Positions 1 to 64,000 of a stretch of 64,000 nucleotides of DNA are shown here, in pieces. The stretch covers positions 62,001-126,000 of the forward strand of contig MCFE01000176.1 in NCBI GenBank assembly GCA_002104905.1, read 5' to 3'. Made by a program: the position numbers and the translations under genes. Positions within the stretch are counted from its first letter, which is position 1; the number at the start of each line of letters is the position of its first letter. Source of the DNA: Basidiobolus meristosporus CBS 931.73. Lineage: Eukaryota > Fungi > Basidiobolomycota. The notes beneath the pieces were generated by a model that was not told the origin of the DNA, did no database searches, and saw only the letters and a program-made list of their open reading frames with translations.

Positions 1-850
1 CTATGGAGCAGATGTGTGGGGAGATAGGAAGACAATTCAAGTTGCAGGTACTACCATATCCCACACTTGTTAAAAATATTACACTCAAGTCTCTCATCAA
101 TGTGATGAGTTAGGACTTGGAGGACAGCCAGACAGAGTTGGAAAATACTGAGGACAAATGTGCACATGGAGACACCTATGCCTATGGCATTAAGAAGCTA
201 AGCAGCCCCAATGCATGGGTAATTAGCTAAGTAATGCAAAGTTGGGTTGGGTGCAACAAGCAACTAATTTTTATCAGGAAAACTCTACCAAGATATGCCA
301 GATTTCTCATGGTCACAAGCCAACTTCTACACTATTCAATATGGAATTCATACAAACAAAAGCCAGAGCACACCTAAAAGAGGGACTAGAATACAACAGG
401 GAGAAGGAATATATTGGCTAAATACCAAGAAGCTCTTTGCAGACATTTGGGAGGTATTTATGGTAGAAGTGGCAATAACCAAGCATATGTTTGCAAGATG
501 TATATGTTGCCAGCAGTACAAGGTATATGGTGACTTTGCAAGTATCACACTAATAAACCGTAAAGTTGAGGTGATAGAAGTATGTCAATTGTGGCAGGTT
601 TGCATGTTTGTAGAGGTTAGTAAGCAAGAAGCCATAGTTTTTTTTTTGATTCAAACTATATGTGAAATACCCAAGGTAGTAGTGGGTAAGCAAATAAAGA
701 AAGGTGATTTTACAGTGGAATATATAAATTGCACAAGGGGAGGTAAAAACGGAAATACCATTAGGTTAATTGGTACAGTAGCATTATACAGAACCAGCAG
801 TAGGCTGTCACACTGCCAATATAATGCCATCAGAGTCTTGCTGTGAGGCC
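1..850 (+). mobile_element. Decayed 3' part of CACTA-like transposase family (runs off window start)
   Basis: DNA similarity by eye to 17.7-18.25 kb (same strand, downstream of clear CACTA motifs) and to 18.55-18.95 kb (inverted); shared peptide GHKPxSTLF / RFLxVTSQ. Confidence 0.45.
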
Positions 851-1164
851 ATCAAAATACTGTCAAGTTTCTTGCCCTATAAGGCAATTATGTCCTGGTC
901 AAGTGGATCCACTTAAAATAGTTATAGAGTACTGAAAGACCACGGCTCTTAACTAAGGGCACTGCATTTGCAACATTCTCATCTGCCTGAGGTTTATGGT
1001 TGGCTTGGGGATCTGCAGAGGTTCTCATTTACTCACTTGACTCAGAGCCTGAGGGGTCTGCATAATATTACCTTTGGTTGGTGCACTGTCAACACGGCCT
1101 TTTTTAGATGCAACCCTACTTGATGCACTCAATGTCAGAGCAAGCTGTTGTCCAACTGTTCATC

Positions 1165-1990
1165 TGCTGCTGTCAACAATGGGGTTTGATTGGGAACCAG
1201 ACAAATTGACTTTATTATTTGTTAATATATATAGATTTGGGAATGAGTAAAATCAATGGGGAGATAGAGATACATATACATGTGTATGGAGTGCCACAGC
1301 TATATTTGAGTTGCTAACTATGGTAGGTCATCATTGAATCTGATATTTATGTAAGTGCAATGCCTCAAATACAAGACTGCTTAAATTTAAAAGAGCATTG
1401 ACAAAAAAGTGATAATACAACATTACATTGTTGAGTGTCCAAAGAGTATTAACAGAAAAGTGATATAATAGAGCAAAGTTGCTGAGTGTAAGACTGTTTG
1501 CCCCATAGAGAAAACCACTTTGCTTCAATGCTGTAAGTGAAGAGGAAAAAGTCAAAGTGGCTACTGTAACAAGCCTCTTAACAATGTAGTGCACAGACAG
1601 CATGGGAAGCATCACAAAGATCATAGATAATGTTTTGCCACCCTAATCATATTTTACCATTCATCAGTCAATACTGTACCAACAATAACTTGCTGGCTAT
1701 GTGATACTTTTATAATAGCACCTAGCCATACTTGATACCTTGTGCAGACCAAGTCAGGTGAGTTTGCAACACCATTAGGCTCACCTCAGCCTTCTGGATA
1801 TAGCATGCAGAGTGATGGCCCTGAGGAAGAAGGCTCACAAATGGATTGTGAGCCTATCTCCCTTGACATCAGCACCCTCCATGAGCCCAGCAAAGTCCCA
1901 AGATTCAATGAGACAGCACCCATGGAAAAAATGCCAAGGATACTCCATGGAGCCAAGTGAGCCTAGTAGTCCATTTATTGGTGATTGATG
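1165..1990 (+). repeat. Dispersed ~800-bp repeat 'unit A', copy 1 (5' region of CACTA-like element)
   Basis: Homologous to 15.40-16.14 kb and 34.74-35.40 kb; contains acidic ORF MQTKSGEFATPLGSPQPS..; the other two copies continue into transposase sequence. Confidence 0.7.
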
Positions 1991-2029
1991 TAAGGTTTTG
2001 GCTAGGGAAGTGTCATGTTTTGACTAATG

Positions 2030-2250
2030 TCAGCAATGGGAGCTTTAGGGATTTACTTCAACTTCTAGCCAAAATTGTTCCAGGATACAACTTACTATGT
2101 GCATACTAGCCTTTGAATTCCAATATCAGGTTCTTTGCATCAATGTTGTAGATTGGTTACATTGGCACTGGTGATGTATTCTGGATATATGTTCCTACAG
2201 TGTGAGCGCATAACTCCATATGCTTTCTTTGTGCTCTGCAACAAAATTGC
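2030..2250 (-). mobile_element. Fragment of unclassified family U
   Basis: Similar to 19.03-19.17 kb (shared ..ttctggatatat(g/a)ttcct..; RNIYPE peptide). Confidence 0.45.
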
Positions 2251-2610
2251 TGTTGTATTTTAAGAAGTGTGTAGATAAAAAAGCTAATCAAGATATAGTG
2301 TCAATAGTTGACATGTTAGTTACTCATGATAAAGCTCAGTATTGAGAACTGTGTCAAAGTGATATAACTGTAGCACCAAGTTAGGCAAGCTTCTCAGTTT
2401 CAGGATCATTCTGTAGAAGCTTCAGGGCCAATACATAATGCTTGAACAAAGTGCAGATTTGAATTGACTATAGAGGATTAGCAACAGGACTATAGACCTA
2501 TAAGAAAGTGGCAAAATCCGGCCTGTAGTTAGCACTACTGCTACATAGACTAGTCCTGCACTGTTAAGTAAGCTTTTGGCTGCTGAATGAAACCAACTAG
2601 TTCAATTTTT
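2251..2610 (-). repeat. Diverged Ty1/copia LTR, family C1
   Basis: Colinear similarity to the 369-bp LTRs at 5011-5379 and 5865-6233; ends eroded. Confidence 0.6.
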
Positions 2611-2629
2611 GAGTCTTTACTCTCAGCAG

Positions 2630-3205
2630 TGTGGTGGTGTATAAGTCCAAGGGAGATATACATCTAGCACTTCTCAAGTATTTTGTTTGTAGGGTATTCA
2701 TTGGGTACAATAACCTCTGACAAAAGCTTGCTAGGAATACTTGGGCTCTGTCTGTACTCTAATTTTAAGGGGAATAAAGCCACAAGCTTGTCAAGGGAAA
2801 ACAATTGCGCTACAATTGCAACTGAGTTGGCATCTTAACAAAAGTATGTATTGGGTGCAGTGCCCTTTGAGATGACAATGCACTAAAGCTTCCAAAGTCA
2901 AAGTAACTGTTGACTCTATTAGCAGGGACTCAATAAGAATGCAGCTGTGGTCAATAGTTACAAAAACAGAAAAGTATTCTTACCTATGTAAGAAGAAACT
3001 GGGGAAAGAATCAAATGCAACAAAAATACCTACTCTGAGTACTCCTCTCAAGTAGTGCCTTCAAGGTCAGTTGGCTGTCAGCATGGTTACCTGTGAGTGT
3101 CCTGTGGTCTGCTATTGGAAGTTCAGGTAGCTACAGGTAGCAGTGATCACACCAATCAGCAAGTTGGCATATTGATGAAAGGCATGATGATTTATTGTGG
3201 AGGGA
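2630..3205 (-). repeat. Truncated Ty3/gypsy LTR, family B
   Basis: Reverse complement of the 3' half of 25641-26709, ending ..tatacaccaccaca; flank GCAG at 2626-2629. Confidence 0.8.
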
Positions 3206-3209
3206 TTTG

Positions 3210-4985
3210 TGTTGATGGAAAGTATTTCATTACTACATATCTCAAAACCAATATTGCACTCATTTCTTTATTTTGCTTTTTGCTATTATAACACACCAGT
3301 GAAAGCTCAAGAATTTCAAATCTTGAAGGACAAATGGTGCAGACCCTACAGAGCAATCCACCCAAGAATATTATGGAAAATAAGAGGAGTATGAAGCACT
3401 CATGCTTTTACTGGGAGGCAGAGGAAGTATCCTGATTGTTGACTGTGCTTAAGGAGTACTTTTATGTGTTCAACTCCAACATGATAACCAGGACACGAAA
3501 ACTGATGGCAACACTTTGTTCAGTACAGAAAGGCATACAGTGAGAAAGGGAATGCAACATAACCAATAAAACCTGTTTGCCTTATCTATTACAATGAGCT
3601 TTGGGCATCAGATATCATAGATAATTCAAGTTAAAATGCAAGATCACTTTATTTGTTAATACCAAAGCTACAGAAATTGATGATTTCAGCTGAGAGAAAT
3701 GGCATAGGTGGCTAAGTCATTTTGAGGACTGAGAGTGAGCCAATTGCAGAAGAATTAGTCTGGCCCGGAATAAAGCACTTGGTTCCAAACAATTTGAATA
3801 AATCTTGGAGAGGTCAACATGGCAAATAAGCTTGGAGATACTTGAACAGCTCAGGAGGCAATGATACTGAGATATCATAAGCTATTGTGCTCCTGAGAAT
3901 AATTGGGCCCTTGGTTTCATTTTTACATGAGATAATGGACATTTTATGACGTTTATTGCTGGCATGACAAGCCTAAAACAAAAGTGCCTCCTAAGCAGAT
4001 TGACAGGGCTCTGGACATCTTTGAGAACCTGAAGAGCATGGCAGAGATACAATTGCAGTGCTAATCAGGTGTGCTGTGAAGAGACAAAGGTATGCTAAGT
4101 TATTTGACAGAGTATGGCAGGTACTGCTCAGCTAGTTGTTCACTGTGGCATACAACTATTCCACCTACACCATAGCAGAGTGGAATAGCTGAATGCTCAA
4201 GCAGAGCAGCATTGGAGGTGAACAGATCCATGCTATCCAATGCTGCTTTGGACTGTTAGTGTAAGCAAAAATCACTGGATCCTTGGTCACAATGTCATTT
4301 GCCACATATCTGACAAAAACATTGTGCCTGTGTACCAAGGAGTAGTGAAGTGATCATTCTTAGATACTGTGAAGTAACTGAAAGGTAAAAATGCATAATG
4401 GCAAAATTTAGCAGCTAGGATGGTATATCTGAGGAGAACTAACATATAAATGCCATGGAAATAGTTGGTCAGCCATAAGATAATATAATTGTAATGAATA
4501 TGGAAGAAATGTACCATATAAAACCAGACACCATAGAAAGTTGTACATGTTCCTGGTTGTAACCCATTACACCATTTGGTGATCCACTGGATTAAAAGAC
4601 AATCCTGGATCATTGTAGCCAACATCCAACAATTGTAAAGATGTGTGTCTTGTCTTATGTAGTATACCTAATGGTATATAACTGGCAATGAAAAGTAACA
4701 AAATTACTAACTAGCAAGAGATTATGCAGGGCAAGTAGCAATTGCTGTTGAAAGCAAAACAAGGGAGCAGGTAGACTTACCAAATGGGAGAATGCCAACA
4801 GGATGTAGATTGTAAAACAAGATTCACATAATCTTATATGGGATTGTAAATTAGCGCAAAGCTACACTTAGACTATGCCAGAACAGGGACCAGAATGAAA
4901 GATACAATTGGCCCTGGTGACCAAACTTAGCTCCAGTAATACAGTTCTAGCTGTGACAGCAGTTCAAATTCTTGATCTGTACTAA
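3210..4985 (+). other. Unidentified decayed coding-like repeat (family V)
   Basis: 3305-3375 matches 9250-9330 in inverted orientation (peptide EGQMxQTLxxNPPKNI); no family recognised. Confidence 0.3.
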
Positions 4986-4989
4986 TTAT

Positions 4990-5730
4990 TGCTGCAATTT
5001 AACAAGTGTCTGTTGCAATTTAAGAAGTGATTTGGATATAAGGAACTTATCAAGAAATAGTGATAATAGTTGAACTGTTGTTTATTCATAAAGAAGCTCA
5101 GTATTTATACCTTTGTAGAAGTAATACAGCTGCAACACTAATTAGGGAGGGCTTCTCAATATTCAGGAGCATTCTGTAACAGTTTCAGGGTTAGTACATA
5201 ATGTTTGGTAATAGTGCTAATTTGATCCTGACTATAGGGGAATAATCATAAGATCATATATCTGGAGAAAGTGGCAAAGTTAAGGCAGTAAATGAGTCCT
5301 GCAGTGACTAAGACTAGCCTAGAATTGTTAAGTAAATTTTTAGCTGCTGAATGATACCAAATAGTCCAATATTTCAACAGTGTCTTGGCTATAGGGATCT
5401 TATCAAGAGATAGTCATAATTGTAGCACCATTATTTATTCATAAAGAAGCTTGGTATTGACACCATTGCTGAGACAATAAAACTGCAACACTAAGCAAGG
5501 TGAGCTTTTGAATAGTTAGGAGTATTCTGCAACAGTTTCAGGGTTAATATACAATGCTTTGTAAATTGCAAATTTGATCTTTCCTCTAGGGGAAATCTTC
5601 AGGAGCATATATCTCAGAGAATTTGCAAAGTTCAGACAGCAAATTAACTGTGCAATGACTTCAACCACTCCAAAATTGCTAAGCAAGTGCTGAGCTGCTG
5701 AATAATACCTAAAAGTCCAATATTTGAACA
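4990..5730 (-). mobile_element. Older copia C1 solo LTR, interrupted by a younger copy
   Basis: TG..CA ends with 5-bp TSD ATTAT (4985-4989 / 5731-5735). Confidence 0.85.
5011..5379 (-). mobile_element. Young copia C1 solo LTR (369 bp)
   Basis: TGTTG..CAACA ends with 5-bp TSD GTGTC (5006-5010 / 5380-5384). Confidence 0.95.
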
Positions 5731-5864
5731 ATTATATATCAACACAGCCCTTCTAAGCAGTTATAAACCTAAAACATCAATACAGCACAACCAGATGGCC
5801 TTGCTGATCCAAAATGCCCCAATAGGACTTGCGCACTTAGAAACCTGCAATGTGATCTTGAGTA

Positions 5865-6830
5865 TGTTGCAATTTAAGAAGTGATCTGGATACAACTAGC
5901 TTATCAAGAAATAGTGATAATAGTTGAGCTGTGATTTATTCATAAAGAGGATCAGTATTTAGATCATTGTAGAAGTAATACAGCTGAAGCACTAGGTAAG
6001 GAGGGTTTCTGATCATTCCTAAGCATTCTGTGACAGTTTAATAGTTAGTGCATAATGTTTGGTAAACAGTGTTAATTTGATCTTGACCATAGGGAAATAA
6101 TCATAGGATCATAGATCTTAAGAAACTGGCAAAGTTGGAGCTGCAAATTAGTCCAACAGTGACCATACTAGTCTAGATTTGTTAAGTGAATTTTCATCTG
6201 CTGAATGATACCAAATAATTCAGTATTTCATCACTCCCCCTCAACTTAGCAATTTCTTTATCTTAATTCCTCTCTGCAAGTATCTAACTGCGGTCTAGTT
6301 AGTGGTCTTGTCAATATATCTGCTACCATCCAGTCAGTTGGACAGTAAACTAACACTACTCAGTTATTTTCTTCAGCTTCCCTCACAAATTGGTGTTGTA
6401 TATCTATGTGCTTAGTTCTGGCATGATTAGTAGGATTCCTAGCTAATGAAATACAACTTTGATTATCATTGTGAGCGCATATTGGTTCATCTGAATTAAA
6501 GCCAGAGTCTTTAAATAAATCTGTAACAATATGGCCTGCTTAGTTGCTTGGCAAGCAACCATATATTCAGCTTTGGTTGTGGATAGGGCCACAGCAGGTT
6601 GTTTCATGCAACTTCAAGTCACAGCTTCACCAGCATAAAAAAATAAATACACAGCTGTAGAGCATATGTTTATCAGATCTTTACCCCAATCTGAATCACT
6701 ATAAACATGAAGTTTTTGCCAATTAGTTGCTCCTGAGTATTCTAGTACCATACTTCTGGTACCTTGTAGATATATGGAGACCTACTTAACTAAGCCAACA
6801 CCTTGTAGTGCAACCTAGCTTGTGTGACTG
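5865..6830 (-). mobile_element. 3' end of Ty1/copia element (RT tail, RNase H, PPT, 369-bp C1 3' LTR 5865-6233)
   Basis: Minus translation DNQSCISLARNPTNHARTKHIDIQHQFVRE..VADILTRPL; PPT GAGGGGGAG abutting the LTR. Confidence 0.9.
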
Positions 6831-6834
6831 CCTC

Positions 6835-7835
6835 TCAGATGCTCAAGAATGAGCTTGCTAAGCTGCCAAGCTTAAGAATCCCAGACTTCAGAAGAAAGTT
6901 TGCTCAGTACATAGATGCTTCAGACTATACAATTGGTGGAGTGCTGAGCCAAGAACATGAGGGAAAGGGCTAGCCAGTTAAATTTGAGTCCAAGAAACTG
7001 AACTCAGCAGAACCAAACTGTCCAGTTCATGAGAGGGCAATGCATGCCATAATACACTGTTTAAAGACCTGTAGATGCTACATTGAAGGAGTCAAGTGCA
7101 CTATACAGACTAATCATGCCTCACTTAAGTATATATATACTCAGAAGGTACTATCAGGAAGAATGACAAGATGGAATGAGTGTTTTCAGCAATTTAACTC
7201 TGAGATTGCCTACTGCCCTGGAAGAAACAATACAGCTGTCAATGCCCTTTCAAGATTAGAAAAGTTGCACAACTCAATTTGGTGCATGAAGCAGATAGGC
7301 CTAGCTTATTATTAAAGTACTTGAAGGACCAAGCCATTAGTAATGAGATGGATTAAGAGATCAAGAAGATAATCCAGGATGAAGCCAGCAAATACATGGT
7401 ATAGGATGAAGCCCTCTACCAGATTGTTGATGGAAGCTCTATTGCCTATTGCCCTTATGTTGCTTGCCTGGATTTAATACACAAGCTACTCAATGGATAT
7501 GGACAACTTGGAATTGAAGGAACCTATAACCTTATGAAAGCCAGAGCATAGTGGCCCAGAATGAAGCAAGATATTGGGAAGCTGGTAAAAGCATGCCCAA
7601 ATTGCCAAATTAACCAGGGCAACCATAGAGAATTGTTGAACTCTTTCCCCTGGAGCCAGTATGGTCATTTGAAATATGAGGAACTGACTTTATTGGAAGA
7701 CTGCCAACTGCCCGGATATGCAAGCATGGGATCCTAGTAGCAACCAGCCATGCCACTGAATGGCTAGTGGCTAAGGGTTTACTTGCAGCCAGTAAACAAG
7801 ATGCTGCAGGTTTCATCTACCAAGGGGTCCTGTTG
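6835..7835 (+). mobile_element. Ty3/gypsy pol fragment (RNase H, integrase zinc finger, start of core)
   Basis: IDASDYTIGGVLSQ, FESKKLNSAE, TNHASLKY, WPRMKQDIGKLVKACPNCQ; stops and frameshifts. Confidence 0.9.
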
Positions 7836-8499
7836 TGTTGTATTATGATTAGGTTGGGGCTTGTTCTGCATTGTAGAGACTAATCTGTTACAAGTTGAAG
7901 TATAAGACTTGTAGAGGATAGGGAGTTTAGCTAGTATTATATTCACTAACACTTCAACTGATTTTTATTGAGGTTCCAGCAGCTCCTTTTACACATTTTG
8001 CCAGATCAATTGCTGATTAATTATTTTTCCTAATGTAGGCCATGGCTGATGACTCATATGATTGCTTCATCTTCGCCCAATAAGATCCTACTTAATATAT
8101 CTATGTCTGACTGATGAGGATCTGCTGACTCATTTGCTGACTAATGCGACTGATTTGATAGAAAATACTGATATACTGATAAGCTAAATATATAACTAAT
8201 TGATTTGACTAAAAACTGATCTAACTTAAACATTCATGTGGTAGATCAAAACAAATCAACAATATAAAGCAACTTCAAGTATGCCAATACAGGAATAGTT
8301 TATTGGGGGCTTAATCCACTAATAAAAGATATAGCTTTCACTACAACCTCAATCTTAGGTGCAAAATATATTATAGGCAGTGATTCTCACTTCTACAACA
8401 GTGTTCTGACCTTCTCTTGACTAATGGGCTCATTCACTTTTATAGTAACTTTTCTGTACTTATAAATCACTTTCCTTTCTGAGAAAATATCTCCTGATA

Positions 8500-8720
8500 T
8501 GGAAATTCCAAACTCCCTTTTGACCTAGAGGGGTGTATTGTAGATTTCTCTAAAGGGGTCTTTAAACCTAAAGGGGTGTCTTTAAAGTAAAGGGGCTTCT
8601 TGTAGTGGTCTCTAAAGTGGACTTTACACTAAAGAGTTGCCCAAAGGGGTTTCTTAAAGGGGTCTCTAAAGGGGTTTTTAAACTGCAGGGGTGTCTAACA
8701 GAGTATCTTTAGAGTATTGG
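8500..8720. repeat. Degenerate short-motif array (aaaggggt..t)
   Basis: Repeated ctaaagggg / ctttaaa motifs; minus strand reads KTPLETPLRNPF..KTPL. Confidence 0.55.
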
Positions 8721-9379
8721 GGTTTCTGGGCAGGGACTTTTCCAACAGAAAAGTGGTAGTTTTCTTTTAAAACTTAGAATCAATTCTTGTGAGCTTTGCA
8801 GTCTCTTTACTGATGTAGTACCAATCAAAGTCAGAATACTCAACAGTACAAGTGATGCAGGGGAGGTCTTATAACCTTTAAGCTTGTAATTGTAGTGTAG
8901 AGATTCTGGAACAAGAGGCTCTCTCTTTATTTTTCAGCTGGGGAAGTCATATAGATGAAAATTCTGAAGGATCAAAGTTTTTGGGCAATTGCGCAAGCAA
9001 CACATATGGTACAAAGCTAAAATTTTGCAGTGGCACAGATCAAATATAGGCCCAGCACATGTTAGATATTACATGGTTTGATTGGCTGGCTCAAAAGTTA
9101 CACACAATTGAAGTCACAATAGTAATCCTAGCAAGAGAGGCCTAGTTCTAATGATAATTGGACTTTTTTGATTATAGCTCCTTGAGTACTGCTTCAAATG
9201 AGCTGTAATCTGAAGCCTGTGTTGACCACTGAGTGCTCTGCATGACACAATATTCTTGGGTGGATTTCTTGCCAGGGTCTGGAGCATTTGCCCTTCATAG
9301 TTGCAAGTTCTTGATCGTTCACTTCTATGTTACAATAGCAAAAGCAAAATAAAGAAATGAGAGAAATATTGGCTGCGGG

Positions 9380-10880
9380 ATATGTAGTGGTGGAATGCCT
9401 CTCATTACCCCAAGTCTCCCCTAACTTTGTGAAATAATGTCTTCATTATTACTTTTGACATGGAACTTCTTCAATCTGTGACCAGGTTGTGCAAGTACAA
9501 GTGGCATGCCATCAAGTTATACTAATTTGTAAGATCCATTTTTATTTGCCTGTATGATCTTATAGGGGCCTTGCCATTGCATATCCAGCTTAGATGCCTT
9601 GTTTTTTTGGCTCTTGGTGTTGTGAAGCGGTATCAATTCACCTACTTCTAGCAATATTTTTCTTAGGCATTTTTGAGCGTCAAACTACTCCTTGCTAGTC
9701 ATTATGGATTTCTTCAGGTTTTCTGTTGCATTCTTTTGCAGAGTATGAGCTTGTTGAATCTGTTGTACTCTTGCTGGCAATAACTCTGATGTTGTCATGG
9801 CTTGTTTCCATGGGAGGGTAAGCCAATTCACAAAAGACATGTCTATAGGCAAAACAGCTTCATGTCCATACATCAGAAAAAATGGTGTATACCCTGTACT
9901 TCTTTTAACCATAACTCTATCAGCCTAAATTGCTGCATGAAAGTTATTTGCACGCTTGCTGGGTACTACATAGCTAAGCTTTGATAATGTCTTTGCAATA
10001 GCAGAATGTCCACATTCAACTGGTGAATTTGCTTATAGTGATATGGCACAGTACATATAAGCATGGTTCCATGCTTCATTGTTAGTGCTTGTATTTCACA
10101 AGATCCACATTCTTCATTGTCTGCAATAAGGGTGCCAACTGAACCATACCTGAGATACACATCTTCTTTAAGGAATCATGCTACAGCATTTGCATTAGCT
10201 TGTTTTAGCATTCTAGCCTCTATCCAACAGTAAAGTTATCACAATTGTTCACTACATACCTATACCCTGCAGTTTCTCTTGGTGAATGTATAATATCTGC
10301 ATGTGCAATTTGCCAAGCAAAAGATGTGTGTATACTGTGAAGCGGTTCATATATCTTTTTGTTATCTCTTCTTTTGCATGGAATACATGATTTCATATAT
10401 TCTTTTGTGTTGGTGTATAGTGTTGGCCAAAAACACTGTAAGGAGATTTTTGCATATACTGATGTAATTCCCTTATGACCTCCTGTTTCAGATTCATTCA
10501 ATTCTTGAGAGAACTTCTCTTGATCATGCTTGTCATGTACATACTGTTGAGGAACTCCATGTTTGCTTTTCTGTAAAGTGTGCCATCATGCAGTATAAAC
10601 TACAAAGCCTTCTTTTTAAAATTTGCATGTTGATTTGTGGGAATATTAGCAGGAACTTTGAGTGATGTAAGAAGCTCCTTGATTTGCTAATAATTGGTTT
10701 GTATCATATATTTCAATGCAAATCCAAGACTTGTGTTTTCAAGAAACTCATCAATTTCATCATCATTGTCAGTTGAGTATGGTGAATTTGGTTGCTTTCT
10801 TAATAAGGCATCAGGTCCTTTGACCATCATTGCACCTCCTGGGTAAAAGCAAAGAGGGCTAAAGGGATGCATGAAGTACT
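9380..10880 (-). mobile_element. Ty3/gypsy pol fragment G2 (RNase H end and integrase)
   Basis: VKGPDALLR, ETGGHKG..FWPTLY..SCIPCK, RSTGYTPFFLMYGHEAVLPID. Confidence 0.9.
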
Positions 10881-11610
10881 CAATGACTACAGCAATACTC
10901 TATGAGAAATAATTGTGAAGATCATGTCAAAAGCCCATCACAAAGCTAAAGTCCCCTGAGTAAGAGGTAGTGATCCTGTCAGAACACTATTCAAAGACTG
11001 AAGAGAAATAATTGCACCCCAGATTTCACAAAAAACTTAGTCAAAACTACTCATCACTGCAGTACACAAGTGACCTTTGATTGATCCTCAGCCAATTCTC
11101 TCACTTTCAGATCCCAAACACTCCATCACCTCCTATATTTGTGGACATTGATTGGCTATATCCTTTTTTCACACTCCTTACTTCCTGATAAACTAATGCT
11201 CTGATTTTCAAGCGTATATATTGATTTATTTTGATTGAAACTTCAGTTGTACCTTGAGGGCCAATTGCATTGACCTATAGAAGTCCCTATATTCAACAGT
11301 AACAATGAACCCAGCTTCACACTCAGCAAGAACCTTCATTAGAATCCACTCTTCCTTAAGTATTTCTGCTGTAACAACCTTTTTCCACAACTTTGGCAGG
11401 AGCCCTGCAACTTTATGCCACTGTTCATTCACTGGTTCCTATACATCCTGGTCTTCAGCTGTCGTTGTAGAGTCTAGCACCTCATCTGCCAGTCTTTGCA
11501 ATAATCAACTGTTTTTTCTGGAGCATTGCTCTTGAAGAAGGGCTGCCACCTCTTGGTATGAGTATTTATGTTCCAAAACTCCACTGAAGGCATTATGATA
11601 GTCTATTAAG

Positions 11611-12105
11611 TGTTGTAAAAATTTGTAATTCCACCTATATACTTACTACAGATGAAATAATTGCAGACATATTTACCAAACCATTAGCTAGAGACAAGTT
11701 TGAATATCTTAGGCCAAAATTAGGACTAGTCAGTATGAATATTTAGCTTAGTGGGAGTGTGGTAAAAATTTGTAATTCCAACTAAATATTCACCTAACTT
11801 AGTCACTTAGATCATTACCTTCAAATCCTAGAGAATACTGACCAAATTCCTTGTTGGGATTTACTTGGAATACTTTCACCAAAATACCAGGTACCCTGAA
11901 CATGAAAATTCTCAAAGTTGTCCAAACAACCCCAAACTTTGCACACTTGTTTGTGGGACCTTCCTTAACCTATTCTACTTGTTTTTAATGCCCAGATCAT
12001 GTAAAAGTAAAATACTACTTTTGCACTCAATAAATCATTAGGTGAAAACCACATAATCTACTGGTTCTGCCAACTACTTCCAATATCTCCAAGACTCTTA
12101 CAACA
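11611..12105 (+). mobile_element. Internally deleted copia C2 element (26-bp 5' LTR stub, RNase H tail, PPT, 348-bp 3' LTR)
   Basis: TSD TTAAG (11606-11610 / 12106-12110); IADIFTKPLARDKFEYLR; PPT agtgggag before TG at 11758. Confidence 0.9.
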
Positions 12106-12732
12106 TTAAGTACATAATCCTGTTGCTTTGTCTGACAATGGGATATTTACTCTGTCTTCAGTGGGAACATTGTGGCAGTGGTTGACAAATTGATTTTTTC
12201 TGCAAATTCATCTACCTGACTGAAGTGTAGCTCAGCTTGCTGTGCTTCCAACTTTTGAGGAAGCAGCTGTTTTTTAGTTGGTAATCATCTGGGCTATGAT
12301 GGGACCCATTCTGTTCTGAGCTAATGGAGTCAATTGGTGAGGACCGCTACTTTCTTCTCCAGCTTTCCTGTCCCTGGCTTGGGTAGACCTCTTTCTCTTT
12401 GCCTTTTCCTTTAACACTGCAAAGCCTTTGCTGCTACATTGAATGCATGCTTTGAGTGTTGTTGTTGGTTTTCTCCTTCATTAATACTGCCCTAGTGCAT
12501 GTAATCTTGCCTGATCATATGGAACTTTATCTTCTTGAAAATGCTGCATTGACGCATCTTTTGGCTCTCTCCTTGATATATGCTGCACTGGTGCATCTGT
12601 TTTTGCCTTCTTGTCCCTTACTGGCACTCTTCCTGCCACCTGATGTTCTTTGCCATTTGTTTGGAACTTCCAGCCCTGCTTGCAATGGGCTCCCAAGAAC
12701 AACTTGGGTTTTCTAACTGTCAAGGCCTTCTC

Positions 12733-13101
12733 TGTTGAAATATTGGACTATTTGGTATCATTCAGCAGCTAAAAATTTACTTAACAATTCTAGGCTAGTC
12801 TTAGTCACTGTAGGACTCATTCACTGCCTTAACTTCGCCACTTTCTCCAGATATATGATCTTATGATTATTCCCCTATAGTCAGGATCAAATTAGCACTA
12901 TTACCAAACATTGTGTACTAACCCTGAAACTGTTACAGAATGCTCCTGAATATTGAGAAACCCTCCCTAATTAGTGTTGCAGCTGTATTACTTCTACAAA
13001 GGTATAAATACTGAGCTTCTTTATGAATAAACAACAGTTCAACTATTATCACTATTTCTTGATAAGTTCCTTATATCCAAATCACTTCTTAAATTGCAAC
13101 A
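12733..13101 (+). mobile_element. Young copia C1 solo LTR (369 bp)
   Basis: TGTTG..CAACA; TSD TTCTC (12728-12732 / 13102-13106); near-identical to the reverse complement of 5011-5379. Confidence 0.95.
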
Positions 13102-13329
13102 TTCTCTGCTGTTGCAACTGAGTGCCTCTTGTATTGAGCTACAATTTTGTTGGATAAGTGCTTCATTGACGCATCTGTCTCTGCCTACCTGTCCCTTACT
13201 GGTGCTCATCTTGCTACCCAATGTTCCTTGGCTGCTTGTTTGGAACTTCCAGCCCTGCTTGCAATTGGCTTCTGAGAAAGACTTGGGTTTAATTACTGTC
13301 AAGGCCTTCACTAAGTAGTATCTGAGAAA

Positions 13330-15420
13330 TCGTCATATATGACTTGTGTGGCAAACCACTGGCTGAGATCCTTGTAATACTTTCTCTGCTGGCCACATGG
13401 TTGTTTTTCCCTTCTTTTATGGCATGGAATCAAAGAAGTCTTGTCCATAGGGCTAACAGCTTGACACTTAACAGCATGATGCTATTTTGTAACTTTTTAT
13501 CATTACTATTGTGATTTTAAAACAGTCTCATATTTGAGATGAAAGACTTTTTCCATTGGTTATTGCCACATTAAGCATCATATTTCACCTACTGCACCAG
13601 AGAAAATCATTTTTTTGACTGTTTTTTTTGGATTCATAACCCCTATGAGAAATTGTTATGATGACCCCATTCAAAAGCTGTCACAAATTAAAGTCCAGTG
13701 GTTAAGAAGTATTGATCTATACAACTCCCCATGCCCAATGCTAACATTAAGCCAACCCCACACTCAACAAGTGCATCCATATATATCCACAATTCAATAA
13801 GTATTTCTGCTGTAATGCCCTTTTCAAATAACTTTGGCAGGAACCCTGCAGCTTTATGCCACTGTTCATTCATTGGTTCCCATACATCTTGGTCTTCAGC
13901 TGGCACTGCAAGATTGAGTACTTTGTCTGCCAGTCTTTGCAATAGATCCTTACAATATTCAAGTGTGTTTTCTTGAGCACTGCTCTTGAAGTAGAGCTGC
14001 AACCTCTAGGTGTCACTAGTAATGTTCCAAAATTCAACAGTAGGCCTTTTGATAGTCTTTTCAGTTTTTGACATTGTTGATATGTCTGTTGGTGCAATCT
14101 CCATTTTGTCTACAATGGAGGACATGGAGGCAGTGGTATATGAGTTGCTTTTCTTGGTAAACTTGTCCACCTCACTAGAGTATAGCCCAACTGGCTGCAC
14201 TTCCAGCTTGTGAGAAAGCAGCTGTTTTTTAGTTGGTAACTTTTCTGGGCTATGACAAGATTTTGCCTGTTTTGGACAGACAGCATTAAAAAGTGAGAGC
14301 TGCAATTCTTTTTGCTGCTTCCCTCTCTTCTGTCCTTCACTACTACTGTGACCAAGTGCTTCCTCTATTGTACTTTATTTCCCCTTTGTAAATGCTCCAA
14401 TGCAGCATCTGTTTTTGCTTGCTTGTCCCATGCAGGCACTCTTTTGGCAGCCTGGCATATCAATGCCAATTGTTTAGAACTTCCAGCCCTGCTTTTGACA
14501 GGCTCCTGAGAAAGCTGCAGGCTTTTATCATTGTCAAGTCCTGCACTGCTACTGTGACCAAGTGCTTTTTGCATTGAACTATCTTTTCTCCTTAAAAAAT
14601 GCTGCTATATTGCATCTATTTCTGCCTGTGTGTCCCTTAATGGCACTCATCTGGCTAGATGATGCTTCTATGCCACATGCTTGGAGCTTTCAGCCCTGCT
14701 TGTAACAAGCTCTTCAGAAAGCTGTTGGCTTTTAGGTATGGTACCCTTGTTGCTCAGCCTTTGCTACTTTGTGCTATTCTTGAGATACTTTCTTAGTATG
14801 CTGGCCCAAGATCTGTTTGCTTGCTTGAATCCAGAATAATGCTTATGAAACAGGTCCAGTATATTCTGCTTTGGCCAGAGTTCCTGATGGTCCCAAGGTA
14901 TGTCAGCCTTAAGATGATGCTGTGCCAGACTTCCAGCTTCCTCTTGAATATTAGCCCACAATATATCAGTGCACTCATCTGCTACATGGATCTTTAACGT
15001 CTTTAAATTGTAGGCGTGGGTATAAACCCTACAATCTTGCCCTCTCATGAAGTGGTAGACTATTCTATGAACTTTATCATTGGGCACTGCTGTTGCGCTT
15101 CAAAGACTGAACAGAGCTCCTCTGCTGCTACATTGTGGAATGGCTCAATTCTTGGCTGTAACATTGAGCTACTTGAGTTCTTTCTTTGTAGAATAGATAA
15201 TGCATTCTCTACCTGGGATATTGATTGCACCACATGTGTTATCTGCTTATCTTGTTTCTGGACTATTCTCAGATATCTCTGGGCCATTGCATCTATCCTA
15301 TTGGCCACTGCACCTAATTGACTCATCTACGCTTTGATAAGAGCTGACACCATACTTGCTATTACAGATAATGGAGATATTATGGCAGTCACTAGCTGGT
15401 TCCTCTGCTGCTGTCAACAA
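13330..15420 (-). mobile_element. Unclassified family U, copy b, including ORF start
   Basis: ORFs 15060-15326 (coiled-coil-like), 14764-15087 (W..Q..K..I..F..Y..F..A..W pattern), 13688-14002; divergent from unit A. Confidence 0.55.
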
Positions 15421-16136
15421 TGGGGCTTAACTGGAGACCAGATGACTTTGCTTTATTTTTTGGGGGAATATGTAAGGAAGTTACTCAAACTAAAGTGGAA
15501 ATTGTGTTATATATATGTGTGTATATGGTGCCAAAACTGTATTTATAATGTTTACTATGGCAGGCCATCATTGATTTTTACATTCATGTGGGTGCAATGT
15601 CTCAAATACAAGATTGTCTTAAATTCATAGGTGTATTGACAAACAAGTGATATTGTAACATTATACTGTTAAGTATCCAACTATTTGCCTCATGGAGAAG
15701 ACTACTTTGATTCAATGCCCTAAGAGAAGAAGAAAAAGTCCAAGTGGCTACTATAAGATGCCTCTCAGCCATGGATCATGCAACTGCATAGGAAATATCA
15801 CAAGAATCATGGACAATGTTTTGCTACATCAGTGATATTTGACTATTCATAGGTCACCACTGCACCAACAATAGCTTGCTAGCCACTTGATATTTGTATA
15901 TTGGCACCTAGCCATACTTGTTACCTTGTGCAAACTGAGTCAGGTGATCTTGTGATGACTTTGAGCTCATCTCAGCCATCTGAATATGGCATACACAGTG
16001 ATTACTTTGAAGAAGAAGGTGCACTCATGAATTGCAAGCCTATCTCCCTTGACAACAGTAGCCTGCAGGAGCCTGCCAAAAACCCAATATGCAAAAAGAC
16101 AACACCTGTAGAAAAAATTATCAAGGGCACTATATG
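15400..16136 (+). repeat. Unit A, copy 2
   Basis: Homologous to 1165-1990 and 34740-35400; interrupted at its right end by LTR family D. Confidence 0.7.
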
Positions 16137-16660
16137 TGTCATGATCACATGGCATCTATGACATTTCATGATTTGACCAAATCAAGTTGGTGAAGAGATT
16201 CCAGCTACTTCCAGAAAGTTCTACTACATTCTAGCAGCTTCTGGAAAGCTCCAAGTCAATGTAAAAAAGGATCATTTTATGGAAGCTTTTCTTTGATATT
16301 TATGTAGCTCAGTACCATAAACGGTAGTTGCAAGTCACATGACCTAGTCACATGATCAGCTTACTCTTGGCATATTCCTATGGGATGTTCTAAACTGTTC
16401 TTTAGTATATCCTTTTCTTGGCACTCTTACTGTGCCTCACCCCACAACCCCATCAGTATTAGCCAATATCTCTTGGTATCCATAGTATCAAAAGTTTATG
16501 TAGTTCTATCCCCTCTAATGTATTTCTAGTCTGATATACACAGGTCTTGAATAAACAGCCTTGCCTTGAAAATCCACCTTGCTTATTGATCCATTCCTAA
16601 GTCCTTTCCTGGTCCCACCTTACCTAGCTCCACTCTCCTGCCATGTGTCTATTCATAACA
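16137..16660 (+). mobile_element. Solo LTR family D, copy 1
   Basis: TGTCATGA..TCATAACA; flanks ATATG / TTATG (4/5 TSD); homologous to 30079-30623. Confidence 0.8.
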
Positions 16661-18260
16661 TTATGAAGCCAGTAAACCTAGTAATCCATCTACTGGTAAA
16701 TGATGTGATGTTGTAGGTAGATAAGTAGCAGATTACCACAAATATCAGTAATGAGTGCTTTGAGGATTTACTACTATGTTCTTCCAAGATCATTCCAGGA
16801 TGTAATTTAACATGTACATGGTAGAAATTAACAACTGTCTTGCAGCTGGCAACATATGACCCAGAGACCATCCTGATACCAGCATGTTTTAGCAGTTACC
16901 TAGTGTTCACATCAGAAAATGCCTCCATTGGAAGGTGACCAACTTGTCAGGAATCAACCACCATTGGGGGAAAATATTGCATGCACTGCAGATATATTCC
17001 AGTAATACCTTGTCTAAAGAAGCTTATGTAGTACAACAATTATTGTGAAGCTATAAAGTACCACTCTCAGTATTAAACAAGCACCAACATTTCCAATTTA
17101 CTTGATTGCAAACATCATAAACAAATAGGAAGCAAGGGCTACTTTCAAGGTATGTATGGTCATATCTTTGCCTTGGCACTTAATGGATTCCCATCAAAGA
17201 AGTACTCTACCAGCAAATGCTGCAAGCCACTTATTTGCCTGAACCTGAGCCTACTGCTTAACTCACAGTATTAGAGCAGATATCCAATGATAGTCTCACT
17301 GGTATCTGGGTCTAAATCATTCTCAAACCTATACAGCTAGCTGTATCCATTGCCAGATGAATATATAGGCTTTTCAGCCCAGTACTACCAAATGGCTGTT
17401 ATACCTGAGATCATATTATTATCTGAGTGGGAAAAGCCCCTGCCATTAGCAAGATAGCCAGCTTCTCTGGGCACAATGGACAGTATTGCTCTTGAATGTG
17501 TTAAGTCCAAGGCACTTACTCCATAACCCTCACACATTGTTATTATCCAAATGCCACACCCAGAACCTCATCTTCCCACAGAGAGTGTGTGCAGAAGTCA
17601 GCATGCAATTGCAGCAAAGTTGGCAAGCTATTGGCCATTGGCCAGAATATAGAATTAACTGGAAACTAGAGATACTTAAAATAGAGGATATCTATTTGAG
17701 CATAAGACAACTTTGCAAAAGTATGCCAGGTTTCTCTTGGTCACAAGCCAGCTTCTACATTATTCAATACAGAACTCACACAAATAAGAGCCAGAGCACC
17801 TATAATGGAACTTGAATCCAGCAGGGAGAATAAATATATTGGCTAAATATTAAGAAGTTCTTGGCAGATATTCAGAGGTATTCATGGCAATGTGGTGACA
17901 TTCAAGCATTACTTTGCAGGATGTATATGTTAGCAGTAGTACAAGGTGTATGGCAGCTTTGCAAGTATCACACCAAAGAGCCATAAGGTTGAGGTGTTAG
18001 AAGGGCTCAAATTGGAGTGGGTGTGCATATATGTAGAGGTCAGTAAGCAGGAGGCCATAATTTTTTTGATTCAAGCTATATGTGGAATACCCATGGTAGC
18101 TTTGGGTAAGCAAATACAAAGGGGTGATTCTGCAGTGGAATACATGAGTGGCACAAAGAGAGTTAAAAAAAATTACCATTTGGTAGATTGGTATGGCAGC
18201 ATTATACAGAACCAGCTGTAGGCTGCCATACTTACAATACAATGCAAGAGGAGGTTAGAA
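16661..18260 (+). mobile_element. Decayed CACTA/EnSpm (Transposase_21-type) transposase
   Basis: Plus frames read IFALALNGF..PLICLNLSL..MIVSLVSGSKS..LYPLPDEY and PAISKIASFSGHNGQYCSxMC, matching the CACTA motifs L.DGF..NLNLP..PGP..PL.DE and PA..K..G..GHNG..C..C. Confidence 0.7.
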
Positions 18261-18289
18261 ATGAGGTCTTCAGAGCACTGTCACGTTTT

Positions 18290-20537
18290 TTGCCATATAA
18301 GGTAGTCAGATATATTGGCTGACTTGATCTGCCCAACATAATGCCAGCAGCTTGGGATTAATACTGACAAGATTTTGATGGTATCTTGACTATCTCACTG
18401 CCAAATAACAATGAAGACTTGACAGTGTTTAAGCAGTCTTTTGACTAGAGTTGCATTTCATAATAACAGACTGCATGCACTTGACATTTCTTTGAGCAGA
18501 TCCAACATAATTTATCCATTATTTTACTTCTTGTTGCTATATTCTAGTCCCCCTTAAATGTGCACTCTGGCTCTTGTTTGTCTAGATTCTGTAGTGAATA
18601 GAGTTGGGGCTGGCTTGTGACCAAAAGCAACCCAGAATATTCTGGTAAAGTTGTCCTATTGAAATTTGGTTGCTTGTTGTGCCCAACCCAACTTTTCATT
18701 ACTCAACTGAGAACCCATATGTTGTGACTGCTTAGCTTCTCAATACCAGAGTCATAGGTATTGCATGTGCGCATCTGTCCTCAGCATCTGCCAACTCTTC
18801 CTGGCTGTCCTCTATGCACCAAGTCATCACATATATGACAGACCTGAAGGTAATACTCTTAATGAGATAGGGACATGTTACTATATGCTACTTGACTTGA
18901 ATTTCTATCTCCCCACACATCCCCTCCATAGAAAACTCCAAACAGGCAGGGCAAGGCCCTATATTTTTGATGCACCTAGCAAGATGTAGCAGATAATGAA
19001 TACAGTAGTGGCATTGATCTATGCACTCAGCTTTATACTTGCAGTATAGCCACTCAAACCCTGCCACAAGCTCCTTGCATAAAAGCTGTAGATGTGTTAA
19101 GTTGGCATTGGTGATTGGCTTCTGGATATATATTCCTGTAATGTCAACATATGAGTCCCAATGTTTCTAATATACACTCAGCAGAAACAGCTTCAGAATA
19201 TCACTTGAATCAATGCATATCCAGTTCACCCATCCTGCATCTGAATTGGTGCATATGCATACAAAATTGATTGAAGCCCATCAGAAGTACAATGGGTAGT
19301 AAGAACTCTGTAATATCTTGCAAATTCTGTCAAGTTTTTCTTGTATCATGAGTGCTCATTGAGCATGCAATGCTCATATATAACTTGATCATTAGTATAG
19401 GCTTATTATTGAAGAGCAAATACATTGATCCCAGTGAAAAGCTGTTGCTCCAACATATACACTGTAACTTTGGTATCTCCCCCTAAGAGCAATAATTGTG
19501 ATTATCCCATCAACAGACCATCACAAAATTAAAGTCCTGTGACTAAGAGGTACTGATCCTGTCAGGACCCCATGCAAAGATCATAAAAGAACAATTGCTC
19601 CCCATATCTCACAAAAAACTTTGCAATATTTTTGACTACAACAACTTATATGTGGCTTTTGGTTGGTCCTCTGCCATTTCATTCACTTTCTGTTCCTGGA
19701 CACTCAATCACCTTTTATGTTTGTGCACATTGATTGGCTACTGCCTCTGTTTCACACTCCTTACATCCCGGCTTAACCTATTCTCTAAACTTTGATGCAT
19801 ATAAATTGATTTATTTCCATTGAAACCTCACTTGTACCTCAATTGCTAATTGTGCTGACATATACAGGTCTCTATACCAAATACTAAAAATAAGCCCAAC
19901 CCCACACTCAACAAGTGCCTTCATCAAAATTCATCATTCAATAAATACATCTGCTTAAATGCCTTTTTCCATGACTGTGGCAGGAACCCTGCAGCTTAAT
20001 GCCTCTGTTCATTCACTGGTTCCCATAAGTCCTGGTCTTCAGCCAGCACTGAAAGGTTTAGCACCTCATCTGCCAGTCTTTGCAAAAAATTCTTGCTATA
20101 CTTGAGTGTGTTTTTCTGAGCACTGCTCTTGAAGTAGTATGCAACCTCTTGGTGTGCCTATTAGTGTTTCAAAATTCCACTGTAGGCATTGCAATAGTCC
20201 TTTGAGTTATTGAAACTGTTGCTCTGTCTGTCAGTGGGATCACTGCTCTGTCTACCATGGATGACATTGAGGCGGTAGTAGACATATTGCTTTGCACTGC
20301 ATATTCATCTATCTCACTGGACTGTGGCTCCACAAGCTGCACCTACTACTCTTGATAAAGCAGCTGCTCTCTAGTTGGTAATTCTTCTTGCCTATGATGG
20401 GATTCAGCCTGTTCTGGGTTGGTGGCATTATTTGATGAGAACTGCAACCTTTTTGTGATGCTTTCCTTTCTCAGGCTTGAGTAGATCTTTTTCTCATTTC
20501 CTTTACCTAAATCAACACCAAGTCTTTCACTGCTACT
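18290..20537 (-). mobile_element. Unclassified family U, copy c, running into a CACTA-like 3' region
   Basis: 19.9-20.5 kb matches 13.75-14.3 kb; 18.55-18.95 kb is an inverted homologue of ~1-390. Confidence 0.55.
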
Positions 20538-22957
20538 GTGTTGGATATCATAGTGCATGTTTTCCCAGTAGTACCTCTGAGCTGTGGTATTGTAGGTGGC
20601 TTCTTGACCTCTATGTCCTCCTGGTTCTCCTTGGTTGATACTTGTCATGACGTTCAGTTGCTCTTGTGGGGTAGTGACTACTCTTCTTGGCATAAGTCCA
20701 GGCTTCACTTGTTTAAAGAGAAGATCATCTTTGAGATAGTAGTGGTGTGTCTTCTTTCTGAGTTCTCTAAGCTTGTGAATTTCCATCCAACAAGGTTTCT
20801 TAAGTGTCCTTAGATATTCTTTGATCAGGCTACAGGTAGTTCTCTCTTGGTCTTTGATGGCAATATGTTGGTTCTCTGGATCAATCATATCATCAAAGTG
20901 AGATTCCAAGTCTAAAAGTAATTGTTTTCCCTTCCTGGAGAGTGCATCAGCTACAACATTTGTCTTGCAGGGATATGCCTGACCTCAAAATCAAACATCT
21001 TCAGCCATGCCATACATTGGCTTGTGGCATCATCAGGTAGGTCAGGCTTGTTGATCACTCCTAAAAGTGGCTTGGCATCTGTCTCCAGGATAAATGTGTC
21101 ATGTAGAATTGTGACTTCAGCTTCCTCAGCATCTTCACAACTCCTAGTAGCTCTCACCTAATATGTGAGTACCTTTGTTCTCTAGGAGAGAATAAGCCAC
21201 TATCATGTCTGCAGGCATAGCAGTTGCCATCTTAATCATCTAGGTCAAGTAGTGCTCCAGCTCCTATAGGGCTTTCATCAACTGTCAAAATAGGTGGGCA
21301 TTCAGTGTTCTGATAATCAAGAGGTCTTAGAATCAGTGTAGATACTAAGGCTGCTTTTAGTAATTGCATGGCTTCTTCTTGTTCTCCCCAGATGAATGGA
21401 GTATTCTTTCTCTGTAGTCAATAAATTGGTTCTGCTATCTCAGAAAATCTTGGTATCTGGATTCTTAAGAACCCAGAAGCTTGTGTCCTGATTTGTGGGG
21501 GTAAGCTAGTTGCATATTTTTTGTGTCTTGGAGTCTCCAGGTGAACAACCAAAAGTGTTGCTTTTTTGTCCAACAATGAATATCTCTGATGCACCAAAGC
21601 TGCTTTTCTCACCACTGATGGTGAGTCTGGCTTCTTGAATGGCTCCTAATATGGCATTGTTGTCTGAAGTATGGTCATAGACAAACTTTCTTACTCCAGG
21701 CATAACCTCAGGGGTGTCCCGGTATTTTGTTCCTTTGATGCCTATGTCATCAACAAAGACAGCAAGTTTCTCAGGTAAAAACTGGTACAGCACATTCACC
21801 ATGTATCTCTGGAACTGAGCCACAGAGTTTGTAGCCCCTTGACTGAGTCTTGTCATCTTAAATTGTCCAGTTGGTGTCTGGAGTGCATACATATCTCTTG
21901 ATGTCTCATCTAGGGGGATCTGGTTATATGCTTAGTAGAGAGCATATGTTGAGTAGATGGAGTGACCACTAAAGCTGTCTGCAAAGTCAGCAATAGATGG
22001 AGGTATTGCAACATCTCTGATAGTGACAATATATGCAGGTTGCATGTCTTGTATGAATTGGAGCTTTCCATTCTTCTTTTTGGTCACAAACCATCTGTTA
22101 GCATGGCATCTATGGCAAGGCTCTAGGATACCTGCTTCAACCTTCTTCTTAAGTAGATCATGCACATCAGCTTGGAGTCCTCTGGGCAGTAGGCAAGGCT
22201 TTTATGACCAAGGTGTGAGTGGCACTGTATAAATCTTGATAGGCTTTTCAACCAATGTTTTTGAGAGCCTCATCTCCTTGCCATTATATGAGAAAACCTT
22301 ATCATGCTTTTCAGGGTATCTTCAAATAATAAGATCTCCTCTGGTGTTAAGTTTCCATCAACAATGATAGGTTGCCTAAGTCTCTCAGGTGTAAGTTGTA
22401 TATCTTCTGGTGTTTCTTCTGGTGGTCTGATGTAATCAGCTGGATAAGACCCATCAGTCAAAGGTGTAAGTGATGGTCCAATCTTCTGTTCAACTGCCTT
22501 AAATGTTGTTTGAACTATGGCTATCTGCTCCTGTATACCCAATGAGCAGCTCCAAATGTTGGGGTGTATATTGTCAGGCTCCCTATCTTCTTCTAAAACA
22601 AGATGCATCTTCTGGCAAGCAGTATATGTCCTCTTATTGTAGGGTGTTGCACCACAGAACATTGACTGTAGCCCTGGGTTTGATCCTTTTAAAGTGTACC
22701 ACACTGACCCATTGGAATAATTGGTAGTTTTAGCCTTAGTGCTGGTCTCCCATGGTCTGCCTAGCAGAAGGTCAAAATCCCTTCTGGCAGACAAAGTGAG
22801 GAAGCCAGACCTTGATTCTTTGTACCTCAATAGGGAACTAGCGCACTACACCATAGAGTGGACTAAATCCTGAGTTTGCATCAGTCATTTTCCATCCAAT
22901 ATCTCTATTGACAGGCAATAGCTCCTTGCTTCCAAGTGTCTTCCAGAAGTCCTGCAG

Positions 22958-25099
22958 TGTGGTAGGATAAACACACCTCCCACAGACAAGTTTATTTGTA
23001 TAGCTATTATGATGCACTTGTACATATTTTATCTTATCAGTATTTTCCCATTCTTTTTTTGCCCTTACTATTAGTATAATCCCCATATGATGTTTACCCT
23101 GATTAGTTATTAGTATTAGTTATCCCAGATGTTATTCTGCTTTGTGATCAATATATGTATCTACATTAGACAAGTACCCATGTCAGTACCTGTGACACAT
23201 GAGCTAAGTCTGTATTACCATCCTTGCCATTTCAATACCATATATGGTATCCCTATATTGCGCAGGTTTCAGACTACTGATCCCTGATTCGTTGGATGCG
23301 CTGTAGTGGGGTCACAGTGACACCCACAGGCAGATGTGCTCATTCTTATGCATTCACTTCCCTAAAAAGGATTACCCCGCCTATATTATTATCATCCCAA
23401 ATTTGCAATATTTCCTATTTTTGTCTATGTGATTATTACTATGCAACCTGACAAACTATTTGTCCCTATTAACCCATTGCACAAGCTATTCTTATTCCTT
23501 GCCAAGATGCCAAGATAAGATAGTTACCTTATAAGGCAAGTACCCCAACAGTGCCCATGTCACGTGACCATCTTGGTTTCATAATCCCCCATCTCACTAC
23601 CATAAGAGGCAACCACATGACACAGAGGTTTCATGTTACCACTACCTGATTGGCTAGGTACTACTATGTCTCATGGAACAATCTGCCAAGAATTTGCGCT
23701 ATTTTTAGTACACAAAGACATGATTGGTTGTCTACTACCTTCTGGAAACTTCCGGAAAGTATTTTCTAGCAAGAAATTGAGCAGCAAAAAAGTATATAAG
23801 GGAGGCTATCCCTTAAAATAAATCATCCCTCTTCCAATATTCCGACTTATTGATTAGTGAGATCACCGCTACCTATTACCACTATTTTCTGACTCAGATC
23901 TGATGACACTCCCAGGAAACCGCGCTGACAGCCAACTGACCTTGGAGGCACTACTTGTGAGGAATACTCAGAGTAGGTATATTTTATTATATTTGTTTGT
24001 TTTCCCAAGTTTGTTCTTGTACAGGCAAAGATACTTTTCAGTCTTTGTAACTATTGGTCAAAGCTGCATTCTTATCAAGTCCCTGTTGGTGGAGTTTACA
24101 GTTGTTTTGACTTTGGAAGCTTTAGTACATTGTCATCTCAAAGGACGTCAAAGCCATTATAAACTTTTGTTAAGACACCAACTAAGTTGGGGATTGTAGT
24201 TCAATAGTTTTCCCTTGACAAGCTTGAGGCTTTATCCCCCATCACTTAGATTAGATAAAAGACCCAGTATTCCTAGCAAGCTTTTGCCAGAGGTTATCGC
24301 ACCCAGTGAACACCCCACACACATTCACACTTGAGAAGTGTTGGCTGTATTTTGCCCTTTGGACTTATACACCACCACAGCGCTGTGCCTTTTAGAACAT
24401 TCTAGGACTTTCTTGGAGTATTTTTAGCTCATAGTGATGGCATCAAGAGTTCCACAGATGCCTGGAATTTTCTTGAACCTTGTCATTAGTGATCACTTGG
24501 CAATCAAGAGAAGTATTTAAGGGAAGTCAATCCCTCATCAATAAATCATCCCTTCTATCAGTAACTCTTTCCCCTTATTGATTAGCAGTTGATCACTGTA
24601 CATACCTTTAACAGTTACACCTCAGACTTGCCATCAAGTAGCTTTTCAGGGTAGTGCATAAGACACTTAGAGCATATAGGAAGCTAGAGAAGCAGGAGCT
24701 TTTACTATAGTGACATATATAGAAAGACACCAGCAGTTTAGACACAGAGGTTATTGTACCCATCAGACACCTCCTCACCTTGAGTTGTGTTGCTTCTCCC
24801 AGGAGTACCTCTACACCCTCAGATATTTGGCACCTAACATGGGGGTTTGACTGCATCTGCACACAATAGTTTGATCTAAGACCTGCCATCAAGGAGCTTT
24901 TCAGGGTAGTGCACAAGACACACAGAGGCCTTTGGAGACACCTGGGGTATCTAGGGAGCTAGAGAAGCAGATGCTTTTACCACAGTGACATATTGACAAA
25001 GACACCAGCAACTTAGACCCAGGGGTGATTGCACCCATTGGAAACCTCACACACCTTGAGTTGTGTAGCTTCTCCCAGGAGTACCCCTTCACCATCACA
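22958..25099 (+). mobile_element. Deleted family-B-related element (5' LTR, PBS, 3' end of 3' LTR) inserted in G1 protease
   Basis: TG..CA; 4-bp TSD GCAG (22954-22957 / 25100-25103); decayed PBS TGGCACCTAACATGGGGG at 24828-24845; removal restores DSGSEICATLQDFWKTLG in frame. Confidence 0.9.
23302..24379 (+). mobile_element. Family B solo LTR (1078 bp), innermost layer
   Basis: TGTAGTGGGG..CACCACCACA; 4-bp TSD GCGC (23298-23301 / 24380-24383). Confidence 0.93.
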
Positions 25100-25640
25100 G
25101 CAGCGTAGCACAAATCTCTGAACCACTGTCAATATGGCAGTCAACAGGGTCATCATATATATATCCTTTCACCACAGCAGTTGCAACTGAGTAAAAGGTC
25201 TTATATTCAGTAGTGTTGTCATCCTTTTGGAGGTCTTCATGGCTTGTCTGAATCATATGGATATCCATATGTTCAATGGATTGCTGTCTTGTTCTAAGCT
25301 GCTCATCAAAAGTCTTCCTAACAGATGGGGATTCACTCATGATTTCTCCAACCAACAAAGTGAGGTTCTGCTTCAGCAGCTTCTCAGTACTCAGTTGAGG
25401 GCTTGAGTAGCTTGCTATCGTTGAGGTCATCAGGAATGGAGGCAATGAATCTTGATTGGGCAGTATACCAGGCCTTTTGTCAATGATAACTTCTGGCTCT
25501 TCAATTTGTGGTCTTCTAAGGATGGGTTTGGCAGGTTCTTGAGGAAGTTGTCATTTTGTAGCAAAGGCATCAACTTTGTATTTTTTGTTGTCAGGGCTGC
25601 TTGGATTCATGGTATAAGTCCCAGTAGGGGTATCAATTGT

Positions 25641-26709
25641 TGTAGTGGGGTGACAGTGACACCCACTGACAGATGTGCTCATTCCCATATTTTCTACTTC
25701 CCTATATCTCTACTACCCTTATTTTAGTTTTATCCCATTTGTCTTACCTGATCAATACTATCCCATAAGCCAGTTGACTATCACACTTGCTTACCTATTG
25801 CATAAGTTATCACCCACTTTATGGAAGATTACTAGCAGTAAATGCTTCTATATTAGGCAAGTACCCGCGCCAGTACCCATGACGCATGACTGGTTTGTGT
25901 CACCATCCCTACCATCTCCATACCATATATGGTATCCCTATGTTGCATAGGTTTCAGAGTACTGATTCCTGATTGGTTGGATGTGCTGTGCCTCTTAGAA
26001 CCTTCTGGCACCTACTTAGAACATTCATAGGTCATCCCAATGTCATTAAGATTTCTAATGATATCTGGAACCTTCTGGAACACCATGATTAGTAATCACT
26101 TAGTCAGTGAGAAAAGTACATAAGGGTGGCTATCCCTCAACAATAAATCCTCATCCCTTTTGTCAGTATACTAACTTGTTGATTACTATGATCACTGCTA
26201 CCTGCTGCTACCTGAACTTCTAATCCCAGACCACAGGACACTCCCAGGAAACTGTGCTGACAGCCAATTGACCTGGGAGGCACTACTTGTAATGAATACT
26301 CAGAGTAAATATCTTTAATTATATTTGATTCTTTCCCAAGTTTGTTCTTGTACAGGCAAAGATACTTTTCTGTCTTTGTAACTATTGACCACAGCTGCAT
26401 TCTTATCAAGTCCCTGCTGGTGGAGTTTACAGTTGTTTTGACTTTGGAAGCTTTACTACGTTGTCATCTCAAAGGATGCTGGACCCTGCACATACTTTTG
26501 TTAAGATGCCAACTAACTTGGGGATTGTAGCTCAATAGTTTTCCCTTGACAAGCTTGGGGCTTTATTCCCATCACATTAGATTAGAGACAGAACCCAAGT
26601 ATTCCTAGCAAGCTTTTGCCAGAGGTTATTGCACCCAGTGAACACCCCACACACAAAACACTTGAGAAGTGTTGGACGTATCTCTCCCTTGGACTTACAC
26701 ACCACCACA
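25641..26709 (+). mobile_element. Family B solo LTR (1069 bp) in G1 gag
   Basis: Same termini as 23302-24379; flanks TTGT / GCGT (imperfect 4-bp TSD); gag appears to continue across the empty site. Confidence 0.88.
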
Positions 26710-27734
26710 GCGTACTTTTTCTGGTTGCTGAGTCAGATTTCTGGAAAAGAGCTCTCATCCCTCCTCTTTGTAAATTGATGGGCATCCTTCTTCTTTCCCT
26801 GTCAGCAAGCATTCCATCAGCATCAAACTGTACAGCTCCATCTCTAGGTAGCTGACTAAGCTCTGAGCAATCTCTTCTGGCATGCTGAGTAGAGTCACAC
26901 CAGATGCAGTGTCTAGGCAAAGGTCTTTGGCTCTCAGTAGCAACTTCAGCTGAGCTATTAATCTTGAGGGCTAACTTTTGTAGCTGCTCAGCAAGTTGGT
27001 GAATTCTGTTGGTAGTGTAGGTCTGATTGTCAGCAGCAGCACTCCTTGGCTCCTTGGCTGACTGGTCTGGCAAATTAGATTTCAAAAGTCTCATAAAGGT
27101 GGAAGTTGGCTTTGCCTCTAGCTGAGCACATTTTATCTCTGCAAAGCATGGAATGCTAGACTTGTCATTCCTGGCTGCATGTAAGTCAACTTTCATTGCC
27201 AAGTCCTGAGGAAGCCTTTATGCAAGGTAAAGTGTCATGGTAACCTCAGTTATATTCTGGGACTCTAGGTTGGCTTGGCCATGTCTTCATATTATTAAAT
27301 GAGCTCTTCAGGTGGTAGCTTGGAAATTCAAGTCCTTCCAGAGTGTCTAAGGTCTTCAATTCCGTAATATATCTGGGGTCTACCATACTTGGTTTGTAGG
27401 TAGGTCTTCATTAAGGCCCAGTCAGTGAGAATGTCTCCTTGTCTGAGAAGCCTAGGGGTAATATCATTGGTGCAGTAGTAGGAGAATTCTTCAGCCATTT
27501 CTTGTTCAGATAGGCTGCACATCTTGCAGAGCCTCTCCCATTTGAATATGGAGCTTTCCACATTCTTTCCATCAAGCTGTGGGGCTCCATGTGAGAGTGG
27601 TAATGGCATAGAGTTCATTTTGGGTAGGTAGGTTGGTGTTGTAATTGTGATGATATTGGTAGTCTCTTTTCAGTAAGTGGATAATATCTCAAATCTTCTG
27701 ATAAATCTGTTAGGTCCTAGGGAGCATGTATGAA

Positions 27735-27753
27735 CCTTCTACGTTGGGTGCCA
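27735..27753 (-). promoter_or_regulatory. Primer-binding site of G1 (tRNA-Lys CUU-like)
   Basis: TGGCACCCAACGT.. 4 nt (TATT) after the LTR CA; CpG-decayed form of TGGCGCCCAACGTGGGG. Confidence 0.65.
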
Positions 27754-27840
27754 AATATGTGGTGACAAATAGGTCCAAGGGAGAGATACATCCAATACTT
27801 CCCAAGTGTTTTGTGTGTGGGGAGCTCACTGGGCGCAATA

Positions 27841-28922
27841 TGGTGAATAAATATGGTATTCCACCTGAATACTCACCCAACTTAGCCACTTGGATCATTA
27901 CCTTCAAATCCTAGAGAATACTGACCAAATTCCCTGTTGGGATTTACTTGGAATATTTTCACCAAAATGCCAGGTACCCAGAACATGAAAACTCTTCAAG
28001 TAGTCTAGACAGCTCCAAACTTTGCACACATCTTCTTGGGACCTTCTTTAATCAAATCTGCTTGCTTTTTATGCCAAAACATGTAAAAGTATAAATAATA
28101 CTTTTACATGCAATAAATTATTAAGTGAAAACCACATAATCTACTTGTTCTCCCAATCACTTCCAATAGACTTGTTCCATTGTATAGTGCCACATTGAGC
28201 CATGAGTGCCAAATGATGCCATAGTATGCCAGAGAGGCCAAGTGTTCCTATACTTGGCCACAGAGTGTGAAACATAGATATGCATATTCATGCAAAGCAG
28301 CCCCTGTGTTTTACTTCTGATGTAGGAGAAAATCCAATTTTTTGCCTTTTTTTTGTGGATCAATATTGTGCAGGATGTGTAAGAGCACAAAGGATTGAAG
28401 GTATGGATCTGGTACTCAATACTCATGGCACTCTGAATCTAGCTCCTGTGGCTTGTAACATGTCACAAAAATGCATGGCACTATCTTGGTCCACTGTTAC
28501 TATCCGGCAATGTAAGTGCTCTGTATTGATCTTACTTTAGCGCTAATATTTAAATACAGTGCTGGATACTACTAGTGGACCAAGATAGTGCCATGCATTT
28601 TTGTGACATATTACAAGCCACAAGAGCTAGATTCAGAGTGCCATGAGTATTGAGTACCAGATCCATACCTTCAATCCTTTTGTGCACTGCACATCCTGTA
28701 CAACATTTGCCTAAAAAAAGGTTAAAAAATTGATTTTCTCCATCACAATGAGTGAAACACAGGGGGTGCTTTACATGAAGATGCAGAGCTGTGCTGCACA
28801 CTCCATGGCCAAGTTTAGGCTCAATTGGCCTCCCTGGCACACTATGGCATCATTTGGCACTCATGGCTCAATGTGGCACTATCCAATGGAACAAGTATAA
28901 TATCTTCAAGACTCTTACAGCA
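27841..28922 (+). mobile_element. Copia C2 solo LTR inserted in the G1 5' LTR (348 bp after removing the foldback element)
   Basis: TSD CAATA (27836-27840 / 28923-28927); homologous to 11758-12105. Confidence 0.92.
28168..28898. mobile_element. Foldback/MITE-like element, copy 1 (731 bp, ~330-bp inverted arms)
   Basis: AGACTTGTTC..GAACAAGTAT; 3-bp TSD AAT; the empty site matches the C2 LTR at ~12078-12090. Confidence 0.92.
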
Positions 28923-30078
28923 CAATAGCCTCTAGCAAATGCTTGCTAGGAGTACTTGGGTTCTGTCTCTAATACAATATGATGGTGGATGAAGCCATGA
29001 GCTTGTCAAGGGAAAACTGTTGAGCTACAATGCCCAACTTTGTTGTATCTTAACAAAAGTATGTGCAGGGTCCAGCATCCTTTGAGATGACAATGTAGTA
29101 AAGCTTCCAAAGTCAAAACAACTGTAAACACCACCAGCCGGGACTTGATAAGAAAGCAGCTGTGGTCAATAGTTACAAAGACAGAAAAATATCTTTGCTT
29201 GTACAAGAACAAACTTGGGAAAAATCAACTATAATTAAAGATATTTACTCTGAGTATTCCCCACAAGTAGTGGCTTCAAGGTCAGTTGGCTGTCAGCACA
29301 GTTTCCTGGGAGTGTCTGGTGGTCTGGGATTAAAAGTTCAGGTAGCAGCAGGTAGCAGTGATCATGGTAATCAACAAGTTGGTATATTAATAAAAGGGAT
29401 GATGATTTATTGTTGAGGGATTGCCTCCCTTATATACTTTTTTCACTGGCTAAGTGATTACTAATCATGGTGTTCCAGAAGGTTACAGAGATCAATAGAA
29501 GTCCTAATGACATCACAATGTGCTAAGAGTATTTTAAGTAGGTGCTGGAAAGTTCTAAGAGGCACAGCACATCCAACCAATCAGGAATCAGTACTCTGAA
29601 ACCTATGTAACATAGGGATATCATATATGGTATAGAAATTGTAGGGATGATGACACGGGTTGATCACAAGTCACAAGTATTGGTACAGGTACTTGCCTAA
29701 TACAGAAGAACTTACAGCTAGTAATCTTACATAAAGTGAGGGATGACTTACGCAATAAGGTAAGCAGGTGTGATTGTCAGCCAGCTTATGGGATAGTACT
29801 TATCAAGTAAGACAAATGGGATAAAACTAAAATAAGTGTAGTAGAGAAATAAGGAAGTAAAAATTATGGGAATGAGTCATAATTTTTACCTAAGATATTG
29901 AACCTTGTCTCCAGCTATTGGTTTGATAAATATGTCTGCAATCATTTCATCTGTAGGGCAGTAGGCTAAGCCAACTAAGTTATTTTCTATGGCTTCATGT
30001 ATGTGATGATGTCTAATATCTATATGCTTAGTTCTAGCATGAAAAGTTGCATTTCTGTTTAAATGTATATATCCTTGA

Positions 30079-30623
30079 TGTCATGATCAAATGACATCCC
30101 TGGTCTCCAATTATCTAGCCAAATCAAGTCAGTGAAGAAACCTCAGTTCCTTCTAGAAAGTTCTACTACATTCTAGCAACTTCTTGAAAGCTCCAAGTCA
30201 CATTGCACAATGGAACATTCTATGGACACTTCCCATTTGAATTTATGCAGTTCTATGTCATATATGGTAACTACATGCCACATGACCTAGTTACATGGTC
30301 AGCTGACCCCTTACATATCTCCATGTGATATTCCAGTCTGTTCTTTGGTATATTCTATCTTGGCACACTTGCTGTGCCTCACCCAAGAACCCCATCAGTA
30401 TTAGCCAATATCTCTTGGCATCCATATTGCCAAAAAGTATATATAGTCCTATCCCCCCTTATGTATTCCTCAGTCTGATAAACACAGGTCTTGAATAAAC
30501 TGCCTTGCCTTGAAAATCCATCTTGCCTTGGAAGCACATCTTCCCTTGTTGATCCACACCTAAGTCCTTTCCAGGTCCTGCCTTGCCCAGCTCTACTCTC
30601 CAGCCTTGTGTCTATTCATAACA
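30079..30623 (+). mobile_element. Solo LTR family D, copy 2 (545 bp), in copia RNase H
   Basis: TGTCATGA..TCATAACA; TSD CTTGA (30074-30078 / 30624-30628); removal restores the QDNQG motif. Confidence 0.92.
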
Positions 30624-31509
30624 CTTGATTATCTTGAAATAAAGTAACAGGCATTTTTGACCTAAGCCTAAATCTTTAAAAAGCTTCCTTTACCACATTG
30701 CTTCCTTTGTAGGTTCACAGGCTGCTGTCTACTCTGCCTCTGTGGTAGAAAGTGCTATGGTTGGTTGCTTTCTTGAATTCCATGAAATAGCTCCTTTACA
30801 GTAAAGAAATATGTATCCTCTGGTGGATCTTCTGGCATCCAAACTTTGTCCCTAATCAGCATCAGAATATCCCATAAGATTCTGTTCTGATTTCTTATAA
30901 GTGTATCTTCAGCAGATGTAAGTAGTTTCTTTTAGGTATCAAAAAATTGGCTTCACTGCTGCAATATGGACAGATCCATAATTCTGATTACTCTGGCTGA
31001 AAACTCTCACTGAATATGAGATATCTGGATGTGTTCCAAGCATGATATATATCAGACTGCCAACCTAGATTGATAAGAAAAGTCAGTGCTTTCAGATAGC
31101 ACCAAGCTCACCTGATTTGATTGAGTTTTAACCAAGTTAAGGTTTTCTTCAATGAGGTAGCTGCTGTTGTGCATCAACATTTAAAACTTAGCATATTTTA
31201 CTCCATTGGAATACCTAATACCCTAACTGATTTTCCCTAACCTAAACATAGCTAATCTCAGTTATGGTTTATTTTATCACTTCTCAGAATATACTTTTAG
31301 CTGCAGCACCTGATCAATTTTCATGTGGTCTTTACTCCCACAACCAATCTGCTAAGCCTTTCCAAGTGATTAGTCATCTGATATCTATCCAACCATTCAG
31401 CAATTGCCAAGACATCAGCTGATTAATGATGCTAATCTTCATTTATCTCATGCACCCATCAACACCCCAACAGATTTCAATTAGTCCAGTCTCTTGGCAC
31501 TTACTAATT

Positions 31510-32243
31510 AGACTTGTTCTGTTGGATAGGGCCACATTGAGCCATGAGTGCCAAATAGTGCCATTGCATGACAGAGAGGCATAGCAGACCTAAACTTGGC
31601 CTCAGAGTGTGAAACATAGCTCTGCATTTTCATGCAGAACAGTCCCTGTGTTTCACCCATTGTGTTGGAGAAAATCCATTTTTTGACCTTTTTTTTTGGA
31701 TAAATGTTGTGCATGATGTGTAAGAGCATAGAAGAATAGATGACATGCACCTGGTATTCAATACCCATGGCACTCTGAATCTAGCTCCTGTAGCTTGTAT
31801 CATGTCACAAAAATGAATGGCACTATCTTGGTCCACTAGTACTATCTGGCACTATAAGTGTTTTGTATATGTCTTACTTTAGGGCTAATATTTAAATATA
31901 GTGCCAGATAGTACCAGTGGACCAAGATAGTGCCATTCATTTTTGTGGCATGATACAAGCTACAGGAGCTAGATTCAAAGTGTCATGGGTATTGAGTACC
32001 AGATGTATGTCTTCAGTCCATCTGTCCTCTTACACATCCTGCACAACACTGATCTAAAAAAAAAGGTCAAAAAATGGATTTTCTCCAACACAATGGGTGA
32101 AACACAGGGGCTGCTTTGCATGAAGATGAAGAGCTATATTTCACACTCTGTAGCCAAGTTTAGGCTCACTTGGCCTCCCTGGCATACTATGGCATCATTT
32201 GGCACTCATGGCTCAATGTGGCACTATCCAACAGAACAAGTCT
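31510..32243. mobile_element. Foldback/MITE-like element, copy 2 (734 bp)
   Basis: AGACTTGTTCTGTTGGATAG..CTATCCAACAGAACAAGTCT; 3-bp TSD ATT (31507-31509 / 32244-32246). Confidence 0.93.
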
Positions 32244-32848
32244 ATTCTACTCAATCTGAAAGGTATAAATAAAGTTTACTGAACCTTTTGGTTCAGTGTG
32301 TGTCTAACTCAAATTAAGATTGTGTCTCTGCAAAATTAAGAATTCAACAATTCTGTCCTGGTTTCTGCCCAAGCCTAGCATATCTAGCACTCCCAAGAGT
32401 ACCAAGCCTAGCCTGCATGGCAAACCAACTCTGTTACCTTTATAGCCCAACTCAGCTATATACAAAACCAATATTAAACCAGAACCTCTCTGCTAATACT
32501 TCTGTTGCTCTTGACAATTTTGATAATCTGCACTTAGTTGTCACTTAGGTTCAGTTAACTCCTTCAAGAGTTTTATTACACTTTTCTCTTGGATACAACA
32601 GCTGCTGATTTACAGTCTTCCACTTGGTACTTTTTAGTATATCTTGAACATACTTGGATTAGCTTAGGGTGATTATCTTGGTACTTCTGTCTATGAAGAA
32701 GATCATCCCTAAGTAGTAACTGAGTTCTCCTAGATCAAACATCTTGAACTCTGTTGATAGGCTGGACTTGGTCTCTTCCAATGACTTGAGGTTATTGGTG
32801 GCTATAATAGGATCATCTACATATAGAGCTTATAGAACTGGATTTGCT

Positions 32849-33146
32849 AAACAAGGATTCTCAGACATGCATCAGGTACTCAATACCCATGGCACTCTGA
32901 ATCTAGCTCCTGTGGCTTGTAACATGCCACAAAATTCAATGCACTATCTTGGTCCACTGGTCCTATCTGGCACTATATTTAATTATTAGCCCTAGAGTAA
33001 GATCAATACAATGCACTTATAGTGCCAGATAGGACCAGTGGACCAAGATAGTGCATTGAATTTTGTGGCATGTTACAAGCCACAGGAGCTAGATTCAGAG
33101 TGCCATGGGTATTGAGTACATGATGCATGTCTGAAAATCCTTGTTT
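32849..33146. repeat. ~300-bp near-perfect palindrome sharing the core of the foldback family
   Basis: Arms aaacaaggatt..gccagatag nearly exactly complementary; outer termini differ from copies 1-2; no TSD seen. Confidence 0.85.
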
Positions 33147-33824
33147 GGGATCATTTTTAGTGCAGATATGAATAGTATATCTTCAGTTGTTGCAGCATTT
33201 CCATGTTCATGCTTTTCTGCTGGCTATCTCTCTTTTTCAGGCACTAGTCTGATATGTGTCCTTTCCTTTTGCAGTAGTTGCAAAACTAATTGCTATTGCC
33301 TTTGAAAGGTCTTTGGTGTCTCCATTGTTGGTTATGATTGCTTATTAAAGCATTTTCTTCTACCTTCTTATTGGTGCTGGATTTTCTTATTTCTTCATCT
33401 AGGAGCCTTCCAATATGCAATTTAAGGTCAAATCTTCAGTTCTTGACTCTAGGGCTGATACAAGGCCCTGAAACTGCTGTAAGAGTCTTGGAGATATTGG
33501 AAGTGCTTGGGAGAACAAGTAGATCATGTGGTTTTCCCTTAATTATTTATTGAATGTAAAAGTAGTATTTATACTTTTACATGGTCTTGGCATTACAAAC
33601 ACATAGAATAGGCTAAGGAAGGTCCAAAAAACATGTGTGCAAAGTTTGGAGCTGTTTGGACAACTTTGAAAATTTTCATGTTCAAGGTACCTGGTATTTT
33701 GGTGAAAATGTTCCAAGTAAATCCCAACAAGCAATTTGGTCAGTATTCTCTAGGATTCAAAGGTAATGATCTAAGAGACTAAGCTGGGTGATTATTTTGG
33801 TGGAATTATAAATTTTTTACAACA

Positions 33825-34690
33825 GAACTTTTCTGTCAGACTATTCAGAATGGTTACTATCACATCCTCATTGGTAGTTGGTACACCCCCAGATCCCATC
33901 TCATGCACCTGCAGGGTAATTCTGTCAGTTAGATTTTTCATTTCTTCTCCTGGCAGTATCTTTGTAGCAAAGAATGCTCATCTCAGATACATTTTCTTGG
34001 CAGCTGAACATGAGTGGTAAATATCTTCTAATGCCTTCCAGGCATTCTTTTTGTTATTGCTGCTGAGCATTGAATTGGAAATTTTTCCTTGACCTTATGG
34101 CAAATACAGTTAAAGGCACTTTGTTCTTTCTTCTGGTACCTTAAGGCTTCCTCTCCCATGTTTTTAGGAGGGCATTCTTCTCCCATGACAATATCCCAAA
34201 GGCCTCTTTCTTGCAGCAGCATCTTTATCTTCACCTTCCACACTTGGTAGTTAGATCCATCCAACTTTTCAGCAGAGGGAAAAGTTCCAGTAATAGTAGT
34301 AGTAGACATTGCATAGAGTGACAGCTTGGGGCTCATAACCTGCTGTAAGAGTCTTGGAGATATTGGAAGTGATTTGGAGAATAAGTAGATCATATGGTTT
34401 TTCACTTAATGATTTATTGAATGTGAAAGTAGTATTTATACTTTTACCTGGTCTTGGCATTACAAACATTTAGAATAGGTTAAGGAAGGTCCCAAGATCT
34501 TGTGTGCAAGGTTTGGGGCTGTTTGGACAACTTTGAGAATTTTCATGTTCTGGGTACCTGGTATTTTGGTGAAAATATTCTAAGTAAATGCCAACAAGGA
34601 TTTTGGTCAGTATACTCTACAATCTGAAGGTAATGATTCAAGTGACCAAGTTAGGTGACTATTTAGGTGGAATTGCAAATCTTTACAACA
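33825..34690 (-). mobile_element. Copia C2 element E2 5' end (LTR 34341-34690, PBS, gag start)
   Basis: PBS GGTTATGAGCCCC directly after the LTR CA; gag from 34309: EKLDGSNYQVWKVKIKMLLQERGLWDIV. Confidence 0.9.
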
Positions 34691-34739
34691 GAAGTGAGTC
34701 AAACCAAAGAGGACAAAGTATTTTATATACATGTGTATG

Positions 34740-35790
34740 TGGTGCCATAATTTTATCTATATTGCTTACTATGGTAGGTCATCATTGAATCTTACATTCA
34801 TGTAGGTGCAATGTCTAAAATACAGGGCTGTCTTAAATTCAAATGAGTATAGACAAAAAGTGATATAATATTGTTACATTGCTGAGTATTAGACTGTTTG
34901 CCCCAGAGAGAAGACTACTTTGATCCCACACTGTAAGAGAAGCAAAAAAAGACCATGTAGCTATTGTAACAAGTCTCTCAGCCATGAAGCACACTGACAG
35001 GATAGGAAGAATTATAAGAATTATGGACAGTATTTTCCCACTCAAGTCATATCTACTATTCATCAGTCACTATTGTCCAACAATATCTTGCTGGCAACTT
35101 GGTACTTCTATAATGGCACCTAGCTGTACTTGTTACCTTGGGCAAACTGTGTCAGGTGAGTTTGTGATGCCTTTAGGCTCACCTTGGCCTTCTGAATATG
35201 ACATGCAGAGTGATTGCTCCAAAGAAGAAGGCCTACTAATGGACTGTTGGCCTATCTCCCCTAACAAGATACCCTGCACAAGCCCACCAGGGTCCCAATA
35301 TGCACAAAGACATCACCTATAGAAAAAATGCCAAGGATACTTTATGGAGCCTGGTATGCCCAGTAATCCATATATTGGTGAATGATAAGATGTTGTGGCA
35401 AGAGAAGTGGCATATTTTCACAAATATTAGGAATGGGGGCTTATATGACTTACCACTACTTATTGGCAAAATCATTCCAAAATGCAACTAAACATATACA
35501 TGGTACACATGGACAACTGCTACACAGCTGGCAACATAGAACCCATAGACCATCCTGATACCAGCATGTGTCTACAGTTGCATGGCATTCACATCAGAAA
35601 ATGCCACCATTGCAAGTTGTCCAACTTGTCAGGAATCCACCACCATTGGGGGAAAATATTGCTCACATTACAGATATATTCTGGTAATACCATCACTAAA
35701 GAAGCTTATGCAGTCCAACAAATATTGCAAAGTTATAAAGTACTGCACTTAGTATCAATCAGGCATAAATATTTCCAATATATTCTTGTG
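34740..35790 (+). mobile_element. Unit A copy 3 plus N-terminal CACTA-like transposase region
   Basis: 34.74-35.40 kb matches unit A; 35.48-35.79 kb matches 16.79-17.10 kb (AAGNI..DHPDTSM..LSGIxHHWGKIL). Confidence 0.65.
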
Positions 35791-36899
35791 AAGGTGGTGG
35801 CATAGATTGGACTGAGGTGCACCAGTGGCCTAACATTGCAGGGGATGGTAAGGAATCCAGTGTGGTGTGCTGGCACAATGCAGATGCGGTTACTTGTGGT
35901 CTGTATTCTTCCTCTTGATGCTCACCTTTGGATTCCTCAAGGTACTCACTAACACTCTGCCTGATACTCTGGAACTACTGCATTGATGAGTCCTATGTAT
36001 TTTGCTCTTGGAAGCCACTTAGGGTACTAATATATTACATAGTCATTAGCAATTTGAGGCAAAAACATATTCAAAATCTCTTTGGTTGCCAAAGTTGAGG
36101 CACAAATGGATGCATTCAGCCAGTACCGTGCAAATTCAGTGCAGAATTGTTTGTGTGCAGCTTCCTCATCCAATCCCCTCACTCTCAGCACATTCTTGAT
36201 TTCAATACTATTATTATGTATCTTCTGACATACATCTGCTGGCATCTTGATATAGAACTTATGCCACAGCTTTCTACTCCATTTCTTCCATTTCAGTCAA
36301 CTCTCTGAGGTATCCAGTTCTGCTAGATTAATGAGTAGTGCCCAAACATATGTATGAAGGCTCATCATAGACACTTGGTTCATACTGAAAGCATTTGGCA
36401 AGAACTCAAATGGATCCAACATTGACTTTTCTGGTCCAGACTGCACTTGTGAGCAGTGGGATGGCTTTTGTCTGGGTTGTACCATAGATGAGCTGAGACT
36501 TGGTACAGGGACCATAGTGACATATTTAGATACTTATATAGTAGTATGTTGGCATCAACCTGGTCATATATGAAATTATAAGAAAACTAATGTGACTGTT
36601 GAATTCTCCATATTTCATGCATAATGCAGCTTGGATTGCATTGGCATGGATCAGATCACAGCAATTGCATATTTCCAATTTGATTATAAACTTGTGGGTG
36701 AATCTTCATGAAAGTCACCAAGTCATTGTTTGAAGATGATTTTTGCAACATAATCATGGGATACATGGCAATTGATGGAGATTTAATCATAATGCATGGA
36801 AAATCAGATTAATCATGCTGATCATGCCAATTCAATTCATATCATCTCTACCCAATCTCATCAATTTTAATATGACTTACTCATCTGAATGGTCTTTTC

Positions 36900-38560
36900 T
36901 CATCAATCCCATCACTACCACTGGATTTCCTTTTGACACATTGGAGGAGACCTATACCAAGTACTGTGGACCATCTACCCTGATCAACTCAAGGAGATCC
37001 CTTGTTAAGCTTCTCTGATATTACAAGAACTATTGCCCTACAAGGTTTCAACCCACCATCTATGGCAACAGAAGTACTTGAAGCCTTCATTCCCAGCTGA
37101 CAGCAATGGAGAACTACCTTGCGGAGGGTATAAATGTTTTGCTGCTAAGCTGCTGTTCCTGTGGCTTGAGGCATATATTGAAGTCATCTTTTGCTGGGAG
37201 GCTTTACTACTGGCAATGATAGCAGGGTAGACTATATTGGTAAGGCACACAGGTTGGTTCCTTAGCATGTCTGTCTTCAAATTGGCTAACTCTGTATTCT
37301 GGTAGTATGTAAACTTGTTGAATCTTCACTCAAACATCCAAGAAAATTGCATTGATCCATGTAGAGCAGCAATCTTGGTGTTAATAGCACACTGTATAGT
37401 AAGAATGTACTTGACCCAATCCTTTGTGATACCTTTTATCAGTTTCCTGATAATGCTCACTCAGGTTAGAACATGTCTTTCAGCAAGTCCATGGCATTGG
37501 GATGATATGGAGTAATTAGATGGTGATCAATGTCACTATTCTGGCAATGGGATTTGATCACAAAACTCACAAGTTATGTTCCATTACCTGATTGAAGGAT
37601 CTTGGGGAACCCAAAGAGGCAGAAGTGCGTTGAAGATTGCTTGTGCAATAGTGGCATCATACTTGTATGGGATAGCTTTGAGGATAACAAGGCATGAGCA
37701 GACATCCATAATCACAAAGAGGTAGTGATTGCCATCATCACTAGTGGTGAAAGGTCCAGCTAGATCAATGGCAATATGATCCATAGGAAGGCCTACATGG
37801 ATAGGACTCATAGAGTGAAATCCATGGCAGCTGATATTGTAAAGCTGACATTCTCTGCAAGACTTGATCAACTGTAGGCAGTTAGCTTTGATATTTGGCC
37901 AGTGATATCTATCAGAGTGTAGCTTCTTCATAAGGGTGTCAGCTCCAAAGTGGCCAAGTAAATGACTCCACTGCATCAATGTTGTCCTTTCATCTGCAGG
38001 GGGAACTTTCCAAGTTACTGAGTCCAATAGAGGATTATTTTGAAGTTGTAGTGTGTTCACTGATTATGTCAGTAATCACATGTCCCTCCCAAGGTGAAAT
38101 TGGAAAATGTCTTTCAAGGTGGTCAGGCAGAATCTTGGGAATTCCTGGGCAATGAGCAACTTTATGTTCATAATCAAGTAGGGTATCAAGCCAGTTGTTG
38201 AGCATTAGAGTCAGAGTATTTTGAACCTGGATATAGACAAGGTCTTGGTGGTAAGTGTACAAGGTAAAAGGGTAACCCATAGATACTGATGAAATGTCTT
38301 CAAGGCAAAGACTATAGCAAGTGGAATTACAAATTATTACAACAAGTATATGGGTGGAGGTACAAAGGTGATAGCAGTAGGGTCTATGTGAGTTTTATCA
38401 ATTGTTAATCTAAGCACAGTAGTAGATAGTATCTGATGAACTTGTAGTATATCATGCTATACTGAGCCATTGAAACTATAGTAAGAATACATGGCCCAGG
38501 TTTTGAGGACATCTGGCTTCAAGTGTAGCCAAAGCACCTAGCATGCAGACTTCAGTGATT
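36900..38560 (-). mobile_element. Ty3/gypsy pol fragment G3 (RNase H and integrase)
   Basis: FTLYTYHQDLVY..WLDTLLDYE; HLLGHFGADTL..HWPNIKANC..CRECQ; HIAIDLAGPF. Confidence 0.88.
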
Positions 38561-39076
38561 TCATGCATAGAATGTAATGCAGGGATAACCAATACTCTAT
38601 GTATAATATGACACAAAGCAATGTAGTTACCAACATCCAAGTATAACTACAGTCATGAAGGAAATAGACCAATTTATATACAGCAGTGAATGTGTATATT
38701 GCGAGTCTAAACACTACCATCATAGCAGATGTTGTTTTCATGATTTGGCTTCATTCTGACCACCCCCCAACATCTGGCAACGACATAGATTGGATGAGAT
38801 TTCCCATAGGATACCACAAGGATTTTGACTGGTGGTGAATTGACAGGAATGTCCCCTTTCCATTAAGCTCAGGTCAGGACTTTGCCCGGTCCTTGGTTGG
38901 GCATTTAGATCACCACCCACCAACACTTAGCCCCTGTCACGACATTAAGGAAACAACACTATCGCGAGGATCGATCGGCCAGATACTGGCAAGCATTGGA
39001 CCTGACCCGAGTTACTGTCCAACCCTTTTATATGGCCCACAGGTGGCCAAGATGATTGATGATCATGCATCACCAG

Positions 39077-39508
39077 TTATCAGATGAACCTAAACGGCAT
39101 TTGGATTCGTGGTACGGCTAAGAAAATTTTTCACCCAAAATCCCCGAAACCTTCCAACACCGCGTCCATATACACACGAAACTATCAGATCTCTCCACGC
39201 CCCTCACACACACTCTCTCTCCCCCCCCATCCGTTTTGTACCACCGATGGGTGACTGATCCGTTGGGTGTGCGTGAGAATTCGGCCGGATCCGAAGTCCA
39301 CTTGGGAAGGGAGTCGCCACATCGAAGAAAAATGCCAAATGCGATAGGGTGGGCTGGTTGGGGGGAGGAGATAATCAGTCGGGTTACACCGACGAGCCAG
39401 TGTCCCGCGTTGGTCATGGTTTATCTGATTCTCGAGCGAAAATCCGACTTGGTCTAGTCCCTGGTCGACCGGAGGGTATAAATAGCCGGGGAGGTCCGAC
39501 TATCTGAT
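39077..39508. promoter_or_regulatory. Four ATCWGATAR boxes (SreA/Fep1-type iron-repressor sites) upstream of the GPI gene
   Basis: Minus-strand ATCTGATAA 39077-39085, ATCTGATAG 39182-39190, ATCAGATAA 39421-39429, ATCAGATAG 39500-39508; extra AGATAA 39369-39374. Confidence 0.75.
39477..39484 (+). promoter_or_regulatory. TATA box
   Basis: TATAAATA ~80 nt upstream of ATG 39564. Confidence 0.7.
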
Positions 39509-39563
39509 CCTCACACCACTGGTATCCTTCGCCATCCACACCGTCTACATCCCCAGCATCAAC

Positions 39564-40172
39564 ATGCGTTTCACTTCCGCTTTGTTCCTTGCCGTCGCCG
39601 CGGTCTCCGCACAAACTTCGGAGTTCAACGTTCCCAGCCCCAGTGAATGCATCAGCTCCTGCAACCAGCAAGGCTCCGCTGGCCTCATCGAGGGCTTCTC
39701 CGCCGACCCCAAGAGTCCCAACTTCGTGGCCTCTTTGGGTTTGTTGTGTGAGAAGGGGCCCAACTACGGCAAGTTCATGGCGGTTGCTGGTATGTGCATG
39801 ACCAAGTGCGCTAAGGAGGAGCAAGATGCTTTCATGACATACCACACCAGCGCCTGCGCTTGGTACCAAGCTAACAAGGATGCCGCCCCCACTTCCAGTG
39901 TCGATGCTTCCGTCACCCCCACCGGTGCTTCTTCATCCGCCTCCAGCGCTGCCCCATCTGTCTCCCCCTCCGCATCCGCTTCCTCTCAACCTGCAGGTAC
40001 CACTGGTGCCTCCAGCCCAACCCAAAAGCCAACCGGATCCTCCAGTGAGGCCTTGAATCCCTCCAGCGCTGCCACCCAAACCCCCAAGCCCACCTCCGGC
40101 GCCAACGAACTGAAGCAAGGAGCCATGGCCCTTCTCGGTGGAGCGGCCGTCGCCCTGTTCGCTTTCTTCTAA
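39564..40172 (+). CDS. Secreted, probably GPI-anchored Cys-rich (CFEM-like) surface protein with Ser/Thr/Pro stalk, 202 aa
   Basis: Signal peptide MRFTSALFLAVAAVSA; six-Cys domain; S/T/P/A-rich stalk; hydrophobic C-terminus AMALLGGAAVALFAFF; AATAAA at 40251. Confidence 0.9.
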   Translation: MRFTSALFLAVAAVSAQTSEFNVPSPSECISSCNQQGSAGLIEGFSADPKSPNFVASLGLLCEKGPNYGKFMAVAGMCMTKCAKEEQDAFMTYHTSACAWYQANKDAAPTSSVDASVTPTGASSSASSAAPSVSPSASASSQPAGTTGASSPTQKPTGSSSEALNPSSAATQTPKPTSGANELKQGAMALLGGAAVALFAFF

Positions 40173-40545
40173 ACCCTCACCCCATCCCTCACCTTACATC
40201 CCATTAATACAAGCGTACCCATGCATTAATCCTGATCCCACTCAATCATGAATAAAGTATTTGCCCTCGATGCACGAACCAAATTTCCGTCCGTCTTCGA
40301 ACGAACTCTATTTCCAAGCCCTCCACCTGGCCAATCCGGTGGGGCGGATCTCGTGGCCAATGACAACCCGAGCGCCTACACATGTTTGGATCGCCCTGTG
40401 CTAGGAGGTGGTGGTGAAATGGGATGCGGTTGGTGTGATTGGGTTCGGGGGAGGGGGACGACCGGGGGAGGATTCGAAGCACAACATGGGTTAATTTAAT
40501 GGCGGCGAGTTTATTGAATCTCCTTGGGACATGGGGGGGAGACAT

Positions 40546-41181
40546 CTATTCGAACCGGGATCTCAACCCGAATCGGATCTGGTCGCGTACGTGGTTCAGG
40601 AAGGATCCCTGAGCGACGGAGGGGTCGGTGCGGTGGTAGACCTCCGGGCTGATGGGGCCGATGTAGTGGAACCCGCCGAACCCACCGATCCAGTAGATAC
40701 GATCCACGTGGAGTCGGTAGAACCGGAAGTCGTGTCCGCGCGGCCACCTTCTGGCCTCGGGGTGTTTGTTGTAGAAGCATTCGCGGAGTTCTTGGGATCT
40801 ACGGTTGAGCTCCTCCGCAGGGATGGGTCGTATCTCACCCATCAAGGTGAAGCGCGCGTGGGGCATGGGGGACTGGCTGGTGGAGTTCAGCTGGGTTTGA
40901 ATGGCCAGCGCAGCCCGTGGACTCTGGTGGAAGTTCCTCACGGTGACTTGCATTGAGGAGAGGTACAACACGGGATCCCCGTTGCTGGGGCAATCGTCCG
41001 CGAAGTAGTCCACTGATCCGAAGGGCTGTCCGTCTGGGTAGGTGGTGATCAGGGTGCCCATCCCGTAAGAATGTACCATCTGGCGAGCCAGCACCGCCGC
41101 CTCCTCCTCGGTTTTCTCTCCGGCGGCCAGGCTGCTGATTAGGGCAAGAAAGTAGATTCCAAGTGACAGGAGACGCATCAT
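40546..41181 (-). CDS. CREG-family split-barrel (pyridoxamine 5'-phosphate oxidase-like) secreted protein, 211 aa
   Basis: Signal peptide; ARQMV..GTLITT..PFGSVDYFAD..ARFTLMG..HPEARRW..IYWIGGFGG typical of CREG. Confidence 0.88.
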   Translation of the reverse strand: MMRLLSLGIYFLALISSLAAGEKTEEEAAVLARQMVHSYGMGTLITTYPDGQPFGSVDYFADDCPSNGDPVLYLSSMQVTVRNFHQSPRAALAIQTQLNSTSQSPMPHARFTLMGEIRPIPAEELNRRSQELRECFYNKHPEARRWPRGHDFRFYRLHVDRIYWIGGFGGFHYIGPISPEVYHRTDPSVAQGSFLNHVRDQIRFGLRSRFE

Positions 41182-41248
41182 CTTGGCCTTCCCTCCTACT
41201 TCGTCCCCTCCTTTATACTTGGCTGGATGGTAGGTAACGTGATCGCTG

Positions 41249-41328
41249 ATCAGATAATTCCCATGATTTCTTCCCTCACAAAACAGCCATTGGTTTCATC
41301 TGATAAGCTCGCCTAATTATCAGATGAA
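41249..41328. promoter_or_regulatory. Three ATCWGATAA boxes upstream of the CREG-like gene, two forming a 12-bp inverted repeat
   Basis: ATCAGATAA 41249-41257; TTCATCTGATAA 41295-41306, N10, TTATCAGATGAA 41317-41328. Confidence 0.8.
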
Positions 41329-41652
41329 CCCCATCATTAAATATCAAAAAGGAACCTGGCGTATGAGCAGGTGGAACATTGTGCTATACGGATCCCACCC
41401 TCAATCAGTCGATTTCATTTCCGACTTAACCAACAACCAGAAAGTTGACTAAGATCCAGGATACAGGCTGGGGAGTGGAAGATGAAGATCCATCTACGGC
41501 CGAAAAATAAATCATGGGATTCCCCCGATCCCGATCCACGCTGATCCGGGGGGGGAAGCGGATTCCCTTAGAAAAAGAAAAAAACCTCTCGGGCGGGGCG
41601 GGTTTTCGGTGGGTATATTCCAGCAAGAGCACCTCTACCTCACCGTGAAAAC

Positions 41653-42154
41653 ATGAGCCGCAAGAAGGTGACCCAAGATTTCTTCTCCTCCTGCCCGGAG
41701 CCGACGGAAAACCAGATATTCGCCAGGGTGGTGGGCCCGAGAGGGAAGAATTTACACGAGGTGGAGCTGACCGATGGTCAGGTGGTGTTGGTGTCCCTCC
41801 CCTCCAGGTATCGAAACCTGGTCTACGTCAAGAGGGGACACTATGTCATCGTGGAGCCCATCAAGAACAACGACACGAAGATCTTCGCCGATATCGTATA
41901 CGTGCTGTTCCCCAACCACGTCAAAGATTTGCAGACCAAGGGGCTGTTCCCCGCGGAGTTTTCTTGGTAGGTTCCAAGTGGTTGTGCATACTCTGACCAC
42001 CCCACCGTACTAATCCCCCTCCCTTGATTCCCCTTGCAGCGAGAAAGAGGACTCCTCCTCGGACGACGACGACCTACTATTCCACAACCCCAACCACACG
42101 GTAGCGACCGACTCTAGCGACGACTCGGAAGGGGAGTCGGACGAGGAAGACTGA
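41653..42154 (+). CDS. EIF1AD: eIF1A-domain (S1/OB) RNA-binding protein; intron 41967-42039
   Basis: ARVVGPRGKNLHEV..VSLPSRYRNLVYVKRGHYV; spliced acidic tail SDDDDLLFHNPNH..EED. Confidence 0.9.
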
Positions 42155-42399
42155 GGCCCAGGAAAACCGGCTTTTCTCTTACCCAACCGATATACAATTT
42201 AATCCCATACATAATGTTGAATATAGCCAAAGCCCGTTGAATAAATCCATTTTGTAGAGTACGCGCTTCGGTCATGGGGGTGGATTTATTTTCTGGTGAG
42301 GTTAGGGGTACTGATGGTTCCGTGGTATTTACAAAGCAATTTGTCGACCACCTGGGGAGTGGCATGGCTCTCTCGAGGCTGTGGTGGTGAGGAGAAGGA

Positions 42400-45217
42400 T
42401 TATACTGGCTTCAACTCGAACAGTAGCTCGTACGTGTTCAAGTTGGCGATGGAGACGTTCAGGATGGTTCCGACTGGTAGAGGGCCATCACATTCCAATC
42501 TACCTTGCACTCCAAAGTCCGTAAGAGTGGCACCAATATGCTCGTCATCGACGGCGGAGGTGACCACTGCTTGGTAGACTCGATCGGGATGCTCAGTCCT
42601 CATTCTCTGTAGGAACTCGAGTGACCAGAACCTGTTGGTGCGCTGTTCAAGCATCCGCATATCCTTCTCCATTCTTCGCAGCTTCATGGGCAACCTCTCG
42701 AGCGTTTCCTTTTCGAAAGGGAACTTGCGATTCAGGAAGTGTGCCTTGAGCTGCCAGTGGCTGATCAGGTCCACGTATCTTCTCAAGGGGGAGGTCACCT
42801 TGGTGTACCCGTTGGCGATACCCATGGACCAGTGCAGGCCTGGCTCAAGTGAGATGTTGGCTGAGGGCAAGTATTCTCTGATCTTGCTCTGCTCAACAAA
42901 AGAGAGCATCCCACTGTTGGGATCGACCTTGGCCAGAACCTGGTCGATCAGATCCATCGGTGCTTTGGTGGCATCTGGCGCGTCTTGGGAGCGATACAAG
43001 GTGGGGATGCTCCTCTCTTGCATATACAATGCCGCCACCTTCCCGGCCATAATCATAAACTCGGCAACCATCTGATGAGAGGCAGAGTACGAGCTGTTGT
43101 CCACGCTCAACTCGATTTGGGGGAGTTTCGGGAACACCCTTGGCTGGGCCGGTATCTCCGATGCCATGGGCAGTGGGAACGGGTTCACGAACAGGTTGGC
43201 TCGAGGGATGTTGGTGGAGAAAGCGCCTTTCTTGACCCGCTGTCGGAAGTGTCTCAACGAGTGCTCTTGCATCTCTTTTAGGATATCGTGGGCGGCCTCT
43301 GGAACGGTGTTTTCACGTGACTTGTGGACTAGAGGCTTGGAGCCGTTCGGGTGAATATAGTTTTTCTCTTCGCCTTGGCCTTCCCATTCGCCAACAGGTT
43401 TGAACACGGGCGCGATGACATGGTCCACATCCTCGTAGAGCATGGAGCGCACGTTGTGCACTAGTCCGGGTCGGATCATTGGGTCCTGAAGGCTTCCATC
43501 CTCAGCGATTCTGAAGCTGAAGGTGAGCGTGGGGTTCCCATGCTCGCTGGCACCTTTCTCCAGACTGAACACCTCCTTACCGATCACAGTAGGGAGAAGC
43601 GGGAACTGGCGCTCAGGCAGATACACACTCTGGACTCTGTCCTGGGCAATCTGGGAGAGTCGGTGGTTTGGTGGAATGATGCAAGTGGGATCAGCGACGT
43701 GTACATGGAACCATGTTTGGTCCCCACGTTTCTCCATGGAGATACCGTCATCGATTTCGAAGGCGGTGGGGTCGTCGATTGTATACACGGGCAAGTCCCC
43801 GAAATCGTGTCTAATGTGCTCACACAAGTCTCGGGTGTAGAAGGTGTCAGAGCTCATCTCGGGCTCTGCTCTGATGGCAGCGGAGGAGCCTTGCCAGTTC
43901 TTCTGCTTCTTCAGGATGGCCTGCTTCTCTCCTCCATGCAACAGGTCGGTAATGGGTATCTCGGAGATTTGCTCCGCATACAGCTTGCTCTCCATTTCCG
44001 TCTGGTCGGCCTCTTTGGAGGTACCAATCCCCCACAAGGGCACTGGTGTCTCAAAAAGGTTGGTATTCTCCCAGGGAGACCAAACGCCGATATCCTGGAG
44101 GAAACGAACGACGGTGTCCACTTCGATGTCGCCGTACACCTTCAAGGGCTTTAGGAGAGAAGGAACAACCACAGTGTAAGGGTTTGTGCACAGACGGTTG
44201 TATGAAGTGACATAGTTTCTCAAGAAACGAATGAACAAAAGATCGTCCGGGTTGAAGGTGACATCACGCAGAGCATTCCGGAGGCTCTTGGCATCCTTCG
44301 TTGTCGCCTTGATCTCGATCACCTTCTTGCACTTCTCAACGAAAGCAGCCACAGTTGGGTCCTGCTGGCGCACGCGATTGATGACGTTCTGGATCACCTT
44401 GACGTCCGACTCGGGGCGTAGAAAGATCTCCTCCGAGAAGCGTAGCACGGTCTTGTCGGCTACGAAACGGATCCCGTCTTTGACCAGAAACAGGTACACC
44501 GCGTAGATATCCAACGGAGTGGGCTTCCTCTGGTACAACTCGGTGGCGATTTCGCGGATCATCAAGCTCGATTCCTTCTGCAGGATTCTCTTGTTCTGAT
44601 AAAGCTTCTGCAACGGCATGAGCTTCTGCCACTGCACTCTGATGGCCTTTCTCTGGAAGGTTACGATGGCCCGGGTCAGGTCATCGGTTATCTCCTCTAT
44701 GGGGGTGTCCAGGGGTAGCGAGATACCCAACTCCTCGGCGGAGCAGGCGAAAAAGTCCTGTCGGGATATCCGGAAAGTCACGTCGTTGGTGCGAAACATT
44801 TTGCGGTACCCGTTAAATAGTATGGCCTCGTTAGCGCCCATACCGCTGGATAAACTGGTCACAACTCCTAGAAAACTCTTCTCGAATCTGCATGTGTGAT
44901 CAAGGCAAGAAAGTCAGTGAAACCGAGCCACTCGCGCCAACCAGATAGAAAGCTCACCTTCTCAGCTCGACCAAGTCTCCAACCTCGAGCTTGATATCAC
45001 CATACTCCTCAGGATGGGACAGCTCGTCGCTGGTAGCGGTAATGCTACTCTTGTCGAAATCCTCGGCGACGGTGGAGGCCTGTCGCGCGCCAAGCACCGA
45101 AGGTCTGGGTAGAGTGGGTACGGAAATTCTCCCAGAAGGAAGTGCGCTGCGCTTCAAGCTGGCGTTGAGAAAGCTGCGTGAAGCGATCCTTGGGGTTGTC
45201 CTCAGTAAACGGAGCAT
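42400..45217 (-). CDS. DSS1: Mitochondrial RNase II/RNB exoribonuclease (Dss1/Cyt-4-like); intron 44888-44957
   Basis: Arg-rich targeting peptide MLRLLRTTPRIASRS; YTIDDPTAFEIDDGIS; HVHVADP; VTSPLRRYVDL. Confidence 0.85.
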
Positions 45218-45611
45218 TCTAATGAACAAAAGAGTGCGTTCCCTCGTTCGTATGAGAAAGGCGATTCCGTTCAAATTAAATATTTACAAATCCACAAAAT
45301 CGAACAAAAATTTCACTGCTGACCATATATGGTCATACATGGGCCGGCGCCAAAAGACTAACCAAGTTGATGAGTGTGTCTATCGGCGGGAGGGTTAGGG
45401 TAAAACTGCCGGTGTCCAGCAAAAGGAGAATGTGAACAATCGGTATAACTGGAGTGCAAGTTGATAATTGGAGGAACCGTAGTGAAGTTGGTAAGTTAAT
45501 AAATGGTATATTTATTAAAAAGGAAAAAGCGAGCTAGTGTCCATATACAAGAGAATAAGCTAATGAGGGATGCATTACGATGAGCTAAAGATACAGATGA
45601 AATAGTGGGGA

Positions 45612-48600
45612 TTAATAGACTTCTAGGATGTACTTCTCCAACTCCTTGAGTTCGCTAATCTTGTTGTTGGCCTGAGCCTCGGTGATCCCTGCGTTCTCTA
45701 CGAAGCTGGACACCATGGCGTCCTTGACATCCCCAGCGGGCCATGTGGGTCCGCAGAGGTAGAAGTGGCCGTCCTCCTCGAGCATGTACTTGTGCAGAAG
45801 CTGGGAATCCTCCTGCATCTTGTGTTGGATGTAGATCTTCTGCTTCTGGTCACGGGAGAAGGCAAGTTGGAGGTGGGTGAGTAGGCCTTCGGCGTGGTAC
45901 GCCTCCAGCTCTTCCCCGTAGAGGTACTCGGAGCCACGGAAGCGGGATCCGAAGTAAAGAGCCATGGGGCCGACCTTTCTACCTTGGGCCTTGTAGTAGG
46001 CTCTCTCTTGGATGAAGGCACGGAAGGGAGCCATACCAGTACCAAGACCAGCCATGATCACTGGTTGCTCGTCTCTGGGGGGAAGCTTCATGACAGAGGG
46101 CTTGATCGACACGGTGAGCTTGTCGCCGACCTTGCTTTGCGAAAGGAAGCGTGTGCATTGACCGACTCTGGCAGCTCCCGAGGTGGTCGTCCAGTCGACC
46201 AGTACAACCAACAGGTGGACGCTGTTGGGATGAGCCTTCATGGATGAGGCGATGGAGTAGTGACGAGGCTTGATGGGTGGGACCATCTGCACCAGATCGT
46301 CGATCTCAGGATGGGCGGAGGTGAATTCCCTCAAGATATCTGCGTAGGTGACGGTGTCGCTCACTCTTTGTTTGAACTCGGCGGATCCCTCGGAAGAGAT
46401 CAAGAACTCCAACCTCTCCTTCTCCTTGGGATCCTTGGCAAAGGTGGCCAGGGTCTCGTAGAAGCGCTTCGAGGGGCGCCCGAAGATGTCGAGATGCTGG
46501 GTGAACAGCTGGAGCATGGTGCGGCTCTCGCTTTGCTCGGAGTCGATCTCCTTCTTCACCGATACGATGTCGTCGGGGTTTAGTCCGTAGAATTGCAAGA
46601 ACTCCAAGGTCTCGGCGGTATCGTTGTGTCCGTGGACACCGAGAGCATCGCCGATCTCGTATTTGAGGCCGGTGCCAGTGGTGTCCATCTCGAGGTGGAA
46701 CACGTTACGGTCATAGCTGAGGGGAGTCAATCTCCTGTTCTCGGTGATCGTAATGATGAAGGTCTTCTCCTCATGGTTGTCCTTACGGGTTTCGTACGCC
46801 TCCTGGAACATCAATTGCCATGCGGAGGTGTGCCAGTTCTTAACCTCGGTGAAGCCGGATTCTGACTCGACGGAGGCTTCGGTAGCCAGGCCGACGTTGA
46901 CCTTGTTGGGCAGATCAGCCTCTTCTTCTACCTCCACCTCAGCCCAAGTGGCTGGTAATTCTACGGAAGTCAGCTCTTGCTCAACCTTATCAACAATATC
47001 CCTGAAGAGACCCTCTACTCCTTGCTTGTTGAGGTACTGCTGAGACAAAGCCTCGGCGATCTGGGCGTGTCCCTGGAGTTGGAGGTAGGCGGCTTGGAGA
47101 ACAACCACTGTCAAATCCTTGTCCAGTCCCAACTCGCTGAGAACCTTCGAAGCATCGAGGACGTATAATTCCGGTCGGACCTTGAGCGCTTCTTTTTTAA
47201 AGGAGCCAGGAAGCTTGTTCTCCAGCTCCTCGCCTCTCAACGGGGTATTGATCACCACCTGGGTGGCACTCTTGGCGGCAGACAAGAAGTTGTATTTGTC
47301 AAGAATGGAGTCATCGTGGATACCGATGTAATCCGCCTGTTGAATGGGGTAAGAGAGGAATTGAGCGGCCTCTGCGGAGTGACGGAGTTCAGTGAAGGCG
47401 ACTCCTCCGTTTGAGTAAGAATCGTAGGTAGTGTGGACTTGAGAGTGCTCGAATACTCTGTTTAACGAGGAAGCAGCCTTGAGCGTACCGCTTGACAAAG
47501 TATCCCAGAAGATGGCTTGTTTGACACCGCCTTGGATGCTCAACTCGGAAGCATCGCTAAAAGCAGCATCGTTGAAATCGATGGCGTTCACCAGACTTGC
47601 TTGCTCGTAAATGGTTTGGACAGTGGCTGGGGTGAAGTTGGTTACACCACCGAACTTGCCACTGATCAATCTGGGCTTTTGGTCACGAAGCTCCTTGCTC
47701 TGTTGAAGGGTGGCTGAGAAATCTTGAAGCAAGGGAGTGGTGGCATTCGCGGTTTGCTCCAGAACAATGACGTTCTTTGCGCTCTTTGGCAACAAGGCTA
47801 GGATTTGCTCGACACACCAGGGGCGATAGAGGCGCACGGAGAGGAAACCGTACTTCTTCGACTCTTGGTTCAGGGTCTCGACTGTCTTTTCGATGATGGA
47901 GCTGGCGGATCCGACATGGACGATAACGTCGGTGGCATCCTCAGCACCGAAATACTCGACTGGTTGGTATTTGCGGCCAAAGAGTGTACCGAATTTGCTC
48001 ATCACCTCAGCGATTGCCTCAGCAACTGAGTTGAAGGAGGCATCATTGTTGACAAGCCCTTCGTAGAAAGACACCAATTCAGCAGGCTGGGCAATGTCAA
48101 TCTTGGTTTGCTCGCGTGCAATGCGAACACCATCAAAGAAGTGCAGCACTGGGGTTTGAGTGATAGCAGATGCAACATGAGCGATCACTGCGAAGTCGTA
48201 GGCCTCTTGAGCGCTACTGGAAGACAACAAGGCGAATCCGGTTTGACGAGCAGTCATAACGTCGAAATTGTCTCCATAGGCGTATAGATTCTCATCGAAG
48301 CCTTGGGTGGAGACGTGGAAGACCACTGGGACCTTGGAATCGGCCAAGGTATACATGTTAGGGATCATGTGGAGAATGGCGCGAGAGCCGGTCAGGATAG
48401 ATACGTTAGCGCCGTTCGAGGATGCCCCAAGGACGGCAGTACCGGCTCCAGACCTGGTGTCCATACGCAACGTCTTGACAGTCTTGCCAAACGCATTGTG
48501 TCTACCCTCCCTGCTCCATGCCTCGGCTTGCTCACCCAGATGTCCGGAAGGAACAACGGGGTATACGAAAGCGATATCACTCAAGGCGTAAGCAACGTAA

Positions 48601-49097
48601 GAGACAGCCGCATTGGCGTCAAGGACACCCGAGGCAAGTGGGAAATCGTGTGCGGTAGGTGCCAAAGAAAACAAGGATTCCTCCTCGACCAGCTCCTCTT
48701 GGGCCTCACGCTCGATGATTTCCTCGACCTCCTCATCTTTGATCAAAAGCTCGAAATCAGAGTACTGAGGGAATTTGGCGATGTGCACCGGGATACGCTT
48801 GTCGCGGCAGCGATTGAAGATCTTCAGGGCAGCGATCTTCTCGCTGGCAGAGGCCAGGACCAAAGCAGCCTTATCTAAATCCTCCTGCTGGAATTGGCGC
48901 TGGATGTGTTGAACCCTGCCCTCCAACGAGCTGTCCAGGCCATTGGATGAAATCAGGGTGACATTGGCGCCGGATTCTAAAGCAAGATTGGCTTTTTTCA
49001 CTGCACCACTATCTGAACCTAACACCAAGACCTCTTTATCGGTTAAGTGCCATCCAACTGGGAAAGAAGCAGGGTGATTGGGGGCAATGACAGTCAT
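45612..49097 (-). CDS. MET10: Sulfite reductase flavoprotein alpha subunit with extra N-terminal CysG/Met8-like domain, 1161 aa, intronless
   Basis: PFOR-like region, ENRRLTP..FHLE.D, RHYSIASS, MAGLGTGMAPF, YLCGPTWP, C-terminal YILEVY as in yeast Met10. Confidence 0.93.
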   Translation of the reverse strand: MTVIAPNHPASFPVGWHLTDKEVLVLGSDSGAVKKANLALESGANVTLISSNGLDSSLEGRVQHIQRQFQQEDLDKAALVLASASEKIAALKIFNRCRDKRIPVHIAKFPQYSDFELLIKDEEVEEIIEREAQEELVEEESLFSLAPTAHDFPLASGVLDANAAVSYVAYALSDIAFVYPVVPSGHLGEQAEAWSREGRHNAFGKTVKTLRMDTRSGAGTAVLGASSNGANVSILTGSRAILHMIPNMYTLADSKVPVVFHVSTQGFDENLYAYGDNFDVMTARQTGFALLSSSSAQEAYDFAVIAHVASAITQTPVLHFFDGVRIAREQTKIDIAQPAELVSFYEGLVNNDASFNSVAEAIAEVMSKFGTLFGRKYQPVEYFGAEDATDVIVHVGSASSIIEKTVETLNQESKKYGFLSVRLYRPWCVEQILALLPKSAKNVIVLEQTANATTPLLQDFSATLQQSKELRDQKPRLISGKFGGVTNFTPATVQTIYEQASLVNAIDFNDAAFSDASELSIQGGVKQAIFWDTLSSGTLKAASSLNRVFEHSQVHTTYDSYSNGGVAFTELRHSAEAAQFLSYPIQQADYIGIHDDSILDKYNFLSAAKSATQVVINTPLRGEELENKLPGSFKKEALKVRPELYVLDASKVLSELGLDKDLTVVVLQAAYLQLQGHAQIAEALSQQYLNKQGVEGLFRDIVDKVEQELTSVELPATWAEVEVEEEADLPNKVNVGLATEASVESESGFTEVKNWHTSAWQLMFQEAYETRKDNHEEKTFIITITENRRLTPLSYDRNVFHLEMDTTGTGLKYEIGDALGVHGHNDTAETLEFLQFYGLNPDDIVSVKKEIDSEQSESRTMLQLFTQHLDIFGRPSKRFYETLATFAKDPKEKERLEFLISSEGSAEFKQRVSDTVTYADILREFTSAHPEIDDLVQMVPPIKPRHYSIASSMKAHPNSVHLLVVLVDWTTTSGAARVGQCTRFLSQSKVGDKLTVSIKPSVMKLPPRDEQPVIMAGLGTGMAPFRAFIQERAYYKAQGRKVGPMALYFGSRFRGSEYLYGEELEAYHAEGLLTHLQLAFSRDQKQKIYIQHKMQEDSQLLHKYMLEEDGHFYLCGPTWPAGDVKDAMVSSFVENAGITEAQANNKISELKELEKYILEVY

Positions 49098-49245
49098 TTT
49101 AGTATACAATTAGGATGGTAGACGAGTGGCTGTACACTTTGCAAGGGAATGGAGGTCAAGAGAAATGAATGTCAGTGCTGAAGAACCACTCCCTCCTCAG
49201 GATTATATATTCCATGGCCAGTACCACTTCGATCAGTAGTGCTCC

Positions 49246-49253
49246 ATGACTCA
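49246..49253 (+). promoter_or_regulatory. Gcn4/CpcA (AP-1-like) site upstream of MET10
   Basis: ATGACTCA ~150 nt upstream of the MET10 ATG; single site. Confidence 0.4.
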
Positions 49254-49818
49254 AGCTCAGTGATGGTGTGATATTGTATAAGCACCGCTCGAAATAACGC
49301 AATCTGACCCACTTCCTAGATTGGTAGTCCCGCTTAAACTATTAGCACCATTTGCCAATTGAAGGCGCCACTTGGGACTGCTTATTTATTGACAGTTAAT
49401 TCAATATGTGTGGGGTGAAGTCAACCATCGCCGAAGACAATAAATGCATTGGAAATCACGCACTGAATCTGCGCATTTGCTCTCTCCCATTATACAACCA
49501 TATTCCTAACCATATCCCTAACCCTAATGAAAAAGCTCGAAATCGCTCCTTTGAATCACGCCATGGCTGCCCAATCAGGGGCCCCGTAGTAATTTAGATC
49601 GATCCGCTCCAACCACTTTCTATCTCTTGCAATCAAGATGCCAATCTAATCATTGTTCACTTGGATTTCCCTTAAACCCCCCAATCATCCGATCGCTTAG
49701 AGCAAATTCCTGGTTAGCAGTAGGTTTAACCATCCATTTGTGGCTTAAAGTTCACCTTCACATATAGCCAAAATGTGATTCGGGCGGCAGGCCTTGTTTT
49801 TTTCTCGCTGCTTTAGTG

Positions 49819-50621
49819 ATGGCACGTCGCTCACAACAACAACGCCACGCCCGGGCGGCGAAATCCCCGACTGAACCCGTCGAGGAGACCAAGGTGGAGG
49901 TTGTCGAGGAAAGCAGATGGAGAGCGCTGGGAAGATCGTTCATGCTTCTAGTCATGGGGGGCTTCTTTTGCTTCTACGGACACCTCGCCTTTTCCACGGT
50001 TTGCTTCTTTTCCGGGTTTACAGTTCTCGGTAACAACAAGAAACACTCCGTCATCCTGACCAACTAGCCCTCTAACCCTCCTTTTCCTTGCTATGTTTAG
50101 GCGCCGTGACTCGGATCGCATGCTTTCAAGTGCTGGGAGCACCGAAAACCTCCACGCAGTCAACCAACTACAATTCTCTTGCCCTCATCGTGGGCTTGTT
50201 TGGTGGGCAATTCCTCCATCTTTCCGAACGCCTAAGCTTCGGATGTATAGGGGCATTGGGAGGGTTCTTCTTCGGGCTCTATCTGTTGTGTGCAGCCAGA
50301 TACACTAACCTGGTTCCAGCCAGCTCTCGTCTGGCCCTGATTTTCAGCTTTGTGATGACGGGGATCCTGACCACCTCTCAGATGGAGACAACCTACGTCG
50401 CCTTCTCCACCGCCTTCACTGGGGCCTTTGTTCTGGTCTACGGGATGGACGGGTTTCTCCGAACCGGGATTGAGCAGTACCTGACGAAACACATCGTAGG
50501 ATTTTCCACCGAAACCGAGAACGAACTCCAGAGCAGCAACAAGCTCGCGTATTACAGCCTGTTGTCCCTGGTGATCCCATTCTTCTGGCTCGGTTGTCTG
50601 TCGCAATTAGAGAAATCTTGA
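49819..50621 (+). CDS. Multi-pass membrane protein, TM7S3/TMEM198-like (DUF4203); intron 50030-50100
   Basis: GGFFCFYG, GALGGFFFGL, STAFTGAFVLVYGMDGF; GT..CTAAC..AG intron keeps frame. Confidence 0.75.
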
Positions 50622-50862
50622 TCCCATCCGTTTTGTAGCCTATGTAATCTATTCAAGCGCCTCCATTTGACACCACACACGTATCCCGATCTTCTTTGTC
50701 CTCTTTATTTACACTGATACATTGGCGAGGCTGCTCCTCAATCTCGTCTCAAACCAAAAGATAAAAATCCCTTACTGTGACATATATCTGTACCAAGTCG
50801 CACGATTCCCCGGGAAATCAGGGTCTCTAGCAAGGTCAAATAAGGGTCGCATATTTGCCACC

Positions 50863-51691
50863 TCAACTGAAATGGCCCCGTTGGCGTTTCCCATTCCTCT
50901 GCGAGGAGTGCATCATATTCACCACACCGCTAGCTAGCTGTGTCTTGGACGGGACCTCGTACTCTGGGCACAGTAGTTCACAAAACCGCTGGAAGTAAGG
51001 GTTTTCCAGAAACGACCAGGGCACGTCTTCGCTCACCAACGCTTTGATCAGCGACTCGTCTATCTCGCGTGTCATGGAGGTTCGAGGAGTGAAAAAGCTG
51101 CCGCTGTTGCTTGAGGGGGCTGATTGTATATGTGGGGTCAAGTTGTTTCTAGATGCACTCATCCCCCTGAGTGACGAGTCGGTCTGTGGCTGCGGTTGTG
51201 GTTGTGGTTGCGGCACGTTCGGTGCGGAAAGGTTATCCTCGCTGTCGGAATCGGCCGCTTCCTCGGCTGAGAGTTGGAAATGTGTTGGCTGAACCAAAGA
51301 GGGGGATTCTAGTAGCGAATTGTCTGCCGACTGAAACGATTGTCCACCAGCGATGGAGTTTGGAAAAGCCATCGAGGGGGAAACCCCGAAGGCGGAATTT
51401 CCGGGCTGTGGGCCTCGCGCATTACTCGTGCGAGACACCTCTTCGCGTACATCGATAGGCACTTGGCCAGAGCATATCTATCGTAGATCAAAGATTAATT
51501 CACGTTATATAACTCGCGTTGAGTGATTTTCCTTCGCCACGGAACTCAGGAATCCCTACCGCTAGATGCCTCTCCATACGCTGAGGATTGGGGGCGAATA
51601 CCCGTTGACAGTAGGAGCATTTCGCCCTGGGCTTCTGCCCTTCCGTTACCTCCTCGTAATATTTCCAGATCTGATATTTTGGGCGTGGCAT
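50863..51691 (-). CDS. BED zinc finger plus hAT (Hermes-type) DNA-binding segment, no catalytic domain, 248 aa; intron 51478-51559
   Basis: IWKYY..AKCSYC..RMERHLA|IC (splicing completes CxxC..HxxxC); LIKALVSEDVPWSFLENPYFQRFCELLCPEYEVPS. Confidence 0.8.
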
Positions 51692-51780
51692 TGTTTCTAA
51701 CTCGTTCGGAGGGGTAAAAGATGCGATTGTCCAAACCAAACCATAAAATAGCCATCTGGTGATGGGCACTGATTGGTTCG

Positions 51781-51826
51781 GGTGTAAGTTACACGTAACA
51801 TTATCACCCCTGACGTAACTTACACC
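51781..51826. repeat. 12-bp perfect inverted repeat upstream of the BED gene
   Basis: GGTGTAAGTTAC (51781-51792), N22, GTAACTTACACC (51815-51826). Confidence 0.85.
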
Positions 51827-52027
51827 ATGGGTGGTGGTTGCTCACGACGGGCGAAATGCGGTTGGGATGAGAAGGGTTGAGGCTAGCGATCAAAAGCATA
51901 GGTCAACAACCATGAGGGCCTTTATTACGCACGCAAGAGATGATGTGGAAAAGAATGTATGTGACAAATGACATTGAGTTGATTTGGTTTGGTTTGGGTA
52001 GTTCTATGCTGTATAAATTTCCCCGAG

Positions 52028-53000
52028 TTAAGCACGCACAGGGGATCGAATCACTCGACCATGAACCTTGTCCCAATCCACGGATTGCCAGAATGCTTGA
52101 ATGTATTGCTCCTTCCCGTCAACCCCGAAGTCAACGACGTACGCATGCTCCCACATGTTGAGTGCGAGGATGGGGGCGTAGGCGCCAGTGGGCTTTTGGG
52201 TTGATACCTTGTCACTCGAGGGGTCGGTGGTTTCTTCGACACTGCTGGTGTTGGCGTCGAATTGCTGAAGACGTCCAGTGGTGATTGGATTGCCAGAGTT
52301 GAGAGTGTTTACAATACGCAGAACGCCACGTTCATCCTCAACCAACCTAGACACGCTGGGGTTAATCATGAGGCTATTAGGGGATCGTACGTAGGGAACT
52401 CAATACCAAGTCCAGCCGCTGCCGAAGATAGAGGAGGCAGCTTTGGTGAACTGCTCCTGGAAGTTCTCAAAACTGCTGAAATGACGAGCAATCTTTGCCT
52501 TAAGATCCGCTTTGATGGGCCTGGGCTCGGCAGTCTAGAAAATACTGTTAGCAAAAGGCTTGGGCTTGCTTAGTGGCGTATGTCTGCATTTACCAGAGTT
52601 TGAAGGAAGAAATCGGTGTTCCAAGCTTGAGAGGCATAGTTGTAAATGGCGGCCTTGGAGGGCTGCTTGTAGGTCATAAGCATGGTTTCGAATACGTTCT
52701 GGTCCTCGTGCTCGGTACCTAAGGGAAAGTTTGTGAGCAATGTTGTCGACACACTACGGGTGCATTCTCCTCTGGCTTTCCCGCGTACATACCAGCAACA
52801 AGAGTGTTAAGACGGTCAATAAGCTTTTGTTGGTTCTTGGCGTACACAACACCCAAAGCTCTGGAGGAGAACAATGGCTTGAGACCTTGCTCGGCAGAGT
52901 AAGGAAGAGGAGTCAGCTCATGAAGAAGACTCTTCTGTTGACGTTGGAGTGGTCTAGCAACCTTGCCGCAGAGTTGGCCCAAAGAACGTGCACGAAACAT
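52028..53000 (-). CDS. Fe/Mn-SOD-fold mitochondrial small-subunit ribosomal protein (mS42/mS43, Rsm26/Mrp1-like); 3 introns
   Basis: Targeting peptide; FGSGWTW, LNMWEHAY; metal ligands substituted. Confidence 0.75.
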
Positions 53001-53400
53001 TTTCCACCAAGCCGAACGATACAAGAAAACAACTAAGTATCTGCCGAAGATAGATTCACTCCAGTATTTCTGCGAGCACCCACCAAATGGCAAAAATTTT
53101 AGTGACCTCCATGGCTCCTCGGTGCTGAAAAAACACCGAGGTTTGGGGAAATCATCGGATTTGATGGCCCTTCTCGTTGATGGGCAAATTGAGGAAATGT
53201 TTGCACAATATATGTCGAAAAAAAATCAGCGGTTTATCTCGCGGGGTCACGTGGGGGAGCAATTTTTGTTCACGAAATAGTTGCGTACACTACGTCGATA
53301 CATCTAATTGGGGTCTTTTTTTCAAGGTTTTTTGTTGAGTTGTTTCTCTTCGAAGTTACGTCTAGTCAGAGCTTCGATCTTCAGAGGAATTGCATTCAAG

Positions 53401-54563
53401 ATGGTACGTCCCTCTATGCTACACTTTTTTGTGGGTCGAAACCACTCGACGGAAATCTCGTACAGACAATCCTATTTGACGCGTGATAGCTTTGTTATGG
53501 ACGATGATTTGCTCCGGAGAGGGATGGTCGCCAAACACGTATGCAGCCACTAATCACCCGCTTTCCTCCTCTAGTCGGTCTCAAAAGGCTCAAAGATGTT
53601 GAATCTCATCAACTATAGACTCCGGATCACCTTGTCCGACTCTCGAGTCTTGATAGGTCAGATGCTTGCTTTCGACAAACATATGAACTTGGTTTTAGCC
53701 GATTGCGAAGAGTTTCGTAAAATCAAGATCAAGAGTGGCACCAAGGTTCCCCAAGGGCAACCCGATATGGAGGAGAAGAGAACTCTAGGTCTTGTTATTA
53801 TCAGAGGCGAGATTGTTGTGAGCTTGAGCGTTGAAGGTCCACCACCACCTTCCGTCGATGATCAAAAGATTAGACTATCTCAGGTTAGCACCAGTGTACT
53901 ATACTTTTCTCGTGTGTTGTTGACATCCGTCTAACGCTAATGTTTCTTGTAAAGCTTGCTGCTGGCCCAGGCATTGGTAGACCTGCCGGTAGAGGTCTTC
54001 CGGTTGCGCCTCCTGGTATGGTGCCCATGGGTATGTATATTCAGTGTATCTAGCCTCTCGACCACAGCCATTAAAGTTGCTTCTTTGTAGGTCTTGGTGG
54101 ACCCGTTCGCGGCGTTGGAGGCCCAGCCCCATCAATGATGATGCCTCGTGGACCCAATGCTCCCGCTGCTTCTGCTGCTCCTGTATCATATGGTCGCCCA
54201 CCAATGCCCGGAGCTCCACCTGGCATGCCACCCAGACCTGGTATGCCCCCTGGTCCTCCAATGGGCTTCAGACCCGGTATGCCACCTGCCGGTATGCCTG
54301 GTGGACCACCACCCGGTTACAGACCAGTTCCTCCTGGCATGAGACCACCTGCTGGTATGCCTGGAGCACCCCCCGGTTTCCCCGGACGTGGAGCACCACC
54401 ACCAGGGTAAGCTACAATCCCGTCTTCCCCAACAGCCGATTTGCCAAGTTAACGCTTAACCCACTTTAGATTTGTTCCTGGCCAAGCACCACCACCAGGC
54501 TTCAGACCTGGACCACCACCCGGTGTTAGACCACCTGGCCCACCTCCAGGCCGTGGTCAATAG
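53401..54563 (+). CDS. SMB1: snRNP core protein SmB; ATG-only first exon, 4 introns
   Basis: M|[43 protein letters not shown]; Pro/Gly/Met-rich tail. Confidence 0.93.
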
Positions 54564-54781
54564 TCATATGATGGCTTTATTTTTACAATGGCGTACACCC
54601 ACCTCGATCGAATTTGTCACTAATTCAATAGATGAAATATGTCTTATATGTATCATTCCTATATCAAATAAACCCACAATCTCTGCCAGCTATTTGAGTG
54701 ATGCAGCGTCCATCTAGAGGGACTGGGTTGAGCCGATTAGAACGCCCCACCTGAGGATGTTGCACAAACGATGGAATCTTC

Positions 54782-54838
54782 CCTGGTAGTAGATTGGCTT
54801 TCTATATCCTTTGCCTGGTAGTAGATTGGCTTTCTATA
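54782..54838. repeat. Direct duplication of a 25-bp motif (period 32)
   Basis: CCTGGTAGTAGATTGGCTTTCTATA twice. Confidence 0.9.
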
Positions 54839-55255
54839 GCCTCGAAAACCAAGAATGTGGATATTTAAGTAACGGATTTGGTGAGGACGAGTGGTGCTAC
54901 AATGATGCGTCAGGCAACACCTGGGCCTAATATGATGGCTGCTGAAGTGGTGCAATATACAGCCAACCCCTCAGTGCCCGAGGCCAGCCAATGAAATCCC
55001 AGGAATCACCAAAACAATCGAGGTCAGCATTTCTCATTTGTTTACATGCATATCAACTAACCGGAATTCGAGGGCTTTTAGGTTGTGAAGTGCCGGCCCC
55101 AGTGGTGCATCCCTCTCAACCACCAGAACCTTGTTCGAAGGTGTTTCATACACTTTCCCCTTTGTCTAATAGTTTTTTGAACCTTCTCGTATACATAGCT
55201 TTTAAAACCGTCCTCGTTACCTTGATACCTTGGTCCATTCATTAGAGCTTCGGAA

Positions 55256-56029
55256 ATGGCCTATCTTCGGAGAAAACTAGTCATCGTTGGCGACGGCGCC
55301 TGTGGTAAAACCTGTCTTCTCATGGTCTATGCCAAGAATGAATTCCCAGCTGTACGTAGCCCGGAGCCCGTCCATCAGCACATTGTCTGACTCCCTCTTG
55401 TTTCGTTACTGTAGACCTACGCCCCCACCGTTTTCGAGAATTACGTGGCTCGCGTGCAAGTCAACCGAAAGGTGATCGACCTATCGCTTTGGGATACTGC
55501 TGGTCAGGAGGAGTACGATCGCCTGCGCCCACTCTCTTACCCCGAGACCCACGTGGTGCTCCTGGCGTTTGGCATCGATAACCCCATTTCCTTGAGTAAT
55601 ATCGCCGAAAGGGTAGGTTCACTTGCGTACTTTGCTGCCGACTGGGCAAGAGATTAACGGCCGGTTTGGTTGTAGTGGCACCCGGAGATCGAGCACTTCT
55701 TGAAAAACGTCCCGTTCTTCTTGGTGGGCTGTAAGCAAGACCTTCGTCAAGACACGGCCACCATCAACAGTCTCGCTAGACGAGGTATGGCCCCGGTGAC
55801 GTACCAAGAGGTAAGTTCGCCCGCTTAAACGCATCTTCGTCGTCCCCCTATTCAATTGGCAATTCTGGAACCGCAGGGAGAGACAATGGCCCGCCAAATC
55901 CAGGCACGTCAATACATGGAATGCTCGGCCAAGATCGGGTCGGGGGTCAACGAGGTCTTCGAGACCGCTGCGCGAGCCGCCATCAGCCTCGGAGCCAAAA
56001 AATCGGTGCGAAGCTGTGTCCTGCTGTAA
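55256..56029 (+). CDS. Rho-family GTPase; 3 introns
   Basis: [43 protein letters not shown] box CVLL; subfamily not resolved. Confidence 0.93.
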
Positions 56030-56044
56030 ACGCACCAAACTTGA

Positions 56045-56238
56045 TTGTAGTCACCCACATGATTGATTGATTAGCTGTGTGCTGTTGTAGTCACCCACAC
56101 GATTGATTGATTAGCTGTGTGTTGATATTGTAGTAACCAACATGATTGATTTAAGCCAACTGTAATCACACACCTGATTGATTCAAACCAACTGCGTAGA
56201 CAACATTGTTTAAACCAATTGCGTAGATAACACTGTCC
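56045..56238 (+). repeat. Degenerate tandem array (~6 units of 27-43 bp) in the putative Rho 3' UTR
   Basis: Units start ttgtagtcacccac at 56045 and 56085, then diverge and shorten; AATAAA follows at ~56261. Confidence 0.8.
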
Positions 56239-56506
56239 ATTCATTTCAGATTTTGTTCATAATAAATCTCAGTTCCCCGTCAGCAACGTTCACGATGATC
56301 CCAGATTGAGCACCCACTCGCCCACTACCACTAACCCACTAACCCACTCACCCGCCCATCCAGCATGAAAAAAAATTCGGATCCTGACCAACCCAAACAT
56401 CGGTTACTCGGGACCAGCCGGTGGCCCCGCACACGAATAAATCTTTTGTTGGCCTCGGGAAAGACTCCTTCTTTCCCAACACGCAGACGTGGCAACTAGT
56501 TTGAAA

Positions 56507-57122
56507 ATGGTGAGTGGTTTTCGTTAGCAGCACGGTGGCCATCCAAATCCACTGGCCCATCGGATGCATCCATCTAACTTGGCTTTCTTAGGCTGCCGAA
56601 GCTACCCCTTCCACTAACCCCATGCGCGAATTGCGTATCGAGAAACTTGTCCTCAACATTTGTGTCGGTGAATCTGGTGATAGACTTACCAGAGCCGCCA
56701 AGGTTTTGGAACAATTGACCGGACAAACTCCCGTCTACTCCAAGGCTCGTTACACCGTCCGTTCCTTCAGCATCCGTCGTAACGAAAAGATCGCCGTCCA
56801 CTGCACCGTCCGTGGCCCCAAGGCCGAGGAGATCTTGGAGCGTGGTTTGAAGGTCAAGGAATACGAATTGAAGAAGTCCAACTTCTCCGCCACCGGTAAC
56901 TTCGGTTTCGGTATCCAAGAACATATCGATTTGGGTATCAAGTACGATCCTTCCATCGGTATCTACGGTATGGACTTCTTCGTTGTCTTGGGTCGTCCTG
57001 GTTTCCGTGTTGCTCGCAGAAAGAGATGCCAATCCAAGGTCGGCTTCTCCCACCGTGTTACCAAGGAGGAGACCATGAAGTGGTTCAAGCAGAAGTACGA
57101 TGGTATCATCTTGAACAAATAA
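56507..57122 (+). CDS. RPL11: 60S ribosomal protein uL5 (L11); ATG-only first exon, intron 56510-56591
   Basis: [45 protein letters not shown]. Confidence 0.97.
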
Positions 57123-57245
57123 GCTGCTTCTTTATTCCTTTTATCGCATTCGTGAGCGTGATAAATAAAGGCTGTTCATAACAAATGCGAGCTTTATTCA
57201 CAATTTTGGTGGAGATCTATAAGGATAATGATAATATAAATATTA

Positions 57246-60017
57246 CTAGCCGGCAATTTCCAAGGCAACGTTGATGCACATGCATGTCAGATAGATGGCC
57301 ACCAGACAATATCCATACTGTCGTGTGAAGTGGTAGCCATTGCGAGGCAGATACAGCAGCGCTGTCAGTAGCGTCGCCAGTAGACCGCATCCGCAGACAA
57401 ACACGGTGATGGATGGGTTGATGGGGTAGTCTTCGCCGGTGCTTGCAATGATGTAGGTGGCAGAGGCCCCGATTCCAATCAGAATATCTGGCAATTGATC
57501 AGTTGTCGTTTCGCGAGAAAATCATCCCCAAATCACAACTTACTCAACATTGGACCGCCGTAACAGGCACTAACCGCCATCATCGGAAAGCCCATCTTGG
57601 CCATCGTGACGTTTGCTACAAAATCTCCCAGACTGTTTCCCTGTGTCGTGCGTGTTAGTGGGCAGTGAGTATGGTGGGGTAAGTGGATCGACAGTTGTTA
57701 TTACCATGGCGAAGATCGTCAACCCGATAATGCTCTCGCTTAAACCAAGGATAAGTCCAAGGGCCTAAATGAGGATAAGTCAGCGAGGCTCGGAATTATG
57801 GACGCTACGTCTTATGTTACCTGGAGGAGGCCAACCACTTCGTTGGCAATCAAGTAAATCCACGCTAGCGCCGAGAGAAATCCCACATAGGACACCAGGT
57901 GATAGTGGGTGGGAATCTCGTAGGATTTGGTTAGTAGAAAGCAGCATCCGGCGAATACAGACCCGACAATAGGAGGGATCCACGCGAATCTAAAAGCTGG
58001 TGTGTCATCTGCCGCTTGATTAGCATCGGTGCAAGTTCAATTGTGGATGGAAATCTTACTGAAGAACACCACGAAAATAAACGTAGGACCGTGAAGAACT
58101 GAAGCACGGTCAACCACTTGACCCATGTATTGGTTTTGATCTCTTCCAAGTAAACGCTCTCGTTAATTGTCTCACCGTCCTCAGTGACTGGCGAGACATC
58201 AACCTCTGTCTGGTAAACCTCCTCGGCAACCGGCACGGTGCATTTCAGCAAAAACTGGATCGGCAGTGTGATCAGACCGGCAGCCTGTCCAAATCCTGAT
58301 TTCTGTTTCCATTGTTGGATGCCAGGGAACAAAACGCGGGTAACATTCTTGGCTGACTGGACCACCTTGGAGTTGGTGTATGTTATGGTAGGAGATAGTA
58401 GAGGAGTGGACGTAGAAGATTCGGTTGGGGAAACTATCAACGCCTGCACATCCGAGGGTTGATAAAGGTCCGGGTCTCCGAATGACACTCTTCGCACTCT
58501 AGTCTCTCCTGAGTTGGGGCTAGGTAACGGCGAAAGAGGAAGTGGTGAATTGGTGACGGTGGTTGTGTCGGCCCCATCGGTATCGGAAGTAATGATGATG
58601 GAGAGCCCGTGGCTAGGCACCACCGGAGCTTCCTCCCCGCTGTGCGAGCGTGTCTGGGGGTTTGAGGTTGATCTTCGCGAGAAGACAGAGTTGGTACGCG
58701 TCAGCGAGAAGCTAGATGAGCTATTATAGGGATGAAGGTTTTGTACGACATCACGAAACTAGTAACAAAGTTAGTTTCATCGCATTAAAGCCAAACTCAG
58801 ACTGGTTGAACTTACTTCAATGGCGCTTAATAACGATTTGCGCCGTCTTATGGGTGGAGCTGACTGTCCAAGGAATGGAATGTTGTGATCTTCATCTTGC
58901 TCGTCAGCTAGGAGTGGTTCCTCTTCATGGCTTCCTGAGGATCTGCCAACAGGGCCTGTTGGTAATGGTTAGGATTTGCGTCTACTTTGCAGTGCTGTGC
59001 TTCAAATACCTTCATTGTTATTCTCTAGTAAAAAGAATGGCTCATCGTCCCACTGAGCATATTCGGCACGCGCTTGCTGAACCAATGTCTTGTGCTGTTC
59101 TCCCCGTACCTCTACCCAATTCTTCCACACAACCACTGAGACATACACAGCGTAGTAGATGATCAGCCCTACACTTTCGAACAGGGTGACTTTTCCATCC
59201 CACAAACACGCCAATATAGCGATGATTGCTCCGGTGAAGAAAAGGATATCGCGTAGAAATGCGGACGAAGAGACTCGGAACGGCTTCACAATTGCCATAC
59301 TACCGACCACCACCGACGATATAAAAGCTGCTGCTCCAATGAGTTCGCCAAAAGCCAGACCACTGCTATTCGCCTTCAATGCGCTAAACGTGGTGAATAC
59401 ATCAGGCGCTCCGTTACCAAAAGCTAGAAAGGTGACTCCCGCCTCGAATGGAAAGGGATTTCAGCATACAGCTGGGGGAAAATCTAGCATGAAATCATAA
59501 TTACCAGGTTCTCAGACAGGTTCAAGGTGGTGGCTATAGAGCTTAGATTCGGGCCTGTCATACAGGGAAGATGAGTGACATGCTTCCGATGCGATAACAA
59601 CAGTATACACACAGAAATAATCGGAGGCAGCAGTCCCAACAAAAGCGAACAAAAACAGTAACCAAGTTGCCTAAAAATGTGTTCAGTTGCTCTGGTTCTT
59701 GTTGAAGTGTCGCACAAGTCTTACCAAGAGGAAAAACGCAGCAAAGCCGAACGCTGGTTTAAAGCCACAGTAATAGAAATCCAAATAATTTAAAAGACTA
59801 GATTGTAAATCGGCACAGTTTTCTCGTACAAATGCGCAGCGATCCGCATGTTCGTAGATTTTCTCACACTGGCAACGGTGAAGTATGAGAAAAAGGTCAC
59901 AAGTGATCCAAGTTGAGCAAGTATTACCTCCTGGGTCTCTTCCAGAGCCTCGCAGGATATGAAAGGAACCATCGAAAAACATATTAGTATTAAAAATAAG
60001 GTAAACCGCCGGCTCAT
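57246..60017 (-). CDS. Cation/Ca2+ exchanger, CCX/NCKX6 (NCLX)-like; multi-exon
   Basis: alpha-1 repeat AGVTFLAFGNGAPDVF; GELIGAAAFISSVVVG; N-terminal RCAFVRENC..LNYLDFYYC; internal exon boundaries only partly resolved. Confidence 0.85.
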
Positions 60018-60530
60018 TTCAGTAAAGTTTGGTCAAGCGTAAAGTCGTCTACACTCTAATTTGTGACGACAAGTATTCACCAAATAGGTCAGTTGATAAG
60101 CAAGAATGCCAGAATGCCAAATTTTCTGATTAAGACGCCATGTAGCTAAAACAGTATGCAATCTGCACCTTATGCAACTTTGTGACTTGCTGGTGAGTCA
60201 TCGCCATGTTGATGTCGAGTTAAGCCTTTCCCTAATTGGTTAAAGAGCGTTTACTACCACCAAAATCAATTTAATGAACAGTTCATGAATGCATGGGATG
60301 AACGAGGCTAGTTTGGTGAGCATTTTATCGATGATGGTTTGAGGTTCGATGGTTCAATGGTTCGATGGTTTGATGTATATAAACGTCAATTTCGGAAATT
60401 CTCTTGCTTGGGTCTAAAATACGGGCTTAAATACATGTACACTAAGGTATTGGTTTGGGCCTGGTGGAGTTTGCCTAGCTAAGATCGAGATGATTGAGGG
60501 TGAAAAAGGTTCATAAATATACAAATGGTT

Positions 60531-62935
60531 CTACCATTCGTCAACTTCGCCATCCCCATCAGACCAGTATTCATCTCCAGAGATATGGGAAACCAGCGGG
60601 TTGTCGTCGTAGTCTTCCTCATAATCATCCTGGATGTCCTGGGCCTTTTGCAGAGCGTTTGGTAAGGGCAGCGTCTCCTCCTCAACGATCTCTCTTATCA
60701 CATCCTCCTTCGACTCTTCCTTGGAAAACTCCTCAACGACATGCGGCTGCGATAGTTTCTCTGCCTTGATCACCATTTCCTTATTGTCCGCGCTTCCGTT
60801 GTCTTCGAAGAGAGACTCTAAAACGGCATAATTAATCTTCTTAGATACCTTCTTGGTATTAAGCATTTGCTTGGCAGCTTCGACGACCGTTTGAGCTGGT
60901 GTGGTAGGCTTGGTGGACTTCTTCCTCCGCTGGTGAATAGAATGGCACTCTCAGTATGCATCATCATGTTGAACACAAGGGAAGATCACTCACCTTTCGG
61001 TGGGTTTTGGTATTGATGCCAAGTTGTTGATTAAGTTCCTCTCGTTTGCGCTTGGCTAAGCAATCCACAATCATGTTAGGCTTTATCATACATCTTCAAT
61101 CCCTGCGTTGGATATCACCTTCTAATTGCTCCAAGTATTCCTTGTTGTTCTCGGTCCAGACCTCAGTTTTTACCTTTACTTCCTCGTCATCCAGGATAAC
61201 GTTCCGAATTTCATCGTCATCTATATCCGACCAATTCTCCACTTCTTCATCAATATCCTTAACTTTTGGATAGAGGCGGTTAGTATTGCGGAAGATGGAA
61301 AGCAGTGAAGTCGATATGATGTTTACCATTCATATCTTTGGCGAGCCCCAGGAGTTGCTCGCCGTGAAGATACTCATTCATTTCAGCTGCAAGATTCTCT
61401 TCCTCGTTTTCCTCGGTCTCCGATGAGTCTTGAGAGGCCTTCTCCTCCTTAGTCTGTGTACTTTGACTCTCAATCTTCAGCTTCTGCTCTTTTTCCTTCT
61501 CAGTCTCTTCATCCTCATCCGTAACATCTTTATGCTTTTTACGCGCTCGTTTGAATGCTGGTGGATCGCAGGCTTCCTCTAGCCATAGATTTTGGAAATC
61601 AGAAACACTGAGGTTTCCAGAGGGCGTTTCTTTAAACTCGTCCAGTCTGAGGAATTCAGCTTTAGATGATTCGTCCTTTGGATAGCCTCCGTATGCATCA
61701 AAACCTACCGTTTTCTGAGGGTAATCTCAGCGATTTTCACGACCTGAATGATTTCACGCTGAGTTCTACGGAAGTTGTGCATTCTGGCAGCGATTAGTAA
61801 ACCTGTGTGAGCAACGCATCATTAATTTCTTGCGTTTCATGAAGCTTCGTATACAATCAAACATTTGATCACTTACAGGCTCCACAGATTCCGGCTGGTC
61901 TACGTCCTGTTTGAATCCAATCTCTGTCCATTCTTTGAACCAATCGCATAGCATCGGCAGCTACCGCATGGGTCTTGTCTCCAAACTCAAGCATAGCAGC
62001 AAAACGAGAAATATACAAACTCGGATCGACTAAGGGCAGGTTGAGGTGCAGTTCCCTCACCAACTTTAAGAAAGTACTTCCCAGAGTAAAGACATTAGTC
62101 TATCCAGATTCAAAAAGAATATATCAATACACGAACAAGGATGAAGCGGATGATTTGATCGAAATATACCTGAAGAATATCCGAAAAGTCAATCAACATA
62201 TGGCTGGTTTTCTCCATACGACAGACCACATAAAGACAAGCCGCCACTACGTTCTGAGTTTTTCTGCCTTGCAAGAAGTTGTTGGCAATGGCAAGGTTAA
62301 AATATCTTTGGGCGGCTTCCATAAATCTTTCCGACAGTCGAAGAGCAGTCGCGATGCTTTGGATTCTTTGACGACCTGAATTGCATAAAAGTCTTCTATT
62401 AGTTTACGCGCTGCTTAAAGGCAATTTTGATATACTCCTGACCTTCAGCGATCGTTTTCTCTCGAGATTCTAGCGCATTCTGCCGACGATACGAGCCAAT
62501 CGCAGCTCTACCTATTTCCAAGCAAATAAACACAAGTTAGCCCTCGAGAATTCCCTTTGAGGGACGAGAGAATGGCAAATGGGTAGATCATATATCGAGC
62601 AAAAAACAAACCTTTATCTGCGGCAACGTATGATCCTTGTAACACTGCAGCTCCGCTAGCTGATTCACCAAAAGTAACTTCAGAAACGATAGTATTTTCT
62701 TCAATAACCTAGTTCGTGTCAGAAGCCATTAGCGTCGTGTTTCGAGAAATTTTGATAGAAAAAAGAAAGAATCAGGTGGGATCCTGGAAACTGGGGGAAT
62801 ACCCCTTACTAGAAGCATGAAAATAAAACACGACAAGTCCTAAACAACACTTACAGTACCGCAGTTGGTACACACGGAGTTACCCTGCGTTGAATCAAAT
62901 TCAATGATGGACTCTCCACATTGCCGACAAGACAT
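60531..62935 (-). CDS. BRF1: TFIIIB subunit Brf1; multi-exon
   Basis: Zn ribbon [54 protein letters not shown]. Confidence 0.93.
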
Positions 62936-63407
62936 TCCGAAAGTAAGATATATCTATTAACGTCTAGAAAATTGTACAATAATTCCGTGGTGTTCTATTT
63001 TGGGGGAGATATGTGGTCAAGTAAAGTATCGATCCAACAAGCACTTGTGTTTATTTTTCTTTGAGGGTTTAACTTTCAAAGAGAACTGGACCTGGTTGGT
63101 TCAATTGGGGCCTATTTCCTTTCGTGGAGCAATTTTTAGTGAACCTTTTTTTTCCGTGTTGTATTTGGTTATCTTAAATCGCTTGGAAATGGGTGTGCTG
63201 GATATATGCTTGAATGCTGACTGCTTAAATATATGCATTTTACATAACTCTGCTCTTAATCTTATATTGGGCTCTAGTCATGACTTAAAATCACCACATA
63301 ATAGCCTAGATTCAATCCATGCTAACAGCTATTGGTATGGTAGCTTCCATAAAGATTGGTGAAATGTTGAATTTTGCTATTAGCAACAGACGAGTGGTCA
63401 AGTTTTG

Positions 63408-64000
63408 ATGAAACCCCCAATGGAACATATTGTATCTTCATTATCAAACTCACTACTGAAATATGGACTAGATATTGTTCTTCCTTTCTCCGTAGCTAAA
63501 TACAACGCTCTTGCTATTGAACACAATTTCCAACCGCTACCACTTCCATCGAAGAACAACTCGTTGGCGATACTGATTGGTAACACGAAGTATCTTTGGC
63601 CGCATTTCCTACACCATTTGAGTGAAAAGCCGGAGAGCTTTTGGGAAAAAGAAAAAAATCCTCTTGACAGCTATGTTGTTACTTCAGTCGAGAATGCAGT
63701 TAGACAGTCGTTACCGGGGAAACCAACGGAAACAAGGTTTTCTCACGTTTTTTCGGGGGAGAACTTTATTGCCATTCAACATGCTGGTCAATTGGCAGGA
63801 TTGCAGTACGATCGCAGCCTGGGATTTTGTCTTCATCCTACGTATGGTCCTTGGATAGGTCTACGCGCCGTCGTGATTGTAGGAGATGCCGAAGGCTACG
63901 AATGGGATTCCATTAGCACCAACCAGGAATCTTTGATTCCACTAGAAACACTGAGCAAGCTAAAGCAAGAGATGGACCACCTTAGGGCTCAATACAAGCA
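63408..64000 (+). CDS. MMACHC: MMACHC/CblC cobalamin-processing protein homologue (runs off window end; missing from ORF track)
   Basis: Own translation: YGLDIVLPFSVAKYN..LAILIGNTKYLW..NPLDSYV..IQHAGQLAG..CLHPTYGPWIGLRAV, matching CblC motifs. Confidence 0.8.
   Translation, partial: MKPPMEHIVSSLSNSLLKYGLDIVLPFSVAKYNALAIEHNFQPLPLPSKNNSLAILIGNTKYLWPHFLHHLSEKPESFWEKEKNPLDSYVVTSVENAVRQSLPGKPTETRFSHVFSGENFIAIQHAGQLAGLQYDRSLGFCLHPTYGPWIGLRAVVIVGDAEGYEWDSISTNQESLIPLETLSKLKQEMDHLRAQYK

Follow-up and report, generated by a model that had tools for sequence, protein, structure and literature searches.

An unnamed fungal surface-protein family, its transporter partner and clustered SreA-type boxes suggest an uncharacterised iron uptake system

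Some iron-starved fungi induce GPI surface proteins that concentrate iron-bearing ligands for an MFS importer, as with FIT1-3 with the ARN/SIT siderophore transporters of Saccharomyces cerevisiae and, for heme, Shu1 with Str3 of Schizosaccharomyces pombe. A comparable arrangement serves zinc in Candida albicans, where a single divergent promoter under metal control drives both the secreted zincophore PRA1 and the transporter ZRT1, a synteny that is conserved among fungi. Iron uptake by Mucorales, Mortierellomycota and Basidiobolus is poorly known beyond FTR1/FET3 and rhizoferrin. A 2025 review describes hemophores for Dikarya yeasts only (PMC12153323), and comparative genomics of Mucor found FTR1 as the sole heme-uptake gene (PMC7011435).

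The published consensus of the SreA regulon is ATCWGATAA, with which the in-vivo sites of the orthologous repressors of Ustilago maydis and S. pombe comply (PMC2610380). Outside the Dikarya, SreA homologues have been reported from Mucor and Rhizopus (PMC7011435; PMC12638772), and the motif has so far been noted in silico only, at Mucor rfs (PMC9226013). Iron limitation has also been tied to CREG-like genes of diatoms, which encode low-iron-induced surface proteins (Phaeodactylum CREG and Thalassiosira oceanica CREGx2; PMC3491386). Our search of the literature on fungal CREG proteins and iron found nothing. Here we analyse a 64-kb stretch of Basidiobolus DNA, termed the window, in which extended GATA boxes cluster upstream of a gene for a predicted GPI-anchored protein and a gene for a CREG-type protein.

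Extended GATA boxes at two convergent genes

The two open reading frames are convergent, complete and uninterrupted. Gene 1 (39564-40172, plus strand) is intronless and encodes 202 aa of an unnamed fungal family; an AATAAA at 40250-40255 (plus strand), read from the sequence, is its likely poly(A) signal. Gene 2 (40546-41181, minus strand), also intronless, encodes a CREG-type protein of 211 aa. Contigs of run X3, colinear with gene 1, cover both coding regions at a depth equal to or above that of a housekeeping neighbour. These contigs comprise transcribed parts only, at ~100% identity, so the run seems to be cDNA from the organism itself, and we discarded the idea of using it for phylogenetic footprinting as a diverged relative. 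If X3 is RNA, both genes were expressed to some extent in the culture it came from, a point against the repression proposed below.

Eight ATCWGATAR sites occur in the window, seven of them within 39077-41325, which confirms the cluster of four copies upstream of gene 1 and three upstream of gene 2 described in the initial annotation. All four gene 1 boxes are on the minus strand. Box 1 (ATCTGATAA, 39077-39085) stands at -487 from the ATG and is followed by box 2 (ATCTGATAG, 39182-39190). Box 3 (ATCAGATAA, 39421-39429) lies ~50 bp upstream of a TATAAA box (39477-39482, plus strand, 87 bp before the ATG), and box 4 (ATCAGATAG, 39500-39508) 18 bp downstream of it, at approximately the expected transcription start. 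The TATAAA box of gene 2 (41212-41217, minus strand) is found ~31-36 bp before the ATG, and beyond it are box 1 (ATCAGATAA, 41249-41257, plus strand), box 2 (ATCTGATAA, 41298-41306, plus strand) and box 3 (ATCTGATAA, 41317-41325, minus strand), the last 26 bp from contigs of a divergent eIF1A-domain gene. Because these contigs begin at 41351, only ~170 bp from the gene 2 ATG (41181), the target of the three boxes is ambiguous. The eighth site, at 6670, falls in the AT-rich, transposon-laden half of the window.

Could a short AT-rich word have clustered by chance, with no regulatory meaning? The count over the whole window is not extreme alone: 8 sites stand against 3.5 expected (3.47 per 64 kb in dinucleotide shuffles), and 4 of 100 shuffles reach at least 8. 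The local clustering is another matter, with an expectation of 0.034 in the 631 bp spanning the seven sites and a Poisson P(>=7) of ~1e-14. An earlier chance estimate of one such 9-mer per 33 kb was right for uniform composition; the true background is about twice as high, which leaves the conclusion unaffected. Sequences flanking the copies are unrelated to one another, so the cluster is not a repeated element, a possibility we ruled out. Moreover, at least five genomes have box clusters that recur independently, again with unrelated flanks, in the promoters of orthologues and paralogues. Chance is thereby effectively refuted and we consider it extremely improbable.

A second alternative is that the genes are unrelated to iron and that the boxes serve another GATA factor, be it a nitrogen regulator of the AreA type, a light receptor of the white-collar kind or a factor for development. 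GATA factors have expanded in early-diverging fungi, and those of Rhizopus bind similar regions (PMC12638772). However, AreA-type factors need HGATAR alone, whereas the ATCW extension is present on seven of the nine GATAR sites of the two promoters versus 1 of 206 elsewhere in the window. This partial-palindrome extension is typical of two-finger iron repressors (PMC2610380), and we regard control by a different GATA factor as quite unlikely. The proposed identity of the motif as an iron-GATA box of the SreA type agrees with the published consensus of that regulon (PMC2610380), and both promoters carry several extended boxes above background, as is expected at the cis-element level of an SreA/Fep1-type regulon.

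Conservation of the motif upstream of orthologues had been set beforehand as a test, and boxes were found upstream of the Basidiobolus orthologues. The gene 1 orthologue of B. ranarum has three sites within 310 bp upstream, and boxes also lie upstream of the CREG orthologues and their neighbours in B. ranarum and B. meristosporus. Six of seven promoters of the gene 1 family carry boxes, two to five each. Among CREG promoters the figure is 4 of 7, made up of all Basidiobolus loci plus Actinomortierella; the CREG orthologue promoters of Calcarisporiella, Bifiguratus and Piptocephalis had no boxes. Density was 2.43 sites per kb in the examined promoters versus 0.081 per kb over the other 135 kb of sequence, an enrichment that is partly circular in that the count includes family C, which was noticed through its boxes. 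As three of the four promoters outside Basidiobolus lack boxes, CREG was rejected as a pan-fungal member of the regulon.

Iron repression of both genes is well supported in silico. With sufficient iron, a two-finger GATA repressor of the SreA/Fep1/Urbs1 class would bind the ATCWGATAA boxes bracketing each TATA and keep the genes off; iron starvation would presumably release the repressor. The initial annotation had gone further and proposed a linked module of surface receptor and heme protein. Such a module is not conserved: the B. ranarum orthologues of gene 1 and gene 2 lie on different contigs, and CREG boxes are absent from three early-diverging fungi. From the genomes compared, the two genes are best read as co-regulated neighbours that form no conserved two-gene module; the conserved partner of the gene 1 family is an MFS transporter, not CREG.

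The gene 1 family, its fold and its MFS partner

The initially proposed architecture of the gene 1 product was borne out, with a signal peptide (aa 1-17), a four-helix Cys domain (aa 18-105; 39615-39878), a stalk rich in Ser/Thr/Pro/Ala (aa 106-177) and a GPI-type signal (aa 178-202) in which the small residues SGA precede a hydrophobic tail. A mature protein of this kind would be GPI-anchored, its small disulfide-bonded domain held off the membrane by a glycosylated Ser/Thr stalk. The family to which it belongs has 84 representatives, distributed over Basidiobolus, Mucorales, Mortierellomycota and Malassezia.

Gene 1 had been annotated as encoding a CFEM-like GPI protein, a description that holds for remote likeness of fold and fails for family membership. 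Pfam searches returned no CFEM (PF05730) match to gene 1 at E<=1 and none to ten family members at E<=0.1; among 35 family domains, a single one reaches E 0.049. Gene 1 has six Cys and family members four to eight, of which only C29, C33, C78 and C82, forming two Cx3C pairs, are invariant, and the spacing differs from the eight-Cys CFEM pattern. Pfam CFEM membership of gene 1 and its family was rejected on these grounds. The Cys domain was modelled with a pLDDT of 92-98. Csa2 is its best or third-best match among PDB structures, with a Z of only 3.8-3.9, and CFEM proteins make up five of the top seven matches to Swiss-Prot models, at statistically weak values (TM 0.43-0.54, E 0.6-5; Foldseek). 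A Foldseek search of the PDB with the trimmed domain gave no significant match and did not recover Csa2, a shape search of the ESM Atlas returned the family alone, and a sequence-profile search with the family against the PDB gave nothing meaningful. The nearest language-model neighbours of gene 1 include CFEM-type proteins and also wall mannoproteins of the Tir/CAP22 type. Asp48, near-invariant in the family, is a candidate counterpart of the heme-ligand Asp of CFEM. Collectively, the models weakly suggest a family remotely akin to CFEM, with hemophores or effectors of that type as its closest structural matches.

Four fungi from as many phyla, namely B. ranarum, Lobosporangium, Radiomyces and Malassezia, each have a member of the gene 1 family in a divergent pair with an orthologue of the same MFS transporter, and these transporters are 36-50% identical. 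Boxes are present in three of the four intergenic regions; the Malassezia pair has near-sites only. In NCBIfam the transporter matches MamZ and MamH of magnetosomes best, at scores far below the family cut-offs. A PDB sequence search with the transporter was uninformative, and an Atlas search gave generic MFS clusters only. Tblastn detected neither the MFS partner nor the Cys-repeat membrane protein in the 64-kb window, and the family copy located there is therefore without its conserved partner. Given a divergent promoter shared in four phyla, with boxes in three of four cases, the most likely role of the family is to capture an extracellular ligand that carries iron and to hand it to the membrane transporter. 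Heme is only one candidate for that ligand, which could equally be a ferric chelate, for example rhizoferrin. Together, the undescribed surface-protein family and the transporter suggest an uncharacterised uptake system for iron, possibly heme.

A secreted CREG protein and the heme question

Gene 2 encodes a signal peptide (~aa 1-20) and a CREG-type split beta-barrel (aa 24-183; 40633-41112). The signal peptide was read from the sequence, and the orthologues of both B. ranarum and B. meristosporus retain its hydrophobic character at the N-terminus. The barrel matches Pfam CREG (PF13883) at 2e-37 (129 bits versus a cut-off of 27) over profile positions 2-166 of 167, and a sequence search of the structure database paired it with human CREG (1XHN) at 8e-13. 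Profile E-values for MSMEG_6519 (9e-15), human CREG (1.5e-13) and AtHOZ1 (8.5e-11) are comparable, and there is similarity to PA4388 as well. Judged by sequence, the gene 2 product is a genuine CREG protein with a split barrel and a secretory signal, and this part of its annotation as a secreted CREG/HugZ-fold protein stands.

The HugZ part is less well supported. HugZ/HOZ proteins feature a DRI domain fused to the barrel and a conserved heme-propionate His (PMC11602992). A Pfam search found no DRI domain (DUF2470, PF10615) in gene 2, which ends 28 aa past the barrel, whereas the domain is present in its bacterial relatives. In a HMMER alignment, the equivalent of AtHOZ1 His135 and HugZ His136 is Met114. 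The His is a weak test, because heme-binding MSMEG_6519 also lacks it. With both features missing, heme binding by gene 2 stays conjecture; the protein may handle a tetrapyrrole or a flavin.

The genes might be iron-regulated yet not for uptake, encoding a wall or adhesion mannoprotein and, as in animals, a lysosomal or vacuolar CREG glycoprotein, both switched on in iron starvation for wall remodelling or adaptation to stress. In animals CREG acts as a regulator, secreted or lysosomal, for which no cofactor is known (PMC11602992); CREG orthologues elsewhere have promoters free of boxes, and the ligand site of gene 1 is putative, with Tir/CAP22 mannoproteins among the protein's language-model neighbours. 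On the other hand, pairing with an MFS transporter in four phyla is hard to square with a purely structural wall protein, and the nearest folds of gene 1 are CFEM domains of the hemophore type. We therefore consider a role outside uptake unlikely. The reading we favour is that both genes belong to an iron-starvation regulon in which gene 1 probably serves surface capture, passing its ligand to a transporter, while the secreted or vacuolar CREG protein of gene 2 would have been drawn into the same regulon within the Basidiobolus lineage. A bolder version, which we offer tentatively and consider rather unlikely, is that the gene 1 family and the MFS transporter form an ancient, pre-Dikarya capture and import system for heme or a ferric chelate, at once the early-diverging counterpart and a remote relative of the CFEM hemophore relay, to which Basidiobolus would have recruited a secreted CREG and a Cys-repeat membrane protein as additional parts under iron control.

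For Mucorales, Mortierellomycota and Basidiobolus, the analysis provides testable candidates in the form of a widespread, unnamed GPI family that synteny connects with one MFS transporter and promoter boxes connect with the iron repressor. The results further suggest that this repressor's ATCWGATAA code predates the Dikarya. After diatoms, Basidiobolus would be a second lineage in which a secreted CREG is tied, here via boxes, to iron limitation, and this could help to assign a biochemical function to CREG.

Relation to described iron uptake systems

The CFEM hemophores of C. albicans (Rbt5, Pga7 and Csa2; PDB 4Y7S) have the same succession of signal peptide, disulfide-rich helical domain, Ser/Thr stalk and GPI anchor as gene 1, and iron-regulated expression is presumed for both. 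Gene 1 differs in having four helices rather than six, and six Cys with two Cx3C pairs rather than the eight-Cys pattern. The partner of its family is an MFS transporter, whereas heme uptake via the Candida CFEM proteins reportedly proceeds by endocytosis plus Frp1/Frp2.

Gene 2 shares the split-barrel superfamily with HugZ, HutZ, ChuZ, MSMEG_6519 and plant HOZ, but it is predicted to be secreted and is assigned by Pfam to CREG, whereas the HugZ/HOZ family is cytosolic or plastidial. The diatom CREG-like proteins are likewise secreted split barrels tied to iron limitation; their iron response was measured, in another kingdom, whereas the link of gene 2 to iron is inferred from promoter boxes only.

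At the level of regulation, the SreA/Fep1/Urbs1/SRE regulons of Aspergillus, S. pombe and Ustilago use the identical extended box, in multiple copies near the core promoter of extracellular and membrane iron-acquisition genes (PMC2610380). The SreA-type regulons described in Dikarya include neither the unnamed GPI family nor CREG, and in Basidiobolus the regulator and the iron response are predictions only.

PRA1-ZRT1 differs from the gene 1 family and its MFS partner in metal, protein families and regulator, and the window itself has no copy of that MFS partner; common to both is the logic of a capture protein and a transporter encoded divergently. No sequence relationship of the FIT/ARN or Shu1/Str3 systems to that of gene 1 was found, and by its best matches the transporter here is MamH/MamZ-like and not of the ARN/SIT type. 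Nonetheless, FIT1-3 with ARN/SIT in S. cerevisiae and the GPI protein Shu1 with the MFS protein Str3 in S. pombe follow the same logic of surface capture and MFS import that we propose for the gene 1 family.

Iron-type GATA boxes in the promoters of two convergent genes

A pattern search of the 64-kb window for ATCWGATAR found eight sites, seven of them within 39077-41325. Four (39077, 39182, 39421 and 39500) lie upstream of the + strand ORF at 39564-40172, which encodes a GPI-type surface protein (gene 1), and three (41249, 41298 and 41317) lie upstream of the convergent - strand ORF at 40546-41181, which encodes a secreted CREG-type protein (gene 2). The sole remaining box, at 6670, is inside the AT-rich, transposon-laden first 38.9 kb. 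Shuffles predict 3.47 boxes per 64 kb, and the Poisson probability of seven in 631 bp is ~1e-14. Furthermore, the ATCW extension is carried by 7 of the 9 GATAR sites in the two promoters together versus 1 of 206 elsewhere in the window. The cluster is real and non-random. TATAAA boxes are located at 39477 (+) for gene 1 and 41212 (-) for gene 2, with gene 1 box 4 positioned 18 bp downstream, and gene 2 box 1 ~32 bp upstream, of the respective TATA box. A repeat family was considered and ruled out because the flanks of the copies are unrelated to one another.

The SreA regulon of Aspergillus fumigatus is enriched in ATCWGATAA, a motif to which the sites bound in vivo by the SreA orthologues of U. 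maydis and S. pombe conform (PMC2610380). Outside the Dikarya, there is an in silico record of the motif at the rhizoferrin synthetase gene of Mucor (PMC9226013). Mucor genomes are also reported to encode SreA homologues (PMC7011435), and two GATA factors of Rhizopus microsporus, Znf4 and Znf8, are reported as homologues too (PMC12638772). Taken as a step on its own, control of gene 1 and gene 2 by an SreA-type iron repressor is likely.

Sequencing run X3, labelled 'DNA?', covers only 39574-40163, 40534-41084 and 41351 onward (noted for 41351-41700) at ~100% identity, with no coverage in the gene 1 and gene 2 promoters or the 3' intergenic region. Coverage limited to transcribed parts at this identity suggests that X3 is cDNA from the same organism, catalogued under a different organism label. 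In that case the transcripts of both genes are intron-free, and neither gene was silent in the X3 culture. The transcript of an eIF1A-domain (EIF1AD-like) housekeeping gene (41653-42154; probable intron ~41968-42039, acidic tail) would then begin only 26 bp away from the final gene 2 box, and the ~170 bp from the gene 2 ATG to that start would be shared and would contain all three gene 2 boxes. The product of a second neighbouring housekeeping gene (42400-44862) is an 820-aa exoribonuclease with an RNB domain and a cyt-4-type winged helix, and is mitochondrial Dss1/cyt-4-like. Minor-variant 54-mers at 39861-39945 in X3 suggest that the Ser/Thr stalk of gene 1 varies between alleles or paralogues. 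Homopolymer lengths differ by a single base between the window and run X1 at 39220, 40533 and 41547 (the last also in X3); assembly or sequencing indels in G/C runs are the likely cause, and all three positions fall outside both coding regions.

The closest proteins are from Basidiobolus ranarum and B. meristosporus (44-59% identity), which places the window in a Basidiobolus-like, non-Dikarya fungus. AT-rich transposon debris lies directly upstream of the gene 1 promoter, as does a sharp compositional boundary between transposon-rich DNA (1-38900, GC 0.37-0.43) with Ty3/gypsy integrase fragments (e.g. 37584-38280) and gene-rich DNA (38900-60000, GC 0.47-0.55).

The gene 1 family and its relation to CFEM proteins

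The 202-aa gene 1 product begins with a hydrophobic signal peptide, continues with a Cys-containing domain (aa 18-105) and then a 75-aa stalk (76% Ser/Thr/Pro/Ala), and ends in a GPI-type C-terminus, where the small residues SGA precede a hydrophobic tail. No Pfam or NCBIfam family matched. An exhaustive HMMER search with a threshold of E<=1e-3 gathered 84 cluster representatives, in some of which the domain occurs in tandem up to six times. Named members, every one annotated as hypothetical, come from Basidiobolus, Apophysomyces, Radiomyces, Backusella, Linnemannia, Lobosporangium and Malassezia. In a 35-sequence alignment, all four of these parts, from signal peptide to GPI tail, are common to the family; C29, C33, S57, C78 and C82 are invariant and D48, F54, G76 and W100 nearly so. 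The invariant cysteines form two Cx3C pairs (C29/C33 and C78/C82), and total Cys number varies from 4 to 8. AlphaFold models the domain as four helices (pLDDT 92-98).

The initial annotation had described gene 1 as CFEM-like. By sequence, gene 1 is not a CFEM protein. Pfam CFEM was unmatched by gene 1 and ten relatives, the best CFEM score among 35 family domains was E 0.049 (reached by one), and CFEM proteins have a different cysteine pattern. By shape, the trimmed model gave no significant Foldseek match in the PDB. Of the Foldseek candidates, the CFEM protein Csa2 (4Y7S) came first in VIA-align (Z 3.9), and Csa2 ranked third of 48,161 representative chains (Z 3.8), with by far the highest identity (24%). 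Past the domain's own family, matches among AlphaFold DB clusters were nearly all CFEM proteins, as were five of the seven top Swiss-Prot models (CFEM effectors or hemophores, TM 0.43-0.54). The closest named language-model clusters were also CFEM, at a score of 0.76 that serves as a lead only. This model-based evidence is weak and consistent across comparisons; given such matches and the lack of a sequence match, we call the domain remotely CFEM-like, outside CFEM membership.

A divergent transporter partner and the wider box distribution

Genomic context of family members revealed, 0.3-1.1 kb from the gene 1 family gene, a divergently transcribed gene for an MFS_1 transporter in B. ranarum (L004:222-3001), Lobosporangium transversale (L006 and L007:237-3001), Radiomyces spectabilis (L008:440-3001) and Malassezia pachydermatis (L013:1259-3001). 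The pair is kept in four fungal phyla. All four MFS proteins are orthologous to one another (36-50% identity) and are MamH/MamZ-like, with the magnetosome transporter families MamZ and MamH as the best prokaryotic matches (5e-16, well short of the cut-offs). The 50% identity between Malassezia and Radiomyces proteins is unusually high for such phylogenetic distance. Intergenic regions of the pair hold five perfect boxes in B. ranarum, two in Lobosporangium and four in Radiomyces; that of Malassezia has near-sites only. The 64-kb window has no copy of the MFS partner. Given the synteny, we lean slightly towards a role of the gene 1 family in extracellular capture for a transporter. If this is an uptake system, heme and a ferric chelate or iron are equally tenable ligands, each at somewhat under even chances, and any other ligand is unlikely.

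Three boxes lie within 310 bp of the start of the B. ranarum gene 1 orthologue (L001), bearing out the expectation that the motifs would recur there, and a third paralogue (L005) has two. The neighbour of CREG in both B. ranarum and B. meristosporus is a gene for a type I membrane protein of 338/339 aa that carries two Cys-rich repeats; three boxes lie upstream of it in each species. A three-repeat paralogue in L005, convergent with a gene 1 family member, also has three. This uncharacterised Basidiobolus family (L002:4360-5379, L003:7527-8543, L005:3466-4620), with 2-3 repeats of ~130 aa each, has no Pfam match, and each gene adjoins CREG or a gene 1 family member. Across all fetched DNA, 35 boxes fall in the 14.4 kb of promoters of the gene 1, MFS, CREG and Cys-repeat families (2.43 per kb), a count that is partly circular because the Cys-repeat family was picked out by its own boxes; the remainder holds 11 in 135 kb (0.081 per kb). 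Tandem same-orientation box pairs with starts 12-14 bp apart are frequent (L001:3246-3268, L002:1166-1188, L005:2261-2281, L005:5181-5202), and T precedes ATC in just 1 of 44 instances.

The initial annotation had united the two window genes as a CFEM plus HugZ-fold heme module. The module is only partly supported: we read gene 1 and gene 2 as putative co-regulated neighbours, and the unit conserved in evolution is the gene 1 family/MFS pair.

Gene 2 and known CREG and HugZ systems

Gene 2 encodes 211 aa, in which a signal peptide is followed by a CREG beta-barrel matched over its full length (Pfam 2e-37). PDB profile matches are the heme-binding protein MSMEG_6519 (9e-15), human CREG (1.5e-13), PA4388 (1e-12) and the plant heme oxygenase AtHOZ1 (8.5e-11). 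Database matches begin with CREG proteins of early-diverging fungi, and bacterial HugZ/DUF2470 'heme iron utilization' proteins come next. Among CREG orthologues, that of B. ranarum has four boxes upstream (-1.0 to -1.4 kb), and those of B. meristosporus (-328) and Actinomortierella (-206) have one each; searches of the Calcarisporiella, Bifiguratus and Piptocephalis promoters found no box. The predicted conservation of motifs holds for some CREG orthologues and fails for others; on this distribution, recruitment of CREG to the box regulon seems particular to the Basidiobolus lineage.

A fused DRI (DUF2470) domain defines the HOZ/HugZ family, and CREG is a separate subfamily without known cofactor (PMC11602992). 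Unlike HOZ/HugZ proteins, gene 2 has no DRI domain, and Met114 replaces the heme-propionate histidine of AtHOZ1/HugZ. Diatom CREG-like genes encode low-iron-induced surface proteins (PMC3491386), a precedent for CREG tied to low iron.
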